From contig CAJFHE010000005.1 in assembly GCA_904378095.1 (NCBI GenBank), forward strand, positions 9,675-73,674: 64,000 bases of DNA. The letters are read 5' to 3'. How positions within the stretch are numbered: position 1 is the stretch's first letter; every line of letters begins with the position of its first letter. Made by a program: the position numbers and the translations under genes. The DNA is from an uncultured Clostridia bacterium. Its GTDB lineage: Bacteria > Bacillota > Clostridia > TANB77 > CAG-508. The notes under the pieces were generated by a model that was given only the letters and a program-made list of their open reading frames with translations, searched no databases and was not told the origin of the DNA. Of this stretch, positions 1-64,000 are shown piece after piece.

Positions 1-54
1 TAATTAATTCAATTAAAGTATATTCTTTATCCACTATACATTACTCCCTTTTGA

Positions 55-1890
55 CTATTCTAAATATCCCTCTATTATATTTTTTACTTTAGGTAAAAGA
101 TAATGGCTACCTCTCCTATTTTCTACATTCTCTATCATGTTAATTGTTAATAGTTGCTCATTTGCTTCATCACTTATTACAATTGCATTAAACCAGCCTA
201 ACTCTTCTCCCTCTTCTTCCTTAGAAGCTTTTAATTCAGCTGTACCAGTTTTTCCTGCAATTGTCACACCTCTTATTTGTGCTTCATGTCCTGTGCCATT
301 ACTGTTTTCTACTACCTGTATCATATCATCTCTTATTTCTTCTGCTGCTTCTTCTGTAAATGCATTTTCTACTGCATATTCTGTTTCTTCCCCATATTCT
401 ATGTATGGCTTTATCATATTACCATCATTTACAAAAGCTGAATAAATAGATGCCATATGCAATGGATTTACTAAAACTTGACCTTGACCATATCCAGAAT
501 CTGCAAGTTGCACTTCTGATGAGAATTCATTATTTTCACCAAATTGTGAGCTTGACATACCAATTGGAAAATCAAGTGATTTATCAAAACCAATATTTAA
601 TAATTGTTTTGATAAAGTGTCTGAACCTATTTTTATTGCAGCCTTTGCAAAATATATATTATCCGAGTAAATTAATGCATTTCTCAAATTTGCTGCTCCC
701 GAATAAGTAGTAAGCGTTGTTACTTTATAATCGCCCCAACTTGAATTGTTTTGCCAACTTGTGCCACTTGTACCAAAGTTCTCATCTGCTGTAAAGCTAT
801 TTGTTGTTAAACCTATAGCACCTGTCACAGGTTTAAATGATGAGCCAGGAGCCCATGTACTTTCGTATCTAGTAAACATAGGTGTATTCTCATCTGAGCT
901 TAATGTATTCCATTCTTCATCAGTAAATCCAGTTATGAAACTATTTGAATCAAAACTTGGAGTACTAACCATCGCTAATACCTCTCCAGTCTTTGGATTC
1001 ATAGCTACAGATAGTCCATTATCTCCATCAAATTCATTAAATATTTCTTTTTGTAATTCAATATCTATTGTAGTTCTTATATCCTCTCCATCTTCAACAT
1101 CTGTCTCTGCAATAGTTTTTAATGTGTTTTCATTTGCATCTACAATATATATTCCTGTGCCATTCTTTCCTCTCAATCTATCTTCAAAAGCAAGCTCTAG
1201 CCCGGTCTTTCCTATTGTGCTACTTTCTGTGTACCCCTCACCTTTATGAGCCTGAAGCTCCTCAGCACTTATTCCACGTATATATCCAACCAAATGCGCT
1301 GCAATCTCTCCATAAGGATATTCTCTTACTCCATCTTCGTTTGTTGTTGCAAGCACTTCTCCATTCCTGTCTAATATGTCTCCCCTACTTCCTGTAGTAG
1401 AATATACACGTACTTTATAGCTTTCCTCCAAATCAGGGAAAATCAAATTTGAATACCAATTTATATAGTATTTATTATCATCTTGCCTATCAAAAGTCAT
1501 TGTAAATGGATATGATAACTCTCCAGCTAAAGTGTCAAAAGACATTGTGTATGTCACTGTATATGATGAGTTTTTCTTATCAATATTAACTGCTAAATCA
1601 CTAATAGCTATATTTGCTGCCTCAATACCTTCATAGATATTTTTATTTCTTGCAATATATGTATCTTTATCAACTCTTGAATTAGTAGACTCAGATAGTA
1701 ATGTGTACATTCCTTCATAATCTTTATTATTTAAATAAGATATGTAAGCATTTAATACTTCATCAGGTGTGTTCTGGTCCAAATTAGAAATAATGTACCA
1801 AGTAACTCCACCTGCAATAAGGAGCAGAACTACGATGACTGAAATAATAATTGCTACTTTTTTAGATTTTTTATTATTTTCCTCTTCCAT
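55..1890 (-). CDS. Class B penicillin-binding protein (transpeptidase) with N-terminal membrane anchor and NTF2-like (MecA_N-type) domain
   Basis: 611-aa ORF with an N-terminal TM helix. Transpeptidase motifs SxxK (GSSFKP), SxN (YSDN) and KTG (GKTGTAE) are readable in the translation. Confidence 0.85.
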   Translation of the reverse strand: MEEENNKKSKKVAIIISVIVVLLLIAGGVTWYIISNLDQNTPDEVLNAYISYLNNKDYEGMYTLLSESTNSRVDKDTYIARNKNIYEGIEAANIAISDLAVNIDKKNSSYTVTYTMSFDTLAGELSYPFTMTFDRQDDNKYYINWYSNLIFPDLEESYKVRVYSTTGSRGDILDRNGEVLATTNEDGVREYPYGEIAAHLVGYIRGISAEELQAHKGEGYTESSTIGKTGLELAFEDRLRGKNGTGIYIVDANENTLKTIAETDVEDGEDIRTTIDIELQKEIFNEFDGDNGLSVAMNPKTGEVLAMVSTPSFDSNSFITGFTDEEWNTLSSDENTPMFTRYESTWAPGSSFKPVTGAIGLTTNSFTADENFGTSGTSWQNNSSWGDYKVTTLTTYSGAANLRNALIYSDNIYFAKAAIKIGSDTLSKQLLNIGFDKSLDFPIGMSSSQFGENNEFSSEVQLADSGYGQGQVLVNPLHMASIYSAFVNDGNMIKPYIEYGEETEYAVENAFTEEAAEEIRDDMIQVVENSNGTGHEAQIRGVTIAGKTGTAELKASKEEEGEELGWFNAIVISDEANEQLLTINMIENVENRRGSHYLLPKVKNIIEGYLE

Positions 1891-1912
1891 AAATTTCCTC
1901 CTTGTCGCTATA

Positions 1913-1957
1913 GGGACAGGCTTAAAAACGACATAGTTGTCGTTTTTGGGACAGACC
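1913..1957. repeat. Intergenic repeat unit: GGGACAGGC, then a hairpin (AAAAACGACA/TGTCGTTTTT), then GGGACAGACC
   Basis: Read directly. Its reverse complement aligns with 24595-24639 over about 45 nt with a few mismatches or indels. It lies just downstream of the minus-strand gene remnant ending at 1967. Confidence 0.6.
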
Positions 1958-1966
1958 TGTTTTATA

Positions 1967-2640
1967 CTATGCGATATAATTATTAACTTTTATATTTATT
2001 TTATCAATTTGTTGATTTAGCTTTGTTTTCATTTTACTAATAATAGGTATCTTGTTAAGTAAACTATATATTCCACGTCTAATTAAGTCAATTAATAAGC
2101 AAATTATAAATACTGCAATTATTAATAAAAACGTATATGGTATCATCAAAAGTGAATTTCCATAATTCATTACTCCATCATATCTCCAAAGAGACCTAAA
2201 GTGTATATTTTCTTGAATAATATATATAGAAAGTACAGATGGTGATATTAGAGTGATAAATTTACTTAGCTTTGTTGGTTTAATTTGTATTGTCTTAAAT
2301 TTCATAAACAATAATACTGCCATGATAATTATTAAAATATTAGAAAAATCCAAGAATTTATTATTAATATTAAATAATACTACTAAAACTATATTTTGCG
2401 GAAGAATTTTTATTAATGTTGATACAGTAATATTTAAACAAGCAAATATGATTGCCACTAATAAATATTTAGTAAAGTATTTTTGTTTAGGCTTAATCTC
2501 TACAAATTTCCTTAAATAAGCTCCAATTATATAGTACATTATAACTGGAAATAAATTTCCTATATAAGTATAGATACTATTCTTAAAAGCTCTATATTTA
2601 CATCACGTTTTTTTGCTTTTTGATTTGTATTATTCTCCAT
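1967..2640 (-). pseudogene. Acyltransferase family 3 (membrane O-acyltransferase) remnant with an internal deletion and a frame change
   Basis: The ATG at 2640 opens only MENNTNQKAKKRDVNIELLRIVSILI* (stop 2560-2562), a typical acyltransferase_3 N-terminus. The 190-aa polytopic ORF 1967-2539 (..YYIIGAYLRKF..) is in another frame. The combined length is far below the roughly 330-380 aa usual for the family. Confidence 0.6.
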
Positions 2641-2671
2641 TTATTTTCCCTTTTATTTTTCTAATCTATTT

Positions 2672-3862
2672 CTATTTTACCAAATCCATTGTTTCTCTTG
2701 CAATCATCAATTCCTCGTTTGTAGGAACAACATAAACTTTAACTTTAGAGTCTGGTGTTGAGATTTCAACTTCTTCTCCTCTGCAATTATTCTTTTCTTC
2801 ATCTATTTTTACTCCTAAAAATCCTAAATAATCGCAAATTCCTTTTCTAACAGCAATACCATTCTCTCCTATTCCTGCTTCAAAAGTAATAACATCTACG
2901 CCATTCATTTGAGCTGCAAATCTACCAATGTATCCAGCAACTTGATACATAAATACATCCATTGCAAGCTGAGCTCTTTTATTTCCTTCGTTTGCAGCTG
3001 CTTCTACATCTCTGTCATCACTACTAACTCCTGAAATTCCAAGCTTTCCAGATTTTTTGTTAAGTAATGTTTCCATATCTGCTGGTGATATATTTTCTTT
3101 TTCCATTAAAAATGTTACAACTGAAGGGTCTAAGTCTCCAGACCTTGTACCCATTGGTATTCCTCCAAGTGGAGTTAATCCCATAGATGTATCAACACAT
3201 TTTCCGTCTTTTATAGCACATAAACTTGCTCCTTGACCTAGGTGACAAGAAATTATTTTTAAATCTTCTATAGGTTTATTCATTATTTCAGCAACTCTTT
3301 TTGATACAAATTTATGAGATGTACCATGTGCACCATATTTACGAACTTTATATTTTTCATAATATTCATATGGTATAGCATACATATATGCTTTTTCTGG
3401 CATTGTTTGGTGAAATGCTGTATCAAATACTACAACATTTGGTTTGCCAGGTAATGCTTTTTGACATGCATATATTCCTTGTAAATGAGCAGGATTGTGC
3501 AATGGAGCAAACTGAATTGCATCTTCTATTCCTTTTATTACTTCATCATCGACTAATACAGACTTTGTAAATTTACTTCCTCCATGAACTATTCTATGAC
3601 CTATAGCATCTATTTCATCTAAATTTGAAATTACGCCATAATCTTTATGTAATAGTTGCTCTATAACGATTTCCATACCTTCTGCATGGTTTTTAATATT
3701 CTTCTCTATTTTATACTTTTGTCCTCCTACCTTATGTGTTAAGAAAGAACCTTCTAATCCAATTCTTTCAAAATATCCTTTTGCCATAACTTCTTCTGTT
3801 TCCATATCAATTAATTGATATTTTAATGATGAACTTCCACAGTTTACTACTAAAATTTTCAT
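2672..3862 (-). CDS. ackA: Acetate kinase
   Basis: 396 aa with the N-terminus MKILVVNCGSSSLKYQL. It is full length and lies directly downstream of pta. Confidence 0.95.
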   Translation of the reverse strand: MKILVVNCGSSSLKYQLIDMETEEVMAKGYFERIGLEGSFLTHKVGGQKYKIEKNIKNHAEGMEIVIEQLLHKDYGVISNLDEIDAIGHRIVHGGSKFTKSVLVDDEVIKGIEDAIQFAPLHNPAHLQGIYACQKALPGKPNVVVFDTAFHQTMPEKAYMYAIPYEYYEKYKVRKYGAHGTSHKFVSKRVAEIMNKPIEDLKIISCHLGQGASLCAIKDGKCVDTSMGLTPLGGIPMGTRSGDLDPSVVTFLMEKENISPADMETLLNKKSGKLGISGVSSDDRDVEAAANEGNKRAQLAMDVFMYQVAGYIGRFAAQMNGVDVITFEAGIGENGIAVRKGICDYLGFLGVKIDEEKNNCRGEEVEISTPDSKVKVYVVPTNEELMIARETMDLVK

Positions 3863-3942
3863 TGTAAATCCTCCCTTTTAGTTTTTTTATATTTTTTGAA
3901 AGACAATCTTTCAAATTAACCACTACTATAAAATAAATTTTC

Positions 3943-4938
3943 TTAGCTGTTTGCTTGTACAGCAGTAATTGCAACAACACCTACTATGTCGTCACTATTG
4001 CATCCTCTTGATAAATCATTCACTGGCTTTGCAATACCTTGGCACAATGGGCCATAAGCTTCTGCTTTAGCTAATCTTTGTACTAATTTATATCCAATAT
4101 TTCCTGCATCCAAATTTGGGAATATTAAAGTGTTAGCTTGTCCTTTAATTGGGCTGCCAGGTGCTTTGCTAGCATTTATTTCTGGAATAATTGCTGCATC
4201 TAGTTGTAATTCTCCATCGCAAATTAAATCTGGCATTTTTTCCTTTAATAATTTTGTACCTTCAACAACCTTTTCAGTTAATTCCGAATGAGCGCTTCCA
4301 TGTGTAGAATATGATAGCATTGCTACCTTTGGCTCTTTTCCCACTAATTGCTTAAAGCTTTCACTAGAAGATATAGCTATTTCTGATAATTCATCAGGAG
4401 TTGGATTCTCTACTAAACCACTGTCTCCGAATACAAAAATGCCATTTTCTCCATATTCACAATTAGGAACAACCATTAAGAAAAATGCTGAAACAAGTTT
4501 TGTTCCTGGAGCTGTTTTTAAAATTTGTAGTGCTGGTCTTAAAGTATTTGCTGTAGAATGACAAGCACCTGATACTAAACCGTCTGCATCTCCTTGTTTT
4601 ACCATCATAGTCCCAAAATACATATTATCTTTTAACATTTCTCTTGCTTTTTCAATTGTCATGCCTTTTGCTTTTCTTAATTCATAAAAAGCATTAGCAT
4701 ATTCTTCAAATTTTTCTGATGTTTGTGGATTTATTATTTCTATCCCCGTTATATCAATTTTATTTTCTTTTGCTAACTTAATTGCATCTTCTTCATTACC
4801 AATAAGAATAACATTAGCAAATCCTTCCTTCTTTACTTTTTCTGCTGCTTTTAATACTCTTTTATCTTCACTTTCTGTTAATATAATTGTTTTAATATTT
4901 TGTCTTGCTTTTTCCTTTATCTCATCTATAAATGACAT
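3943..4938 (-). CDS. pta: Phosphate acetyltransferase
   Basis: 331 aa with a PTA_PTB-type sequence (..GLVSGACHSTANTLRPALQI.., ..CNSDDIVGVVAITAVQA). It forms the classical pta-ackA pair. Confidence 0.9.
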   Translation of the reverse strand: MSFIDEIKEKARQNIKTIILTESEDKRVLKAAEKVKKEGFANVILIGNEEDAIKLAKENKIDITGIEIINPQTSEKFEEYANAFYELRKAKGMTIEKAREMLKDNMYFGTMMVKQGDADGLVSGACHSTANTLRPALQILKTAPGTKLVSAFFLMVVPNCEYGENGIFVFGDSGLVENPTPDELSEIAISSSESFKQLVGKEPKVAMLSYSTHGSAHSELTEKVVEGTKLLKEKMPDLICDGELQLDAAIIPEINASKAPGSPIKGQANTLIFPNLDAGNIGYKLVQRLAKAEAYGPLCQGIAKPVNDLSRGCNSDDIVGVVAITAVQANS

Positions 4939-5018
4939 AAAAATAGTACCTCCTTAAATCACAAAATAATACCTATATTATATATGTTATTTAAGAAAAG
5001 TACAAGCATTTTTTTAAA

Positions 5019-5417
5019 TTAATAATATCTATAATTATTGCTCATATTTTGCATATTTGAGTTATTTGAAAAATTATTTGAAGTATTAATATTATTGTTA
5101 AAATCAAATAACATGTTGTATGGTAAATTTGAGATTGTTATAAATTTAATAGAATAAATATCAGCATATGTTACGACATCACTTTCTAAGGCTCTAAGCA
5201 ATATATAACTTGCTCCTACATCTAGCAAAATACCAGTTCTATCAACCAAGTTATTTGTTCCAATTAAGAATTCTACTCTCATTAGTTTTCCTATGTTTTC
5301 CCTTAAAAAAGCTGGTGTATAAATATTATTTGTAAGTATTTCTGGCGAATTTTGATTAATGTTTACATTCCTATTTTCTTGAAATTCTTTTGTTTCGATA
5401 CTTTTTTCACTTTCCAT
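5019..5417 (-). CDS. gerQ: Spore coat protein GerQ-like
   Basis: 132 aa. The C-terminal half (ENIGKLMRVEFLIG...GILLDVGASYILLR...YADIYSIKFITI) follows the GerQ pattern. It lies directly downstream of a CwlJ-family gene, as in the B. subtilis cwlJ-gerQ operon. Confidence 0.6.
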   Translation of the reverse strand: MESEKSIETKEFQENRNVNINQNSPEILTNNIYTPAFLRENIGKLMRVEFLIGTNNLVDRTGILLDVGASYILLRALESDVVTYADIYSIKFITISNLPYNMLFDFNNNINTSNNFSNNSNMQNMSNNYRYY

Positions 5418-5522
5418 TTAACAAAATATCCTTTCTTAAGAAACTAATTTATTTCAATTAATTTCTTACCTGATTTTAAGTTTTGCGGTAAACTTATAAA
5501 ACCTGTTTAAGTAAAATCTCTA

Positions 5523-5550
5523 TATTATATGTTTTTTTTCAAAATTTGTT
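5523..5550 (-). promoter_or_regulatory. Possible mother-cell sigma (sigK/sigE-type) promoter upstream of gerQ
   Basis: The minus strand reads AC, then 16 nt, then CATATAATA, matching the AC-16/17-CATA---TA pattern. This is a motif match only. Confidence 0.25.
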
Positions 5551-5561
5551 CATTAGTTTGT

Positions 5562-6010
5562 CTACGTATCTGCATATAGGGCAGTCGGTCTATAGAAACA
5601 ATGCTCCCCTAGTCTTGTATGAAATGTACCAGAGCCATTAGAAGGAAAAGTACTTCCACATGATGGTCTGAAAGGATTTAGATACCATAAGCATTCAACT
5701 ATTTCGTTTAATTTGTTGCCAGCCAATGCCCAATCTGCAATTTCATAATGTACATCAGTAGGATTCATATTATATATATTTTGTGGATTATACTGACCAT
5801 TTATTGTTTCTCTTACGCAATCAAACTGGCCAGGCTGAAATATAATATTGCGTATGCTACCTCCTTGTGACACTCTTGAATATTCACCTTCTACAGCCTG
5901 TACTCTGTTCATAATTACAGTTGCAACTGCTTTCATACCATTGTCTCCTTCACCGTCCGTGCCTCACATTGAACTACCCTTGCAATTAACTCCCTGTCAG
6001 AATATGCCAT
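5562..6010 (-). pseudogene. cwlJ: CwlJ/SleB-family spore cortex-lytic hydrolase with an interrupted reading frame
   Basis: The ATG at 6010 (RBS GGAGGAGG) gives MAYSDRELIARVVQCEARTVKETMV*. The rest (..DGEGDNGMKAVATVIMNRV.. to the stop at 5562) is in another frame. The frames meet at CGGACGG (5953-5959). A joined product would be about 149 aa, the size of CwlJ. Confidence 0.7.
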
Positions 6011-6179
6011 ATCCTCCTCCATTAAAGAAATTCTTTTTTCTAGATATTATATTCATTAATTTTGTTTAATGTGAGATTTCCTTATAGAATTATAGTTGTC
6101 AAAAATTTTTAATATTAAAGAAACTTTCTATGCATACTAGCATTTTTTTAATATTTATTGTATAATATATTTGTCACAT

Positions 6180-6265
6180 GCGAGTATGCTGGAACTGGCA
6201 GACAGGCACGTTTGAGGGGCGTGTGCTTTAAAAGCGTATGGGTTCAAGTCCCATTACTCGCACCA
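6180..6265 (+). tRNA. tRNA-Leu (anticodon GAG), class II with long variable arm, CCA encoded
   Basis: Folded by hand. Acceptor GCGAGTA/TACTCGC, anticodon stem CACGT/GCGTG with loop TTGAGGG (GAG), variable arm GCTT-TAA-AAGC, T arm ATGGG-TTCAAGT-CCCAT, 3' ACCA. Confidence 0.85.
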
Positions 6266-6307
6266 ATAATAATTTTTTGTAACAACGTAGTAAAATGGAG
6301 ACGTTAT

Positions 6308-7189
6308 ATGAATTTAACTTACAAAATAAAAGAAAACGATAGTTATAATAATATAAAAGAATTACTAAAAGCCTATTTTAAAATATCAGATAGGCTTTTA
6401 TTGAAATTAAAGAAAAATAATAAGATAAAGTTGAACGACAAAGAAACAAATATTAATTCTCCCCTATCTTTTGGCGACATTATAGAAGTTTTAATTGATT
6501 TTGAAGAAGATAATTCTAATATCATACCTGTAAAAATGGCTTTAGATATAATTTACGAAGATGATGCATATTTAATAGTTAACAAACCTGCTGGCATACC
6601 AATTCACCCATCAATGGAACATTTTATAGATAGCTTATCAAATGGTATAAAATATTATTTTGACTCAATTGATTTAAAGAAGAAAATTAGAGCAGTAAAT
6701 AGATTAGATAAAAACACATCTGGATTAGTCATTTTTGCTAAGAATGAATATATACAAGAATGCTTAATAAGGCAAATGAAAACTGAAAATTTTTATAAAG
6801 AATATATTGCACTTTGCGAAGGAGTTTTCGAAAAAGAAAAAGGCATTATAAATGCTCCCATCGCCCGCAAAGAAAATAGTATTATAGAAAGATGTGTTAG
6901 TGTTTCTGGAGATACTGCTATTACTGAATATGAAGTTTTAAAATATAATAAAGAAAAGAATTATTCTGTTGTTAAATGTGTGTTAAAAACTGGTCGCACT
7001 CATCAAATTCGTGTTCATATGAGTTATATTGGTCATCCATTACTTGGTGACACGCTATACGGAAATTCCTCAGAGTTAATTAATAGGCAAGGTTTGCATT
7101 CATACAAAACTAGCTTTATTCATCCAATATATAATAAGAAAGAACAATATATTGCTAACATTCCAAATGATATGCTTAGTTTGATTTAA
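6308..7189 (+). CDS. RluA-family 23S rRNA pseudouridine synthase (RluD-like)
   Basis: 293 aa from the ATG at 6308 (GGAG upstream). Motifs VNRLDKNTSGLVIFAK and GRTHQIRVH are present. The ORF-track start at 6158 runs through the tRNA and is an artefact. Confidence 0.85.
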   Translation: MNLTYKIKENDSYNNIKELLKAYFKISDRLLLKLKKNNKIKLNDKETNINSPLSFGDIIEVLIDFEEDNSNIIPVKMALDIIYEDDAYLIVNKPAGIPIHPSMEHFIDSLSNGIKYYFDSIDLKKKIRAVNRLDKNTSGLVIFAKNEYIQECLIRQMKTENFYKEYIALCEGVFEKEKGIINAPIARKENSIIERCVSVSGDTAITEYEVLKYNKEKNYSVVKCVLKTGRTHQIRVHMSYIGHPLLGDTLYGNSSELINRQGLHSYKTSFIHPIYNKKEQYIANIPNDMLSLI

Positions 7190-7198
7190 GTATTTCTC

Positions 7199-7229
7199 AA
7201 AAGCCAGCAGAGCTTATCTGCTGGCTTTT
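7199..7229. terminator. Bidirectional intrinsic terminator between the convergent rluD-like and ATPase genes
   Basis: AAAAGCCAGCAG-agcttat-CTGCTGGCTTTT: a perfect 8-bp GC-rich stem flanked by A and T runs. Confidence 0.8.
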
Positions 7230-7242
7230 ATTAATTTATATA

Positions 7243-9561
7243 TTAATATCCCAATTTTTTGTATATCTTTTGTTTTATTGTAAGAACTATTACATCTATC
7301 ACAGCAAATACAATAAATATTCCAAATTCTCTTGTGTTTATACTTGTTATTTGTAATATGTTTCTAAACAAAAATACTGCTAAGAAAAATCCCACAAATG
7401 TTGTACTAAATAAAAATACACGTAATTTGTTAAATGGTAAGCACACCTCTAAAACTGCCATTATGCTAACAAATCCAATTAATAGATACATAATTGTTAC
7501 TAATTGAGCTTGTGCAATATTTAAAACTGGTGCCATAAATGTAAGGAACACTATATTAAGCATTATTACAATTGCAAATGGTGCTGCATTTCGTAGTACT
7601 GTATGCAAAAACACACCTCTCACAGGCTTGCTATTTGGCTCAAATGAGATAAATAGTGATGTATATGCCTCAATTACTAAATCTATTAATGTAATTTGTA
7701 TTGGTAAAAATGGGAAAGCTGTATTTGTTAATATACAAAAGACTGTTAATAGCACAGAATATATAGTTTTAATAAAGAATATTCTAGCAACACTTGTAAG
7801 GTTATTAACAACTCTTCTTCCTTCCATTAAAACATCTTTAAGCACGCTAAAGTCTTGGTTTAAAAGTACAATTTGAGATACTTGTTTTGCTGCATCATTA
7901 GCTTCTGGTAAGGTAATACTGCAGTCAGCTTCTCTTAAAGCTATTACGTCATTAACCCCATCGCCTGTCATTGCTACTTGATGTCCCTTTGCTTGTAGTG
8001 CCTTTACAATAATACTCTTTTGATGAGGTAGTACTCTCGCGAAAATACTATATTTATCTACTATATCTACAATATCTGCATCAGAATCTAATGTTGATAA
8101 ATCAATATATGATTCATAATCTTCAAGTCCTGCCCTTTTAGCAATAGTTGATACAGTAACAGGGTTGTCTCCGGATATGATTTTTATATCAACTTCCTGG
8201 GTTTTAAAATATCCAAGCATTTCTTTTGCATTTTTTCTTAGTGGGTCTGCTAAAACAATTGAAGCTACAATAGCTAACTGCGGTAATTCTTCTAATTCTG
8301 GGTCTAGTTCTTCTTTAGTATAAGCAACACATAATGCTCTTTTTCCATCTTTTTGAGCAGCTGCTACACTTTGTGGTAATTCTACTCCAGCTTTAGCTAC
8401 CAATCTTTCTGGTGCCCCAACTATTATACTTCCAACATCTTTCAAAGTGACACTACTCCATTTTCTTTCGGATGAAAATGATATATCACTTATTTTTTCA
8501 TATTTTACCTCTCCTTTAAAGTGATTTTTAAGCGCCATAAAAGTTGCATTGCTATCATCTGTTAACTTCACATATGAATTCATTATATTATCAAAACTGT
8601 CTGGTAAAACGCTTTCATCATATTTTTCAACATCTATCACCTTCATTTTTCCTTCAGTAATAGTACCAGTTTTATCTAAGCATAAAGTATCCACATGTGC
8701 TAAAGTTTCTACACTATATAAATCTTGAACTAGGACTTCTTTTTTAGCAAGTTTAATTACGCCAGACTCAAGAGCAATACTTGTCAATAGCACAAATCCT
8801 TTTGGAAGCATTCCCAAAAGTGCTGCAGCGGTTGCTATAACTGATTGTTGCAACGTTGTCTCTCTAAAAACAAATGCTTGCACAAACAATATAACTCCTG
8901 CTGGGATAATAACGAAGCTTGTAAAGTTTGTAACTTTTTTCATTGAATTTAAGAGCTCAGAATTAACTTTTTTGTGTTTCTTTGTAGCATTTATAATTTG
9001 ATTTGCGAAATTGTCGTCTCCTACTTTCTCTATTTTTGCATAACATTTTCCACTTACAACATAACTACCTGATAAAAGCTTTGCGTCCTTTTCCTTTAAA
9101 ATAGTATCAGATTCACCAGTTAGGAGCGACTCATTTACTTCTATTTCTCCATTTATTACATATGCATCAGATGGAATCTGGTCACCTTGTTCAAGTAAAA
9201 TCACATCATCTATGACAATTTCATTTATATGGACTTCTTCTTGTTTTCCATTTCTTATAACTTTTGTTTTAGCAACTGTTAAAATTGATAATTTCTTTAC
9301 TAGATTTTTTCCATGAATTTCTTGTATTATTCCGATTAATACATTAATAATAATTATTAGAATAAAAACCATATTTGTGTACGCATGTACACATGCTAAT
9401 GCAATTGCAATTATTAAGTTAAATAAGTTAAAAAGTGTACAAACATTATCTCTTACAATTTGCCAATTGGATTTTAGGTTATTTGTATTCGAATTATTTA
9501 CCTTTCCCTCTTCAACTCTCTTTTGTACTTCTTCACTTGTTAATCCTTTTATTTCTTCCAT
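7243..9561 (-). CDS. Cation-transporting P-type ATPase (HAD-IC family, Ca2+/Mg2+-type)
   Basis: 772 aa with a Cation_ATPase_N-like start (LTSEEVQKRVEEGKVN), TGES, DKTGTIT and TGDGVNDV motifs, and about 10 TM segments. Confidence 0.85.
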   Translation of the reverse strand: MEEIKGLTSEEVQKRVEEGKVNNSNTNNLKSNWQIVRDNVCTLFNLFNLIIAIALACVHAYTNMVFILIIIINVLIGIIQEIHGKNLVKKLSILTVAKTKVIRNGKQEEVHINEIVIDDVILLEQGDQIPSDAYVINGEIEVNESLLTGESDTILKEKDAKLLSGSYVVSGKCYAKIEKVGDDNFANQIINATKKHKKVNSELLNSMKKVTNFTSFVIIPAGVILFVQAFVFRETTLQQSVIATAAALLGMLPKGFVLLTSIALESGVIKLAKKEVLVQDLYSVETLAHVDTLCLDKTGTITEGKMKVIDVEKYDESVLPDSFDNIMNSYVKLTDDSNATFMALKNHFKGEVKYEKISDISFSSERKWSSVTLKDVGSIIVGAPERLVAKAGVELPQSVAAAQKDGKRALCVAYTKEELDPELEELPQLAIVASIVLADPLRKNAKEMLGYFKTQEVDIKIISGDNPVTVSTIAKRAGLEDYESYIDLSTLDSDADIVDIVDKYSIFARVLPHQKSIIVKALQAKGHQVAMTGDGVNDVIALREADCSITLPEANDAAKQVSQIVLLNQDFSVLKDVLMEGRRVVNNLTSVARIFFIKTIYSVLLTVFCILTNTAFPFLPIQITLIDLVIEAYTSLFISFEPNSKPVRGVFLHTVLRNAAPFAIVIMLNIVFLTFMAPVLNIAQAQLVTIMYLLIGFVSIMAVLEVCLPFNKLRVFLFSTTFVGFFLAVFLFRNILQITSINTREFGIFIVFAVIDVIVLTIKQKIYKKLGY

Positions 9562-9604
9562 TTTATAGTTTCCTTTCTTAATTTTCTACAAAGCTGCTTT
9601 TCCT

Positions 9605-9633
9605 ATTATACAATTAACCTTGCCTTTTGACAA
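9605..9633 (-). promoter_or_regulatory. SigA-type promoter for the P-type ATPase gene
   Basis: The minus strand reads TTGTCA, a 17-nt spacer, then TATAAT, about 40 nt upstream of the ATG at 9561. Confidence 0.55.
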
Positions 9634-9771
9634 GACATTATTTAAAAATTAATATTTTTTATAAAATATGCTAGACTTTTTTTTGTTTTTTGTGTATGAT
9701 TATATAGTATTAAATAATTTGTGTGTTAGCGAAAGATAAACTTTCGACTTTTGTTGATTGGAGGATTAAAT

Positions 9772-10155
9772 ATGTTAAAATTTTCAAAAAAAGTAAAAAT
9801 TATATTCATTTTATTTATTATATTAATAGGTATCAATACTATAGTTTTGGCAACAGATATAAATATGAACTTGCCATCTGATGATGTTACTACATACGAA
9901 AATGGTACTGGAACAAACAATATTGATGACACTACTTCAACAAATGAGATACAAAATGACAATAGAGATATTACCGATGCAACTGATATGAGTGAGCCAC
10001 AAGATGATGTTGGTGGAACTGCTGCCCCATCAGATGTTAGCAGTATAGCACAAGAAAATATGAGTTTTTCAAATATTTTAAATATTTTATTAATTGCAGT
10101 AGGCGTAATTTTAATATTATTAGCAATTGCAATATTAATTAGATTAAGGTCATAA
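9772..10155 (+). CDS. Hypothetical exported protein with a C-terminal membrane anchor
   Basis: The ATG at 9772 follows GGAGGA. It has a signal-like N-terminus (MLKFSKKVKIIFILFILIGINTIVLA), an acidic/Thr-rich middle and a C-terminal TM helix. Confidence 0.5.
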   Translation: MLKFSKKVKIIFILFIILIGINTIVLATDINMNLPSDDVTTYENGTGTNNIDDTTSTNEIQNDNRDITDATDMSEPQDDVGGTAAPSDVSSIAQENMSFSNILNILLIAVGVILILLAIAILIRLRS

Positions 10156-10176
10156 TAAAAAATCTAGAACTTACCG

Positions 10177-10220
10177 AAACATGGTAACAGATTAAAATTT
10201 GTTACCATGTTTTATTTTTT
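10177..10220 (+). terminator. Intrinsic terminator
   Basis: AAACATGGTAAC-12 nt loop-GTTACCATGTTT followed by a T run. Confidence 0.75.
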
Positions 10221-10309
10221 TGTATATTTTATTTTAAAAAAGCAATAATATAAATAGAGATATTCTTTTAAATGCTCAAAACATAATTTCATATATAAGG
10301 AGGTCTAAA

Positions 10310-10759
10310 ATGAAAAAAAGATTTTTATTCACTTTAGTTGCAACCATTCTATTTTTATCTATCGCAATCTCTTCTTTTGCTATGGGTAATATGGCCAATG
10401 ATGTAAGAAACTTTGTAGGTGGAACAGAAAATACTATAGAAAATGTTGGAAATAATGTGGCAGGTGGAATAAAAAATGGTTTCAATACAGTTGAACATGG
10501 GGCTGAAAATGTTGCTTCTGACATGAAGTCTGGAGCACAAAAAGCCGGAAATTCAGTTATGGGTATGACAACAAATAATAATAATGGCGGATACACTGCA
10601 ACAAGAACATCTGGAAATGCAGCGATAGCAGGAATGTCAACTAATACTTGGACATGGATTATAGTTGGTATAACAGCTGCAGCTATAGTTATTCTTGTTT
10701 GGTCATATATAAAGCAAAAAAATAAAAACGACATTTATATTGACTCTGATGAATTATAA
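10310..10759 (+). CDS. Hypothetical Gly/Asn-rich exported protein with a C-terminal TM helix
   Basis: Strong RBS AAGGAGG 7 nt upstream, a signal peptide and a C-terminal TM. I treat the antisense ORF 10276-10734 as a shadow ORF. Confidence 0.55.
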   Translation: MKKRFLFTLVATILFLSIAISSFAMGNMANDVRNFVGGTENTIENVGNNVAGGIKNGFNTVEHGAENVASDMKSGAQKAGNSVMGMTTNNNNGGYTATRTSGNAAIAGMSTNTWTWIIVGITAAAIVILVWSYIKQKNKNDIYIDSDEL

Positions 10760-10804
10760 AAAAGCAAAATTTAAATATTGACAGCTATTTTTCAATTAAA
10801 GCTA

Positions 10805-10857
10805 GTAAAACATAGGGATTGATTTTAAAATATGTTCCTATGTTTTACCGGCTTTTT
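10805..10857 (+). terminator. Intrinsic terminator
   Basis: GTAAAACATAGG...CCTATGTTTTAC (12-bp stem) followed by CGGCTTTTT. Confidence 0.65.
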
Positions 10858-10968
10858 CGTTGTTTTCTAAATAAAAAAATGATATAATATTATTAGTTTG
10901 ATTCTAATTAATAAATTACATTTTAAGCAATAGTAATTATAATATAAAGCAAAAAGGAATGATAAATT

Positions 10969-11427
10969 ATGAAAAAGAAAATTGTGGCAACCAATCCAAC
11001 CGCCAGACATAACTATACTATAGAAGATACATATGAAGCTGGAATTGTCCTTACAGGTACTGAAATTAAATCTATACGTAATGGAAAAGTTAATTTAAAA
11101 GATAGCTATGCCAATATAAAGAATGGTGAAGTTTTCATTTATGGAATGCATATTGGACCATATGAGCATGGAAACATATATAATAAAGATCCACTAAGAA
11201 CAAGAAAGCTCTTATTAAACCGAAGAGAAATAAATAAACTTACTGGACTTATTAAGCAAAAAGGTCTTAGCCTTGTCCCTATTTCTTTATATTTCAATGG
11301 CAATTTTTTGAAAATAGAGCTTGGAGTTGGTAAAGGTAAAAAACTTTATGATAAGAGACAAGATATAGCTAAAAAAGATGCTGAAAGAAGAATGCAAAAA
11401 GCAATGCGAGCAAATGAAAAAAGCTGA
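10969..11427 (+). CDS. smpB: SsrA-binding protein
   Basis: 152 aa with the typical SmpB sequence ([26 protein letters not shown]...). Confidence 0.95.
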
Positions 11428-11430
11428 GTC

Positions 11431-11491
11431 GAAGCAAAAGGACAAGTCATGAAACATATATAAAAAGTTTTACGACCTGTCCTTTTGCTTC
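11431..11491. terminator. Bidirectional terminator between the convergent smpB and fba genes
   Basis: GAAGCAAAAGGACAAGTC...GACCTGTCCTTTTGCTTC: an 18-bp stem with one mismatch. Confidence 0.7.
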
Positions 11492-11493
11492 AT

Positions 11494-12423
11494 TTATGCC
11501 TTATTGCTTGAGCCAAAAACGTCTCTTATTTTATGCTCAACAGTTTCTTTTATTAGTTCTCTTGCAGGCGTTAGATAAGCCCTTGGGTCAAATTTTGATG
11601 GTTCTTCCATAAATACTTTTCTAATAGCTGCAGTCATAGCTAATCTTAAATCTGTATCAACATTTATTTTTGATACTCCAGATAAACTCGCTTCATGTAA
11701 TATTTCATCAGGTACACCTTTTGCACCTGGTATATCTCCCCCATATTTGTTGCATTGCTCTACAAGCTCTGGTATAACAGTTGAAGCTCCATGAAGAACT
11801 ATAGGTGTATTTGGTATTCTTTCTTTTATTTGTTTTAAAATATCAAATCTTAACTTTGCTTCTCCCTTAAATTTATATGCGCCATGGCTTGTGCCTATTG
11901 CTATTGCTAACGAATCACAACCAGTTCTTTCTACAAATTCTTTTGCTTGCTCTGGGTCTGTGTACATTGCATCATCAGCTGCTACATTTACGTCATCCTC
12001 TATTCCAGCTAATTTTCCAAGCTCTGCTTCAACTACCACTCCTTTAGAATGTGCATAATCTACTACTTTTTTAGTTAATGCTACATTCTCCTCAAAATCA
12101 TATTTTGAGCCATCTATCATTACTGATGAAAATCCGTTATCAACACACATTTTACATGTTTCAAAATCTGGGCCATGGTCTAAATGCAAAGCTAAAGGTA
12201 TATCATATTCATCCAATGCTGCTTCCACCATTTTTCTTAAATATCCAACCCTTGCATATTTAATTGCACTTGAAGATGCTTGTAAAATTACAGGCGAATT
12301 TTGTGCTGCTGCCGCATCCACTATTCCTTGTATTATTTCCATATTATTTACATTAAAAGCTCCAATTGCGAACTTTTCTTTCATTGATTTTTCAAACATA
12401 TCCTTTGTTGTTACTAATGGCAT
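11494..12423 (-). CDS. fba: Class II fructose-1,6-bisphosphate aldolase
   Basis: 309 aa with MPLVTTKDMFEKSMKEKFAIGAFNVNNME.. and ..LHLDHG.. motifs. Confidence 0.92.
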   Translation of the reverse strand: MPLVTTKDMFEKSMKEKFAIGAFNVNNMEIIQGIVDAAAAQNSPVILQASSSAIKYARVGYLRKMVEAALDEYDIPLALHLDHGPDFETCKMCVDNGFSSVMIDGSKYDFEENVALTKKVVDYAHSKGVVVEAELGKLAGIEDDVNVAADDAMYTDPEQAKEFVERTGCDSLAIAIGTSHGAYKFKGEAKLRFDILKQIKERIPNTPIVLHGASTVIPELVEQCNKYGGDIPGAKGVPDEILHEASLSGVSKINVDTDLRLAMTAAIRKVFMEEPSKFDPRAYLTPARELIKETVEHKIRDVFGSSNKA

Positions 12424-12503
12424 AAAAAATTCCTCCTTTAAATTTGATAGAATTATTTTATTTCTAATCTATTTTTTTGTCAAGCATTAATTAACATAAA
12501 ATT

Positions 12504-12542
12504 AAATCTTGTTTTTTTCCTCCGTCCCCAAAAACAAGATTT
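12504..12542 (-). terminator. Terminator hairpin of the PhoH2 gene; its 5' module is repeated at 24561-24594
   Basis: AAATCTTGTTTTT-ttcctccgtcccc-AAAAACAAGATTT: a 13-bp perfect stem, with U-rich sequence following on the minus strand. Confidence 0.7.
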
Positions 12543-12635
12543 AGAAAAGCGAGAAACAGGTTTTATCTGCTCCTCGCTCAATGGTTTTAGTAAGGGATGA
12601 ATAATATCCTATCCCTCAATCTCTTAACACTTTGC

Positions 12636-13970
12636 TTACAAAATCTTACTTGCTATTGTACTAAGCTCACTCCTAACAGACTCACTGTTTTTCAGAGAAA
12701 TTTGCCAGCACTGTGGAATCCCCTTCATCTTTTCCGAAAGATAAACCAAACCGTTATATCTTTCGTTTAACTTTGGATTATCCACCTGTGTTGGGTCTCC
12801 TAAGAAAATAAACTTAGAGCCTTCTGCGTGTCTGGTGACAATTGACTTAATGTCACCTGGGTCAATATTCTGCGTTTCATCTATGATGAACAAAGAATTC
12901 ACAATCGTACGACCTCTCAAGAATCCAATTGGTTGGACTTCAATCAGACCCTTTTCAAAATAGTATTCTCCATTCTCATAACTAGGTTTTTTGCTTTTAC
13001 CGTTAATAAGAATAGAAAGATTGTCTTTAATTCCTCCAAGATATGGAGAAATTTTATCTTTCATATCTCCAGGCAAAAAGCCTAGTCTCTCATTACCAAC
13101 AGTTTCAGATGGAGTTGCGACAAGGATTCTAGAATATGTCTCCTCCTCGACTCCTTGCAAAGCTGCTGCCAATGAGCAGAATGTTTTGCCTGTACCAGCG
13201 CCTCCTTTAACAATTACCAGTGGTGCTTTTGTCCAATCCATAAGCAAACATTCCATAAGCATTCTTTGACCAGCATTCTTGGCTTTCACTCCGTACGGAA
13301 AGTTTTTATCCCAAAAAACCAGCGGAACAATTTTCTCTCCATCATACCTGCCAAGTGCAGTTTGAGTAGAATCTACAGCACTAATTTCAGTAAACATATT
13401 GTGTATCCAAGTAATTTCAGAATCTTTAATTACATCTGAAATTGCAAGATATTTTTGCTCAAAGAAATCGTTTATAGCTTTCGCTGTAGTTTCAATGTGA
13501 ACACGCCCACTGTATTGCTCTGGTGCAGTCGGAAAAAGGTCATCTCTGAAATCTTCAGCATTAATGCCCAAAGCACGTGCTTTTATTCTTATTGCACTGT
13601 TCTTGGACACGAGAATAATTTTTTGGCTTTTATTCTCTTGCTGCAAGCCAACACAAACTTGAAAGATTCGCCTATCAGTATCATTGATTCCCTCAATATT
13701 TATTGGGATATCATAATGGTTTGTAGCTATTTTCAAGATACTACCATTTGCCTGCTTTACACCTTCCTTCATAAGTTTTGCAATGTCAAAAGTTTCAATA
13801 TAGCTTAAGATACTATCAGCGACCTTCTTTTTCTCTGGCTTACCCCTGTAGCTTTGCAGCTCATCAATAACAGCCAAAGGAATAACCACCTCATTATCAG
13901 AGCCAAACCGCATAGTGCTGTCGGCAGAAGAAAGAAGTGAATTAATCCTTAGTACAAAGATTTTCCGCAT
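12636..13970 (-). CDS. PIN-PhoH fusion ATPase (PhoH2/YlaK architecture)
   Basis: 444 aa with an N-terminal PIN-like region (..VVIPLAVIDELQ.., ..TDRRIF..) and a C-terminal PhoH ATPase carrying Walker A GGAGTGKTF and Walker B IIDETQN. Confidence 0.8.
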   Translation of the reverse strand: MRKIFVLRINSLLSSADSTMRFGSDNEVVIPLAVIDELQSYRGKPEKKKVADSILSYIETFDIAKLMKEGVKQANGSILKIATNHYDIPINIEGINDTDRRIFQVCVGLQQENKSQKIILVSKNSAIRIKARALGINAEDFRDDLFPTAPEQYSGRVHIETTAKAINDFFEQKYLAISDVIKDSEITWIHNMFTEISAVDSTQTALGRYDGEKIVPLVFWDKNFPYGVKAKNAGQRMLMECLLMDWTKAPLVIVKGGAGTGKTFCSLAAALQGVEEETYSRILVATPSETVGNERLGFLPGDMKDKISPYLGGIKDNLSILINGKSKKPSYENGEYYFEKGLIEVQPIGFLRGRTIVNSLFIIDETQNIDPGDIKSIVTRHAEGSKFIFLGDPTQVDNPKLNERYNGLVYLSEKMKGIPQCWQISLKNSESVRSELSTIASKIL

Positions 13971-14147
13971 AATTTATGCTCCTTCCATGCTAAGAAAAAT
14001 TAGAGTTTTTACTAGAGTACTTACTCCAGCTAAAATATGGAAAAACTCTACTAATAGTATACACCAAATTACGAGTATATGCAAGAATTATTAAATACAA
14101 TTTATAGCAAAACTTCGGAGAGCAAAAGTCTCTTATGGGCTAAAAGA

Positions 14148-14172
14148 AGACCTGCTATATCCTAGCAGGTCT
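14148..14172 (-). terminator. Intrinsic terminator of the 136-aa ORF
   Basis: AGACCTGCTA-tatcc-TAGCAGGTCT, with CTTCTTTT following on the minus strand. Confidence 0.65.
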
Positions 14173-14179
14173 AAGGGAT

Positions 14180-14590
14180 TTAAACTTCTGGACCAGTTCT
14201 TAAATCAATCCGGTACTTAATTGGTTCAAACTTTATTCCACATTCTGTTAATATTCTCCCTTCACCATTTTTTAGCCTCCGAACAATAGTCGTTTGCCCC
14301 TTTTTGTTGGCATAGTGAACATCCTTCAGAATTGAAGCTTTCACGTAATGAATATTACGGAAAGTCCTCGTATGAATGAGGTAGAACCACGGTTCTTTTT
14401 CGAAACCTAGCCTTTCAAGTTCTCTTAACTGTTGAGTCGAAGAAATTTTCCAGTAAACATACTTCTCTCCCCTCTTTTTTCTTTCCAAGAGATTGTACCT
14501 CATTTTCTTCGCACTCAAGGCTTGGCCTTTCACAACTAAAACCCCTTTCAAATTAAATTTGGTAGAACCTATACTTTTATTATACACCAT
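14180..14590 (-). CDS. Hypothetical basic protein, family not recognised
   Basis: ORF of up to 136 aa. An internal GTG preceded by AAAGGGG, or the ATG at MRYNLL, may be the real start. I recognise no motif. Confidence 0.4.
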   Translation of the reverse strand: MVYNKSIGSTKFNLKGVLVVKGQALSAKKMRYNLLERKKRGEKYVYWKISSTQQLRELERLGFEKEPWFYLIHTRTFRNIHYVKASILKDVHYANKKGQTTIVRRLKNGEGRILTECGIKFEPIKYRIDLRTGPEV

Positions 14591-14616
14591 CTTACGCTAA
14601 TATACAATAATATTTC

Positions 14617-14784
14617 TTATTTATTTGCATTTCTATAGCTACTACACATAGATTCGTCTGATTGCTTTGTATTACATCCTATAATAGGTGTCACTATTAT
14701 TTGCTCCAATTTGCATTCTTGGCATCCTTCATCATTATATTTACAGCTGGTTACTGTACAATTTATTTTTTGATTTTTCTCCAT
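14617..14784 (-). CDS. DUF1540-type small Cys-rich protein (55 aa, absent from the ORF track)
   Basis: Hand translation: MEKNQKINCTVTSCKYNDEGCQECKLEQIIVTPIIGCNTKQSDESMCSSYRNANK*. RBS AGGAGG lies 8 nt upstream. The Cys spacing is typical of DUF1540. Confidence 0.7.
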   Translation of the reverse strand: MEKNQKINCTVTSCKYNDEGCQECKLEQIIVTPIIGCNTKQSDESMCSSYRNANK

Positions 14785-14923
14785 AAAAAATAGCCTCCTT
14801 TTTTACTTTTAATAGTATTAGTATGGCTATTTTATTTAATTTTATGAAATTTTTTGAAATTTTATTTTATGTGATTTTTACATTTTATTTATTAAATTTT
14901 ACTGCTACTATATGTTCTATAAC

Positions 14924-15625
14924 TCACTCAATTCTTTTCATATTTTCGTTTTCAATACAATTGCAGTTCTCAGGCTGTTTAAATCCTAAATACCAACTCA
15001 TGCCATTTCTATTTTGCCTTATTTCATTTTCTCTATTCATGAGCCCATCAAATGTCGTTGGAGCTGGCATTATTATAGGCTCACATGGTACCCAATTTGC
15101 TGGCATTGCTGCATTATTTGAATCAGCTATTTGCAAAGCTTGTAAACTTCTCAATATTTCGGGAATGCATCTTCCCACATTCATTGGATAAATTAAAATT
15201 AATCTTATTATTCCTTTATCGTCAATAATATATACATTTCTTACTGTTTCTGTGTTGCTCACATCATTTGATATCATACCGTACTTTCTCGCTATCTCTC
15301 CATTTCTGTCAGCTATGATCGGAAAAGGTACTCTTATACCTGTTTTACAAAAAATGTCATAAAGCCAAGCTAAATGCGAAGCATTCGAATCCACACTTAG
15401 TCCAATTAAGCATGTATTCATTCTTTCAAAGTATGTATTTGCCCTAGCAAACGAAATTATCTCTGTGGTACATACTGGGGTGAAATCGCCTGGGTGAGAA
15501 AAAAGTACTACCCATTTTCCTTTATAATCATTTAATGATATATTTCCCATTGTTGTTGTTGCTTCAAATTCTGGCGCCCTCTGCCCTATTCTAACGTTTC
15601 CATTCATCATTATTTCGTAATCCAT
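14924..15625 (-). CDS. Peroxiredoxin (Prx6/1-Cys-like AhpC/TSA family)
   Basis: 233 aa with the active-site context [20 protein letters not shown] and the C-terminal extension typical of this subfamily. Confidence 0.88.
   Translation of the reverse strand: MDYEIMMNGNVRIGQRAPEFEATTTMGNISLNDYKGKWVVLFSHPGDFTPVCTTEIISFARANTYFERMNTCLIGLSVDSNASHLAWLYDIFCKTGIRVPFPIIADRNGEIARKYGMISNDVSNTETVRNVYIIDDKGIIRLILIYPMNVGRCIPEILRSLQALQIADSNNAAMPANWVPCEPIIMPAPTTFDGLMNRENEIRQNRNGMSWYLGFKQPENCNCIENENMKRIE
15471..15554. repeat. Left copy of an 84-nt direct repeat, inside intact prx (codons about 25-52)
   Basis: 78/84 identical, ungapped and in the same orientation as 19988-20071 (hand alignment). Confidence 0.85.
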
Positions 15626-16077
15626 AAAATATAACTCCTTTCAAACCTAGTCAGTTCATAAATCTTCATTTTGTTTATATATTTTATGAATCATTTGTAT
15701 ATAAGGTTACTATGTTCGCATACATTGTCTGATAATTCCACTTGTTTTGTAACAATTTTATTTATTAAGAACTTCGGGATAATTCTCTTTGCTAGTTACA
15801 AATATACCTAACCTACATTGCATTATTCTTGGCCCCCTTCATAACATTTCTAATAAATGTTATTCATAATAGAGGTTGTCTTAGACATCTCTATTATGAA
15901 AGGTCCAAGTTGTTATGAAATTTTCTCATTTTCTGGGAAAATAGTTATATTTTTTAAAAAAGTAGAAAAAATCCAATTTTAATTTCTATTAGTAATAAAT
16001 ATGTTTTCTAATAATAGTGTTGATGTTTCATTACATACTACATTTTCTATCAAATTTGTATGATATTTATAATAATT

Positions 16078-16127
16078 AAAAATAAACCTAAAATATTTGA
16101 AAAATTAAATATTTTAGGTTTATTTTT
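16078..16127 (-). terminator. Strong intrinsic terminator closing the RhuM operon
   Basis: AAAAATAAACCTAAAATATTT-gaaaaatt-AAATATTTTAGGTTTATTTTT: a perfect 21-bp stem with a U run. Confidence 0.8.
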
Positions 16128-16162
16128 TATATTCACGTTAACATAAAATTGTAATTTATCGC

Positions 16163-17176
16163 TCAGATGTTATTTAAGTTTTTTGTTTCTTTTACTAACT
16201 CATCAAAGTCTGAAATGTAATTTTTATCTTGTATAACTCTATACTTTTTATATTCATCTAAAGCCAATTTATCTGCTATTTCTCTCTTTATTTTTCCGTT
16301 ATCCTTTAAAATATTATATTCATTAATTTTCAAGAATACTTCTAATTTTTCTTTCCATTCTTGCATTGAAATAATCTTACCTAGTTTTACTTGTCTTTCT
16401 GCATAGTCAAGATACATAGATACTAAATTATTTAATTCTGTAATTTCTTCTTGTGAAAGATAGTTTTTGGCTATTGTTACATCTGTTTCAAGTATTTTTC
16501 CATCTGGTGCATTTTTCCAAGTTGTTAATCCCATTTTTTCCTTTTTACTACTGGCTCTATTATAAATTATTTCAGGCGCTGTCATGCCAGTAATAGCAAA
16601 ATGCAACTTATTTTGAACATTTTTATAAAATTCTTGTGTCGTTTCACTATTTTTATCATAATCAAAACTACATTCTTTGTATATATCAGTTATCTTTTGA
16701 TAAAATCTTCTTTCACTTGCTCTAATTTCTTTTATTTTAACTAATAATTCATCAAAATAATCTTTTCCAAATTTAGGTCCATTTTTTAACATTTCACTAT
16801 TAACGACAAAGCCTTTTTTTATATATTCTTTTAAAGTTTTTGTAGCCCAAATTCTAAAATCTGTTGCTTCTTTTGAATTTACTCTATAACCAACTGCTAT
16901 AATTACATCTAAATTGTAAAAATTTGTCTTATATTTTTTTCCATCTGAAGCAGTTACTCTAATTTTTTGAGTAACTGAATCTTGCTCTAATTCTCTTGTT
17001 TTAAATATATTTTGTAAATGATATGTTATATTATTTTCTGCCACATTAAATAATTTTGACATTGATTTTTGAGTTAGCCAAAAGTCTTCTTCATTATATA
17101 AAACTTCAATAGATATATTTTCGTTATTTTGACTTTGGTATATAATTAAATCTTTTAAATTTTCTATATTGTTCAA
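16163..17176 (-). CDS. RhuM-family protein
   Basis: 337 aa. The N-terminus (LIIYQSQNNENISIEVLYNEEDFWLTQKSMSKLF...KYKTNFYNLDVIIAVGYRVNSKEATDFRIWATKTLKEYIKKGF) matches the RhuM pattern. It uses a TTG start with RBS GAGGTG inside the upstream gene's end. Confidence 0.8.
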   Translation of the reverse strand: MNNIENLKDLIIYQSQNNENISIEVLYNEEDFWLTQKSMSKLFNVAENNITYHLQNIFKTRELEQDSVTQKIRVTASDGKKYKTNFYNLDVIIAVGYRVNSKEATDFRIWATKTLKEYIKKGFVVNSEMLKNGPKFGKDYFDELLVKIKEIRASERRFYQKITDIYKECSFDYDKNSETTQEFYKNVQNKLHFAITGMTAPEIIYNRASSKKEKMGLTTWKNAPDGKILETDVTIAKNYLSQEEITELNNLVSMYLDYAERQVKLGKIISMQEWKEKLEVFLKINEYNILKDNGKIKREIADKLALDEYKKYRVIQDKNYISDFDELVKETKNLNNI

Positions 17177-17178
17177 TA

Positions 17179-17841
17179 TTAGTCACCTCTTTTTTTATTT
17201 GTTTCTATTATAAATTTAATATCTTCTATTGCTTTTTCTATATTCATCATTCCATTTCCAATAGGATAGTAAACTGGATACACTTTATATTCTTTTCCTG
17301 CAATTATTTTAAGAAAATTTTGTTTTCTGCATTGTGATACAGAAATATTTTGATTTAATACAATAGAACTAACTTGATTTCCTAATGTTATAATGATTTT
17401 AGGATCAATTATTTCTATCTCTTTGCATAATAAATCTAAATATTCACTATAAACAGAATTTGGTAATACTCTTGCATCTACTTGTGTACACTTTCCTAAA
17501 TTAGTTATGAAATACTTATGTTTTTCTACATTTTCATATACTAAATCTGCGAATTTTTCATCCCATTCTTGAGCTTTCTTCGCCATAATATTCTCATATA
17601 TTTCCTCATCAAGTAATCCTATTCTATAAAATAATTTCCATATATTTTTAGTTCCTATCCATGGAGACCTTCTTCCTCTCCAATTAGGCAATGATGCGAT
17701 ATTTCTACCTGTTGGATTCATAAAAACAAAACAAATATCTGGATTATTAATACATCCACCATTATATATAGATGTTAATTCTTTTGCTCCATATTTTATT
17801 TGTAATTTATCATATTCAACTTTTAAATCTTCTAATTGCAT
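17179..17841 (-). CDS. Uracil-DNA glycosylase superfamily protein (family-4-like layout, divergent motif A)
   Basis: 220 aa with FVFMNPTGR where family 4 has GEAPG, ITNLGKC where family 4 has TNxxKCRP, and ..IIITLGNQV.. downstream. Confidence 0.6.
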   Translation of the reverse strand: MQLEDLKVEYDKLQIKYGAKELTSIYNGGCINNPDICFVFMNPTGRNIASLPNWRGRRSPWIGTKNIWKLFYRIGLLDEEIYENIMAKKAQEWDEKFADLVYENVEKHKYFITNLGKCTQVDARVLPNSVYSEYLDLLCKEIEIIDPKIIITLGNQVSSIVLNQNISVSQCRKQNFLKIIAGKEYKVYPVYYPIGNGMMNIEKAIEDIKFIIETNKKRGD

Positions 17842-17853
17842 AATTTATTGCTC

Positions 17854-18453
17854 CTACTTACTACAATTATTTACTATAAAATCAATAACATCATCTTCTT
17901 TATAGTTCTTTGTATTTCTATTCCTGTCTTCTTCTGTTAAATCGACAAAATATTTATTACATTCTGGCATAATTGACATTGAGTCCAATGGATAACCAGT
18001 ATTTCTTTTTTCACATGGTTTGTCAACAAAATAGAAATGGCTTTTACTCCAACTATATTCTTTTGGTTCTTTTCCATCATATATTACCATTCCATATACC
18101 CATTTAGCTGTTAGCTTTCCACCATATTCTTTAACTAAATTTGAATAATACTTAATCATTTCATCATCATTTAACTCTTTTCCATTTACTCTTCTTACAT
18201 GAGTTCCTGGTTGCTTTTCAAAATCTTTTATATATAAAGCTGTATCTCCTGCTATTGTTGGTATTTTTGCTATCTTATAGCATGCTTGTGCTTTTATCAT
18301 AGCATTTTCTGTAACTGTTTTTCCATTTTCATTTACTTTAATGTTAATATTCAACTCATTTGGCGATATTATTTCAATGTCCATTCCTTCTAATCTTTTT
18401 TTCATTGATTCTATTTTGTATTTATTTCCAGTTGCATACAATAGTTTTTTCAT
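17854..18453 (-). CDS. Ham1/ITPase-family non-canonical purine NTP pyrophosphatase-like protein
   Basis: 199 aa with LLYATGNKYKIESM.., ENGKTVTENAMIKA and IAGDTALYI, which match the RdgB/Ham1 motif order. Confidence 0.65.
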   Translation of the reverse strand: MKKLLYATGNKYKIESMKKRLEGMDIEIISPNELNINIKVNENGKTVTENAMIKAQACYKIAKIPTIAGDTALYIKDFEKQPGTHVRRVNGKELNDDEMIKYYSNLVKEYGGKLTAKWVYGMVIYDGKEPKEYSWSKSHFYFVDKPCEKRNTGYPLDSMSIMPECNKYFVDLTEEDRNRNTKNYKEDDVIDFIVNNCSK

Positions 18454-18473
18454 AAACTTACCTCCTAAATATA

Positions 18474-19511
18474 TTATATACTATAATATATTTCTCCTTG
18501 ATTTTTGAAATTTAAAATTTCTTTTTTTATTTCATCATCTAATTCTGCAACTCTATAAATATTGTCTCTAATTTTTACCAAAGGATTTATATATCTTTTC
18601 TTTCCTTTAGCCTCTACACTATATTTTCCTTTTATTCTTTCTTTGCTCTTATAAACTTTATCGAAATTTTTAAATTTTTCCCATTGTTCTTTTATTTTTG
18701 CATTTCCTGTTTCATCTAATATTCTAACAATATCTTCTTCTTTTTGTTTCATAAACATCTTAGGCTCTAATATGCCATCATCCACCGCCATTCTTAAAAT
18801 ATCTGATAAAAAATTATTTGTTATAGTAGAAATACCACCACTCATAAATTTGCCATTATCTAAAACAGCCTTTGTCATTTTCTTAGCTAGCTCTATATCT
18901 TGAAAGCACATTTCATCTGATCCGTATTCGTTTTTTGCTATTGATATATCTTTATATATTTTATCTACTTCTTTCCAAGTAAGAATTCCTCTAGCTGTAC
19001 CTGTGTATAAATTATATTCCAATCTATCTGATGATAATTGTGGCATATCATTATCTGCGATTGGATACATTGCATAATCTGATACTTCTTCTACTTTTAT
19101 ATTATACTTTTTTAATATATCATTTATTTCTTTTGATTCTCTTATAATCTCTTCTGTAGCATTCTCTGTGCTTGTCTGTGTCTCTGCATCATTATTATAA
19201 TAATCAATCACATGTGAAAAAGTAGGAGTAGCTATGTCATGTAATAGCCCAGCTATAGATTGTTTTATATCGTTGGTAAAATTCCATACAATTAACCCTA
19301 CACCAACCGAATGTTCAAATCTTGAATAATTGTATTCGAATGTCTGTAATTTATTTGATATATAGTCTCTACCGCAGTTCTGTCCAACATATTTTAACCT
19401 TTTCATCTCTTTTGTCTGAATAATTTCATTCATAAAATCTGGCATACTCTGTGAGTATATGCTATGTAATTTTTTTATATTTTCTAAATCTTTTTCCGTT
19501 AACTCTTTCAT
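18474..19511 (-). CDS. HD-domain phosphohydrolase of the SAMHD1/dNTP triphosphohydrolase type
   Basis: 345 aa with SRFEHSVGVG, LLHDIATPTFSHVID and SSDRLEYNLY, resembling the RxEHSxGV / HDIGHxPFSH / DxxDY signature of dNTPase-type HD proteins. Confidence 0.65.
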   Translation of the reverse strand: MKELTEKDLENIKKLHSIYSQSMPDFMNEIIQTKEMKRLKYVGQNCGRDYISNKLQTFEYNYSRFEHSVGVGLIVWNFTNDIKQSIAGLLHDIATPTFSHVIDYYNNDAETQTSTENATEEIIRESKEINDILKKYNIKVEEVSDYAMYPIADNDMPQLSSDRLEYNLYTGTARGILTWKEVDKIYKDISIAKNEYGSDEMCFQDIELAKKMTKAVLDNGKFMSGGISTITNNFLSDILRMAVDDGILEPKMFMKQKEEDIVRILDETGNAKIKEQWEKFKNFDKVYKSKERIKGKYSVEAKGKKRYINPLVKIRDNIYRVAELDDEIKKEILNFKNQGEIYYSI

Positions 19512-19514
19512 TTC

Positions 19515-19739
19515 TTACCTTTCCTTTTCTTCCATATCTATATTTCTTACCTCTAAGCATTTATCTCGAAAAAAAGTAATTCCATTTAATCCTTTATTAT
19601 ATGCTTGCAATATATAATTCTGATTTTCTTGCCCACATAAGCTATCATTATATTTTCTAAAACTACCTCTTTCCCTTGATAAGTTTACAGATTCTACTTT
19701 ACTATAAAAATTAATAAATGTAAATAAATTTTTAGTCAA
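19515..19739 (-). other. 74-codon ORF with no ATG start; possible relic of a class II ribonucleotide reductase C-terminus
   Basis: It opens with TTG and has no convincing RBS. Its stop lies 3 nt before the HD start. The segment ILQAYNKGLNGITFFRDKC resembles the AWKxGxKGITVYRDGS region of NrdJ-type RNRs. The resemblance is weak and judged by eye. Confidence 0.25.
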
Positions 19740-19881
19740 TTCTCTTGTTGCTATGGAATCATATTGTTATTATAAATTTTATTATTTATTATATCTTTAA
19801 CATTTTTGTTAATAGGTATAATTTTTCTTAATGCTATTTCTTTTAAATTCTGTTTATATATTATTTCGACTTTCACATATA

Positions 19882-19931
19882 CGTTTGAAATCAAATCAGC
19901 GTGCAAAGGCACGCTTAATTGATTTCAAACG
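19882..19931. repeat. 50-bp near-perfect palindrome (23-nt arms, 4-nt loop)
   Basis: CGTTTGAAATCAAATCAGCGTGC-aaag-GCACGCTTAATTGATTTCAAACG pairs at 21 of 23 positions. Neither strand has a U run. Confidence 0.8.
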
Positions 19932-19987
19932 TAGTCTCAACAATGACAAATGGCAATTATCTTTCAGCCTTCCCCAAATTGTAAGCT

Positions 19988-20071
19988 CATACGGGGGTAA
20001 AATCTCCTGGGTGAGAGAAAAGTACTACCCATTTTCCTTTATAATCATTTAAACATATATTTCCCATTGTT
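19988..20071 (-). pseudogene. Peroxiredoxin gene fragment (right copy of the 84-nt direct repeat)
   Basis: It translates as [26 protein letters not shown] followed by TGA where intact prx has the catalytic Cys codon. Similarity to prx ends at both edges. Confidence 0.85.
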
Positions 20072-20208
20072 AAGGTTACTTATAATCCAGTAATTTTCAG
20101 ATTTCTATTTTTTTATTGAATGTATTTTTATACCATTTATTAAGTTGTTTTCTGTTATGGAAAATATAAACCTTTTCTTGATCAACTTTGCTTATTTTTT
20201 CTAGGACT

Positions 20209-20814
20209 TCATTTCTTATAACATTCATAGCTTCCATTCATTAAATAATTCTTCCTATACCATCTAGCGAATTGGTCTTTCGCATCTCCCCAGAATGTTG
20301 CTTCTCTTACATAGTCAATTTTTCTTAATTCACTTAAAGTTTTAGTTTCACCATCAGGTATATAAAACCTATCATGCCAACGTCCTCTTGTTCCTCTTGC
20401 TTCATATGCAATTGTTCCAGTTCCTCCACCAGAAAATACAATTGCTTTCTTGCCTGATTCACAGAAAGCAAAACAATGTTCTAATCTCGCTTTTCTATTT
20501 CTTTCGTTTTTAAACAATTCTAGGAATTTTTCTACTCCTATTTGTTTGTCAAAGTAATGATTATATGGTCCTGGCAATCCTCCTAATGCTTCTATGTATA
20601 ATCCACTATCCGATTTTAATACGGCTTTGCCTAATTTATTTGCACCATATTCAGCGCTAAAGGCTGCCACCTCTCCACATGTTTCTGCTTGGATTTCTAG
20701 TATTTCAAAATCAGGATTAACGATTTCTATATTAAAGCCATACTTTTTTCCAAAAAATTCATTAGCCTCATTAACTTTATTGGGATTAGTTGTTAAATAA
20801 ATTAATTTTTCCAT
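20209..20814 (-). CDS. Ham1/ITPase-family NTP pyrophosphatase-like protein (second, divergent paralogue)
   Basis: Start taken at the ATG at 20814 (GGAGAG RBS). Motifs LIYLTTNPNKVNEA.., ..EIQAETCGEVAAFSAEYGA.. and KSDSGLYIEALGGLPGPY are present. Confidence 0.65.
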   Translation of the reverse strand: MEKLIYLTTNPNKVNEANEFFGKKYGFNIEIVNPDFEILEIQAETCGEVAAFSAEYGANKLGKAVLKSDSGLYIEALGGLPGPYNHYFDKQIGVEKFLELFKNERNRKARLEHCFAFCESGKKAIVFSGGGTGTIAYEARGTRGRWHDRFYIPDGETKTLSELRKIDYVREATFWGDAKDQFARWYRKNYLMNGSYECYKK

Positions 20815-20932
20815 TTTATTTCTCTCCATAATAATATGATTTTAAATTTTCTATAATCATTACCTCTCATTGATGAATATAATATCATATCTCCTTAACC
20901 ATATACAAGATTTTATAAAATTTTAAACAATA

Positions 20933-23122
20933 TCAAGTTTTTTCATATTTTCCCAATTCTACTACATTTTGAAGAGGTCTAACAATTTTATCATTGTAGA
21001 GCACATTAAGCTCATGCAAAGGTCTTGTCATAGCCACATACAATAGTTTCATATCAATGTTTCTATCTGAATTATATTCTCCTTCTGTAGCATTAGTTAT
21101 AATAGCTCCATCAAATTCCAATCCTTTGGCAAGGTAACTGGTTATTGTACAAATTCCTCCGCTATATTCCGTATCTGAATTAGTTATATTTTTAATTTCT
21201 ATATTTTCGCTATTAAGCTTATTATTTATTGATGTGGCTTCTTCTTCATTTTTACATATTATAGCAACTGTTTTATATCCATTTTCTTGATATTTATTTA
21301 AAATAGATTTAATTGTGTAAACTTGTTCATCCTCATTTTTATAATTAATATATTTAACAAATTCGCCATGTCTTATTACTGGCTTTGCGGTATTTAGTTT
21401 TATATAATTTATTATATTATTTGCTGAATTCATAATTTCTGTTGTTGTTCTATAACTTTTCAGCAAATATTTCATTTCACATTTTTCTTCAAATGTATTC
21501 TCAATTACCGATTTCCAATCATCTATTCCTCTATATTGATATATAGATTGTGCCAAGTCTCCAAATATGCTAAACGTTGCATTTTTCAAAAGACTTTTTA
21601 AAGCATAAAAGCTAAAGTCACCCAGGTCTTGTGCCTCATCTATTGCTACTTGTCTAAACTGGTCAAATGGCTTTGCTCCGTATATTTTACATTTAAGATA
21701 TATTAGAGCACTTAAATCTTCAAACTCCACGTTTTTTTCTCTTATATTTTTTATATTCTTTTGAACTTTTTCTTCTATTTCATTATAAAACTCAGCATCA
21801 ACGTATTTTTTTATGTTTGTAAGAAATTTTATATAAGCATTCAATATATTTGGGATAAGATTTTTAAAATATTTCTTTATACTCGCCTTGCATCCATTCT
21901 TTACTTCTTTCTCCACAAAGTCGAATTTTTCTAATTCATTTCTATTAAGCTCCTTTGATACTACATTGATTTTGCTATGATACTGCTCTTTAAGTTTTAA
22001 AAATATCGTCTCATAATTGTCTTCAATATATTTTGACAACATTAAAATTGTTCTATCAACTCTCTTTTTAATAGTATCATAAAGATTTGAATCCTCTATA
22101 GAGAAATATATTTTTTCAATAATGTCTTTTGATATTACTTCATATCCTTTTATTTCTATATTTTTATTTGGAATTATATTTTCTTTTATGTCTTGTAAAA
22201 ATTTATCTAATAATTTTTTGAAATTCATAGAGACTTTAAATTTTTCATATTCTAGTGATTTTTCATTTGAAATAGATATAATTAATTTTTTATCTTCATC
22301 AATCATTTTTATATCTTCATTTAAGAATTCGGCACATAGCTCTTCATATGTTAATTGCTTTACATTCTCGACATCTAAGTCTGGTAAAACTCCTGAAATA
22401 TAATTAACGAAAAACTTATTTGGTCCGATAACTAAATACTGATTTGGCTTAATTTTATCACGGTTGTTATACACTAAATATGCTATTCTATGTAGTACAA
22501 CAGTTGTTTTTCCACTTCCTGCAACGCCTTGAATAATAATGTTTTTTGATAATGGCTCTCGTATAATTGAATTTTGTTCTTGTTGAATTGTAGATACAAT
22601 ATTTTTTAATCTATTGTCTGCACTTGCACTTAAATATGGTTTTAGTAAATCATCATTTGAAACAGTATCTACATCTTGAAAGCTTTTAAGCTCACTTTCC
22701 TCAATATCGTATTGTCTTTTTAATAATAATTCTCCTGTGCAAGTTCCCTCCGGTGCTTCATATGATGCTCTTCCAATATTACTATCATAATACATCGAAG
22801 ATATAGGTGCTCTCCAATCTATTGTAATATTATTATTGTCTTCGTCCATTACGCCAACTTTTCCAATATACAGCCTTTCTACACTTTCTTCGCCATCTCT
22901 TGCAAAGTCTAGTCTAGCAAAATAAGGTTTGTTTATGCTTTTTTGCATTAGCCTTAGTTTTTCTCCGTACATTTCAATTACGTTGTTTATCATTACCTCA
23001 TTATTCACGTAGACTTTTGGTGCTACTTCTATCCTTTGTTCGTAATAATGCATAACATCTTTGAATTTTTCTATGACATTATGCAGAGTCTCTTTCTCTT
23101 TTTGAAGCTCAATGTCATTCAT
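20933..23122 (-). CDS. helD: HelD-type UvrD/Rep superfamily-1 helicase (helicase IV-like)
   Basis: 729 aa with Walker A QGVAGSGKTTVVLHRIAYLVY, DEAQD and a C-terminal LYVAMTRPLHEL, in the HelD-like N-terminal arrangement. Confidence 0.8.
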   Translation of the reverse strand: MNDIELQKEKETLHNVIEKFKDVMHYYEQRIEVAPKVYVNNEVMINNVIEMYGEKLRLMQKSINKPYFARLDFARDGEESVERLYIGKVGVMDEDNNNITIDWRAPISSMYYDSNIGRASYEAPEGTCTGELLLKRQYDIEESELKSFQDVDTVSNDDLLKPYLSASADNRLKNIVSTIQQEQNSIIREPLSKNIIIQGVAGSGKTTVVLHRIAYLVYNNRDKIKPNQYLVIGPNKFFVNYISGVLPDLDVENVKQLTYEELCAEFLNEDIKMIDEDKKLIISISNEKSLEYEKFKVSMNFKKLLDKFLQDIKENIIPNKNIEIKGYEVISKDIIEKIYFSIEDSNLYDTIKKRVDRTILMLSKYIEDNYETIFLKLKEQYHSKINVVSKELNRNELEKFDFVEKEVKNGCKASIKKYFKNLIPNILNAYIKFLTNIKKYVDAEFYNEIEEKVQKNIKNIREKNVEFEDLSALIYLKCKIYGAKPFDQFRQVAIDEAQDLGDFSFYALKSLLKNATFSIFGDLAQSIYQYRGIDDWKSVIENTFEEKCEMKYLLKSYRTTTEIMNSANNIINYIKLNTAKPVIRHGEFVKYINYKNEDEQVYTIKSILNKYQENGYKTVAIICKNEEEATSINNKLNSENIEIKNITNSDTEYSGGICTITSYLAKGLEFDGAIITNATEGEYNSDRNIDMKLLYVAMTRPLHELNVLYNDKIVRPLQNVVELGKYEKT

Positions 23123-23394
23123 ATACTTCCTCCTATCTCTATGTTTTTTTCCGCATCAAAGCAGTATTTTTATATTATAGGATATATAGTTTAGGTTGTC
23201 AATATTATTTCACTAAGTTTCAGATTTTTTACACCCAGATGATACTTAGTTAAGTCAAAACTATTGAAATAATATCCAAATTATGTTAAACTGTTTATAT
23301 ATTTTTTTATAATCCTTTTAGGTTAGTCTGATTGGCAGTTTGGATTAACTTATTCAAGCATCTGTAATTACAGTTTAAGAAAAGGAGAATACTT

Positions 23395-23904
23395 ATGTTA
23401 ATAATTATTATAGGTATTATTATATGTATTATTATTTTTTGTGTATCGTTTATTTTTATCAAAGAAAAATCTTCTTGCAGATTGAGCTCCAGATTGATCA
23501 CAATAATATTCATATTTAGCTTGGCTATAGGATTATTTTTTCCGACTAAATTTGGAGAAAGTGAATTAGTAAGACAAACAGAGCTAGTTTCATTATCAAA
23601 TTCAACAGTTTCAAGTGGAAACGTATTTGTATCTATTTCAGGTGAGGAAATATATACCTATAGACATAGAATAGATACAGAATTTGGAACTGAAACTTCC
23701 ACTGAATATGTTACTAGTTCGATATCACATGATGATGGAAATATAATAGAAAGTGAGGACATTAATTGTAAAACTCCTGTTTTATTAGAGTATATGACAA
23801 AATCTAAAGTTACAATTTGGACTTTTGGATTTGGTGTAGCTTTAACTGATTATGTCTTCTATGTGCCAGAAGGTACAATACAAAAAGATGTTCAGTTAAA
23901 ATAA
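23395..23904 (+). CDS. Hypothetical membrane protein (2 TM plus a soluble domain)
   Basis: RBS AAGGAG 8 nt upstream of the ATG, two N-terminal TM helices, and no recognisable family. Confidence 0.5.
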   Translation: MLIIIIGIIICIIIFCVSFIFIKEKSSCRLSSRLITIIFIFSLAIGLFFPTKFGESELVRQTELVSLSNSTVSSGNVFVSISGEEIYTYRHRIDTEFGTETSTEYVTSSISHDDGNIIESEDINCKTPVLLEYMTKSKVTIWTFGFGVALTDYVFYVPEGTIQKDVQLK

Positions 23905-23927
23905 CAATTAAAACTGCCAATCAACAA

Positions 23928-23950
23928 GGTGACAGATTAAATCTGCCACC
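23928..23950. terminator. Hairpin between convergent genes
   Basis: GGTGACAGAT-taa-ATCTGCCACC, with one mismatch that is a G-U pair on the minus strand. Confidence 0.4.
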
Positions 23951-23956
23951 TTAATT

Positions 23957-24508
23957 TTAATTTTTAACATTCACTTCATCTATCACATTTCCATCTATAT
24001 CTTTTAAAACAATACTACTATTATCTATCATCAAATAACTATTTTTTGTATTATTCTTTGGACAAGTAATTGAGCCAGGGCTTGCAAAAAGTTTACCATC
24101 TTTTGCTGTAATAAATCCTGTATGAAAATGTCCATACATAAGGACATCAAATTCTTCGTTTGGCCAAAAATCAATATTGTATTTGTGTCCGTGTGTAAAA
24201 AAGAATTCCTTTCCATCGATTTCTAATCTAATATTCTCTTCTATATTAAATTCAGAAATCATTTGGTCTACTTCTGCATCACAGTTACCTCTTACTGCCA
24301 ATATTTCATCTTTATATTTATTTAAAATTTCTGCTACTCCTTTTGGCTCATAATCTCTTGGCAGTGGGTTTCGTGGTCCATGATAGTATAAATCACCAAG
24401 AAGAATAATCTTATCAGAACACTCTTTTTCAATTATTTTTTCTAATTTTTCTGCATAATATCTTGAGCCATGTATATCTGACACTACTAAGTATTTCATT
24501 TTTATCAC
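23957..24508 (-). CDS. YfcE/MJ0936-family metallophosphoesterase
   Basis: 183 aa with MKYLVVSDIHGS, LLGDLYYHGPRN, RGNCD and THGH motifs. Confidence 0.85.
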   Translation of the reverse strand: MIKMKYLVVSDIHGSRYYAEKLEKIIEKECSDKIILLGDLYYHGPRNPLPRDYEPKGVAEILNKYKDEILAVRGNCDAEVDQMISEFNIEENIRLEIDGKEFFFTHGHKYNIDFWPNEEFDVLMYGHFHTGFITAKDGKLFASPGSITCPKNNTKNSYLMIDNSSIVLKDIDGNVIDEVNVKN

Positions 24509-24560
24509 AATCCCTCTTTTTACTTAATCTAGTTGGAAAAGAATTAAATTTGACACAGCA

Positions 24561-24641
24561 AAATCTTGTTTTTTTCCTCCGTCCCCCAAAACATGGTCTG
24601 TCCCCAAAACGAAAATGTTGTCGTTTTTTGGCCTGTCTCTA
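24561..24641. repeat. Composite intergenic repeat: a copy of the 12504 module followed by a GGTCTGTCCCC-hairpin-GCCTGTCTC unit
   Basis: 24561-24594 is nearly identical to 12504-12537. 24595-24639 aligns with the reverse complement of 1913-1957. The last bases overlap the metG stop codon (24639-24641). Confidence 0.7.
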
Positions 24642-26231
24642 TGACGACATTCTCTCAAAAAGTGGCTCAATATTTTCTAGTTTTGTGCCTGCTTTAGTTT
24701 CTATTAAATTCCAAGATTTGTTATCTATATGCAAGTATTTACGTATTTTCTCACATGCATTTGGCATAAATGGCTCAAATATATTTGCTAAGTTGGCTAT
24801 TATTGTTGCACATGTATATATTGTGTTGTTAAATCCTTCTATGTCTTCTTTCTTTTGAATCCAAGGTTTTTGCTCATCATAATATTTATTTGCGGTTTCT
24901 ACCAATTGCATTGCTATATTTGAAGCTTCTTTGAATTCTAGTTTTTCTATGTTTTCTCCAACTAGTTTATAAGTTTTTTCGATTTCTTGTTTAATATTTT
25001 CATCCAATTTACCAGCTGGTACTTCTTCTAGCTCTTTAAATTTCAATGTTCTATTTACTAGGTTTCCAAATTTATTTAACAATTCTCCATTGTTTGTTGC
25101 AATTAATGCTTCTTCTGTAAAGTTAGAATCCTTTTTTTCTGGGCCATTGTTAATTAGATGAAAACGTAAACTATCAACATTATATTTTTCCACAAGCTCT
25201 ATTGCAGGTGTTCCATTGCCTTTACTTTTTGATATCTTTTCATCATTGATATTTAAATACTCAGATGAAACTATTGTGTTAACTAGATGATAATTCTCTT
25301 TCATTGCTAGTAATAATGCATTAAAGATTATGCTATGGAAAACAATATTATCTTTTCCATGTACCATATATATTGTTGGATTGTATTCTTCTTTCCAAAA
25401 TTCTTCCCAATTTTGTCCTGTTTCTTCGCATCTTTTCATTGTTGCTGTAATGTATCCTAAAACAGCCTCAATCCACACATACATCTTTTTGTTTTCATAT
25501 CCTTCAACTGGAATGTCTACTCCCCATTCTAAGTCTCTTGTAACAGCTCTATCTACTAATCCTTGTTTCAAGTATTTATTTGTTTCGTTTTTTGCATTAA
25601 CTCTCCATAATGTATCATTCTTTTTTACATACTCTTCAATGTCTTTTTGAAATTTCGATAACTCTAAGTATAGATTTTTATTGTCTTTTAGAACTGTTTT
25701 TGAGCCACACTCTAAGCAAACTCCATCTTTCATATCTTCAATTGTTGGTACATATTGGCAATTGTCACATTGCTCAGCTTTAGTAACTTGTCCACATTTT
25801 GGACATGTAATTTGTATTTCTCTGTCTGATAAAAATTTGTTACAATGCTCACAATATGGTTGTGGCTCTACTTTCTCATATATATATCCATTATCATAAA
25901 CTTTTCTAAATATTTTCATAGCTTCTTGTTTATGAAAATCGGTATCTGTATTTGTATATAAATCATATGAAAAATGGAATTTTTCTAACGCTTCTTTATC
26001 TCTCTTATGATAATATTCTGCTATTTCTTTAGGACTTTTCTTCTCTTTTTTTGCTCTTTCTGTTATTGGCGTTCCATGGCAATCTGTTCCAGAAACAAAC
26101 ATTACATTGCATCCCATTGCTCTATAATATCTTGCAAGAACGTCTCCTGAAATCAACCCAGCTATATGTCCCAAATGCAAATCACTATTTGCATATGGCC
26201 ATGCTCCACCTATTAAAATGTTTTTATTCAT
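24639..26231 (-). CDS. metG: Methionine--tRNA ligase
   Basis: HIGH-type motif (DLHLGHIAG), KMSKS-type motif (KISKSKG) and a Zn knuckle (CPKCG..CDNC). Start taken at the ATG at 26231 after GAAGGGG; the track's TTG at 26258 is less likely. Confidence 0.92.
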   Translation of the reverse strand: MNKNILIGGAWPYANSDLHLGHIAGLISGDVLARYYRAMGCNVMFVSGTDCHGTPITERAKKEKKSPKEIAEYYHKRDKEALEKFHFSYDLYTNTDTDFHKQEAMKIFRKVYDNGYIYEKVEPQPYCEHCNKFLSDREIQITCPKCGQVTKAEQCDNCQYVPTIEDMKDGVCLECGSKTVLKDNKNLYLELSKFQKDIEEYVKKNDTLWRVNAKNETNKYLKQGLVDRAVTRDLEWGVDIPVEGYENKKMYVWIEAVLGYITATMKRCEETGQNWEEFWKEEYNPTIYMVHGKDNIVFHSIIFNALLLAMKENYHLVNTIVSSEYLNINDEKISKSKGNGTPAIELVEKYNVDSLRFHLINNGPEKKDSNFTEEALIATNNGELLNKFGNLVNRTLKFKELEEVPAGKLDENIKQEIEKTYKLVGENIEKLEFKEASNIAMQLVETANKYYDEQKPWIQKKEDIEGFNNTIYTCATIIANLANIFEPFMPNACEKIRKYLHIDNKSWNLIETKAGTKLENIEPLFERMSS

Positions 26232-26327
26232 GCCTGACCCCTTCTTTCTAATAATCAAAATAGTAGTTATCTCATCGATTGTCGAAAATTTACTAATAAT
26301 AAAATCTTGTTTTATTACCCTTATACA

Positions 26328-27698
26328 TTAATTTAAATTTTTTTCAATTAATTTTGCAAGGCTTTCTGCTTTTGTTTTTATGTACTCTTTATCTTGTCCC
26401 TCTATCATTACTCTAACTAATGGCTCTGTTCCAGATGGTCTTATTAGTACTCTACCATTTCCAGAAAATTCTTTTTCTAATTTTTCAATTTCTTGCTTTA
26501 TTTTCTCATCATTAACATAGTCTTCTTTTTTATTGCTTGCTACTTTAGCATTAACTAAAACTTGAGGATATATTTTTATTATATCACAAAGTTTTGATGC
26601 TGAAACATTTTTTTCTAAAAGAATTTTAATAAGCATCAAAGATGTTAAAATTCCATCTCCCGTTGGATTATAATCAAGCATTATAATATGACCCGATTGC
26701 TCTCCTCCAAGATTATAACCCTCTTTTAACATTTTTTCAAGCACATATCTGTCTCCAACTTTAGTTTCTTCAAAATTTATATTATTCGCCTCAGCATATT
26801 TCTTTAATCCTAAGTTACTCATGACTGTTGCAACTACAGTATCCTTTTTTAATGTTCCCTTTTCTTTCATATAATTAGAAATTACAGCTAAAATTTTATC
26901 CCCATCTATTTCATTTCCTTTTTCATCAACAGCCAAACATCTATCTCCATCTCCATCATATGCTATTCCTAAATTACAATTATTCTCTACAACATATTTT
27001 TTTAGTGAATCAAGATGTGTTGAGCCGCAATTATCGTTAATATTTGTTCCTGTTGGAGTATTATTCAAAATATAATGTTTTATTCCTAATGCAGAAAAAA
27101 CTTTTTCTGCTACAACTGATGTAGCACCATTGGCTGTGTCAACTGCTACAACGAAATCTTCTGGCATATTTAGTTTTTCGAAATCTTCTTCAAAGTTTTT
27201 TCTAAAGAAATATACATATTCATCAAGTAAATCTGTTCTAATTTCTGATACACCTATTTTATCATTTGCAGCTGATAATTCATCTAATTTTCCTGAATCC
27301 ATTACATCTTCAATCTCTTCTTCTAGCTCATCTGGAATTTTCATTCCTTTATTGCTAAAATATTTTACGCCATTAAATTCATATGTATTATGTGATGCAG
27401 AAATAACAACACTTGCATCTGCTTTTAATTTTTTTGTTAAATATGCTACACCTGGTGTAGGTAGTACACCTAAAATTTTTACATTCGCTCCATAACTTAA
27501 AAAACCTGCTGTCATTGCACTTTCTATTAATGTTCCAGAAATACGTGTATCTCTACCAATAAGAATTGTTGGTGTTTTGTTCTCTGAATGTTTAGCTAAA
27601 ACATAAGCTCCAGCTTTTGCAACTCTATACACCAAATTAGGTGACAATTCTGTATTTGCAATTCTTCTAATTCCATCTGTTCCGAAATATTTTCTCAT
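26328..27698 (-). CDS. glmM: Phosphoglucosamine mutase
   Basis: 456 aa with MRKYFGTDGIRRIAN and the active-site motif SASHNTYEFNGVKYF. Confidence 0.93.
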   Translation of the reverse strand: MRKYFGTDGIRRIANTELSPNLVYRVAKAGAYVLAKHSENKTPTILIGRDTRISGTLIESAMTAGFLSYGANVKILGVLPTPGVAYLTKKLKADASVVISASHNTYEFNGVKYFSNKGMKIPDELEEEIEDVMDSGKLDELSAANDKIGVSEIRTDLLDEYVYFFRKNFEEDFEKLNMPEDFVVAVDTANGATSVVAEKVFSALGIKHYILNNTPTGTNINDNCGSTHLDSLKKYVVENNCNLGIAYDGDGDRCLAVDEKGNEIDGDKILAVISNYMKEKGTLKKDTVVATVMSNLGLKKYAEANNINFEETKVGDRYVLEKMLKEGYNLGGEQSGHIIMLDYNPTGDGILTSLMLIKILLEKNVSASKLCDIIKIYPQVLVNAKVASNKKEDYVNDEKIKQEIEKLEKEFSGNGRVLIRPSGTEPLVRVMIEGQDKEYIKTKAESLAKLIEKNLN

Positions 27699-27833
27699 TT
27701 TGATTATCCTTCCCTTCTACTATTATCTAGCTCTTTGTATAAAAATGAATTTACGCATTTTAGTATATCACAAATTAATATTATATTTCCATCTTTTATA
27801 CAAATTTTTTAAAAATTTTATAATATCTATCAA

Positions 27834-29306
27834 TTAGTTGCCACAAAAATATAATACGTCTCCCTCAATCACAGCTTGCTCTAGTGAAAACTCTTGCCAC
27901 TCTTTCCCAGCAAAAAACTCTTGATATTGCTCAGATGTTATTGGTGCATATTTCAGATGTCTTCCAACATAATATGCAATAGTTTCTCTTGCTGCCCAGG
28001 AGCTTAAAGCATTTTCTGTTATATCCCCAGCATGAATGAACCCTTTATAATATTTGCTTCCATTTGCTCTATGAATGCCTGCTATTTTTGTGATATTCAT
28101 CCCGGTTTCTTGCTCATACTCTTCTATAAGTTCTTTTATTTTCTCACAATTTTCTTTATCTATTTTATTAACTTCTAAATGCTGATATGTAAGTACCACA
28201 TAAACTGCAAAATTAAGAATAAATATTATAATAGTCATAATTGAAATTATTACTACTTGGTAATTTTTCTGATTTTTATTTGTTATGAGCAGAGCGACAA
28301 ATAAAGAAATACCTATTGTACTTCCATAAGCAATACACATTCTAGATGTTAGCTCTAATCCTGAGCCTACTACTATAGGTGCAATACAAATCACAATCGA
28401 TGCAAGTATTACTAGTAAATACTTTAATGTATATAATATTTTCTCTTTTATATCTGTTTTCTTAAAAGTCATTATAAATAAGCATGTTAAAATTATAATT
28501 GCAATATTTATATAAGGTAATATCACTCCTAAAGAATTCACAATTAACTCTTTTAGCCAATATATAATATTTGTACTGCTAATTTGAGCAGCATCCATTC
28601 TTATTCTTGAGCCACCCATTATTATTTCTGCAAATAAAATTGTTAAAAGCATCGCTATTCCATATATTACAGTAGTTTTTACTAAATGAGCAAAATTCTT
28701 TTTGACACTGTTTTTCTGGAATAACAACTCATAAGTAAATACTATCATAGGAAATATTGCAATCGAGCCTTGATAACAAAAAGCTGCGATTACAATAATA
28801 ATAAATGCTTTGATATATTTATATTTTTCGTCATCTATAACGATTTTAGCAGCTAGTATGCTAAGTAGCACCCCAAAAGCTAATATACAACATTCTAAAA
28901 AGTATATATACTCAATGGCTAAATAGTTATATACTGTAAGATATGAAATTATAATAATTAAAATGTCAGTCCATTTTGAATTACTTTCATATTCTTTTCT
29001 AAATATTTTATATATCAACACCACTGACATTGACAAAAATACCAATGCAAGTATTAATGAAATTATCATGTAACCTTCAATAGATAAATTGATTTTGTCA
29101 GCTAGCAAAGTCAGTATAGCAGTAAACGGTCTGGACTCCTTTAAGAATTTATCATATGAGTAATACTCATACCCATCATAAATTATTCTGTATGTATCAT
29201 GTGTATAATGTGGTCTTAAAAATGCTGAGCACATTATCAAAGCTACAACAAATACTATTAAAAATATTGCAATTTCTTTCTTATGTTCCTTTAATTTTTT
29301 CATCAT
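27834..29306 (-). CDS. Polytopic membrane protein, possibly a GtrII-like glucosyltransferase-domain protein
   Basis: 490 aa with more than 10 TM segments and a C-terminal soluble domain. The N-terminal region loosely resembles Glucos_trans_II proteins. The assignment is weak. Confidence 0.35.
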   Translation of the reverse strand: MMKKLKEHKKEIAIFLIVFVVALIMCSAFLRPHYTHDTYRIIYDGYEYYSYDKFLKESRPFTAILTLLADKINLSIEGYMIISLILALVFLSMSVVLIYKIFRKEYESNSKWTDILIIIISYLTVYNYLAIEYIYFLECCILAFGVLLSILAAKIVIDDEKYKYIKAFIIIVIAAFCYQGSIAIFPMIVFTYELLFQKNSVKKNFAHLVKTTVIYGIAMLLTILFAEIIMGGSRIRMDAAQISSTNIIYWLKELIVNSLGVILPYINIAIIILTCLFIMTFKKTDIKEKILYTLKYLLVILASIVICIAPIVVGSGLELTSRMCIAYGSTIGISLFVALLITNKNQKNYQVVIISIMTIIIFILNFAVYVVLTYQHLEVNKIDKENCEKIKELIEEYEQETGMNITKIAGIHRANGSKYYKGFIHAGDITENALSSWAARETIAYYVGRHLKYAPITSEQYQEFFAGKEWQEFSLEQAVIEGDVLYFCGN

Positions 29307-29375
29307 TAATTACACCTTTTTTTGCTATTTTATTGTTGCAAAAGAATTAAATTTTGGCTAGGAAAACAATTCTTT

Positions 29376-31079
29376 TTACATTCTTTCTGGCATTTGTATT
29401 CCAAGTAGACTTGCTCCTCTTTTTAATACTAAATTAACACAATAAGTTAAATACACACGTGCGGCTTGTACACTAGTTTCTTCATTTATTATTTTATTTT
29501 CATTATAGAAAGAGCTAAACAATTGTGCTAAATTTATTAAATATCTAGCAATTATATATGGCTCATTCTTATCTGCTGCTTGCTTTATAGCATCTCCAAA
29601 TGAATATAATGTTTTTGTTAAATTGATTGATGCATCATCATTTAGTATATTAATATCAATATCTGAAAGTTGTGGAATATCGCCAACTTTTGATAAAATA
29701 CTATTAGTTCTAACATATGTGTATTGTAAATAAGGTCCCGTTTCTCCATTAAAATTAAGCATTGTATCCCAATCAAATATCTCATCTTTAATTCTACTGT
29801 TGTATAAATCATTAAATATAACTGCACCAATGCCTACCTTTTTTGCCACATCTTCTTTTTCTTCTAAATTTGGATTTTTTTCTTCAATAATTTTACTAAC
29901 TCTTTCTATAGCCTCATTAAGTAAGTCCTCTAATTTTATAATTGTTCCTTCTCTTGTAGACATTTTACCTGTTTTTAATAAAACCATACCAAAAGGTACA
30001 TGTGTCAAATTATCTGTATATTTCTTATCTATTCCCAATAATTTAGCAACTTCAAATACTTGCTTAAAGTGCAATATTTGCTCATAAGAAGTTACATATA
30101 TAGCTTTGTCAAAATCATAAGTCCTTGCCCTATAAAGAATTGCAGCCAAATCACGTGTAGCATATGTTGTAGAACCATTAGTTTTTTCTATAATACATGG
30201 TGGCATATCTTTATCATCTAAATTAATAACTCTAGCGCCCTCGGACTCTACTAGCTTTCCGCTCTTTTCCAAAATATCGATTACCTCTCCCATCTTATCT
30301 GAATAAAAAGCTTCTCCATTTAATGAATCAAAATGAACATCTAGTAAGTCGTAGACTTTTTGGAATTCTTCTAAACTTAAATCTCTAAATTTCTGCCAAA
30401 TCTCTGTACAATATTCGTCTCCATCTTCTAATTTTTTAAAATTGTTTCTGCACTCTTCTAATACACTCTCATCTTCTTTACAAAGGTTATTTATCCTAAT
30501 ATAAATCTTTGTCAACTCATCAATTGGGTTTTCCTCTATATTATACTCTTCTCCCCATCTTTTATATCCTTCTATAAGCTTGCCGAACTGTGTGCCATAA
30601 TCACCCAAATGGTTGATTCCTGTCGTATTGTAGCCCAAGAATTTATAAATTTTGTATAAAGCATTTCCAATTACAGTTGAGCGCAAATGGCCTATATGAA
30701 AAGGCTTAGCAATATTAGGAGATGAATAGTCTATTACGACATTTTTCCCTTCTCCTATATTACTGCTACCATAATCTTCTTTTTTATTATCAATCTCTTC
30801 AAAGACAGTATTTATAACAGACAATGGATTAACATAAAAGTTAAGATACCCATTTACTACATCTACTTTAGAAATTAATTCTTCATTAATTTCTAATTTT
30901 TCCTTTATCTCATTAGCTATCATTTGTGGTGCCTTTTTCATTTCTTTTGCTAGCTTAAAACATGGAAGTGAGTAATCTCCCATCTCTTTATTTGTAGGTA
31001 CTTCTATATATTCTTCTATTGTGTCGATATTTGTTACTTTTTTTAGCTCATCTGCTATTATTTTTTTAAAGTCTAACAT
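29376..31079 (-). CDS. argS: Arginine--tRNA ligase
   Basis: 567 aa with the HIGH-type motif SSPNIAKPFHIGHLRS and a DALR-type C-terminus ending ..MPERM. Confidence 0.93.
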   Translation of the reverse strand: MLDFKKIIADELKKVTNIDTIEEYIEVPTNKEMGDYSLPCFKLAKEMKKAPQMIANEIKEKLEINEELISKVDVVNGYLNFYVNPLSVINTVFEEIDNKKEDYGSSNIGEGKNVVIDYSSPNIAKPFHIGHLRSTVIGNALYKIYKFLGYNTTGINHLGDYGTQFGKLIEGYKRWGEEYNIEENPIDELTKIYIRINNLCKEDESVLEECRNNFKKLEDGDEYCTEIWQKFRDLSLEEFQKVYDLLDVHFDSLNGEAFYSDKMGEVIDILEKSGKLVESEGARVINLDDKDMPPCIIEKTNGSTTYATRDLAAILYRARTYDFDKAIYVTSYEQILHFKQVFEVAKLLGIDKKYTDNLTHVPFGMVLLKTGKMSTREGTIIKLEDLLNEAIERVSKIIEEKNPNLEEKEDVAKKVGIGAVIFNDLYNSRIKDEIFDWDTMLNFNGETGPYLQYTYVRTNSILSKVGDIPQLSDIDINILNDDASINLTKTLYSFGDAIKQAADKNEPYIIARYLINLAQLFSSFYNENKIINEETSVQAARVYLTYCVNLVLKRGASLLGIQMPERM

Positions 31080-31096
31080 GTTATCTCCCTTCTTTG

Positions 31097-32239
31097 CTAA
31101 TCACCTAAATTTATACCAATTGCCCTAGCCGTCTTCACCAACTCATCATCCATTGTTACTTTTCTTAAATTACTTTCTGGTGTATTTCCTGAAACAGCAC
31201 CAACTTTTTTATTATTTCCTACTACATCTTCTAAAGGTACGCTATTTAATTTACCGTCCTTTATAACAGTAAGTACATTAAATTTTCCCTCTAAAGCAAG
31301 CTCCATCGCTTTCGAGCCATATTTAGTAGAAAGTACTCTATCAAATGCTGTTGGTGTTCCTCCTCTTTGCATATATCCTAAAACTGTACATCTTGCTTCT
31401 AATCCAGTTAACTCTTCTAATTGTTTTGCTACTTGCTCTCCTATGCCTCCAAGTTTTGTGTTATCTACTCCAGCGCCATTATCTCTAACTCCTTTTACTA
31501 CAATATCTCCACCTTTTGGTTTTGCGCCTTCTGCGACAACTACGATGCTGAAAGATTTTCCTCTATTTTTTCTATTTATAATTTTTTGTGCAGCACTGTT
31601 TATATCAAAAGGAATTTCTGGAATTAATGCAACATCTGCACCTCCAGAAATTGCAGACTCTAAAGCAATCCATCCTGCATATCTTCCCATTACTTCTAGC
31701 ACCATAATTCTATGATGTGTTGCTGCAGTTGTATGCAATCTGTCTATGGCTTCTGTTGCAACAGCTACTGCTGTATTGTATCCAAAAGTAATTTCTGTAC
31801 ATGCTACATCATTGTCTATCGTTTTAGGCACACCAATTACATTTATTCCTTTTAATGATAAATCTCTTGCTGATTTCTGCGTTCCATCTCCTCCTAATGT
31901 AAACAGACAATCTATTTCATCTTTTTTAATATTTTCTACGCATATGTCAGATAAATCCTTATATACTGTTTGTCCATTTTCTTCTACTGGATAATTAAAT
32001 ACATTGGCATTTGTTGATGAGCCTATTATTGAGCCACCTTTTGGCAATATGCCTACTGCATTTCCTGTAGAGCTTGTACCCAATCTTATAATATCATTTT
32101 TTAATAATCCATTATATCCATCTATAAATCCATAACATTCTATATTTTTATTTTCTGCAGTTTTGATTATTGCTCTAATAACTGCATTAAAACCTGAAAC
32201 GTCTCCTCCATTTGCTAAAATAGCTACTTTTTTTAACAT
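31097..32239 (-). CDS. pfkA: 6-phosphofructokinase (long PfkA-family form; phosphoryl donor not determinable here)
   Basis: 380 aa with TLGGDGTQ, PKTIDNDV and VMGRYAGW motifs. Confidence 0.85.
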   Translation of the reverse strand: MLKKVAILANGGDVSGFNAVIRAIIKTAENKNIECYGFIDGYNGLLKNDIIRLGTSSTGNAVGILPKGGSIIGSSTNANVFNYPVEENGQTVYKDLSDICVENIKKDEIDCLFTLGGDGTQKSARDLSLKGINVIGVPKTIDNDVACTEITFGYNTAVAVATEAIDRLHTTAATHHRIMVLEVMGRYAGWIALESAISGGADVALIPEIPFDINSAAQKIINRKNRGKSFSIVVVAEGAKPKGGDIVVKGVRDNGAGVDNTKLGGIGEQVAKQLEELTGLEARCTVLGYMQRGGTPTAFDRVLSTKYGSKAMELALEGKFNVLTVIKDGKLNSVPLEDVVGNNKKVGAVSGNTPESNLRKVTMDDELVKTARAIGINLGD

Positions 32240-32295
32240 TTATAAATAGCTCCTTTCTTTTTCATAATTTTACTTATACTATTATACCAATAAAT

Positions 32296-32328
32296 AAAAA
32301 AATTACAACAAAAATGTTGTAATTTTTT
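32296..32328 (-). terminator. Intrinsic terminator of the spoIIIA operon
   Basis: Stem ATTACAAC/GTTGTAAT flanked by A and T runs. It overlaps the spoIIIAH stop codon. Confidence 0.7.
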
Positions 32329-33016
32329 AGGTTTTATTCATAATATGTATATTCTCTATCTTGGCTCCAAGCTCTCTAGTAACTATGTTTTGTATTTGTG
32401 CAATCTCTTCCTCTTTTAAATCTTCACCTTTTACAATAACATTAATACTTTCTCCATTTACAAATATAACTAAATCTTCAATGCCTTTTGTCTTTATTAT
32501 ATTTTCCGCTATCATAATTGCGTTTTGCTCTTCATTTAGTTTTGTTATCTCTTCTTGTGCTGTTTTCTTTTGAGTTTCGCTTACATTTGTATTATTTAAA
32601 ATATCTTGATAATTTTCAATTCTTTGAGAATACATTGTATTTCTCTCTAATCTTGAATTTGTGAAGTATTCATTTGTGCTTATATTGGCATTAGTTTCTT
32701 GAGTTTCAGAATTATTATCATCAATATTGTTTCCTTCAATTTCATTACTTACTTCTGTACTCACCTCATTTGCTATTTCGTTTGTAGCAATGTCTGTCTG
32801 GGCACTTTCAATATTGGCTTCTACGACATTGCCCTCTGCTATATTTGCGCTAACTAGTTTAGCATCACCAATGCTAGCCATTTCCTCAGAATCAGCTAAA
32901 GCACTTGCTTCTAACATGTTATTATTGTTATTATTTGTAAAATTTAAATATCCTGCAGCTATAATCATAAGTCCAATCACAAAAACTATAATTTGATTTT
33001 TCTTAAAAGTTTTCAT
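32327..33016 (-). CDS. spoIIIAH: Stage III sporulation protein AH
   Basis: Last gene of the spoIIIA cluster. It has the N-terminal anchor MKTFKKNQIIVFVIGLMIIAAGYLNF and a YscJ/FliF-like C-terminal region. Confidence 0.8.
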   Translation of the reverse strand: MKTFKKNQIIVFVIGLMIIAAGYLNFTNNNNNNMLEASALADSEEMASIGDAKLVSANIAEGNVVEANIESAQTDIATNEIANEVSTEVSNEIEGNNIDDNNSETQETNANISTNEYFTNSRLERNTMYSQRIENYQDILNNTNVSETQKKTAQEEITKLNEEQNAIMIAENIIKTKGIEDLVIFVNGESINVIVKGEDLKEEEIAQIQNIVTRELGAKIENIHIMNKT

Positions 33017-33070
33017 TTTCTTTCATTCCCCCTCATAAAATTTTATGCCTGTCCCTGTTTGTTATTTTTT

Positions 33071-33715
33071 CTAATTTGCGCCTGTTCCTAGTTGGAATAC
33101 CTGTATCTTGTGTGCTGCAAGACCTGTTACAGCTTCTACTGCGAGTATTATATTTTCTTTTACAGTTGCATCTGCTGCTCCCTCGGCTGTTATAATAGCT
33201 CCTTCTATCTTAGGGCTTATTACACTTTGAGTTATTAATGTCTTACTTCCGTCGCTCTCTTCATATATTACTTCTTTTCTAGTATCTGTCTGAGTTACTT
33301 TTCTTGTTCCACCTTCACTATCTGTTTCTTCTGTGTTTTCTTCGGATGTTTCTTCATTGTACACAGGCACAGTTCTACTTGTTTCTGAATATGTAATCAT
33401 AACTTTTACATTACCTACACCAGATATGTTAGATAATATGGTTTCAAGATTTGTTGTTAATTCATCCTTTGTGTCTACCACTGAATTATTACTTTCAGCA
33501 GTATTCTGCACAGTTTCGGCTAACTTTTTATTTGAGTCAGTTGTTTGCTTGTTATTGCTTTCTTCATCCCCATTCCAAATTACATTTATTACAATTATAG
33601 TAATAACTAATATCAATATAAAAACTACAATATTTTCTATTTTCTTCTTATTGGGCTCATCATCATTTTTGCCTAAAATGCTCTTAACTTTATCTTTAAA
33701 CATACTAACCTCCAT
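33071..33715 (-). CDS. spoIIIAG: Stage III sporulation protein AG
   Basis: Assigned by position in the operon, a single N-terminal TM helix, and the C-terminal ..KIEGAIITAEGA... region. Confidence 0.75.
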   Translation of the reverse strand: MEVSMFKDKVKSILGKNDDEPNKKKIENIVVFILILVITIIVINVIWNGDEESNNKQTTDSNKKLAETVQNTAESNNSVVDTKDELTTNLETILSNISGVGNVKVMITYSETSRTVPVYNEETSEENTEETDSEGGTRKVTQTDTRKEVIYEESDGSKTLITQSVISPKIEGAIITAEGAADATVKENIILAVEAVTGLAAHKIQVFQLGTGAN

Positions 33716-33716
33716 T

Positions 33717-34370
33717 TTAATTTATAATTATGTTATTCTTATTTACCTCATACACACTACTAAGGTACTCCTTTAATTCCTTCTTTTCACTATTTGATAG
33801 GCTGTCTTCATTTGAGTCTTTATTCGAATTTGTGCTATCACCCGCAATACTTATCTCTACTTTATTAACATTTTCAATCGGCTCTACTTTATTCGTACTA
33901 TCCGCTTCTCCCATATTCTCCTCATTCTCCACCATTTCATTTCCATCTACTTTTTCCTCTTTCTCAACATCTATAGTTATATCTGTTATACTATAGCTTT
34001 CATCATTAGCAATTCCTATATCTATACTATTTACCATATACCCTTTTGCTTCTATCTTAGCCTTTAAATCTTCTTGTATTCCAGAAGAATACACTTCCAT
34101 AATTTGATTATTGCTTTGTATATTATTTTGAATTGCAACATCTTCCGCTTCTTCTACATATTTATCCAAATCTAATATATCTGACACCTCTATTGTTTCT
34201 CCTGTGAATTTTGTGATTACCGGTGATACTATAGTAAACAAAACATAAATACCTATAACAACTTTAATATATTTTTTAGAATTTCCTGATGGAAGTATCA
34301 TTTCTATAACTGTACCTATAATAACAGCAACAACAATTCCACCTGCCCAATTACTTATCCACTCTATCAT
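33717..34370 (-). CDS. spoIIIAF: Stage III sporulation protein AF
   Basis: Assigned by position in the operon and the N-terminus MIEWISNWAGGIVVAVIIGTVIEMILP, typical of SpoIIIAF. Confidence 0.75.
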   Translation of the reverse strand: MIEWISNWAGGIVVAVIIGTVIEMILPSGNSKKYIKVVIGIYVLFTIVSPVITKFTGETIEVSDILDLDKYVEEAEDVAIQNNIQSNNQIMEVYSSGIQEDLKAKIEAKGYMVNSIDIGIANDESYSITDITIDVEKEEKVDGNEMVENEENMGEADSTNKVEPIENVNKVEISIAGDSTNSNKDSNEDSLSNSEKKELKEYLSSVYEVNKNNIIIN

Positions 34371-34381
34371 TACCTCCCTCC

Positions 34382-35537
34382 TTATCCATACATCATTCCA
34401 CTATTAGATATTTTAATAACTAAAGTAGTACCGATAATAAACATTACAGATACACTACACATTATAGCTAGAAGTGTTTTAAATGTATCACCCATCTGCT
34501 CTAACAATTTAATAATCTTCTCATCTGCGATTGGCTGGCACAAGGCCGCACCTAAATAATATATTGCCATCAACACAACTAACTTTATAACTGGTACTAT
34601 AGCTATACCTATTAAAATAATTACACCAACTATTCCAGTTGCATTTTTTAGTATTGAGCTACACCCTATAACTGTATCTACTGCATCCCCCAATATTTTA
34701 CCAACAACAGGAATAAAACTTGAAACCGCTGCCTTTGCTGTTTTTGCTGTAACACCATCCACACTGCTACTTAGTGTCCCTTCTATTGATACTACTCCTA
34801 CAAAAATAGTAAGTATTACTCCTAGCACCCAAACAACACTTGTTTTAAAGAATTTCGATAATTTATCTACCTGTACTCTATCTGATATTTTAGAAATTAC
34901 TCCAAGTGCAGTTGATATTAGTACAAAAGGAATTATTACACCTGTTATAAAATTTCCTATAAAAGTTATTAAGAATAGTATTATAGGTTGAACAACGTTT
35001 GCCGAAACAATACTACCTGTTGAAATCATAAGTGTTATTAGCACTGGAATTAATGAATTCATAAATCCAACTAAGCTTTGTATAGATTCTTTTACTATGT
35101 CTAATATTTGTACAAAGTTTGTCATGATTAGAGTTACAATAAGAATATATTGTGCATAATATATAATTTGAGTAATTCCTTTATTCTCTAATCCATCACT
35201 TAAACTTTTTAATATACTATGTATAACAATAATTACCAATATGCTCGCTAAAACTGTGATACTGTCAAATACTTCTCCACCGAAGAGCCTTTAATATACT
35301 TTTGAAAATTGTTTCATTATCTATATTTCCAGTTATAGATGAAGAGAATAACTCTCCCATATCAATATCTTCATATACGTCCCCTGTATATTTATCTGCC
35401 TCCTCTATAAAAGAATTAATACCTAGACTTTCCTGTTGAGATTCAATTATATCCTCCTGACTTAAAGTATTTTCTGTTGCTTGTACATTATTAGGTAGTA
35501 TTAATATGAATAAGAGAATTAATATAACTTTTTTCAT
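34382..35537 (-). pseudogene. spoIIIAE: Stage III sporulation protein AE, split by a frameshift
   Basis: The signal-peptide part (90 aa, 35265-35537) ends ..FKSILKALRWRSI*. The polytopic part continues in another frame as (L)FGGEVFDSITVLASILVIIVIHSILKSL.., open from about 35290. Together they give about 385 aa, the normal SpoIIIAE size. Confidence 0.75.
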
Positions 35538-35556
35538 ATGATTACCTTTCCTATCT

Positions 35557-35943
35557 CTACGGTAATATCTCTACCACTGTTTCTAATAAGCTAGAGATAA
35601 TTGGTATGGACATAGATACAATAATAACCTTGCCTCCCATATCTATTTTGCTTGCTATAGCACTCTCTCCTGTGTCTTTACATAGGCTTACTGCAAACTC
35701 AGTTAAGAATGCAATTCCTGTAATCTTTATTAATAAAACTAAGAACTCATTGTTAATAGCTGTTTTGCTCGATAAGGTTGTTAGTAAATCTATAATTCCT
35801 TCTAACTTGTCCATTATAAATAGTAAAATTAGAGCACCAGCAAGTAAGGAAACGTATAGTGTAAATTCTGGTTTATATTGGCGTACTATTATTATGATAA
35901 TTAATGATATTAACCCAATACCAATTACTTTTACAATGTCCAT
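35557..35943 (-). CDS. spoIIIAD: Stage III sporulation protein AD
   Basis: 128-aa 4-TM protein in the expected operon position. Confidence 0.8.
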   Translation of the reverse strand: MDIVKVIGIGLISLIIIIIVRQYKPEFTLYVSLLAGALILLFIMDKLEGIIDLLTTLSSKTAINNEFLVLLIKITGIAFLTEFAVSLCKDTGESAIASKIDMGGKVIIVSMSIPIISSLLETVVEILP

Positions 35944-35970
35944 ACGTAATCAATTCCTTTCTTTTGCACA

Positions 35971-36165
35971 TCACAACCCAAACATTGTTCTTACTGTATC
36001 AAATAAAGTACTTATTTCTTTAATAACTAATGTAAGAACAATTACCAATCCTGCTAAAGTTGTCATCATTGCTTGGTCTTCTCTTCCTGCTCTTACAAGC
36101 ACTTGATGTAAGACCGCTACCAAAATACCAATTGCTGCAATCTTAAATAATAAATCTATATCCAT
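35971..36165 (-). CDS. spoIIIAC: Stage III sporulation protein AC
   Basis: 64-aa 2-TM protein in the expected operon position. Confidence 0.8.
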   Translation of the reverse strand: MDIDLLFKIAAIGILVAVLHQVLVRAGREDQAMMTTLAGLVIVLTLVIKEISTLFDTVRTMFGL

Positions 36166-36180
36166 ATGTTTACTTTCCTC

Positions 36181-36690
36181 TCAAACTAAAATAATTACAA
36201 TTGCTAATCCAACCACTCCGCCAAGTGTTCTATATAGCTTTTCATTTTTTTGTTTTTCCTTTTCTGCTACCTCAATTTGTGTATTTAGAAAATCTTGTAC
36301 TAATTTTATTTCGCTTACTTGTCCTTCCAAATCTGTTTTACCAAGCATTCTCCCTAAGTTTTTAATAATACCTTTATCTTCTTCTGTTAGGCTTGTCTCT
36401 ATTGCATCTACCGTTTCTTCCCATGCTTCTCCTGCAGACTTTTCTTTCATTAATTCAGACGCTGTCCTAAATATTTTACCGGTGTTTCCATTTATGTTAT
36501 TCCCTATTTCACTAAAGCTTTCAGGTACAGATTCATATGTGAATTTTATTTTTGTTAAAAACATGTTTAATGCGTTTTTCATTTCTTTTAATTCTGTAAC
36601 TCTGTTTGAAAACTTTTTTGCAATAATTTTCCCAGCTTGCAAACTTCCAAGAAAAATCATTAATAATATAAAAACCTTTACAAAAAACAC
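36181..36690 (-). CDS. spoIIIAB: Stage III sporulation protein AB
   Basis: 169 aa with a GTG start after AGGGGGA, and N- and C-terminal TM helices, in the expected operon position. Confidence 0.75.
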   Translation of the reverse strand: MFFVKVFILLMIFLGSLQAGKIIAKKFSNRVTELKEMKNALNMFLTKIKFTYESVPESFSEIGNNINGNTGKIFRTASELMKEKSAGEAWEETVDAIETSLTEEDKGIIKNLGRMLGKTDLEGQVSEIKLVQDFLNTQIEVAEKEKQKNEKLYRTLGGVVGLAIVIILV

Positions 36691-36723
36691 CTTTACATTC
36701 CCCCTATCTTTTGTAGTTCCACG

Positions 36724-36776
36724 TGGTAAACATATTTTTTATTCGAATACATGGAGAATACAAAATATGTTTACCA
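36724..36776. repeat. Perfect 15-bp inverted repeat between spoIIIAA and spoIIIAB
   Basis: TGGTAAACATATTTT-23 nt-AAAATATGTTTACCA, with no U run after it on the minus strand. Confidence 0.8.
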
Positions 36777-36803
36777 GCAAGATGGAACGGATTTTAAATA
36801 TAT

Positions 36804-37691
36804 TCACTTACTAAAAATAAGTTTCACATTTCTTTTTTCTTCAATTAGAATTATTCTTTCTAAAATGCCTAGATTGTATAATTTACTTAAGATTGGATTT
36901 AAAGTAATATTTTCTAAACTATCTCCATGTGCTGTAAATATTCCCTTTACTCCTGATGTAACTGCATAGTTTATTGCTTCGATATCTTCCTTTGTACCAA
37001 TCTCATCTGCGACAATCACTTTTGGACTCATTGAGCGCACTAACATTTTCATGCCGATATCTTTTGAGACATTATCCAAAATATCTGCTCTCTCCCCTAA
37101 GTCGTTTTGTGGAATACCTTTATACATTGCTGCAATTTCTCCTCTTTCATCCACTACTCCTACAGTTATCCCATGAAATCCGTAATTAGGTAGTCCATTA
37201 CTTATACTCCTTATGCTATCTCTAAGCAGTGTAGTCTTTCCTCTGCCAGGTGGAGATATAATAACTGTGTTATAAACATTATTCTCTTTTAAATTTAATA
37301 TGTACGGCATTATTCCATTGCTGCAGCCAATCACTTGCCTTGCAATTCTAAAGTTTAGGCTATATATGTGCGATATGTTTATGACTTGTCCATCTTTTAT
37401 TACTACATTTCCAGTAATACCTACCCTATGGCCTCCTCTAATTGTTATGTATCCGTTGCAAATTTGACTTTGATATGTATAAATTGAATTATCACAAATG
37501 CGTTGCAGTATTTCTAGTATTTCGTTAGTATTTATAATATAATCTACCTTAATTTCTTCTTGTCCAATTTTTAGCAATATGTTTCTATTGCTTCTCACTC
37601 GTATTTCTTCTAAGTCATCTAAATTATATTCAAGTATTCTGTTTTTTATGTCATATAGAAAATACTCTAGAACATCTTTTGTACTATTCAT
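36804..37691 (-). CDS. spoIIIAA: Stage III sporulation protein AA (ATPase)
   Basis: Walker A PPGRGKTTLLRD and Walker B VIVADEIG. Start taken at the ATG at 37691 (GGGAGA RBS) rather than the track's TTG at 37724. Confidence 0.85.
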   Translation of the reverse strand: MNSTKDVLEYFLYDIKNRILEYNLDDLEEIRVRSNRNILLKIGQEEIKVDYIINTNEILEILQRICDNSIYTYQSQICNGYITIRGGHRVGITGNVVIKDGQVINISHIYSLNFRIARQVIGCSNGIMPYILNLKENNVYNTVIISPPGRGKTTLLRDSIRSISNGLPNYGFHGITVGVVDERGEIAAMYKGIPQNDLGERADILDNVSKDIGMKMLVRSMSPKVIVADEIGTKEDIEAINYAVTSGVKGIFTAHGDSLENITLNPILSKLYNLGILERIILIEEKRNVKLIFSK

Positions 37692-37860
37692 TTTTTTGAT
37701 TTCTCCCATAAAAAAATACAACATATATATTAAATATATATGCTGTATTTTTTAATTTTAGAACTATTTTTTCAAATTTTTATTGAGCTAATAAATCATT
37801 TACATAAGTCTCTATATCCGTTAGAGATTGCTCTGTTTCTATTGCATCTTGCTCATAAGC

Positions 37861-39324
37861 TTACTGGGCATCTGCAGCTTGTTGAATTGTAGATGAACTC
37901 TCAAATAAGTATGGTGCCATTATCCACATAATCATTGGATTGCCTAAATCTGTTGGGAAATCTATCTGTATCATTTGAGTTGTGTTAGTCTGAGCTATTA
38001 TATAAGCTATTTGAGTTACAAGTGATTCTATTTGCTCTGCAGGCAAATCATTTATTTTTACAGTATTTGCTGTATCAAAATCTGCTATTTCTACTGGTGT
38101 ACCGAAGTTTAATGTATTATTGAAAGAATATGTAGTACTAAATGAATCAGGCATGTCTATAATAACATTAAATGTTTCTGTTACATTATTTGTATTAATT
38201 CCTTCATAACTCATTTCTATTGAAAAATTCATAAGTTCAGCCATTCCAGAAGTATTTTCGTCTGTTACATCTGTTGCATTAACATTAAATGTATATGCAA
38301 CACTAGAACTTGTTTGCTCTGCTATAAATTCTATTGTTAAGCCTTCAGCACTTAAATCAATTTTATTAGTTCTACCTCTGTTTTGAGTTACACCAATTTC
38401 AAAATTTATTATCTCTGTAATTTGTGACGAATTTAAAGAATCTATTAATTCTTGTATATCTGCTCCTGTAATTGTAATATTCTGAGTTTGACTTCCTTGT
38501 ATTGATTCCAATCCATACACTTCTGTCAATATGCTGTTTATCTTATTAATCATCATTGTATCTGTACTTAAGGTTTGTAACATGTTAACAAATATACTCT
38601 TTAATTCTGCATTAGTCAAAGTTAACACATATCTAACTGAGCCATCAGAATTTTCTACTTTTGAAAATTTGTCCTCTGCTAGTCCTTCATACATAGGAAC
38701 AATATATTGCACACTAATATGAGCTAACTCCTCATCAGTAAATTGTAAAGCCTCTATTACTTGTGGCTCTATTTTATTTGGAAGAGTTGTTACATCTGTT
38801 ACTCCTAATTTTTGAAATAATGCTTGTAAATTGTTATTTTCTACTGATATATAACTTGGTGAAAGAATATCTGACTGAATACCATATACATCTCCAACTT
38901 GTTTGTACTTAAATGGTAAGCTAACAGTGTCAGAATAATTGATTGCTATATCTTGCTCAACTTTATTATTTATGTTATCTACTTTACCTGAGAATGTAAT
39001 ATTCGTATTATTGCCATAATTAACTAATATTGCCATTTGTTGTGCAGTTTGGTCGGTACTTATATCTGCTAGTACGTCTGTATTTACTGTAAATGAGCCA
39101 TTATTTGTATATGGTGATGATTCTCTTTTATTAACATATTCTTCAAATACTGCTGGGAATATTCCATTTTCTGCATCTCCCATTTGTACAATATATTTTG
39201 AAAATAACTCCTTGTTTGTTTTTAATAAATCTGTTCCATAATAAATGTATGCAAAAGCTCCTCCTGCTAAAATTAATAAAACAACTAAAACTATTATTAC
39301 AGTTAGCAACATTTTTTTCTTCAT
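37861..39324 (-). CDS. Hypothetical membrane-anchored extracytoplasmic protein
   Basis: 487 aa with a single N-terminal TM helix; family not recognised. Confidence 0.5.
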   Translation of the reverse strand: MKKKMLLTVIIVLVVLLILAGGAFAYIYYGTDLLKTNKELFSKYIVQMGDAENGIFPAVFEEYVNKRESSPYTNNGSFTVNTDVLADISTDQTAQQMAILVNYGNNTNITFSGKVDNINNKVEQDIAINYSDTVSLPFKYKQVGDVYGIQSDILSPSYISVENNNLQALFQKLGVTDVTTLPNKIEPQVIEALQFTDEELAHISVQYIVPMYEGLAEDKFSKVENSDGSVRYVLTLTNAELKSIFVNMLQTLSTDTMMINKINSILTEVYGLESIQGSQTQNITITGADIQELIDSLNSSQITEIINFEIGVTQNRGRTNKIDLSAEGLTIEFIAEQTSSSVAYTFNVNATDVTDENTSGMAELMNFSIEMSYEGINTNNVTETFNVIIDMPDSFSTTYSFNNTLNFGTPVEIADFDTANTVKINDLPAEQIESLVTQIAYIIAQTNTTQMIQIDFPTDLGNPMIMWIMAPYLFESSSTIQQAADAQ

Positions 39325-39370
39325 AAGTTTTCCCCCTTAATTAATATAACATAATATTTATTTTCCTATT

Positions 39371-40096
39371 TTACTCTTCCCAGTTGTGATACACATTCAT
39401 CACATCATCAAGATCTTCTAGGTTATCAATTAGCCTTTGCATCTTTTCTCCATCTTTTTCATCAAGGCTTATATATGTAGATGGAACCATTTGAACCTCT
39501 GCTTGTAAAAATTCTAGTCCCTGTCCTTCTAATGCTTCTCTTACTTTTGCAAAATCTTCTGGTGATGTTGTTATTTCGTAACATTCATCAGTAGCCTCAA
39601 AATCTTCTGCTCCATTATCTAGTGCAAGCATCATCATATCATCTTCTGATAAATCTGTTGTAGTTCTGTCTATAACAATTACTCCTTTTTTAGAAAATAA
39701 ATATGATACACATCCTGATGTTCCAAGATTTCCTCCTGCTCTATCAAATGCATGTCTTACGTCTGCTGCAGTTCTATTTTTGTTGTCTGTACTTGCTTCT
39801 ACTATAACTGCTACGCCACCTACTCCATATCCTTCATATGTGATTTCTTCATAGTTTTCACTGTTATTTGCTCCTGAAGCTTTCTTAATTGCATTGTTTA
39901 TTGTATCATTTGGCATGTTGTTTGCCTTACATTTTGCTATTACATCTTTAAGTTTAGAATTACCAGCCGGGTCAGGTCCTCCTTGCTTAACTGCTATTAA
40001 TAATTCTCTACCTAATTTTGTAAATATTTTTCCTCTTGCTGCATCTGCTTTTCCTTTTTTTGCTTGAATATTATGCCATTTACTGTGTCCTGACAT
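39371..40096 (-). CDS. yebC: YebC/PmpR-family DNA-binding transcriptional regulator
   Basis: 241 aa starting [31 protein letters not shown]. Confidence 0.93.
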
Positions 40097-40166
40097 GGTT
40101 AATTCCTCCTTTTTTTATACAGTTTAATTTTATCATACATTTTTGGATTTGTGTAGTATTTTTGTT

Positions 40167-40208
40167 AAAAAATCATCCTATACCTTAAAAAGTATAGAAT
40201 GATTTTTT
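40167..40208. terminator. Hairpin with flanking A and T runs between mtgA-like and yebC
   Basis: AAAAAATCATCCTATAC-cttaaaaa-GTATAGAATGATTTTTT, with one mismatch. Confidence 0.6.
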
Positions 40209-40230
40209 GAAAATAAAAGGGAATGTTATG

Positions 40231-40261
40231 TGTGCTAATTGCTACATCTACAATTAGCACA
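40231..40261 (-). terminator. Hairpin immediately downstream of the mtgA-like gene
   Basis: TGTGCTAATTG-ctacatcta-CAATTAGCACA: an 11-bp perfect stem. Confidence 0.5.
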
Positions 40262-40265
40262 GTAT

Positions 40266-40961
40266 CTAGTCTTCACTTAATATTTCGTTTTTCTCTTCTT
40301 CTGTCAAATATCCTTGTTTAACCATTTTATCTGCAACTTGTTTTTGCCTTTGTTTTGCCAATTCAGGACTCGCTATCGGATTATATACAGATGGAGCATT
40401 TGGAATGCCAGCAAGCATTATTGCTTCGCCATCAGTCATATTCTTAGGCTCTTTTCCAAAATATCCTTCACTTGCTTCTTTTACAGTGTCATAACCATTG
40501 CCAAAATATGCTGTATTTATATATAATTCTAATATTTCATCTTTTTCGTACTCGCCTTCTATTTTAAATGCCATAAATACTTCAGCTATTTTTCTAACCA
40601 TTTTCTTTTCTTGTGTAAAATACATATTCTTTGCAAGTTGTTGTGTTATTGTACTTCCGCCCTCAACATAGCTCATTGCTTTTATATCATTTATGGCTGC
40701 CCTTCCTATTGCAATTATATCTATTCCCGGATGAGTATAGAATCTGTGGTCTTCAACTGATATAACAGCATTAATATATATTTGTGGCAATTCAGAAAGT
40801 TTTGTATAATTATCCTTTTCTCTTATTTCTTCTACTTTCTCATTTAATGATGTTTCTTCTATAGCGCTTTTATACATATTATATCCATTGCCAATAAATA
40901 AAAGTCCTATACTTATTACAACTAATAATACTATGATAATTACTTTCTTAAAAATCTTCAT
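40266..40961 (-). CDS. Monofunctional peptidoglycan glycosyltransferase (GT51)
   Basis: 231 aa with an N-terminal TM helix and motifs EDHRFYTHPGIDIIAIGRA and GGSTITQQLAKN. It has no transpeptidase domain. Confidence 0.85.
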   Translation of the reverse strand: MKIFKKVIIIVLLVVISIGLLFIGNGYNMYKSAIEETSLNEKVEEIREKDNYTKLSELPQIYINAVISVEDHRFYTHPGIDIIAIGRAAINDIKAMSYVEGGSTITQQLAKNMYFTQEKKMVRKIAEVFMAFKIEGEYEKDEILELYINTAYFGNGYDTVKEASEGYFGKEPKNMTDGEAIMLAGIPNAPSVYNPIASPELAKQRQKQVADKMVKQGYLTEEEKNEILSED

Positions 40962-41173
40962 TTTTTACCACCTACTTTTCTTTCTATTTTATTATAGCAG
41001 ATTTATGTTTTTTTCTAATATATATTTTAATACTTTTTTCTTATTTTGTCCTTCTTTTAAGCTTACAAAAACATTACAATTTTGTAAGTTTTAGGTTACT
41101 CTGGGCATATCAGTATAATAACATGGATAAATTAAAAAATTATTAAGTTAATATTAAATATATCTTAAATTTA

Positions 41174-41205
41174 AAAGCAAGCTCTTTAAATAAGAAACTT
41201 GCTTT
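41174..41205 (-). terminator. Intrinsic terminator of the PBP1A gene
   Basis: AAAGCAAG-16 nt-CTTGCTTT, with TTTTAAATTT following on the minus strand. Confidence 0.5.
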
Positions 41206-41216
41206 CATAATTCATT

Positions 41217-43760
41217 CTATTGTACTGTATTATTCGGTGTATTTATAACTATTTGATTCTCTGAGCTAATAGTATTTGAAGAATCATTTATTATATTATT
41301 TGAAGCGGCATCATTTTCTCCACCACTAATAATTTCATTTTCGCTTTCATCAGTTGTTGGTGGTATATCTACTACATTTGAATTTTCTGTATTGCTATCT
41401 TCTGGAATATTATCAATTTCAGGCTCATTTGTCTCTATTTCATTATCAATAGGGTCTTCGACAATTTCATTTTCTTCAACAATTTTTTCTTCATCATCGG
41501 GGTCTAATTCAAGCTCCTCTTCGTCATCTCTATATATACCAGTAGATTGGCTAGTATTTCCTGTATTTGAGCCACTATCATTTAATTTACTACCTGAATG
41601 CTCTGTACACAAGTCAGGTGCCGTTCCTCTTAAGAAATATTCCTCATATGTATTTGTACATCCAGTTCTTGCAATCATTCCTGTATCAGCACAAATCATT
41701 TCAGTATCGATTGAGCCAGGCTTAACAAAACTTATGTTTTGTAGTCCATTGTGTATTCTTCTCATTACATTTGCCCAAATAATACCTGCTGGATTTTGAT
41801 TGTTATAATCTATTGTTTCATTCTGGTCAAATCCAAACCAAGTTACTGCAGTATAATATGGTGTGAAACCACAAAGCCATTTATCATAGTTTTCATCAGT
41901 TGTACCTGTTTTTGCAGCCACATCTATTCCTGAAATTGAGCAATATGTCGCTGTACCATGTGAGCCTTCTACAGGTTGAGTTAAAAGCTCTTTTACTACA
42001 TAAGCAACTTGCTCAGAAAATACGTTTCTTGTATCTTGCTCCGCTTCCATAATTATCTTTCCTGTACTGTTTGTAATTGATGAGTAAAAGACTGGCTCAA
42101 TATATTCTCCATCATTTGCAATGGTTGCATATGCTGCTGCCATCTCTAATGGCGTTATACCATTTTGTAATCCTCCTAAAGCCAAACCTAAACTTTCGTC
42201 TTCTTGTGTTAAAGATGTTATACCCATGTTTTCTAAATATGAAATTGCTTCTTTCGGTGTAACCTCTTCCATCATTTCCACAAATGGAACGTTTTGTGAA
42301 GATTCTAATGCTCTTCTTACAGTAATCTCTCCTAGATATCCAGCATTATTTCCTGGTGCATAGCCTCCTTCAAACGTTGTTTTTTCATCATTATATATTG
42401 TAGATGCAGTAAATATTTTTTTGTCAATTCCTGGTACTAAAACTGCAAGTGGTTTTATAGATGAGCCAGTTTGCCTTTGACTTTGAGTTGCTCTATTTAA
42501 GCCTCTAAAATATTCTTTTTCTCCAAGTCCTCCTACACACGCTAGCACTTCTCCTGTTTCATGGTCTAGTATTACCATAGCTGCCTGGGAGGTACTCTCT
42601 CCATCATCAGAATCTAGTAAATATTGCTTTTTCAAAAATTCTTTTTCTACTTCGTCTTGCATTCTAGAATTTTGTGTACTATGTATAGTAAGTCCACCTA
42701 AATATAAATAGTTTTGAGCAAAAGTTTCTGTAATGTTCTTATCTTCTGCCAAATCACCTATTACTTCTGAAATTAAAGCATCTGTATGATAAGAATAGAT
42801 TGCACTTTCTGTTTTTATCTCTCCTTGCTCAAAGTCTAACCCTTTTTCCACTTCCTTTTCTGCATCATTATATTGGTCTTCATTTATATATCCCAATTCA
42901 TGCATCTTATCTAAAACCGTTAAAGTTCTATTTTGTATTAATTCTGAATTATCACTATCTCCAAATGGATTATATGAATTTGGGGAATTATTAATTCCTG
43001 CTAAATATGCACATTCAGCTAAAGATAAATCTTCTACTTCTTTGTCAAAATAATATTTTGCACCTGTTTGAACTCCATAAATATTTGGTCCAACATAAAT
43101 TACATTTAAATATAGCTCTAGTATTTCATCTTTAGAATAGTAACTTTCTAGTAAAAATGCTTTCCACCATTCTTTTACTTTACGAGTAATAGAGTCTGTG
43201 GTATCTCCTGTTAAATTTTTTACTAATTGTTGGGTAATAGTACTTCCTCCATAAGATGAATTACCAAAATGTGTAATATATGAAAGGATTGCTCCTCCAG
43301 TTCTTCTTATATCAATTCCATGATGAGAGTAAAACCTTTCATCTTCAATCGAAACATATGCATTCACTAGATTATCTGGTATGTCTTCAAAATCTACTGT
43401 TAACTTCTTCTGCTCAGAGCCCAAAGTTGCAATAACTTCTCCAGATGTATCTACAACTACAGAATTTTCATTTAAAAACATGTCTTTAGTTAGTTGCTTC
43501 CATGAATACGCTGATACGCCCAAAGAAATTCCTAATACAATTAAAGCGACAAGGATGATAACTAAAATCAGTTTTCTTCTAAATTTTTTGCGTTTTTCTT
43601 TTTTTTCATTTTTTATTTGCTCTTTTGATTTCCTGCCTCTTTTCTTATTATTTGACACATTTTTATTTTTTTCCGCTTCTTCTCTTCTTTCCTTATCTCT
43701 CTTCATTTTCAAAACAGATTTTGGAATCTCGTCTTCTTGCTCTCTTCTTTTATTTCTCAA
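41217..43760 (-). CDS. Class A penicillin-binding protein (PBP1A family, GT51 plus transpeptidase) with a low-complexity acidic C-terminal tail
   Basis: 847 aa with EDERFYSHHGID, GGSTITQQL, SGSSIKP and KTGTT motifs, a Lys/Arg-rich N-terminus and an Asp/Glu/Asn-rich tail. Confidence 0.9.
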   Translation of the reverse strand: MRNKRREQEDEIPKSVLKMKRDKERREEAEKNKNVSNNKKRGRKSKEQIKNEKKEKRKKFRRKLILVIILVALIVLGISLGVSAYSWKQLTKDMFLNENSVVVDTSGEVIATLGSEQKKLTVDFEDIPDNLVNAYVSIEDERFYSHHGIDIRRTGGAILSYITHFGNSSYGGSTITQQLVKNLTGDTTDSITRKVKEWWKAFLLESYYSKDEILELYLNVIYVGPNIYGVQTGAKYYFDKEVEDLSLAECAYLAGINNSPNSYNPFGDSDNSELIQNRTLTVLDKMHELGYINEDQYNDAEKEVEKGLDFEQGEIKTESAIYSYHTDALISEVIGDLAEDKNITETFAQNYLYLGGLTIHSTQNSRMQDEVEKEFLKKQYLLDSDDGESTSQAAMVILDHETGEVLACVGGLGEKEYFRGLNRATQSQRQTGSSIKPLAVLVPGIDKKIFTASTIYNDEKTTFEGGYAPGNNAGYLGEITVRRALESSQNVPFVEMMEEVTPKEAISYLENMGITSLTQEDESLGLALGGLQNGITPLEMAAAYATIANDGEYIEPVFYSSITNSTGKIIMEAEQDTRNVFSEQVAYVVKELLTQPVEGSHGTATYCSISGIDVAAKTGTTDENYDKWLCGFTPYYTAVTWFGFDQNETIDYNNQNPAGIIWANVMRRIHNGLQNISFVKPGSIDTEMICADTGMIARTGCTNTYEEYFLRGTAPDLCTEHSGSKLNDSGSNTGNTSQSTGIYRDDEEELELDPDDEEKIVEENEIVEDPIDNEIETNEPEIDNIPEDSNTENSNVVDIPPTTDESENEIISGGENDAASNNIINDSSNTISSENQIVINTPNNTVQ

Positions 43761-43901
43761 TTAATCACTTCCTTTGCTACTATCTTATATATTTTATAAC
43801 TTTTCTAATATTTAAGCAATAGAATTTTTCTTAATTTTATATTGAATAAAATATCATAAAGCAAAAAACCTAAATAATCACGCTCCTATAAAGTGTGCAT
43901 T

Positions 43902-43945
43902 AAATTACAAAAGGAAATCTTAAATAGATTTCCTTTTGTAATTTT
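43902..43945 (-). terminator. Intrinsic terminator (19-bp perfect stem)
   Basis: AAATTACAAAAGGAAATCT-taaata-AGATTTCCTTTTGTAATTT. Confidence 0.75.
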
Positions 43946-43983
43946 AAATATTCTCTCTAATTTTTATACTTGATAAAAATATA

Positions 43984-44388
43984 TTATCTTATTTTCTCTA
44001 TATCAATTCTAGCATTTGTATAAGTTATGTTTTCTTGAGAAAGAGCACCCAATTGTAGCACATCTCCAGCATTTAATCTAATTATTACAGTGGCTGTGAG
44101 TGTTTGCCTATTATTAAAATTACTTGCATTTATTACAGGCCCTTCATTTAAAGTATTATCAACTGGTGTGGCATTTACCAATAAAATAGCACTAAAATTA
44201 AATCTGCCAATATCTTGCCCTACACCCGTTAATGAATATGAAATTTGATAAATCCCATCTTCATTAATCATAATTTCACTCGAACCTTGAGTATGAGAAA
44301 GAGCATCTCCTTCTACAATTTGATTTTGGCTAAAATTAATAATTGCATTTCCTACTTGGGTATTATCGCCGTGACACTGCAGTAGCAA
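43984..44388 (-). CDS. BclA C-terminal/C1q-like (TNF-fold) domain protein; probably the distal part of a frameshifted gene
   Basis: 134 codons opening with TTG directly after an in-frame TAG, with no RBS. The pattern ..EDGIYQISYSL..LLVNATPV..LNAGDVLQL..ARIDIEKI follows the BclA-C/C1q jelly-roll consensus. Confidence 0.55.
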   Translation of the reverse strand: MLLQCHGDNTQVGNAIINFSQNQIVEGDALSHTQGSSEIMINEDGIYQISYSLTGVGQDIGRFNFSAILLVNATPVDNTLNEGPVINASNFNNRQTLTATVIIRLNAGDVLQLGALSQENITYTNARIDIEKIR

Positions 44389-44527
44389 CTAAGATGTTTT
44401 TTTCATCTTGTACTATATTATTTATATAAATAATAAATATAAATATAAATATTAAAATACTTATTAATATTAAATTTATTATAGAAAATATAAGCGTCTT
44501 TTTACATATATTATTACAACAACACAT
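44363..44527 (-). CDS. Small Cys-rich TM-anchor ORF; probably the N-terminal part of the C1q-like gene
   Basis: The ATG at 44527 lies 8 nt after AAGGAGGA. It reads MCCCNNICKKTLIFSIINLILISILIFIFIFIIYINNIVQDEKNILVATAVSRR* and overlaps the 134-codon ORF by 26 nt in another frame. Confidence 0.5.
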   Translation of the reverse strand: MCCCNNICKKTLIFSIINLILISILIFIFIFIIYINNIVQDEKNILVATAVSRR

Positions 44528-44576
44528 AATTACTTTCCTCCTTTTTATATAGTATGAAAAGTAATTATGTGTTGTT
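44518..44576. repeat. Perfect 19-bp inverted repeat with the RBS in the loop and the start codon in the stem
   Basis: AACAACACATAATTACTTT (44518-44536) and AAAGTAATTATGTGTTGTT (44558-44576). The 21-nt spacer contains the complement of AGGAGG. Confidence 0.85.
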
Positions 44577-44580
44577 AAAT

Positions 44581-45243
44581 TTAAAATATTATTCCACCGC
44601 CATAGTCATAAATATTTAAACCCTCGAATTCAATTAACTCTAGGCTATAATTGTTTAAATGTTTTAATATTTTTTCTTTATTAGCTAAATTGTCACTGTC
44701 ACCAAATAATACAAATTTATTATCAAATGCCAAAGTCGCCCCTCCAATAAAGCCTTTCATATTTGAAATAGAGCCATCCGTTTTTAATAACTTTATATTA
44801 TTTTCTTCTACATACAATGTATCAATATTATTTTGTTTTAATATTTTCTCTATTCCCTTGTCAGACGTAATACAAGACTTGTCACTTGTAACCGCTACCG
44901 AGCATTTTACATATCCTTGTTTTACTAAAATATCTGGTGCTATACTTTTATCCGTATATTTACTGCCTATTATTTTATTTCCTATTTGACAAACATTGTA
45001 TAAAACATCTTTCGGATACTCTTTTTCTACCTTATTTTGCCCTATAATAAACTTATCTGTTTTTATTTCAGCATTTGGAGCTGCAATGATTTTTCCGTTT
45101 ATCTTAGTATAAAATATATCACTATGTCCTGATATTTCTTCATACACATCATCTGATAATGGCAATTTTATTATATTAAAAAACTGACTTAGATATTTAT
45201 ATTCTATTTCTCGTATTCTAGAATCTATTATTAAGTTTTGCAT
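44581..45243 (-). CDS. Hypothetical protein, possibly DUF6873/guanidino-modifying-enzyme-fold like
   Basis: 220 aa; assigned from memory of similar clostridial proteins (..EEISGHSDIFY..). The assignment is weak. Confidence 0.35.
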   Translation of the reverse strand: MQNLIIDSRIREIEYKYLSQFFNIIKLPLSDDVYEEISGHSDIFYTKINGKIIAAPNAEIKTDKFIIGQNKVEKEYPKDVLYNVCQIGNKIIGSKYTDKSIAPDILVKQGYVKCSVAVTSDKSCITSDKGIEKILKQNNIDTLYVEENNIKLLKTDGSISNMKGFIGGATLAFDNKFVLFGDSDNLANKEKILKHLNNYSLELIEFEGLNIYDYGGGIIF

Positions 45244-45329
45244 TTTATTTCACCCAAATAATATCTATACTGTGTTGCTACACGTTTTTTCTTTTTGAAT
45301 AAGAAATATATAACAACACAGTACTTGTT

Positions 45330-45995
45330 TTAATTAGATGTAAGCAACGCCGTAGCATATACAGTCGAATACTCTGTTGTAATTTCTTTAATAATTTGTT
45401 TTTCTTCTTCCATTAAGTTTCTTCCTAAATGTGACATCCTTTTATCTAATTTTTGTGTCATTTTGGCGCATTCTTTCAATTCTTTTCGTATTCCTTTTGG
45501 TATTTGTTTATCATATTTATACCTTATTTTATGCTCCAAACTTGCCCAGAAGTCCATTGCCATGGTTCTAATTTGAATTTCAACCTTTACATTAATAGTT
45601 CCCATAGATAAACTTACAGGCACAGATACAATTAAATGATAGCTCGAATAACCACTTTCTTTTGGTGTTGTTACATAATCTTTTTTCTTTAGTATTGTTA
45701 TATCTTGCATATTTTCAATCATCTCTACAATTTTATAGATATCTGGTATAAATGAGCAAATTATACGTATTCCGGCTATATCATTTATTGTTTTTACTAG
45801 ATTTTCTTGTGTTAACTCTAGTCCCTTTTTCTGCAATTTTTTGTTAATACTCTCTTTACTTTTTATTCTACTAGTTACATGCTCTATTGGATTATATTTA
45901 TGTAATGTTTTAAATTCGTTATTAATTACCTCTATTTTTGTTTCTAATTGTTTTAAAGCGGCACCATACATAAGTGTAAGCCTCTTATACTCCAC
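45330..45995 (-). CDS. Small alarmone synthetase (RelQ/RelP-type GTP pyrophosphokinase)
   Basis: 221 aa with ..HVTSRIKSKESINKKL.., DIAGIRIICSF, SGYSSYHLIV and EIQIRTMAMDFWASLEHKIRYK. It uses a GTG start. Confidence 0.88.
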   Translation of the reverse strand: MEYKRLTLMYGAALKQLETKIEVINNEFKTLHKYNPIEHVTSRIKSKESINKKLQKKGLELTQENLVKTINDIAGIRIICSFIPDIYKIVEMIENMQDITILKKKDYVTTPKESGYSSYHLIVSVPVSLSMGTINVKVEIQIRTMAMDFWASLEHKIRYKYDKQIPKGIRKELKECAKMTQKLDKRMSHLGRNLMEEEKQIIKEITTEYSTVYATALLTSN

Positions 45996-46141
45996 ATCCT
46001 CTTGCAGTTTATTTTCATCCTTTTTTACTACTAATTCTCCGATAGGTCATCAACTCCCTTCGTTTATATTTATACACTACTATTATGTCCTTTATGTGCC
46101 ATTTTACTGTTTATTTAAAGTTTTGTCAAATTAATTTATTC

Positions 46142-47281
46142 TTAATTTTTTCTCATAATTCTAGTCACATTCGTATCTGCCAAAAAATTAGACACATTAT
46201 ATAGAAAAAGTACATCAGTTATGCCATTTTCTTTTGCATATTCTACATAATCAAAATTCGTATATCTAGGGTCTAAGAAATGTACCTCATTATAATTCTC
46301 ACATAAGAATTGTGACATAATATGAGCATACGAATCTTTTATAACAAGTAATTTTTTATTATTATTTACTTTCGTTTTAATAATCGCTTTACTGTTGTTT
46401 CCATTCAAGAAATAAGAATATTTATCTTTTCCTTCTAAATATTTTGCATTAAAAATGCTGTCTGTTGTTTCTTTATCATAAATAGCTTCTTCTATGTTTG
46501 TATTTATCTCATTTTCATAAACAAATATCTCATCTGGTACTTGATTCATTAGCTGTGCTTTTGAATCAAAAGTTCCTAGGAAATTATTTGTTACAGTAGT
46601 CTTTGTAAAGTTTTCGATAGGAACTGCTTGCTCATTAGAAGCATTGCAAAATTCTCTATATACTACATAAGCACCATCACTATTCATATGATGATCTGTT
46701 CTAAAATAAAGCGGTTTTTCTTTATTTTCTTCTGTAAGTGCTGTTGTCACATCTATATTTTTAGTATTACTCATATTGGCATAAACTTCATTTATAATTT
46801 CTTTCTGATTAGGAGTTTCTACATTGTCTGGTAGCTTATCACTATTGATATAAATGGAATTAGGTACTAAGATAAAATAGATTGATATATCCATGTTTTG
46901 CATGTTTTGTGCAAAATCAGAAATTGCTATTGTATTGTTTTTTATATTTTCTTTTTCTTCATCTCCATATTCGAATTTTTCGAACAAATAATTATCTTTT
47001 CCTATATATACACCATTATTCTCTTTTTTTCCCATCACACTTACTTCCCACCAGGAATTAAGTTTTAAATAAATGTTTCGAAAAGCAAAATGGTCATTTA
47101 TATAGTCATTTACTCCATTTAAATATTTGCCACTAACAAAACTTTCGAAAGAAAATCTTGGCATGCTTGCAAGCATCCTATTCTCTTCTTCTGAAAATAC
47201 TTGTTTTGGCCATATGAAATTTATTACTATTATTCCAATCCATACTGTCATAAATATGGCAAAAAATATCTTGTTTTTCAT
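46142..47281 (-). CDS. DHHW-family protein (AlgJ/DltD-like partner of an MBOAT)
   Basis: 379 aa with an N-terminal TM helix and the signature YFRTDHHMNSDGAY. It lies downstream of the MBOAT gene. Confidence 0.8.
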   Translation of the reverse strand: MKNKIFFAIFMTVWIGIIVINFIWPKQVFSEEENRMLASMPRFSFESFVSGKYLNGVNDYINDHFAFRNIYLKLNSWWEVSVMGKKENNGVYIGKDNYLFEKFEYGDEEKENIKNNTIAISDFAQNMQNMDISIYFILVPNSIYINSDKLPDNVETPNQKEIINEVYANMSNTKNIDVTTALTEENKEKPLYFRTDHHMNSDGAYVVYREFCNASNEQAVPIENFTKTTVTNNFLGTFDSKAQLMNQVPDEIFVYENEINTNIEEAIYDKETTDSIFNAKYLEGKDKYSYFLNGNNSKAIIKTKVNNNKKLLVIKDSYAHIMSQFLCENYNEVHFLDPRYTNFDYVEYAKENGITDVLFLYNVSNFLADTNVTRIMRKN

Positions 47282-47343
47282 GCTTCTACTCCTTTTCTAG
47301 GACAATTTTGGAAGGTCTTTTCATATTATCTTTCCCAATTGTC

Positions 47344-48763
47344 CTAAAATCTAAAGTACAAAAATGGATTAAAGCTATTATTCACTAAACTTGCTGTGCT
47401 TATTATTACAATTGCTACATATCCCAAACTAGTAATAACAGAAGCAATAGCTTCTTTCTTCTGTGTTACTGTTTTCTTGTTTCTATTTTTCCACCATTGT
47501 AATAACGGAATACTGCAAATAATTCCTATTACAATAATGATGATATAATTTTTCAAATAATAAATTGCTTCTGCATTTACAAGACTTGCTCCATTCAATC
47601 CAAACATTGTGCTTAAGTAGGTGCCTATTTGTCCTAAATCTTCAAAGGCAAAGATTACCCAACTGATTAATACTAATAATAAAGTATAAATATGTCCAAC
47701 TATCTTTGGTAATTTATCTAATACTTTTAATAGGAATAATTTTTCTATAATAAGTATTATACCAAAGTAAACACCCCATAGCACAAAATTCCAAGATGCC
47801 CCATGCCAAGCTCCGTGTTAATGCCCATACAATTAATATATTTCTAATCTGTTTTAAAATTCCTTTTCTATTTCCACCAAGTGGTATATAAATATAATCT
47901 CTAAACCAACTACTTAATGTAATATGCCATCTTCTCCAAAATTCTGTAATACTCTTACTTATATATGGGAAGTTAAAGTTTTCATCAAAATCCATTCCAA
48001 ATATCTTAGCAAGTCCTATTGCCATATCCGAATATCCACTAAAATCGAAATAAATTTGTAGTGCAAAGGAAATAATGCCTACCCAAGATAGAAGAACTGT
48101 CATTTCTCCATAAGTTCCTGTTTCAATCACATTCCACAATGCTCCTACATTATTAGCAATTAATACTTTCTTTCCAAGACCAACAATAAATCTTTTCATT
48201 CCAAGTGAGAAATTATCTAAGCTTATTTTCTTATCTACCAATTCCTCATCTACCGTTTCATATCTTACAATTGGTCCTGCAATAATTTGTGGGAACAAAG
48301 TCGTATAGGTTAGATAGTTATAAAAACTTTTTTCACAAGTTACAGTCCCTCTATATACATCTATTATGTAAGATAATGATTGAAACGTATTGAAAGATAC
48401 TCCTATTGGAAGAGGGATGTTGAGAAGCGGAATATTAAGTCCTGTTATTCCATTAACACTTGATATGATAAAATCTGCATATTTAAAAAAGAACAGAATA
48501 AGTAAATTTATGCCAACATCTATCCATAAGTATAATCTTTTTTTCTTTTTATCTTCCCAATATTTATTAATTTTATTTCCACACCAAAAATCCATTACCG
48601 CTAAAAGTAGCATAATAGGAATATATCTTATTTCTCCCCATGCAAAGAAAATAAAACTTGATATTATCATTACTAAGTTTTTTAGTTTCTTTGGTACAAT
48701 AAAATATATTAACAGCATTATTGGCAAAAATATATACAAAAATACAACACTGCTAAATACCAT
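47344..48763 (-). pseudogene. MBOAT-family O-acyltransferase (AlgI/DltB-like), frameshifted
   Basis: The 349-aa ORF (RRWHITLSSWFRDYIYIPLGGNRKG present) ends ..IVWALTRSLAWGILEF... The other frame reads ..GAWHGASWNFVLWGVYFGIILIIEK.. through to 47344. The frames switch at ACACGGA (about 47813-47818). Confidence 0.8.
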
Positions 48764-48787
48764 TTTTTACTCCTTTAATCTTTCTAA

Positions 48788-48872
48788 GTCTGTCCCTTTT
48801 TTCTGCTTTTTCCTAATTGGGGACAGGCACCAATTAGGAAAATCCAGACAAAAAAGCCTGTCCCCAATTAGG
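48788..48872. repeat. Intergenic repeat cluster: GTCTGTCCC plus a 17-bp perfect inverted repeat CCTAATTGGGGACAGGC / GCCTGTCCCCAATTAGG
   Basis: The arms are 48812-48828 and 48856-48872, separated by a 27-nt spacer that repeats CCAATTAGGAA. It uses the same GGGACAG/CTGTCCC core as 1913-1957 and 24595-24639. Confidence 0.8.
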
Positions 48873-48874
48873 AA

Positions 48875-49744
48875 TTAAACTAATATATTATTTTGAATTT
48901 CAAAATTTTGAATTCCCATATAGCCAGGTGCTATTTCATATTTCTGGAATACTACAGTAACTTTTTTGTTCTCGTTAATATAAAAATCTTGATATTCGTC
49001 TTCTATTCCAGAGAAGCCACCTTCTCCCTCTGTAAAATATGAATTGTCCTTGTTTTCTTCCATTCTTTCTTTTATTTGTTTTTTCACTTCTTCATCTACA
49101 ATTTCTTTATAGTCTTCTCCTAATACATCTCTTAAATTTAGTTCTTTTCCATTTTCAATATCTATATTGTAGAAATATTGCTCTTGATAAGCAGAAGCAG
49201 CACTTTCACTTTTCGTAATGACAAACGAAATAATGTTATCATCTTGATATGTTATTTTATAATCAATATTTATTTGTGTAGGAATATAATCCTCCATTGT
49301 TCCACCAGTTGCTAATACAGCTTCTTTGTATTCTTCTGCTCTTTGTTTTGCTTCTTCTAACACCTCATTTATTTTAGAAGAAATTTCATAATTAATTCTA
49401 TCTTCTAATTCTTCATTTCCTGTATTTTTTATTGCAGGGATTTTAGCTTCTATTAAATCAGTATCATTTTCTTCTTTATATTCTCTTACTGTAAATACTT
49501 CTGCAATACTTCCTATTACAGGCACGTCTTCCATTGCTTTTGCAAAAGTTTCATTTGTATTTAATAATATAACAAACAAAGCAAATGTTGTAGCCAAGGT
49601 TGCTGTTGCTCCTTTAATCCAAATTTTTAGTTTACTTTTCTGATGTAAATTGTTTTTATGTATAGCCTTATTTACAACATAATCTAATTCTTGTGGTATT
49701 TCTATTGAATTATAAGCTTTTTTTGCTTTTTTCAATATACTCAT
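48875..49744 (-). CDS. RsiV-like anti-sigma factor (DUF4163/DUF3298-type extracytoplasmic domain)
   Basis: 289 aa with a short cytoplasmic N-terminus, one TM helix and an extracellular domain of RsiV type. It overlaps the sigma gene by 4 nt. Confidence 0.65.
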   Translation of the reverse strand: MSILKKAKKAYNSIEIPQELDYVVNKAIHKNNLHQKSKLKIWIKGATATLATTFALFVILLNTNETFAKAMEDVPVIGSIAEVFTVREYKEENDTDLIEAKIPAIKNTGNEELEDRINYEISSKINEVLEEAKQRAEEYKEAVLATGGTMEDYIPTQINIDYKITYQDDNIISFVITKSESAASAYQEQYFYNIDIENGKELNLRDVLGEDYKEIVDEEVKKQIKERMEENKDNSYFTEGEGGFSGIEDEYQDFYINENKKVTVVFQKYEIAPGYMGIQNFEIQNNILV

Positions 49745-50235
49745 AAACTTCTCCTTTCCATATTTTTTTTTATTTCCTCTATACCCTTATACAACCTAGA
49801 TTTAACTGTATTAGTGTTCGTCTTAGTGATATATGCTATTTCCTCTATCTTTAGGTTTTCGAAGAATCTAAGTAGAATTACTGTCTTTAGTTTTTTATTA
49901 AGCTTTTGTATATTTTCATATATATCAAGGTTTTCCACAAGTTCATTTTCGTGATTATTATGGTGAATTTCGTTTTCTGCTAGTTCAAATTCTATAAAGC
50001 TTTTATTATTTTTGGATTCTTTTATTGCTTCATTGATTAATATTCTATAAAACCAAGTTTTTACATACTCTTCATTTCTTAATTTGTGTATATTTTCTAA
50101 AGATTTTGTTATTGCTTCTTGGACAACATCTAGAGCGGCTTCTTGATTTTTTGTATATGTGTATGCTATTCGATATAATTTTTCTTGATTTTCTTTTATA
50201 TATTCTATTAATACTTCTTGAGCTACATACGCCAT
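49741..50235 (-). CDS. ECF-type RNA polymerase sigma-70 family factor (SigV-like)
   Basis: Region 2 (..LYRIAYTYTKNQEAALDVVQEAITK..WFYRILINEA..) and region 4 (..ILLRFFENLKIEEIAYITKTNTNTVKSRLYKG..). Start taken at the ATG at 50235 after GAGGAAAGGA. Confidence 0.85.
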   Translation of the reverse strand: MAYVAQEVLIEYIKENQEKLYRIAYTYTKNQEAALDVVQEAITKSLENIHKLRNEEYVKTWFYRILINEAIKESKNNKSFIEFELAENEIHHNNHENELVENLDIYENIQKLNKKLKTVILLRFFENLKIEEIAYITKTNTNTVKSRLYKGIEEIKKNMERRSL

Positions 50236-50271
50236 TGTTACTGTCCTTTCCTCTTGTTTATATCTCAATCA

Positions 50272-50754
50272 TTATTTTATATATTCATTTATTACGTTGT
50301 TTACTGTATTAGCATCATTTGCTACACATAGAATGATATAATTTCCTTCTACTCTTAAAATAGAATTATCTATTTTTCCTACTTCTTCTGGCAAATAACT
50401 TTCAAAAGCTTCTCTTCGTTCAGATAATCTAGTATTTATTTTTTCTTTAACACTATTTATATAATTTTTATCTTTGACTTGCAAAATCACAATTTCTTCA
50501 CTAGATGCTCCACTTCCTTGATAAGAAACAAGTTGTGCTATTTCATCAGTGGAAAAATTATAGTCTTGCATGGTCATTTCTGAGTCTATTTTTTCTAATT
50601 GGTCTTCAAAAGCATTACTTTTTGAAATTTCTTCTGCTAATCCTTCTATATTGATTTGTATATTTTCTTTATTTCTCTGTAAAAATAATATTACTGCTAC
50701 CACTATTATAATTAATATTACCGCTAAAACAATCACTATTTTTTTCTTATTCAT
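50272..50754 (-). CDS. DUF4358-like membrane-anchored protein
   Basis: 160 aa with an N-terminal TM helix and ..GSGASSEEIVILQVKD...FESYLPEE.., typical of DUF4358. Confidence 0.6.
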   Translation of the reverse strand: MNKKKIVIVLAVILIIIVVAVILFLQRNKENIQINIEGLAEEISKSNAFEDQLEKIDSEMTMQDYNFSTDEIAQLVSYQGSGASSEEIVILQVKDKNYINSVKEKINTRLSERREAFESYLPEEVGKIDNSILRVEGNYIILCVANDANTVNNVINEYIK

Positions 50755-50782
50755 TTTTATCTCCCTTTTTCTATTTTATTTT

Positions 50783-51649
50783 TTAAGAATTATTTTTCAA
50801 ATAATCTAGCCATTTCTTACAATATTTTTTATCAATATGAACACCATCCGTACTTGCTTCTTCTGGTAAATATCCATCTTTATTTACTAAAACAGATTTT
50901 ACATCTAAATAAGTTACATTTTCTTCTTCGGCTACTTCTTTTATTAATTGGTTAAACTTTGCTACATTTTTATTGTTATATATTTTATCAGAATCACTTT
51001 TACTTTTCGTCATTGGAATAATAGATTGTAGATATATTTTACAGTTTGGCTTAACTTTATTTATTTCTGAAATTAATTCCTTATATTTTGCTTTAAACAC
51101 TTGTGGATAAGACCATCCAAGCTCATTTACTCCAAGCATAATATAGACTTTTTTAATGTTTTTATTTGCCATATCCTGTAATAAAGTAATTTTATTTCCG
51201 TTACTAGTTTTTACAAATTGCTTCGTGATAGCAGTATCTACCATTAGACCAATATAGGAATAATCTTGAACATTTTTAAGTCCATTATACATAATAAATC
51301 CTTGCGTTCTTGAATCTCCAATAAAGGCTACTGTACTATCGAATTTAAGTTCACTATTATTGGAAGAATTGCTAGAGCTCTCATTCTTGATTTCATTAGT
51401 TTCTGCTATATTAGCATCCTGATTATAATGATCCGTATTATGGGTTTCAATTTGATTGACTATATTTTCTGTCACCTTATTTTCTATTATGTTGCTACTC
51501 TCCGAATTTTCTATATTATTAATAATATTATTTCCTTCCGTATTATTTTCTTGAAGAATTTTATTTCCAATAACCCCACCAATAAGTATTATTAGGATTA
51601 GTGGTACAAATGATGAAAATATTTTTTTCTTTTTCCTGTACTTTTCCAT
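50783..51649 (-). CDS. SGNH/GDSL-family hydrolase (esterase/acyl-hydrolase), membrane anchored
   Basis: 288 aa with block I FIGDSRTQG, block III GVNELG and block V DGVHIDKK. Confidence 0.75.
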   Translation of the reverse strand: MEKYRKKKKIFSSFVPLILIILIGGVIGNKILQENNTEGNNIINNIENSESSNIIENKVTENIVNQIETHNTDHYNQDANIAETNEIKNESSSNSSNNSELKFDSTVAFIGDSRTQGFIMYNGLKNVQDYSYIGLMVDTAITKQFVKTSNGNKITLLQDMANKNIKKVYIMLGVNELGWSYPQVFKAKYKELISEINKVKPNCKIYLQSIIPMTKSKSDSDKIYNNKNVAKFNQLIKEVAEEENVTYLDVKSVLVNKDGYLPEEASTDGVHIDKKYCKKWLDYLKNNS

Positions 51650-51729
51650 TTCTTTTCTCCTTATTTAACCCTTTGTATATTATATTAGATATTTTTGAGT
51701 ATAAAAAAGTTTAAAAATTTTTAAAATTT

Positions 51730-53043
51730 TTAAACTTTTTTGTTGAATTTTATTATTGGCAAAATGCATAAAGGTATTCCGATAAGTGTTAATACTAAAT
51801 TTCTATAAGTAAAATAAGAATGATAATAAGAATGGTTTTGTAATACAAAATACCAAACAAATGGTATAAGAGCAATAACCAAGAGAGGTATTATTTTTTT
51901 TGATGGCTCTATTTTTAATTTATAATTTGATAATCCTTTTACCATTGTATATATGTATATGGCTATTAACGAAATTATAACTCCACCTATTACATACCTA
52001 TAATTTAATTTTAAAACTTCTAAAAATGAAATGTCTCCTTCTCCAACACTTCTATAACTTATTTGGTTAAAAACCTCATCAAAAATATCCTTATGATAAA
52101 TAATGTCTAACAACGCCCACTTTGCAAGCCATGCTAAAGCATACCCTATACCCCATGCTATACTTAGAGAAGCTATCTTTAAAATATATTCTTTTATGCT
52201 AAGCTCTTGCTCTCTATTTTTAAGTAAAAAGTATATTATCATAGGAATTCCTAATGTTAAAATAGGGGCTGTCAAAAGGTCAAAGAAATTAGCGAACATT
52301 CCTATCATAAAAAATACAAAAGGAAAACTTTTTATTTTATCATATCTTTTTAATATAATTATTGCTGAAATCATCATAATAAAAAATACGAATGCTCCTT
52401 GAAGAGAAAATCCTATATAAAAATACTCTACATAAGTTAATCCAATTAAAAATATGACAGCAGTAATTAAGTTTATTTTTTTGTAAATCATATATAGTAA
52501 TATGGCTGCAAGTACAACAAATAAAATAATAAATATCACTCTTATGGTATGTATATTAAATATAATTAGTAATGGTCTTATTATTGTTAAATATCCATGC
52601 CAATATCTTCCATATTCAAAAGATTCTAATACTCTGCCATTTACCGTGTCCTTTAGCTCTGCCACTGAATCCTTTTTATCATATCCACTAGGGACCTGTA
52701 ACTCTCCTGCTGTTTCTTCTATAACTGTATTAGTCTCCCCTGGAATATAATTTTTTCTTGCTGTAAAAGCAGAATATAATGGTCTTGCATTATCAATAGA
52801 ATATGCTGTGTTTAGCATTAATGCATCTGTATAGTTATCAAATGGTATTGCTACTCCTTTATAAAAAACATTTACCTGTTTATAATTTGATTCTGATTCT
52901 AAAATATTTGCTGATTTTGCCACATTTTCTTTTATCCACTCTGATGGAAATAAAGAAGATATTGTCAAGGACACGACAAACAATACTATTAAAATTATAT
53001 ATACTACAATATATTTTAATGCTGGCTTAATTATTTTTCTCAT
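51730..53043 (-). CDS. Hypothetical polytopic membrane protein
   Basis: 437 aa with about 10 TM segments; family not recognised. Confidence 0.45.
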   Translation of the reverse strand: MRKIIKPALKYIVVYIILIVLFVVSLTISSLFPSEWIKENVAKSANILESESNYKQVNVFYKGVAIPFDNYTDALMLNTAYSIDNARPLYSAFTARKNYIPGETNTVIEETAGELQVPSGYDKKDSVAELKDTVNGRVLESFEYGRYWHGYLTIIRPLLIIFNIHTIRVIFIILFVVLAAILLYMIYKKINLITAVIFLIGLTYVEYFYIGFSLQGAFVFFIMMISAIIILKRYDKIKSFPFVFFMIGMFANFFDLLTAPILTLGIPMIIYFLLKNREQELSIKEYILKIASLSIAWGIGYALAWLAKWALLDIIYHKDIFDEVFNQISYRSVGEGDISFLEVLKLNYRYVIGGVIISLIAIYIYTMVKGLSNYKLKIEPSKKIIPLLVIALIPFVWYFVLQNHSYYHSYFTYRNLVLTLIGIPLCILPIIKFNKKV

Positions 53044-53123
53044 TTCTTCCCCTTAATATTTTGGTTATTTATCGTTGTTGCTAATCTATACTTACTCACT
53101 TTTAATTGATTAATCTTATTTTA

Positions 53124-54332
53124 TTATTTCTGATTAAATTCTTCTTCTAAATTCTTTTCTTTTAATTTCTTATTAGTATTTTCTCTAATAATTGCATAAA
53201 TAACAGACACTATTGGTAAGCCTACTATCATACCTATTATTCCAAATAGACTGCCTCCTATTGTTATAGCCACTAATACCCATATGCCAGGAAGTCCCAT
53301 GTTTTTTCCTACTACATGAGGATATATTAAGTTTCCTTCTATTTGTTGAAGAACAATGATGAATATAATAAAAATTAATGCTTTTATTGGGTCTATTACT
53401 ACAATAAGAACCGCTCCTACAAATCCTCCTATAAAAGCTCCCACAATTGGGATAAATGCAGTTAGTGCTGTTAATGCTCCAATTGGTCCCGCATATGGGA
53501 TACCTAGAATCCACATTCCTAAAGCACAAAGTGTACCTAGTATAACAGCTTCTTTTGCTTGTCCTGTTAAGAAATTGCGAAAAGAATCCCTAGAAAGTCT
53601 ACTAACTTTAATAATATAATCTGCTCTTTCTTTATTAAAACGTGCATAAATGAATTTTTTTGCTTGCAATTTTAATTCTTCCTTGTTTGCTAGAATATAT
53701 ACAGCAAACACGATTGCTATAAAGAAGTTTACAATATTACTAATTAAGCTTGTTATTTGACTAATGGTAACATCTAATACATCTTTTGATAGATTCATTA
53801 TTCCATTTCTTAGTGCTTCTGTGTTGATTGTAATACTCTGTATAAAGTTATTTATTTCTGGTATTCTTTCGGTAGTTTCAATTGCAAAATCTCTTAATGC
53901 AACTAAATAATTCGGAATATTGCTAATTAGATTGCTAATAACTTCATAAAATTCTGGTACTACTAATACCATTATGATGGCAATAATAGCCACAATGGTA
54001 ATAATAGATAAAATAATCGATACTGTTCTTTTATGTCTTTTTTTCTTTCCTGTCTTTTTATCATCAGCCTTAACACGTTTGTTTGAATTTTTATTTCTAG
54101 ATTTGAAGACAATATTTTCATATCTAGATTTGAAGACAATATTTTCATAAAATGTCATGAAAATATTTAATACGAATGCGATTGCTAATCCCCATATAAA
54201 TGGTGATATAATATTTAAAAATACTTTTATTCCATTCCATACAGTGCTTAAATTTAAAACAACGGCAAGTAGAACAATTGCTACTATAATAATTTTTATT
54301 ATCTGCTTTGTATTTTCTTTGTCTAGTTTCAT
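53124..54332 (-). CDS. AI-2E family transporter (PerM/YdiK-like)
   Basis: 402 aa with the conserved C-terminal region QQIEGNLIYPHVVGKNMGLPGIWVLVAI. Confidence 0.85.
   Translation of the reverse strand: MKLDKENTKQIIKIIIVAIVLLAVVLNLSTVWNGIKVFLNIISPFIWGLAIAFVLNIFMTFYENIVFKSRYENIVFKSRNKNSNKRVKADDKKTGKKKRHKRTVSIILSIITIVAIIAIIMVLVVPEFYEVISNLISNIPNYLVALRDFAIETTERIPEINNFIQSITINTEALRNGIMNLSKDVLDVTISQITSLISNIVNFFIAIVFAVYILANKEELKLQAKKFIYARFNKERADYIIKVSRLSRDSFRNFLTGQAKEAVILGTLCALGMWILGIPYAGPIGALTALTAFIPIVGAFIGGFVGAVLIVVIDPIKALIFIIFIIVLQQIEGNLIYPHVVGKNMGLPGIWVLVAITIGGSLFGIIGMIVGLPIVSVIYAIIRENTNKKLKEKNLEEEFNQK
54096..54149. repeat. Perfect 27-bp tandem duplication inside the AI-2E transporter gene
   Basis: TCTAGATTTGAAGACAATATTTTCATA occurs twice. 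It is in frame and duplicates YENIVFKSR. Confidence 0.9.
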
Positions 54333-54359
54333 TTTTTCTTCCCCCTTATATATTTTTAT

Positions 54360-55010
54360 TTATTCTTTAATTTTTACACCAATTAGACTAATTAGATTGA
54401 TTGCTTGATATTCATTTATTATAGCACCTTTTATGTCCTCTAAAGAAATTACAATACCATCAATAAATGAATTCGATAAATCGATATCCTTCATACTTGT
54501 TTTAAAAACTTGTGCTTGTACTAAATCTGCTTTTTCAAAATATACATTTTTTAAAATATCTTCCTGAAAATAGCTATTTCTTAATATTGTATTATCAAAA
54601 ACAACGTTGTGCAATCTTGATAAAGAGAAATTACTATAAGAAGCATTTGTTTCTTTGTAGATTACGTTATTTTGCGTTGTTTCTGTAAAATCACATCCTG
54701 ATAGTTTGCAATTGTTAAATTCGCATCTGACAAAAGAAGAGCCTTGCAAAGATGAATTCGAAAAATTGCAATTTTCAAAAATCACATCCATAAAAGTTAC
54801 TTTTTCTAGTTTACTATTTAGAATATTGCATTTATTAAATTTGACCACTTTAAAATCAATATCATATAGCTCTAGCTCTTCTACTTCTTGATTTTCTATT
54901 AATTTGTTTGTAATCTTTCCTTCGCTTTTTTTAACTTCTTCCTCTAGTTTTTCTGCTTTTTCTATTCTATTTATTTCAAATAAGATTTTTTGTGGTTTTT
55001 GTATGTTCAT
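54360..55010 (-). CDS. Pentapeptide-repeat protein
   Basis: 216 aa with runs of A(D/N)LxX-type repeats (..FENCNFSNSSLQGSSFVRCEFNNCKLSGCDFTET..). Confidence 0.8.
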   Translation of the reverse strand: MNIQKPQKILFEINRIEKAEKLEEEVKKSEGKITNKLIENQEVEELELYDIDFKVVKFNKCNILNSKLEKVTFMDVIFENCNFSNSSLQGSSFVRCEFNNCKLSGCDFTETTQNNVIYKETNASYSNFSLSRLHNVVFDNTILRNSYFQEDILKNVYFEKADLVQAQVFKTSMKDIDLSNSFIDGIVISLEDIKGAIINEYQAINLISLIGVKIKE

Positions 55011-55072
55011 AATTTCACCTTTTTCAATATGTTATATAATAACAAAAAGTTAGTAATTTTACAACTACTAAC

Positions 55073-57421
55073 TTATATTTTTCTTAATCTCAAACTATTT
55101 AGTGTAACCGTGATGCTGCTCAAAGTCATTGCAAGTGACGCAAACATTGGATTCATGGTTAATCCCCATACAGAAAATACTCCCATGGCAATTGGTAACA
55201 TACAGATGTTATAGAAAAATGCCCAAAATAGGTTTTGTTTAATGTTTCTTATAGTTCTTTTGCTAATATCCATAAGCTCTGGTATTTTTTCTAAATTATC
55301 TTTCATTAGTACTACATCACTACTGTCCATTGCAATGTCAGTACCACTTCCTACTGCTACTCCTATATCTGCTGTAACTAAACTTACACTGTCATTAATA
55401 CCATCTCCACACATCATAACTAGCCCTGTTTGTTTTAATTCTTTTATCTTTTCTGCTTTTTCTTTTGGAAGCACATTTGCAATTACTTCTGTGATACCAA
55501 TACTGTCTGCAATTGCTTTTGCTGTTTTTTCGTTATCTCCTGTTAGCATTACTACATTAATATTTTTATTTTTTAGTTTTTCAACTACATCTCTTGCCGA
55601 GTCTTTTATTACATCTTTTACTCCAATTAGAGCTATTAATTTATAAGTGTATTTTTCTCTAGTTTCTGAATTTTCATTGTCTACTTGTACACTGTCATTT
55701 TCTATTATCTTTTCGGCTTCTGCAACAAATAAAATACTGTTTCCTTCTGCTTCTAACTCATCTTCATCTTTTATTGCTTTTTCTATATTCACATTATTTT
55801 CTTTCATTAATTTGCTATTACCAATCAAATAACTTTTATTGTTATATTCTGCATAAACACCATAACCAGCAATATTTTTAAAGTTTTCTATTGTTTCAAG
55901 TTGTACTTTATTTTCGGTAGCAAAATTTACAATTCCTCTTGCAATTGGATGTTCTGATTTATTTTCAATACTTGCTACAATTTTTATAATCTCTGCATCT
56001 GTTTTACTTAGTTCTACTACTTCTTCTAAATCTTCTCTTTGTTTTTCTAAAGTCACTTTTTTATTTCCATCATCTAGGCTATGCTCCGTGTAATTAAACA
56101 TCTTACTTACGCTTAATTTACCTTTTGTAAGAGTACCTGTTTTATCAAACACAACCGTTTTTACCTTGTGTGCATTTTCTAGACTTTCACTGTTTTTTAT
56201 TAAAATTCCTTCCTTGCTTGCTACTCCAGATGATACTACTATGGCAAGTGGTGTGGCTAATCCAAGGCTACATGGGCATGCAACTACTAAAACTGTAATA
56301 AATACATTTATGGCAAAGCCAAAAGTTTGGCCAATAACAAGCCATACAATAGCAGATACAACAGCTAATATCATAATAGCTGGAACAAAATAGCCACTAA
56401 TTTTATCTGCAATTTTTGCAATAGGAGCTTTAGTATTAGTTGCTTCTACTACCATTCTTACAATCTCGGAAACCGTAGACTCTTTTCCTATTTTTTCTGC
56501 TTTATATTGTATTGTTCCTTCATAATTAATACTTCCTGCAATTACTTTACTTCCTATTTCTTTTTTAGAAGGTGTGCTTTCTCCTGTAACAAATGATTCA
56601 TCAATATGCGTGCTACCTTCTACTACTTCTCCATCAACTGCGATTTTCTCACCTGGTCTACAAATAACAATGTCGCCTTTTGTAATCTCATCAAGAGTAA
56701 CTTCTTTTTCTTTTCCTTCTTTTAAAATTGTCGCTTTATTTGGAGTTATCATCATCAAACTTTGTATTGCTTCTTTTGTTTTATCTTTATTACGTGCTTC
56801 AACATATCTACCAATATGAATAAAGAAAAGGATAATAACAACCGATTCAAAATATAGATTTTCAACATATTCGTGGTGTCCTTTTAAAATCATATAAGTG
56901 CCATAAAGGCTATATAGAAAACTACTTAAGACGCCTAATCCAACCAAAGTATCCATATTAGCTGTTTTATGAATTAGGTTCTTGTATCCATTTTTTAGAA
57001 TATCCCATCCCATAATAATAGAAATAATGCTAAGAATTAGTAAAGCAATTGTATAATTAATAGGATTTGTATGCATTCCTAAAAAAGGTACTTCTGGTAA
57101 TCCAATCATATGACCCATAGCAATGTATAGTGTTAGTATCGCAATAATAGTAAATCCCCATAATTTATACTTTTCTCTTGATTTTTTCTTTTCTTCTTTT
57201 TGCAAATTATCGATACCTAAACTTTCAAAACCTGCTTTTTGTATAAATTTTTCTATTTGAGGAATATCTAATTTTTTCTCATCATACTCCACACTTGCAT
57301 TGTTCATTACCAAATTAACAGTAGCATTTAAGATTCCATCTTGCTTATTTAAATATTTCTCTAATCCACTAGAGCAGGCACTACATGTCATACCATCTAT
57401 TTTTAATAAAACTTTTTTCAT
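55073..57421 (-). CDS. copA: Copper-translocating P1B-type ATPase
   Basis: N-terminal HMA domain (GMTCSACSSG), CPC motif (ACPCSLGLATP), DKTGTLT and GDGINDS. Start taken at the ATG at 57421 after GAGGGG. Confidence 0.92.
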   Translation of the reverse strand: MKKVLLKIDGMTCSACSSGLEKYLNKQDGILNATVNLVMNNASVEYDEKKLDIPQIEKFIQKAGFESLGIDNLQKEEKKKSREKYKLWGFTIIAILTLYIAMGHMIGLPEVPFLGMHTNPINYTIALLILSIISIIMGWDILKNGYKNLIHKTANMDTLVGLGVLSSFLYSLYGTYMILKGHHEYVENLYFESVVIILFFIHIGRYVEARNKDKTKEAIQSLMMITPNKATILKEGKEKEVTLDEITKGDIVICRPGEKIAVDGEVVEGSTHIDESFVTGESTPSKKEIGSKVIAGSINYEGTIQYKAEKIGKESTVSEIVRMVVEATNTKAPIAKIADKISGYFVPAIMILAVVSAIVWLVIGQTFGFAINVFITVLVVACPCSLGLATPLAIVVSSGVASKEGILIKNSESLENAHKVKTVVFDKTGTLTKGKLSVSKMFNYTEHSLDDGNKKVTLEKQREDLEEVVELSKTDAEIIKIVASIENKSEHPIARGIVNFATENKVQLETIENFKNIAGYGVYAEYNNKSYLIGNSKLMKENNVNIEKAIKDEDELEAEGNSILFVAEAEKIIENDSVQVDNENSETREKYTYKLIALIGVKDVIKDSARDVVEKLKNKNINVVMLTGDNEKTAKAIADSIGITEVIANVLPKEKAEKIKELKQTGLVMMCGDGINDSVSLVTADIGVAVGSGTDIAMDSSDVVLMKDNLEKIPELMDISKRTIRNIKQNLFWAFFYNICMLPIAMGVFSVWGLTMNPMFASLAMTLSSITVTLNSLRLRKI

Positions 57422-57438
57422 TTTATCCCCTCGTTTCA

Positions 57439-57645
57439 CTACTCTGCTTCAAAGCCAGCATCTACAATAACTTCCTTTATTTCCTCTAAACTTATTTGGT
57501 TTTCGTCAAATTTTATTTCTGCTTTTGCTTCCTCAAAGCTAACTTTGGCATCTTCTACTCCATCTTGGTTATTTAATACTTTCTCCAGTCTTGTACTGCA
57601 TCCTGTACAATGCATTCCTTTAATTTTTAAACTTAGTTCTTTCAT
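57439..57645 (-). CDS. copZ: Copper chaperone CopZ (HMA domain)
   Basis: 68 aa with GMHCTGCSTRLEKVL, directly upstream of copA. Confidence 0.88.
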   Translation of the reverse strand: MKELSLKIKGMHCTGCSTRLEKVLNNQDGVEDAKVSFEEAKAEIKFDENQISLEEIKEVIVDAGFEAE

Positions 57646-57726
57646 AACTAAAACCTCCTTATATTTTTAGCAATTTAAGTGCGTCATAAATCATGACCTT
57701 AAATAATCTTTTATTCAAAATTTATA

Positions 57727-58623
57727 TCATTCTTCTCTTATCTTTTTTATAACTTCTGGCAAATATTTTACTGTATCCGATGCTATCATGCTTATGTCTG
57801 TAAATTTTTCTTGTGCTATTTCTCCTGCAACTCCATTCAAATATGCACCTGCTGCAACGGTTAATATATCTGGCTCATTATATCCAAGCAATCCTACCAA
57901 AATTCCAGACAGTACATCTCCACTTCCTGCTGTTGCCATACCAGGACATCCTCTTTTTACTAGATATACTTTTTCTCCATTTGTTACTATTGTTGTAGGG
58001 CCTTTTAGTAATAGAATAACTTTGTATTGTTTAGCAAAATCTTTTGCTATGGTTATCTCGTCTTTCTTTATATCTTCTATTTTTATTTTACTCAATCTTT
58101 CAAATTCTTTTAGATGTGGCGTAAGGATTACCTTACATTTTGTATCTTGCAAAATATGCATATCCATTTTAGCCAGTGTATTTAAACCATCCGCGTCTAT
58201 TACCACAGGTAGACTATAGTTGTTTAAAATATATTCTAGTATTTTTTCATATTCTTTTGATTGTCCCCAGCCCATACCTATTGCTAAAGCTTTTAATTTC
58301 GTTAGAGCCTCATCTATTTGTTTTCCTGAAAATACCATTTGTTCGTCCTTGTCTATCATTGGAAATATGGTTTGCTCTAATAAATATGGTGCTACTGCTT
58401 TTGCAATTCCTTTTGGTATAATTAATCTAACTACACCACAGCCTGCTCTCATAGCAGATGCACTTAAATTGGCTAGCTTTACTGCTCCTGAATATTCTAT
58501 GGAGCCTCCCATTATACCAACATAGCCAAAATTTCCTTTATTAGAGTTGCTTACTCTTTGAATAAAATTATCTTTTATATCCTCTTTTTCTATTTCGTAA
58601 GTAAATTCATTAATTTTTAGCAT
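57727..58623 (-). CDS. nnrD: ADP-dependent NAD(P)H-hydrate dehydratase (YjeF C-terminal type)
   Basis: 298 aa with ..KGNFGYVGIMGGS.., DADGLN and ATAGSGDVLSGI motifs. Confidence 0.85.
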   Translation of the reverse strand: MLKINEFTYEIEKEDIKDNFIQRVSNSNKGNFGYVGIMGGSIEYSGAVKLANLSASAMRAGCGVVRLIIPKGIAKAVAPYLLEQTIFPMIDKDEQMVFSGKQIDEALTKLKALAIGMGWGQSKEYEKILEYILNNYSLPVVIDADGLNTLAKMDMHILQDTKCKVILTPHLKEFERLSKIKIEDIKKDEITIAKDFAKQYKVILLLKGPTTIVTNGEKVYLVKRGCPGMATAGSGDVLSGILVGLLGYNEPDILTVAAGAYLNGVAGEIAQEKFTDISMIASDTVKYLPEVIKKIREE

Positions 58624-58647
58624 AAATTTTGATTCCTTCCTGAAAAT

Positions 58648-58836
58648 TTATAAAAGCATTATATCATAAAAATCAAAAAATGAATCATTAAATACTTCAT
58701 TTTTTAATAGACCTGAAAGCATTGCAATTCCCTGTTCTGTAAATGCATATGGTAAATAAACTTTCCCTCTATGTTTGCTATTTTCTTTTCTTGAACTGGT
58801 CGCAAATTGCGACCTTAGAAATTTATTGGTAATGCC
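58648..58836 (-). pseudogene. Relic of an ORF6N-domain gene (C-terminal fragment)
   Basis: Directly after and in frame with the stop of the GGDEF/EAL gene: GITNKFLRSQFATSSRKENSKHRGKVYLPYAFTEQGIAMLSGLLKNE...*. LRSQF..SS....YLPYAFTEQG(I/V)AMLS is the conserved ORF6N core. It has no start codon or N-terminal part. Confidence 0.6.
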
Positions 58837-61050
58837 CTATTTCTCTATATAACCTTCAAACTTCTCTTCTGGCATTGGTTTTGCATAATAATATCCTTGT
58901 ATTATGTCACAACCTTTTTCTAAAAGATAATCTCTTTGCTTCTTGTTTTCTACTCCTTCTGCAATGGTTATTAGCTTTAATTCTTTTGCCATTGTTAAGA
59001 TATAATCTATCATATTTTTCTCATTTTTGCCTATTCTATCTACAAAAGATTTATCTATTTTTAAGATATCTGCTGGCATATCTTGTAAAGTACTTAAAGA
59101 AGAATATCCTGTACCAAAGTCGTCTATAGAAATTAAAAATCCCAATGCTTTCATTTTATTCATTATTTCTATAATATCAATTCCCGCTTCTATCGTGGCA
59201 CTCTCTGTGATTTCCAAATCTATTTTACTAGTATCCACTCCATATTTTGCAGCTATCATCATATATTTTTCTAAAAAATGCTCATCCAAGAAATGCTCTC
59301 TGGATACGTTTACTGAAATAACAGGCTCCTTACCATATTTCTCTTTCCACATTTTCATATCGCTACATACTTGCTCAAAAACATATACATCTAATTTTAA
59401 AATGAACTTGTTTTTTTCAAATAATGGTATAAATTCACTTGGTGACACCATTTTCCCATTATGCTCCCATCTCACTAACGCCTCTGCTCCATATAACGTT
59501 TCATCTTTTACATATATTTTTGGCTGATAGTACACTTTAAACTCTTTATTTTCTAAAGCCTTATTCATCTCATGCTCTATTCTACTTTCTTTTTCTAACT
59601 CCTTTTCCATCTTTCCATCATATATATGATATTTGTCAAACACATCTCCTTTTGAAACAGAATGCGCTATTATAGCTTTATCCATTGCTTCTGCAATATT
59701 GTTATCTGAATCTGTTAATTTATATATTCCCATATTTACAGAAAGGTTATACACATTACTATCAATCTTTAAGTTTTCTATATTTCTAACCAGTTTGTTT
59801 ACTATTTTACGAATATTATCTTCATATTCAAATAATACTGCAAAATAGTCATTTGAGTATCTACTTATTAGACTTTCTTTTCCTAATATTTTCTCCAATT
59901 CCTCACCTATCCCATATAAAATAGTGTCTCCCATTTGATATCCATAGGCTTTGTTTATCATTTTAAATTTATTTATATCTAATACCGCAATGTATTGAGT
60001 AACATTACCTTCTTGTGCCTTTCGTTTTTCAAGTACTTCCTGACCTTTTTTTCTAAAATAATAGATATTACCTTTTTTAGTAACTGGGTCTATATATGCA
60101 TATTCAAATAATTGCTTTTGCTTTTTATTATTTGAAATTACTACATAAATACAAATAGACAAAATGATTAAAATTACTATTATAGCTAAAATAAAAGTAG
60201 TAAGAAGAGCACGATTTATCTCTCCTGCGATTGCTTTAGATGGTATAAATGTTGCAAGTGACCAATCATTTACTCCAATTGGCTCATAAACCATATAATA
60301 TTGCCCGTCTGTGGTTTGCAATCTTCTTGCTCCTGCCTCTTCATTCCTAATGTTTTCTTGTACTGTGCTTTTATTGGTTTTAAATCTTTCTTTTGAGCTT
60401 CCCACAAGCATTTGCTCTATATTATTTACTAAATTTCCTGTTCCTTTGTCTGTATTGGCACTTACAATAATAGCTCCATCCTTATCTACAATATAGCTAA
60501 AGCCTTTGCCTTCAAATATTTTATTCGAAAAAGTATCTTTGTATGAGTCTGTTTTTACAATCAAAAGAATTGCTATCTTTTCGTTTTCCAAATCAATCAT
60601 TTGAGAATATATGGTTATTTCCTCGCCGTCTATTCTGCTTTTCATATTTTCTGAAATGTGAATATCATTATCTGAGAAAAATTTTTCTACTTCATCAGAA
60701 TAATCTTTTTCGTAGCCATCATTTGTTATTGTTCTACCATCCTCATACATTATTGCCATTCTAATAAAATGACTTGTAATATCACTTCTTTCATACATAT
60801 CAAATATTTTTTTGCTATCCACAATATTATCCGCTAATATCTCATTTGTGATAGATTGCAAAATTGCCTTTTGCTCTGTTATCTCATTTTTCAGATTATC
60901 AGCATCATTTTTAACAATAGTTTCTATACTATTGTTCGTATTTGCTTCTATTCTATTTAACATATATGTCATATACGCTATTCCTACAGCTATAAGGAAT
61001 ACAAATATAAGAATAATAATTACAATTTGCTTTTTATTTTCTTTAGACAT
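58837..61050 (-). CDS. Membrane sensor protein with a Cache-like periplasmic domain, a degenerate GGDEF domain and an EAL c-di-GMP phosphodiesterase domain
   Basis: 737 aa with two TM helices flanking a roughly 260-aa outer domain. The GGDEF site reads SNDYF (..RYSNDYFAVLF..). EAL motifs are intact (EALVRW, DDFGTGYSSL, KIDKSF, EGVE, QGYYYAKP). Confidence 0.85.
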   Translation of the reverse strand: MSKENKKQIVIIILIFVFLIAVGIAYMTYMLNRIEANTNNSIETIVKNDADNLKNEITEQKAILQSITNEILADNIVDSKKIFDMYERSDITSHFIRMAIMYEDGRTITNDGYEKDYSDEVEKFFSDNDIHISENMKSRIDGEEITIYSQMIDLENEKIAILLIVKTDSYKDTFSNKIFEGKGFSYIVDKDGAIIVSANTDKGTGNLVNNIEQMLVGSSKERFKTNKSTVQENIRNEEAGARRLQTTDGQYYMVYEPIGVNDWSLATFIPSKAIAGEINRALLTTFILAIIVILIILSICIYVVISNNKKQKQLFEYAYIDPVTKKGNIYYFRKKGQEVLEKRKAQEGNVTQYIAVLDINKFKMINKAYGYQMGDTILYGIGEELEKILGKESLISRYSNDYFAVLFEYEDNIRKIVNKLVRNIENLKIDSNVYNLSVNMGIYKLTDSDNNIAEAMDKAIIAHSVSKGDVFDKYHIYDGKMEKELEKESRIEHEMNKALENKEFKVYYQPKIYVKDETLYGAEALVRWEHNGKMVSPSEFIPLFEKNKFILKLDVYVFEQVCSDMKMWKEKYGKEPVISVNVSREHFLDEHFLEKYMMIAAKYGVDTSKIDLEITESATIEAGIDIIEIMNKMKALGFLISIDDFGTGYSSLSTLQDMPADILKIDKSFVDRIGKNEKNMIDYILTMAKELKLITIAEGVENKKQRDYLLEKGCDIIQGYYYAKPMPEEKFEGYIEK

Positions 61051-61086
61051 TTTCGCCTCTCTATTTCCCTCTTAAAAAAACGATTT

Positions 61087-61944
61087 TTATTGATTTATCA
61101 TACTTTCTAACAAGTTTATTCTCTCCTCCATATCTCTTTTTCCATCTTCATATAACTTTTTTAGTTTTTCTCTATCTTTTTCGAGTCTAGATACAGTAAC
61201 AGGAATTTTTGGTGCAATTACCATTATTTTACCTTGCTTTTCTAACTCATTAATATGCACTTTTAAGTTATTGTACCTTTCTGGCATTGTACATAGTTTT
61301 TCCACTAAATTTGGATACTTATGATAAACCCTTTTATATACTTTTTTCATAGTATTAGAAATCTCTGGTTTTCTATAACCTCTATCTCGTGTTAAAACCA
61401 CCAAAATGTTTTTGTGACCTTGCTCTAACGCCCAATCTACTGGTATTGGCATTGTTACTGCTCCATCAAGATAGTGAGCATTTCCTATCTTGACCATTTT
61501 TGAGCAAAGTGGCATGCTAGAAGATGCTTGTACTACTTTAAATATATCATCTTTGCAATCATTTTTTTCTACATATTCAGTAATACCTTTTTCGCAATTT
61601 GTTATTACAGGAATAAATTTTTGCTCTGAAAATTTGAATGTTTCGTAATCAAAAGGATATGCTTTTTTAGACAAATCATCAAATAAATAATTATATCCAA
61701 TAATTCCTCCTTCTTTTCTTAGTGCTTTCATTCCTATGTATCTTGGATTGTCACAATTTTCTATATTTATTTTGGCACTTCGCTCTTGTTGCTTAGATAT
61801 GTAATTCATACCGGTTAGTGCTCCTGCTGATACTCCTAATACGTAATTTGCTTCAATTTTATATTTCATAAGTACATCCAATACTCCAGAGGTATATAAA
61901 CTTCGTAATGCTCCTCCCTCTAATACTAATGTTAAATCTTGCAT
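61087..61944 (-). CDS. Patatin-like phospholipase family protein
   Basis: 285 aa with an oxyanion GGALRS, the nucleophile elbow GVSAGA, and DGA further on. Confidence 0.8.
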   Translation of the reverse strand: MQDLTLVLEGGALRSLYTSGVLDVLMKYKIEANYVLGVSAGALTGMNYISKQQERSAKINIENCDNPRYIGMKALRKEGGIIGYNYLFDDLSKKAYPFDYETFKFSEQKFIPVITNCEKGITEYVEKNDCKDDIFKVVQASSSMPLCSKMVKIGNAHYLDGAVTMPIPVDWALEQGHKNILVVLTRDRGYRKPEISNTMKKVYKRVYHKYPNLVEKLCTMPERYNNLKVHINELEKQGKIMVIAPKIPVTVSRLEKDREKLKKLYEDGKRDMEERINLLESMINQ

Positions 61945-62135
61945 TTAATTTTCACCTTCTTAAAATTAAAAATTTATACATATTATAACATTTATTTATA
62001 ACTTTTCTAGTATAAATTTAAAATTTACTTATATTTTAACCATTACTTTTATTAATATTCTTTTTGTTAATTAATCTGTTAAAATAATTAATTTAGTGCT
62101 ATAATTAGTTTACAAAAAATAATGAGGGAAAAGCA

Positions 62136-62891
62136 ATGAATAAAAATGGGAAAATAGGAATATTTGATTCTGGCATAGGCGGAGTTACCGTTTTAAAAGA
62201 AATATTAAAAATACTACCAAATGAAAATTATATATATTTTAGTGATTCTAAAAATAATCCTTACGGAGATAAGACTGATGAGCAAATAAATTATTTATGT
62301 GAAAAAATTGTAAAGTTATTCATAAAAGAAAATTGTAAGGCAATCGTTATAGCCTGCAACACCGCAAGCGCAAAATCCGCCAAATATTTGAGGGAAAAAT
62401 ATCTGAATATGAAATTTATAGCAATAGAGCCGGCATATAAAATGGTGCATGATTATTCATATGATAATCCTACTTTAGTGATGGCAACTAAAGGGACTAT
62501 CCAAAGTGAAAAGTTTAATCTTTTATACCATAAATATGATAATCATAAAACAATATTACTTCCTTGCGTAGGTTTAGCTGATATAATAGAAAATGGTAAT
62601 AAGGAAAGAATTAGAGAATACTTAATAAATAATTTAGAGCAATATAAAGGCAAAATAAAAAATGTAGTTTTAGGTTGCACTCACTATCCATTAATACAAG
62701 ATTTAATAGTAGAAGTTTTAGGCGATGTTAAGTTCTTTAATGGAGCACCTTATTTAGCAAAACATTTAAAAGAAGTTCTAGTAGAAAATGATTTGATAAA
62801 TGAAAGCACATCAAGAGGAAATATAGTTTTTTTAGATTCCTCAAATGATGTGCAAAAACAAGAACGATTCTTTAATCTTATAAAGACCTAG
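62136..62891 (+). CDS. murI: Glutamate racemase
   Basis: 251 aa with IGIFDSGIGG, ACNTAS and GCTHYP motifs. Confidence 0.93.
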   Translation: MNKNGKIGIFDSGIGGVTVLKEILKILPNENYIYFSDSKNNPYGDKTDEQINYLCEKIVKLFIKENCKAIVIACNTASAKSAKYLREKYLNMKFIAIEPAYKMVHDYSYDNPTLVMATKGTIQSEKFNLLYHKYDNHKTILLPCVGLADIIENGNKERIREYLINNLEQYKGKIKNVVLGCTHYPLIQDLIVEVLGDVKFFNGAPYLAKHLKEVLVENDLINESTSRGNIVFLDSSNDVQKQERFFNLIKT

Positions 62892-62917
62892 CCGCTTTAC
62901 AAAGGGATTACATATGC

Positions 62918-62956
62918 AAAAAACCGTTATAAACTTATATGTTTATAACGGTTTTT
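62918..62956. terminator. Bidirectional terminator between the convergent murI and rny genes
   Basis: AAAAAACCGTTATAAAC-ttatat-GTTTATAACGGTTTTT. Confidence 0.8.
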
Positions 62957-62975
62957 GTATGTTTTGGGTCTATCC

Positions 62976-64000
62976 CTATTTAGCGTAATCTACAACTCTT
63001 GTCTCTCTAACAAGATTTACTTTTATTTGACCAGGATATTCCATTTCGTCTTCTACCTTTTTAGCGATATCTCTTGCCATAATAACCATTTTATCATCTG
63101 ATATTTTTTCTGGTTTAACAATAATTCTAATTTCTCTACCAGCTTGTATAGCAAAAGATTTTTCAACTCCGTCAAATGAATCTGCGATTTTTTCAAGAGT
63201 TTCTAGTCTCTTTATATAGTTTTCAAGAGTTTCACGTCTTGCACCAGGTCTTGATGCTGAAATAGCATCAGCTGCTTGTACTAAAACTGCTTCTATAGTT
63301 TGAGGCTCTACATCTCCATGGTGTGCTTGTACTGCATTTATTACTTTGTCATTTTCTTTATATTTTTTCAAAATTTCTACACCAATTTCAACATGTGTAC
63401 CTTCCATATCATGGTCTAATGCTTTACCTATATCATGTAATAAACCAGCACGTCTAGCTAGTTTTGGGTCTAACCCAAGCTCTTCTGCCATTATTCTAGC
63501 TAAATTAGACACTTCTATAGAATGATTTAATACGTTTTGTCCATAACTTGTCCTATATTTTAATTTTCCAATTAATTTAATTAAATCTGGATGTAAGCCT
63601 ACTACACCAGTTTCTAAGACAGCTCTTTCTCCTTCTTCTTTTATTGTATTTTCAACTTCTTCTTTTGCCTTTTCTACCATTTCCTCAATCTTAGCTGGAT
63701 GTATTCTTCCATCTTCAATTAATTTTTCAAGAGCAATTTTAGCAACTTCTCTTCTTAATGGGTCAAAGCCAGATATAACAACTGCTTCTGGTGTATCATC
63801 TATTATTAAATCGATTCCAGTTAATGTTTCTAAGGTCTTTATGTTTCTACCCTCTCTACCGATTATTCTTCCTTTCATATCATCATTTGGAAGTGATACA
63901 ATAGATACTGTAGTTTCAGATGTATGGTCTGCAGCACATTTTTGAATTGCATAACCAACAATTTCTCTTGCACTCTTTATTGCCTCTTCCTTAGTCTTAC
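62976..64000 (-). CDS. rny: Ribonuclease Y (partial; the N-terminus lies beyond the window end)
   Basis: KH region (..[20 protein letters not shown]..) and HD domain (..LLHDIGKA..). The frame stays open to position 64000. Confidence 0.92.

Follow-up and report, generated by a model that had tools for sequence, protein, structure and literature searches.

The question raised by this locus is why a part of a peroxiredoxin gene (prx) is found twice within a few kilobases, once inside an intact gene and once as a fragment that breaks off at the codon of the catalytic Cys. In the window, by which we mean the whole 64-kb stretch of DNA that was analysed, positions 15471-15554 and 19988-20071 are identical at 78 of 84 positions, ungapped, in the same orientation and 4517 bp apart, both by alignment and in a repeat search of the window. 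A 32-nt piece of this repeat occurs exactly twice in the window, where 100 shuffles give an expectation of 0. The proximal copy lies inside the intact 233-aa prx; the distal copy keeps a prx-like reading frame, and its similarity stops where TGT in prx is matched by TGA. The initial annotation had reported the repeat, the translation of the distal copy and the place where similarity ends, and all three hold. We consider it probable that an integrative element of ~5.4 kb with prx as its target left the distal 84-mer behind as its attL scar, and that its recombinase was lost, the gene rebuilt and other cargo swapped in. The features of the region are as follows.

14924-15625, minus strand: intact peroxiredoxin gene, 233 aa (AhpC-TSA 1e-34; NCBIfam peroxiredoxin 7e-80)
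15626-15709, minus strand: native prx leader (aligns with the HelD-prx intergenic leader of element-free L034, and with L098)
15710-16157, minus strand: probable right-hand part of the element, with the NUDIX-downstream intergenic region, a hairpin and a 71-aa-gene remnant (blastn/tblastn to L098)
16163-17841, minus strand: RhuM-family gene (16163-17176) and UDG-superfamily gene (17179-17841) (Pfam)
17854-18453, minus strand: Ham1/ITPase-like gene, 199 aa (Pfam Ham1p_like)
18474-19511, minus strand: HD-domain protein gene, 345 aa, probable secondary cargo (Pfam HD)
19515-19764, minus strand: two fused internal pieces of a ribonucleotide reductase (RNR) gene, including a 74-aa ORF (match to L008)
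19762-19886, minus strand: remnant of the element's first gene, about codons 66-123 of a 146-aa HTH_36 protein (blastn/tblastn to L098)
19880-19933, no strand: palindrome of 25+25 nt, part of the element's left end (-32 kcal/mol, z = -8.1)
19968-19985, minus strand: P' arm of the attachment site, CTTACAATTTGGGGAAGG (match to the attL of L089/L090)
20005 to 19990, minus strand: putative scar core AGATTTTACCCCCGTA, within the prx 5' relic
19988-20080, minus strand: prx 5' relic (codons ~22-52), putative B arm and core of attL (distal 84-mer plus ~9 nt)
20209-23122, minus strand: left flank, with a HelD-like helicase gene (20933-23122) and Ham1a (20209-20829) (profile search and relatives)

The element itself is seen in relatives, all of which are metagenome assemblies. 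The empty site that the initial annotation had proposed to look for exists. The element-free locus L034 and the occupied locus L098 are 99% identical apart from the insert (L098 5701-8216 matches L034 330-2845 at 98.9%, and L098 13606-16100 matches L034 2830-5324 at 99.4%), and in both HelD adjoins prx directly. The insert of 5389 bp lies in prx with a 16-nt overlap, which makes it a precise insertion. The core is AGATTTCACCCCCGTA, the codons for DFTPV, and comparison with relatives shows prx split there into a piece of ~50 codons and a piece of ~180 codons. The crossover itself probably takes place within the Pro codon, at its CC, with the catalytic Cys two codons further on. Between the junctions are an HTH_36 gene, small ORFs, a histidine phosphatase, a ParE toxin-antitoxin pair, NUDIX, a 71-aa ORF and a 541-aa large serine recombinase; this content is not that of a phage, and the element does not class as a phage or prophage. 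Megablast of window positions 14000-21500 against phage and plasmid collections gave no match, and three scans of IMG/VR gave none to the attL, attR and attP junction patterns. The element of L097 is 100% identical to that of L098, and the chromosome downstream is just 86.6% identical with different upstream neighbours, so that an identical copy in two host backgrounds, both junctions and an empty site are all at hand. The identical copy is indirect evidence that the recombinase may be active.

The recombinase of L098 (11964-13589) has the Resolvase, Recombinase and Zn_ribbon_recom domains (PF00239 3.5e-24, PF07508 2.1e-21, PF13408 2.1e-10) and an N-terminal GYCRLSRDED motif. Its gene lies directly beside attR, with the stop codon 16 nt from the core. 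The P arm at attR, CCTCCCCACATTGTAAG, is not prx-like and is the inverted repeat of the P' arm in L089/L090. The attP rebuilt from L098 shows symmetry round the CC of its Pro codon, with the best centre between CACC and CCCG (17/26 positions), giving a site of ~50 bp with imperfect inverted-repeat arms round a central dinucleotide and a short identity with attB. No Pfam family matches the 71-aa ORF that immediately precedes the recombinase, and a directionality factor could be encoded there. In L089 the recombinase is split. A slippery poly-A frameshift was considered and rejected, as alignment shows two separate 1-nt insertions, and the gene is thus a pseudogene. The means of mobilisation, which the initial annotation had left open, would be supplied by this serine recombinase element.

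The left junction of such an element appears to be preserved in the window. From the distal 84-mer onward we find prx codons ~22-52, the 16-nt core, the P' arm, the palindrome and the remnant of the first gene, an order that points to attL rather than to a random duplicate. In all, the segment at 15710-20080 contains the parts of an attL junction: target 5' piece, core, P' arm and element left end. The P' arm is identical at 18/18 positions to that in the attL of L089/L090 and has an equal offset from the core. The scar region as a whole matches the attL of relatives at 95% over 102 nt (L096), 89% over 189 nt (L097/L100) and, for the attL of L098/L097, 87-89% over 188-189 nt. The sharp stop of similarity at the Cys codon is then probably a recombination junction, formed at the att core by a large serine recombinase element. 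When compared with the alleles of L034/L040 the homology of the distal copy extends ~9 nt further on its 5' side, to 20080. Upstream of this neither prx codons 1-21 nor the prx leader has a significant match; a decayed start or leader was ruled out there, since alignment scores equal those of shuffles.

The palindrome, which had been described before and is clearly non-random, is conserved in the same sequence and place after attL in L093, L094, L095, L097 and L098. The hosts L093-L095 have a prx protein merely 55-64% identical to that of the window, yet the palindrome is kept. Possibly the HTH_36 protein encoded next to it uses it as an operator or an origin-like site. The gene for this protein is intact in L093, L096, L097 and L098, while in the window its first two thirds are deleted, and what remains matches L098 8677-8766 at 87% and 8791-8849 at 92% by blastn, with residues 69-93 at 80% identity by tblastn. 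On the far side of the scar, L096 has a Ham1a homologue (91% aa) immediately before its prx 5' piece and attL.

Element DNA is also found at the other end of the segment. Positions 16157-15710 match L098 at 90% over 346 nt (11429-11768) and at 91% over 101 nt (11883-11979), and this homology ends where the recombinase gene begins. It takes in a terminator-like hairpin at 16075-16130 (z = -6.6), noted earlier as a strong terminator and also present in L098, and remnants of the 71-aa gene that precedes the recombinase (p71), found by tblastn. What had been taken for a 540-bp upstream region of prx, hairpin included, thus looks like the right-hand part of the element. With element DNA at both ends and attL as the likely identity of the distal copy, the earlier reading of the locus as an integration footprint in the 5' part of prx is strengthened. 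Neither the L083 recombinase fragment nor the 541-aa protein of L098 has a significant tblastn match in the whole window, in line with the initial annotation, which had seen no integrase. With up to 3 mismatches allowed, the window as a whole contains no P arm, and the attR junction is absent. Because the recombinase gene is absent, we regard the segment as a relic and not as a functional member of the family. Rfam matches in 14500-21000 are at chance level, and a promoter scan gave no more sites than in shuffled sequence.

The intact prx still has the sequence equivalent to attB, GATTTCACCCCAGTA, at about 15487 to 15473, two codons ahead of the catalytic Cys codon, and both its 5' end and its leader agree with the native HelD-prx leader found in element-free L034. 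The junction at about 15709/15710 between leader and element remnant may therefore be placed as secondary and illegitimate, the step at which the recombinase gene and attR would have been removed. L008 and L013 have the same fusion of element to leader and still keep recombinase codons 1-16 (MTVVGYCRLSRDEDK), so that a target gene rebuilt next to a retained scar is seen in at least 3 species (window, L008, L013); to our knowledge no such outcome is on record for elements of this class. In sequence the scar resembles the resident prx (92.9%) more than it does L008 or L034 (88-89%). As the fusion junction is shared with L008/L013, either the relic must have spread horizontally or gene conversion must have acted. 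In a test for chimeras the 5' part of prx was more conserved than the 3' part in every species.

The history that we propose is built on these comparisons of sequence. An element of this family would have sat in prx of the window's lineage, having inserted by attP x attB recombination at the 16-nt core. The extreme 5' end of its recombinase gene was probably fused, by a later illegitimate recombination, to the native leader of a prx copy that was not interrupted. Most simply this copy would have come from an excised sister chromosome, or else from incoming DNA with a homologous crossover downstream; the source of the restoring copy is our inference, and sister chromosome and transforming DNA are indistinguishable here. 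The product would be a 5' prx piece, attL, the element minus recombinase and attR, the leader and an intact prx, leaving prx working again and the element unable to excise. The recombinase stub and two thirds of the HTH_36 gene would then have been lost to further deletions, as would codons 1-21 of prx in the scar; a scar that begins at codon ~22 does need such an extra deletion. The interior would have been swapped for the RNR remnant and the HD, Ham1, UDG-like and RhuM genes, in part by recent transfer from another species, and the outcome would be the present 4.5-kb segment flanked by two diverged prx 5' copies.

The interior was first considered as cargo of the element. This was rejected, since the genes from HD to RhuM are absent from canonical elements and are partly shared with the chromosomal context of L008. 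The cargo that does not belong to the element seems to start at the RNR pieces, where 19764-19623 corresponds to L008 581-722 and the part from 19630 onward to L008 from 1177 onward, both within a 426-aa Ribonuc_red_lgC ORF of L008. The block at 19630-18173 is 96.4% identical to L008 in DNA, against 79% for prx. Upstream of prx in L008 the HD-Ham1 block stands within a nucleotide-metabolism gene run with no adjacent scar. The middle 3.6 kb (HD, Ham1, UDG-like, RhuM) has no counterpart in the canonical element, and we interpret it as secondary cargo. The UDG and RhuM genes are specific to the window's variant, and the RhuM-family protein matches the PADLOC candidate PDC-S05 at 9e-140. Variant B (L001) has MazG, methyltransferase, tyrosine-integrase fragment, radical SAM and NUDIX genes instead. 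Conspecific contigs break from the window at ~18173, inside the Ham1 gene, at ~16173 inside the segment, and at ~20207-20217 beside it; the breakpoint at ~18173 is seen against L001 and against L008. None of these breakpoints is at the repeats, and the idea of a single-step cassette that moves as a unit, which the initial annotation had proposed to check, was rejected for this reason. The interior is mosaic between conspecific contigs.

Other explanations should be weighed against this history. The initial annotation had proposed DNA that brings its own replacement 5' end. On this model a site-specific element with its own promoter and prx codons 1-52 would enter the 5' part of prx and regenerate a complete gene, and the window would show the element more or less as it arrived, minus its integrase. 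Direct repeats do flank the segment with element DNA at both ends, and the differences between the two copies are variants seen in the 5' prx of L030, L096 and L097, which would fit a foreign functional copy. However, the elements of L097, L098 and L089 (the last with its frameshifted recombinase), known at both junctions, split prx and carry no prx sequence. The same is true of the contigs with attR alone (L078, L079, L083, L088), and in the attR of L078, L079, L089, L097 and L098 the recombinase 3' end and P arm lie to the left of the core with no prx sequence. The two arms are inverted repeats, the arrangement that serine integrases need. If the P arm were prx-like the site would be an attL, and a large serine integrase alone does not recombine attL with attB. 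Finally, the leader and 5' end in the window are of the native type, and in L008 and L013 what precedes them is a truncated start of the recombinase gene. We find this explanation unlikely.

Campbell-type integration would be an alternative route to direct repeats, by a RecA-dependent single crossover of circular DNA with a prx 5' segment, such as an imprecisely excised element. Homology-driven duplication may well occur in this group. Relics stand beside intact prx independently in other species (L030, L053, L068 and L021); that of L030 is attL with 212 nt of the element left end, while L053 has a prx 5' duplication over -100..+252 at 100% identity and L068 one over -71..+12, and these differing end points look driven by homology rather than site-specific. 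The left repeat of L053 extends past the att core, and at least one other process must therefore also duplicate prx 5' ends. In the window, though, the end of the distal copy coincides with the att core and the P' arm comes next, just as it does in a true attL. A single crossover that used an internal segment (+72..+155) would give two truncated genes instead of a scar and a complete gene, and the right junction joins a recombinase start to the leader with no homology junction. Such an event is quite improbable here. A purely local origin, in which slippage of replication or a decaying tandem duplication copied the prx 5' end and ordinary chromosomal genes in fixed synteny lie between, could draw on the HD-Ham1 genes upstream of prx in L008. 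It is already refuted, and the initial annotation had also thought random local decay unlikely: element-specific sequence adjoins both copies, empty and occupied sites exist, the interior varies within the species, and in a blastn survey of up to 10 kb each side of prx (E <= 1e-8; 80 species-representative loci) the 67 loci without element-derived DNA have no prx duplicate.

Returning to the probable attL scar, the reading turns a puzzling gene-fragment repeat into a concrete and testable history. The family targets the most conserved codons of peroxiredoxin, an oxidative-stress enzyme in anaerobes, and in the literature searched we found no description of this small large-serine-recombinase element family in uncultured gut Clostridia or of prx as a target. 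The predicted recombinase is new; its 16-nt core is defined and its attP and attB can be reconstructed, which makes it a candidate for genome engineering. More tentatively, and with rather low probability, prx in the relatives could be conditionally split and rejoined on excision, a possible new case of gene switching, while in the window's lineage the gene would be hard-wired on and the element ends would serve as homology anchors for cargo swaps. Excision would then be triggered by, for example, oxidative stress or a particular cell type, and the hard-wiring step would be the fusion of recombinase start to leader. On the left the P' arm, palindrome and HTH_36 stub would be the anchors, and on the right the p71 stub and the region downstream of NUDIX. 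Cargo of the nucleotide-pool and defence types could then be brought into this recombinase-free slot beside prx by passing elements or foreign DNA. The window's own case is a scar and not a working system, and what such a relic would show is that a split gene can be regained without precise excision and that a dead element can become a slot for gene turnover.

Among known systems, the segment is best described as a probable decayed relic of a known kind, the serine-recombinase element that splits a gene. Gene-intervening elements of Firmicutes with large serine recombinases include SPbeta/SprA in spsM, skin/SpoIVCA in sigK (B. subtilis, C. difficile) and gin/GirC in gerE (PMC4191935, PMC5499854, PMC5025042, PMC5595907). 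Like these, the prx element interrupts a protein-coding gene and has its recombinase gene at one end, a short core, inverted-repeat attP arms and a small ORF just upstream of the recombinase; like gin, it is small in the relatives (5.4 kb) and lacks phage genes. Unlike them, it targets peroxiredoxin active-site codons and no sporulation gene, its hosts are uncultured gut Clostridia, and the window has a recombinase-less relic beside a rebuilt gene, so no switching is possible there. The fdxN element with XisF (Anabaena) and SCCmec with Ccr are also chromosomal islands with large serine recombinases, and XisF restores a split gene. XisF (1e-26) and CcrC (2e-26) are the best NCBIfam matches of the 541-aa recombinase, at scores far under the cut-offs (94 vs 375 bits and 93 vs 900 bits), so it is orthologous to neither of them. 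Phage 21 and e14 in icd and the islands in tRNA genes integrate by means of tyrosine integrases and carry the replacement segment within their attP. The locus resembles these in that the far junction has part of the gene and the near junction the intact gene. It differs in that intact prx elements carry no prx segment and the whole gene of the window would come from a secondary fusion. With grounded cryptic elements and prophage scars it shares one remaining att site, a lost integrase and cargo turnover. Homology-facilitated illegitimate recombination has been described for S. pneumoniae and Acinetobacter, and the proposed restoration of prx is like it in having one illegitimate junction with homology on the other side.

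The distal copy of the 84-nt direct repeat at the peroxiredoxin gene (prx) is the scar of an element family that splits prx in related genomes, and what the window holds is a decayed relic of this family. The gene itself is:

14924-15625, minus strand: prx, 233 aa, matching the NCBIfam peroxiredoxin model; domains AhpC-TSA and 1-Cys C-terminal

Part of its 5' coding region (15471-15554) matches 19988-20071 at 78 of 84 positions, ungapped, in the same orientation and 4517 bp apart, which confirms the repeat reported in the initial annotation. A 32-nt core of the repeat occurs at two places only in the 64-kb window, where none would be expected by chance. A palindrome at 19880-19933 and a hairpin at 16075-16130 both fold far better than shuffled sequences.

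Our survey of relatives started from a prx protein scan with one genome per species, which gave 80 loci, all from uncultured gut Clostridia. Three of the 80 have a split prx, 67 have no element-derived DNA within up to 10 kb on each side of prx (blastn, E <= 1e-8), and the other 10 have element-derived matches near an intact prx, although some of these (e.g. the histidine-phosphatase matches in contigs L009 and L016) may be unrelated homologues. In L078, L079 and L083 the prx homology starts only at residue 46-47 (DFTPVC...), and ahead of it a large serine recombinase gene has its 3' end. Complete copies of the element were found by a search with the recombinase fragment, then one with the first gene of the element, and then through the contigs encoding the matches. 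Homologues of this first gene, which is of the HTH_36 type, are very common: the search gave 562 protein clusters at E <= 1e-5, and a single cluster occurs on at least 1000 contigs. One complete copy is in L098, the occupied counterpart of the element-free genome L034, in which an intact prx is directly adjoined by HelD:

L098, locus order: HelD, prx 5' piece (61 aa), element, prx 3' piece (173 aa), DUF4143, DUF1540, beta-CASP, FBA
L098, genes of the element: HTH_36 (146 aa), 94-aa ORF, histidine phosphatase, 80-aa ORF with ParE, NUDIX, 71-aa ORF, 541-aa serine recombinase

The two contigs are a clean pair of occupied and empty sites. Their flanks are 98.9-99.4% identical on both sides, the difference is 5389 bp inserted in prx, and the flanks overlap by 16 nt, AGATTTCACCCCCGTA. 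The prx of L097 contains the same element, 100% identical to the L098 copy, in a chromosome that is only 86.6% identical downstream and has different genes upstream. L097 and L098 are from the samples ERZ27336989 and ERZ15810429. The 541-aa recombinase has Resolvase, Recombinase and zinc-ribbon domains, and 16 nt separate its stop codon from the core. The element-side flanks of the core, P (CCTCCCCACATTGTAAG) and P' (CTTACAATTTGGGGAAGG), are inverted repeats, and the reconstructed attP (the element's site, AAAAATTAATATAACTATCCCCACATTTAAAGATTTCACCCCCGTAAAGTCTTACAATTTGGGGAAGGTTGAAAGATAAT) has its centre of symmetry at the CC of the Pro codon in DFTP; the reconstructed attB (the empty target) is CAAATGGGTAGTACTTTTCTCTCACCCAGGAGATTTCACCCCCGTATGTACAACAGAAATGATATCATTTGCAAGGGCAA. 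This layout is that of a large-serine-integrase attachment site. The gene is split two codons before its catalytic Cys and the intact elements examined contain no prx sequence. The family integrates in prx at a defined core.

When the window is compared to these copies, its distal prx repeat reads as attL, the left junction of the element. After ...GATTTTACCCCCGTATGAG it continues directly with the P' arm CTTACAATTTGGGGAAGG, which agrees with the attL of L089 at 18 of 18 positions and in its offset. The palindrome comes next after the P' arm, as it does after attL in L093, L094, L095, L097 and L098, even though L093-L095 have prx pieces with only 55-64% protein identity to that of the window. 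Remnants of the HTH_36 gene follow the palindrome at 19886-19762. Over 188-189 nt the scar has 87-89% identity to the attL of L098 and L097, and over 102 nt it has 95% identity to that of L096. The similarity between the repeats ends at the Cys codon because the core ends there, and the TGAG between core and P' arm in the window resembles prx by chance. These 4 nt, in which the otherwise 100% identical element copies of L097 and L098 differ, are TGAG in L097 as well (~9738-9741) and AAGT in L098 (8217-8220). Core, P' arm, palindrome and HTH_36 remnants together bear out the earlier proposal of an integration footprint in the 5' part of prx.

The window also holds the right part of the element up to the start of the recombinase. 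Window positions 16157-15814 are 90% identical to L098 11429-11768, and 15810-15710 are 91% identical to L098 11883-11979; the matched stretch of L098 runs from the end of the NUDIX gene through the hairpin and the 71-aa ORF to the first bases of the recombinase gene. By this alignment, the 540 bp initially described as the upstream region of prx are the right part of the element. In place of the recombinase and attR, the right junction, comes an 84-nt stretch alignable to the native HelD-prx leader of L034, followed by the complete prx, and neither a recombinase homologue nor the P arm was found in the whole window. The same arrangement is seen in L008 and L013, where recombinase codons 1-16 (MTVVGYCRLSRDEDK) are retained ahead of the leader; the window lacks ~75 nt more. 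The element was initially thought to bring its own replacement prx 5' end. This is not supported by the intact elements examined, which have no prx to bring, or by the window's leader, which aligns with the native one of L034.

We infer that, after integration, one illegitimate exchange joined the start of the recombinase to the leader of an uninterrupted prx copy. This copy could have come from a sister chromosome with the element excised or from incoming DNA anchored by downstream homology. Such an exchange would have rebuilt prx and trapped the element, with deletions and cargo replacement afterwards. In L030, attL and 212 nt of the left end lie directly before position -6 of a full prx, which suggests that the same kind of prx rescue arose independently. 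Some points fit this history poorly. The leader and the codons before ~22 are missing from the scar, which calls for another deletion. Additionally, the scar has higher identity to the resident prx (92.9%) than to the alleles in L008 or L034, which sits awkwardly with a fusion junction that is common across species.

The repeat in L030 (9994-10525) covers prx -6 to +153, is 160 bp long and 99.4% identical, and its extra copy lies upstream of the full gene at a distance of 372 bp. The 212 bp inserted here are the P'-side left end of the element and hold an 81-nt near-perfect palindrome (-46 kcal/mol, z = -11.9). L053 and L068 have prx 5' duplications with other end points. The one in L053 (480-832 and 9900-10252) is a 353-bp direct repeat, 100% identical (prx -100 to +252), around a 9-kb island of MNT/HEPN-like genes, membrane proteins and DNA methyltransferases that ends in a C-terminal recombinase remnant (9331-9612). 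Its left copy runs beyond the att core, so it is not attL and does not fit neatly with the model. In L096 a chromosomal attP-like junction of P arm, core and P' arm (~8290-8345) follows a DUF4143 ATPase gene and a truncated recombinase. The stretch some 700 nt beyond it (9009-9890) has a Ham1 gene with 91% protein identity to Ham1a of the window, followed directly by a prx 5' piece, attL and HTH_36. The two sites have the look of nested or tandem relics. A DUF4143/AAA_14 ATPase gene also lies between recombinase and prx 3' piece in L083 and L088 (3323-4627), flanked by a 41-nt repeat of recombinase-end and P-arm sequence (L083 770-809, 2315-2355), and downstream of prx in L034 (3639-4946) and L098, and is possibly an insertion module in its own right. 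In L089 (8994-10573; also L090 and L091) two 1-nt insertions near the zinc-ribbon CGDC motif split the recombinase into ORFs of 322 and 190 aa, and the homologue search returned ~60 separate clusters of proteins with 189-192 aa that each represent the C-terminal piece, which suggests that many element copies are pseudogenes or truncated relics.

The interior of the window's segment is a mosaic, contrary to the initial idea of a 4.5-kb cassette that moves as a unit. Contigs of the same species, obtained by exact-protein look-up of prx, show two arrangements. L002, L004 and L006 are arranged as the window, while L001, L003, L005 and L007 have a different gene set from HelD to prx, namely kinase-like AAA genes, HD, Ham1, MazG, a methyltransferase, a tyrosine-integrase fragment of 104 aa, radical SAM and NUDIX. 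Both arrangements contain the prx fragment. The breakpoints are at window ~20207-20217, 18173 and 16173, and beyond prx at 14571 and 12506; none is at the repeats. The block 19764-18173, made up of two fused ribonucleotide reductase gene pieces, an HD gene and the start of Ham1, has 94-96% identity to L008, in which a run of nucleotide-metabolism genes upstream of prx opens with the same genes. For prx itself the identity between the two is only 79%, which points to a recent exchange of the block between species. The 3' part of Ham1, a UDG-like gene and RhuM are specific to the window's variant, and no middle gene of the window (RNR pieces, HD, Ham1, UDG-like, RhuM) is present in the canonical element. 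Of the initial interpretation, then, the integration footprint stands and the element-borne 5' end and one-piece cassette do not.

Across prx there is a second variable slot (12507-14570). In the window a 136-aa ORF and a PIN-PhoH ATPase follow the DUF1540 gene there; in variant B, the arrangement of L001, their place is taken by a beta-CASP metallo-beta-lactamase-fold gene (L001 11056-12581). Variant B (L001 1378-3059; compare L092) also has a 200-bp internal deletion in Ham1a (window 20496-20695) and, shortly upstream of the scar at window 20207-20217, a 1.4-kb insertion with kinase-like genes of the AAA_33 and AAA_28 types. The RhuM-family protein (16163-17176) matches the PADLOC candidate defence family PDC-S05 (9e-140), and no PADLOC model matched the neighbouring HD, Ham1 and UDG-like genes. 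Nucleotide 'house-cleaning' enzymes (Ham1, NUDIX, MazG, HD, UDG) dominate the cargo of both variants and of the element in relatives.

The window is an instructive case, in which prx appears to have been rebuilt next to a trapped element and the scar leads to a prx-splitting family. The literature searched yielded no account of a peroxiredoxin gene as the target of a serine recombinase element, and this well-defined family is apparently undescribed. Spore-formers have gene-intervening serine-recombinase elements, namely SPbeta/SprA in spsM, skin in sigK and the small non-phage gin in gerE (PMC4191935, PMC5499854, PMC5025042, PMC5595907). The 541-aa recombinase scores far below the XisF and Ccr cut-offs and thus is not an orthologue of either. 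By analogy, the prx elements of the relatives may be likened to SPbeta/SprA, skin and gin.

Follow-up and report, generated by a model that had tools for sequence, protein, structure and literature searches.

The locus lies in a 64,000-nucleotide stretch of DNA from an uncultured Clostridia bacterium (the window) and carries four tightly packed minus-strand genes, for an HD-domain phosphohydrolase, a Ham1-family protein, a UDG-like protein and a RhuM-family protein (Table 1). Recomputing the ORF list returned the five minus-strand ORFs of the first-pass annotation at the same coordinates, with gaps of 3, 20, 12 and 2 nt between successive ORFs. The 74-codon ORF among them is not a gene, however, but consists of two leftover pieces of an NrdJ-like gene. 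The GAGGTG assigned to RhuM is present 7 nt upstream of its TTG start, within the UDG-like gene, and the hairpin that had been read as a terminator indeed has a perfect 21-bp stem, with an 8-nt loop and a following UUUUU; its 106-nt stretch folds to -21.8 kcal/mol (z = -4.9 vs shuffles). No promoter was identified for the string; the upstream region of its source cluster (see below) is deleted, and a strong hairpin lies upstream of the HD gene. The GC content is 24% at 16-18 kb, compared to about 29-30% across the remaining window. At least 12 contigs, assembled from different samples, share this arrangement and encode the same hybrid Ham1 sequence, which argues against an assembly artefact; the four tightly packed genes are confirmed as real.

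Table 1 Features of the locus, in window coordinates
Feature	Position	Strand	Remarks
Intrinsic-terminator-like hairpin	16078-16127	(-)	closes the gene string
RhuM-family ORF	16163-17176	(-)	337 aa, TTG start
UDG-like ORF	17179-17841	(-)	220 aa
Ham1-family ORF	17854-18453	(-)	199 aa
Crossover interval	18205-18220	(-)	within the conserved EKQPG codons of the Ham1 gene
HD-domain phosphohydrolase ORF	18474-19511	(-)	345 aa
NrdJ-like ribonucleotide-reductase-family gene relic	19512-19764	(-)	match to L002; holds the 74-codon ORF
74-codon ORF	19515-19739	(-)	part of the NrdJ-like relic
Strong hairpin	19880-19933	(-)	between peroxiredoxin fragment and reductase relic
Peroxiredoxin gene fragment (about codons 19-51)	19988-20086	(-)	repeat search, family D1

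The domain assignments of all four proteins held up in Pfam (RhuM, UDG, Ham1, HD), and the motifs quoted earlier (RFEHSVGV, LLHDIATPTFSH, SSDRLEY and FMNPTG) were all found. The HD protein matches PF01966 at 4e-7, and the top Foldseek matches of its AlphaFold2 model (pLDDT 95.6) are 3irh/2o6i/4lrl (EF1143), 2q14, 2hek and SAMHD1, with TM 0.52-0.69, supporting the proposed SAMHD1-type protein with an EF1143/SAMHD1 fold. The alteration of HDxxHxPFSH is also real: the second His is replaced throughout this HD family. H67, H91, D92, H100 and D162 are invariant across 26 HD homologues, and the metal ligands are predicted to be intact. With SAMHD1/EF1143 and dGTPase-type defence the protein shares the HD fold, the metal ligands H...HD...D, and RxxH and DRLEY-type motifs. 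It differs in being about 100 residues shorter than EF1143, in the missing second His, in giving no PADLOC dGTPase hit, and in a native context that looks biosynthetic. The gene is under purifying selection (dN/dS = 0.14).

The UDG-like protein matches PF03167 at 1.5e-7 (32 bits) and scores far under the TIGR00758 cut-off; like it, the HD and Ham1 proteins fall below NCBIfam equivalog cut-offs. It is a member of a compact family-4-derived clade and a putative DNA glycosylase. Motif 1 is FMNPT, with (I/M)NPT as the form in the clade, and the unusual FMNPTG noted before is genuine; motif 2 (YYPIGNG) lacks a histidine and motif 3 is FITNLGKC. The motifs do not vary among 81 sequences, and for the most part they persist at identities as low as 25%. 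The gene has a dN/dS of 0.05. The AlphaFold2 model (pLDDT 80.8) matches family-4 UDGs, UdgX and MUG/TDG in Foldseek at TM about 0.6, and a profile search of PDB sequences found 4zbx at 6e-16. The Ham1 protein (PF01725 at 1.3e-21) belongs to a divergent subfamily, Ham1a, in which T8, N10, K13 and D70 are invariant in the protein alignment. On visual inspection of the alignment, Ham1a has no C-terminal SHR-type motif of the kind found in RdgB/ITPA, and dITP or XTP can therefore not safely be assumed as its substrate. Judged by residue conservation, the active sites of the HD, Ham1 and UDG-like proteins do not appear dead. RhuM matches PF13310 at 2.5e-103 (345 bits) and, over its full length, PDC-S05 (8.6e-140), which PADLOC lists as a candidate defence system of one gene; we found no solved RhuM structure.

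Upstream of the HD gene are remnants of other genes. The reductase relic is two pieces joined over a 454-bp internal deletion, with the 5' part gone: window 19764-19623 matches positions 9286-9427 of the sister genome L002 (94%), and window 19630 onward matches L002 from 9882. The intact L002 gene (8309-9997) encodes 562 aa with PF02867 at 3.3e-77, while the 74-codon ORF matches NrdJ models over only about 40 residues. Another locus, L184, keeps a larger part of the reductase gene with the same internal deletion, an intermediate which indicates that the cluster decayed stepwise. The peroxiredoxin fragment is a 99-nt direct repeat, 88% identical, of 15471-15569 within the intact peroxiredoxin gene at 14924-15625, and is 89% identical to the L002 peroxiredoxin gene. 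The hairpin between the two relics has 25-nt arms that are 92% complementary, and its 101-nt stretch folds to -36.4 kcal/mol (z = -7.0). It is terminator-like and its inner stem was picked up by the terminator scan, but the outer stem has no clear U-run after it; the arm sequence has no second copy within the window.

The source of the reductase relic is cluster A, a conserved 8-11-gene nucleotide-metabolism cluster of related Clostridia that is found at three different chromosomal sites. Its order is PfkB kinase, NrdJ-like reductase, HD, Ham1, methyltransferase, optional DHH, deaminase and PLP decarboxylase genes, a dTMP/dCMP-kinase-like gene and a U32 hydroxylase-like gene. HD adjoins Ham1 in every copy.

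The quartet was assembled recently from two mobile gene sets that are unrelated to each other, through a single homologous crossover inside the Ham1 gene. BLAST blocks matched 19630-18173 to L002 and 18330-16146 to L090/L091, the latter stretch ending just short of the terminator hairpin. Among 277 informative sites in the Ham1 gene, almost all of the first ~97 are A-type, apart from a few mismatches, and the other ~180 are B-type with one exception. There is one switch point, between the last A-type site (18220) and the first B-type site (18205), and the protein alignment agrees, with codons 1 to about 78 of cluster-A type and the rest of cassette-B type. On recomputation, 19630-18220 is 97.0% identical to part of cluster A in L002, with no match in L090, and 18205-16146 is 97.7% identical to the Ham1/UDG-like/RhuM cassette of L090. 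Both pieces have moved horizontally, since identity in the host flanks is no more than 77-85% with L002 and about 70% with L090. The first is a decaying remnant of cluster A, comprising reductase scraps, the HD gene (inherited from the cluster, its protein 97% identical to the L002 counterpart) and the first ~78 Ham1 codons. The second, which has spread horizontally as a cassette, carries the Ham1, UDG-like and RhuM genes; at the corresponding site the sister genome has no UDG-like or RhuM gene.

This history largely refutes the main idea of the first-pass annotation, that the four genes form a single integrated defence or surveillance system in which each needs the others. The 2-20 nt gaps, the shared strand and terminator, and the fixation of the arrangement in the species would fit such a system, as would partial combinations elsewhere: UDG-like/RhuM/HD in L158, L160, L179 and L180, and Ham1/UDG-like/RhuM in L090, L132 and L175. 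However, one recent crossover brought the quartet together, the cluster that supplied HD pairs it with quite different partners, and outside the window species we found no locus with all four genes within 5 kb. Gene order and spacing are also different in each lineage, and a RhuM-domain PDC-S05 gene was protective alone when tested (bioRxiv 10.1101/2024.09.26.614923). We consider a four-gene system decidedly improbable. Neighbourhood conservation extends to pairs and triples, which recur elsewhere, whereas we found the full quartet in this species only. These recurring combinations, and a Ham1a-HD fusion in one protein (L066), fit a shared theme of non-canonical nucleotides, although the quartet itself is not an evolved unit.

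To put numbers on these associations, we reduced 93 UDG-like loci to 77 non-redundant contexts. RhuM is the commonest neighbour, lying within 5 kb in 14 of the 77; Ham1a does so in 11 (adjacent in 9) and the HD family of the window in 5. Some nucleotide hydrolase (Ham1, HD, NUDIX or His-phosphatase) occurs within 5 kb in 22/77, and none in the other 55. For comparison, a control set of 79 genome loci anchored on HD, 1.24 Mb in all, contained no RhuM, no UDG-like and only 2 Ham1a genes. The 64 neighbours of Ham1a/UDG-like pairs include 7 GNAT, 5 NUDIX, 2 Maf and 2 HD genes, with few PADLOC hits; these surroundings are mostly house-cleaning and detoxifying enzymes, not classical defence genes. 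A large serine recombinase adjoins the UDG-like gene in 8 groups, and some of the proximity between UDG-like and RhuM genes may reflect a shared insertion site. The L158 locus is a junkyard of element fragments.

We think it probable, if far from certain, that the region is mobile-element cargo of mosaic origin, in which Ham1 and the UDG-like protein remove non-canonical bases and RhuM acts independently. The Ham1/UDG-like pair would be the conserved working unit: the divergent Ham1 pyrophosphatase would cut a non-canonical (d)NTP down to its monophosphate, and the glycosylase, with its motif-1 Asn and no motif-2 His, would remove the corresponding base after its entry into DNA. The HD enzyme, which resembles EF1143/SAMHD1, is intact and subject to purifying selection, could serve as a second pool-level hydrolase, the three together excluding the abnormal base from both pool and DNA. 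RhuM would be an independent toxin or defence protein travelling with the cassette, probably co-transcribed. The benefit may be house-cleaning for host or element, or phage exclusion. One of the closest known parallels to the pair is house-cleaning with base excision repair (RdgB/ITPA, MutT/NUDIX, Maf and the UDG superfamily): the N-terminal catalytic residues of Ham1 are alike, the motif-1 Asn of the glycosylase is as in MUG and SMUG1, and NUDIX, Maf, HD and GNAT genes surround the pairs. In contrast to those scattered core genes, the pair is mobile and operon-like, and both proteins are of divergent subfamilies below the equivalog cut-offs, Ham1a without what we take to be the C-terminal motif of RdgB.

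Documented anti-phage roles of UDG-fold glycosylases and RhuM make a defence role possible. Brig1 and Brig2 are described as UDG-fold glycosylases that protect from phages whose cytosine or thymidine is modified (PMC11078745; bioRxiv 10.1101/2025.10.29.685425). A toxin function has been proposed for the RhuM domain in R-M loci (PMC3710099), and a PDC-S05 representative reportedly lowered T7 and T5 plating about 1000-fold (bioRxiv 10.1101/2024.09.26.614923). RhuM here is a candidate single-gene defence system in its own right; it resembles PDC-S05 and the RhuM toxin domain of R-M/PrrC loci in its full-length match and its variable, horizontally acquired surroundings, but is start/stop-coupled to a glycosylase gene, not inside an R-M locus. 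By analogy, the genes could form a two-tier anti-phage module, in which a Brig-type glycosylase excises a modified phage base, Ham1a, with HD where it is present, destroys the modified dNTP, and RhuM provides a second, independent layer. As described for Brig1 and Brig2, the UDG-like protein has a UDG fold with family-4 UDGs as best structural match and lies in AT-rich, horizontally transferred DNA, often beside recombinases and element remnants; a defence gene, RhuM, adjoins it and is its commonest neighbour overall. However, gut Bacillota have many members of the UDG-like family, which is tightly conserved among them, and the gene often has a nucleotide pyrophosphatase as its partner, a pairing that does not feature in the available descriptions of Brig1 and Brig2. 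Its dN/dS of 0.05-0.18 and invariant motifs are unlike fast-evolving defence genes, and the pair's neighbours are mainly of the house-cleaning kind. As the first-pass annotation stated, no named system matches, the HD, Ham1 and UDG-like proteins having no hit in PADLOC 2.0 (which is older than Brig1). A HAM1-like protein named in PDB entry 8zsg, KomB, belongs to the Kongming defence system (KomABC), but our Ham1 match to this entry is not significant (E = 0.13) and the window string has no SIR2 or deaminase partner. A two-tier module is unlikely on balance, though we take it seriously.

Another reading starts from cluster A, which might make an unusual pyrimidine nucleotide (e.g. hydroxylated or methylated), with Ham1a, HD and the UDG-like protein as self-protection or resistance, and the cassette as a mobile resistance module for non-producers. 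One Ham1 subfamily (51-58% identity) is indeed common to cluster A and the UDG-like neighbourhood, HD and Ham1 are adjacent in all cluster copies and fused in L066, and the cluster has a TrhP/UbiU-like hydroxylase, a methyltransferase, a cytidine-deaminase-like protein, kinases and the reductase. Some phages reshape the dNTP pool in a comparable way, through the dCTPase, hydroxymethylase and dNMP kinase of T4 or DatZ, MazZ and PurZ of Z-genome phages; in these phages, as in cluster A, base-modifying enzymes and a dedicated kinase accompany a dNTP triphosphohydrolase or a pyrophosphatase. Cluster A, in contrast, is chromosomal in Clostridia, with only a remnant in the window, includes a U32 hydroxylase-like protein and an NrdJ-like reductase, and has no polymerase or phage genes. 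The antidote reading is purely inferential, and a literature search found nothing on it. The conserved core of cluster A has no exporter, and only HD, Ham1 and His-phosphatase of its genes were found near UDG-like genes. We regard it as improbable.

Capture of a nucleotide-metabolism cassette from a phage, also suggested by the first-pass annotation, is not borne out and seems very improbable. UDG-like genes do occur on 5 IMG/VR contigs, 2 of which carry UDG-like/RhuM/HD, and one cluster A copy adjoins a tyrosine integrase. Yet none of the four proteins matched a PHROG family, the relatives in 2.9 million viral contigs numbered just 5 for UDG-like, 5 for HD and 7 for Ham1a, the last mostly remote, and the window around the module has no phage structural or replication genes. 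That these are ordinary housekeeping genes for repair and pool sanitation, conserved in synteny, is hardly credible either. All genes of the string are under purifying selection, distant HD homologues lie near nth, mutT-like, nrdDG and ksgA genes, and in one lineage the UDG-like gene is next to rbgA-rnhB. However, the 77 contexts contradict conserved synteny, the sister genome lacks the UDG-like and RhuM genes at this site, and the cassette is far more similar between hosts than their flanks are. A second, separate Ham1 gene, closer to RdgB, is already present in the window at 20209-20829.

The first-pass annotation had described an operon of five closely spaced ORFs closed by a terminator, and this layout was confirmed: the intergenic gaps are 3, 20, 12 and 2 nt, the GAGGTG upstream of the RhuM TTG start and every quoted motif are present, and the terminator has a 21-bp stem without mismatches and then a U-run (z = -4.9 against shuffles). 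Pfam upheld all four family assignments, with 30.7 bits for HD (PF01966, cut-off 22), 77.7 bits for Ham1a, the Ham1 protein of the module (PF01725, cut-off 22.5), 32 bits for the UDG-like protein (PF03167, cut-off 24.3) and 345 bits for RhuM (PF13310, cut-off 33.7). The 74-codon ORF aligns to NrdJ models over ~40 residues only and is a relic of an NrdJ-like reductase gene. In the related contig L002 an intact 562-aa reductase-family gene (PF02867, 3.3e-77) ends 4 nt ahead of the HD gene; the window retains two pieces, equivalent to L002 9286-9427 and 9882 onward, with a 454-bp internal deletion between them and the 5' part lost. A contig of the same species, L184, carries a longer remnant with the identical internal deletion, and the reductase decay was thus stepwise. 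Across all module genes dN/dS is 0.05-0.37, which amounts to purifying selection.

Coordinates of features in the window and in related loci (L-handles)
Feature	Sequence	Coordinates	Strand	Remarks
Terminator	window	16078-16127
RhuM	window	16163-17176	-
UDG-like	window	17179-17841	-
Ham1a (hybrid)	window	17854-18453	-
HD	window	18474-19511	-
74-codon ORF	window	19515-19739	-
Cluster A remnant	window	18220-19764		rest of cluster absent
Peroxiredoxin repeat, downstream copy	window	15471-15569
Hairpin	window	19880-19933		25-nt arms, -36 kcal/mol, z = -7; single occurrence in window
Peroxiredoxin gene fragment	window	19988-20086		99 nt
Ham1b (separate Ham1 gene)	window	20209-20829
HelD RNA-polymerase recycling motor	window	20933-23122		729 aa, UvrD-like; NF041464 451.8 bits, cut-off 419
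Cluster A (8-11 genes)	L002	7469-17413
Cluster A (8-11 genes)	L082	7468-15150
Cluster A (8-11 genes)	L085	7464-17418
Three small genes	L001	7904-9412		between HelD and peroxiredoxin fragment
Ham1a-HD fusion	L066	9368-11023		551 aa; Ham1a residues 2-193, HD family residues 212-537
Tandem HD paralogues	L038	9965-13035
Tandem HD paralogues	L055	9989-13069
RhuM paralogues and recombinase	L162, L170, L173	~5700-10500		downstream of UDG-like gene

By sequence comparison with related contigs, the module is a chimera of two parents, with one crossover inside Ham1a. From 19630 to 18220 identity between the window and L002 is 97.0%; in the housekeeping flanks of L002 it is only 77-85%. From 18205 to 16146 it is 97.7% identical to contigs L090/L091, in which Ham1, UDG-like and RhuM genes are flanked by a uvrA-like gene and yebC-spoIIIA, and these flanks share only ~70% identity with the window's own spoIIIA region. 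Within the Ham1 gene 277 sites tell the two parents apart: almost all of the first ~97 informative sites are of the L002 type and the remaining ~180 are of the cassette type except one, with one parental switch between 18220 and 18205, within the conserved EKQPG codons. The hybrid protein is identical on at least 12 contigs, and the gene order on at least 12 contigs with identical hybrid Ham1 is, without exception, HelD, Ham1b, HD, Ham1a, UDG-like, RhuM and peroxiredoxin. The metagenome contig L185 equals the window at 100% identity across 16.6 kb, and the related contigs are labelled in the database as uncultured Clostridium sp. Close spacing and a coherent-seeming domain set can stem from a single recombination between paralogous genes, and close gene spacing is not necessarily a sign of selection for a system.

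The proposal that HD, Ham1, UDG and RhuM work as one system was not borne out, since the quartet is a chimera of two sources and all quartet contigs found come from the window's species. Fetching of 93 UDG-like loci gave 77 non-redundant contexts; neither in these other UDG-like contexts nor in 79 HD contexts was the quartet found in an independent lineage, and only pairs and triples occurred (UDG-like/RhuM/HD in L158; Ham1/UDG-like/RhuM in L132 and L175). Within 5 kb of the UDG-like gene, and in brackets directly adjacent to it, we found RhuM in 14 (6) of the 77 groups, an ABC ATPase in 12 (0), Ham1a in 11 (9), the RbgA GTPase in 11 (2), a large serine recombinase in 11 (8), NUDIX in 8 (3), the HD family of the window in 5 (2) and a His-phosphatase in 3 (2). 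At least one nucleotide hydrolase lies near the UDG-like gene in 22 of the 77 groups. The families most represented among the 64 neighbours of Ham1a/UDG-like pairs are GNAT (7), NUDIX (5), Maf (2) and HD (2), and PADLOC matches are few. The control set of 79 loci (1.24 Mb), built around more distant HD homologues, lacked RhuM and UDG-like genes altogether and had Ham1a only twice, in L002 and as the L066 fusion; next to the HD genes there lie nth, a mechanosensitive channel gene, ksgA, NUDIX and nrdDG. The first impression from this HD-anchored census, that the families never co-occur, was dropped because the UDG-anchored census showed real but partial links. The censuses together show recurrent accessory cargo with a flavour of nucleotide house-cleaning, which differs both from core synteny and from a classical defence island. 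In L158 the genes lie amid resolvase, relaxase, Bro-N and KilA-N protein fragments. A literature search for the gene combination found no relevant paper.

Two sets of observations from these loci stand apart. The Ham1a-HD fusion of L066 is from an uncultured Clostridium genome, and the HD gene is present as tandem paralogues in two Clostridium genomes (L038 and L055). In L162, L170 and L173 the UDG-like gene is followed immediately downstream by two or three RhuM paralogues and a large serine recombinase that is in some cases split; this may reflect either a hotspot of insertion or a variable locus driven by the recombinase.

The HD protein had been described as SAMHD1-type with an altered HDxGHxPFSH motif. 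Its fold and metal ligands agree with this: H67, H91-D92 and D162 are invariant among 26 homologues (39-71% identity), and the AlphaFold2 model (pLDDT 95.6) has EF1143, BT4208, Aq_1910 and SAMHD1 as its best structural matches, with Foldseek hits to 3irh, 2o6i and 4lrl at E ~1e-8 (TMq 0.64-0.69) and a TMq of 0.52-0.56 to SAMHD1. The motif reads HDIATPTFSH; the first His after the HD pair is replaced, its position being T, A, S or M in 26/26 sequences, whereas the second, H100, is invariant in all 26. The protein is ~100 residues shorter than EF1143, and against PADLOC models, including dGTPase and dCTP deaminase, it matched no family at E <= 0.01.

The HD gene of L002, L082-84 and L085-87 (60-97% identity) sits within a conserved gene string, cluster A, found at three different chromosomal sites, one of which adjoins a tyrosine integrase. 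The string begins with a PfkB kinase, the NrdJ-like reductase, HD, Ham1 and a methyltransferase; optional genes follow (DHH/pyrophosphatase-like, cytidine-deaminase-like and PLP-decarboxylase), and it ends with a dTMP/dCMP-kinase-like gene and a 695-aa protein with a TrhP/UbiU-like U32 domain. No member reaches an NCBIfam cut-off, and a literature search for the cluster found no relevant paper. Cluster A has the look of a chromosomal pathway dealing with a modified pyrimidine nucleotide, either hydroxylated or methylated.

Ham1a retains the N-terminal TxNxxK motif and catalytic acids of its family, since T8, N10, K13, E49 and D70 do not vary in alignment A3 and E42 hardly does. In Ham1/RdgB/ITPA proteins a C-terminal SHR-type motif specifies the base; no conserved H-R is visible within the last 30 residues of the Ham1a subfamily (A3). 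The HMMER alignment to E. coli RdgB spans residues 1-112 only, the C-terminal part not being alignable, and Ham1a scores 66-79 bits against NCBIfam equivalog cut-offs of 145-272 (TIGR00042, NF0113xx). It matched no PADLOC model, and a likeness to Kongming KomB was rejected as the similarity was not significant.

The UDG-like model (pLDDT 80.8) is closest in fold to family-4 UDGs, UdgX and MUG/TDG, with Foldseek probability 1.0 to 1ui0, 4zbx, UdgX, MUG and TDG; its profile aligns the C-terminal two-thirds to 4zbx at 6e-16, and matches TDG far more weakly (E ~3e-3). Motif 1 deviates from GEAPG as first noted: it is FMNPT in the window and (I/M)NPT in the clade, without the family-4 GE(A/G)PG, and its invariant Asn, N42, stands at the catalytic-Asn position of families 2 and 3. 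Motif 2 reads Y-Y-P-I-G-N-G; at the position of the His of families 1 and 4 the clade has Tyr or Phe, and family 2 also is without the motif-2 His (PMC5387724). Motif 3 (TN..KC) retains the Asn of families 4 and 5 and is the sole family-4 motif in common. Family 4 (UDGa) was rejected since motifs 1 and 2, the Cys set and the TIGR00758 score (36 bits against a 125 cut-off) all fail; TIGR00758 and NF040953, both family-4-type, are the only NCBIfam matches and both are far under cut-off. Family 6 (hypoxanthine-DNA glycosylase), whose motif 1 is without a catalytic Asn or Asp (PMC5387724), was rejected because the motif-1 Asn is present and its NCBIfam model is not matched. An Fe-S cluster was likewise rejected for the window's clade, in which C171 is variable and the CxxC absent.

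In alignment A5, distant UDG-like members at 25-35% identity (including P0296, P0301, P0323, P0324, P0330 and P0346) keep an N-terminal CxxC and the Cys in PCYFP. These resemble the Fe-S family-4 UDGs, in contrast to the window's clade, and their retention there and loss here suggest that the window's clade derives from family 4 and has lost the Fe-S cluster, as judged from the alignment. Close relatives number in the thousands (the best 120 are each at least 79% identical), yet clustering at 50% leaves only 373 representatives, many fragmentary, making the family at once compact and abundant. The clade is very abundant in gut Bacillota, combines its catalytic motifs in a way that fits none of the six classical families and may be an undescribed glycosylase family.

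On our best reading the region is a mosaic, and a Ham1-type pyrophosphatase together with a new-looking putative glycosylase of the UDG superfamily forms its conserved functional unit. An orphaned EF1143-like HD enzyme would supplement this pair and an independent RhuM gene would accompany it, and Ham1a, UDG-like and HD would jointly bar a non-canonical base from the pool and from DNA. The recurrent pairing of UDG-like with a divergent Ham1, itself also found beside or fused to an EF1143-like HD, predicts a common non-canonical substrate.

An anti-phage role of the pair is a live alternative, because anti-phage glycosylases with a UDG fold are known, namely Brig1/Brig2 (PMC11078745; bioRxiv 10.1101/2025.10.29.685425), and because RhuM is a defence candidate. 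RhuM matches, at full length, the PADLOC candidate system PDC-S05 (PDLC04851, 8.6e-140, residues 5-333). A PDC-S05 gene by itself reportedly cut T7 and T5 plating ~1000-fold (bioRxiv 10.1101/2024.09.26.614923), and RhuM has been proposed as a toxin domain of R-M/PrrC loci (PMC3710099). What the UDG-like protein is shown to share with Brig1/Brig2 is only the superfamily fold and the best structural match, and the UDG-like protein matched no PADLOC model. A PDB sequence search with RhuM gave no match. Capture of a phage cassette, the other origin proposed at first, found no backing: a PHROG search with all four proteins gave no match, and an IMG/VR search for relatives of the module enzymes returned very few. 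If the pair were anti-phage, glycosylase-based immunity would gain hydrolysis at the level of the pool.

A speculative extension of the pyrophosphatase-glycosylase reading, which we consider unlikely, is that the mobile pair of Ham1a and UDG-like, for which HD or NUDIX would be alternative partners, forms a dedicated filter in two tiers against a single, specific modified base, used in defence or resistance. The modified dNTP would be hydrolysed in the pool and the base excised from DNA. In defence, such a filter would act on phages with modified genomes and widen Brig-type glycosylase immunity to the nucleotide pool; in resistance, it would act on a modified nucleotide from cluster-A-type pathways of neighbouring bacteria.

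The window has a GC content of ~29-30% and carries nearly all of its genes on the minus strand. An Rfam scan of 14-24 kb gave two chance-level matches only, and thus no riboswitch or RNA element in that interval; a promoter scan gave 39 sites, where shuffles lead one to expect 40.8, so that none can be named as a promoter. The peroxiredoxin gene fragment upstream of the module is an 88% identical direct repeat of the downstream copy, and the intact peroxiredoxin gene follows the module. This repeat was rejected as attL/attR, since no recombinase lies between the copies and the interval is a two-source mosaic. Between the fragment and the reductase relic is the hairpin, perhaps a scar of recombination or else a terminator serving the HelD-Ham1b unit upstream. 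Gabija was rejected for the 729-aa protein, which is HelD; its PADLOC GajB matches are weak and arise because a helicase fold is common to both. The site between HelD and the peroxiredoxin fragment is a hotspot varying between strains. In L001, from a strain 96-99% identical to the window, the three small genes at this site encode AAA_33 and AAA_28-type kinases and a 130-aa protein of no assigned family, where the window has Ham1b instead.
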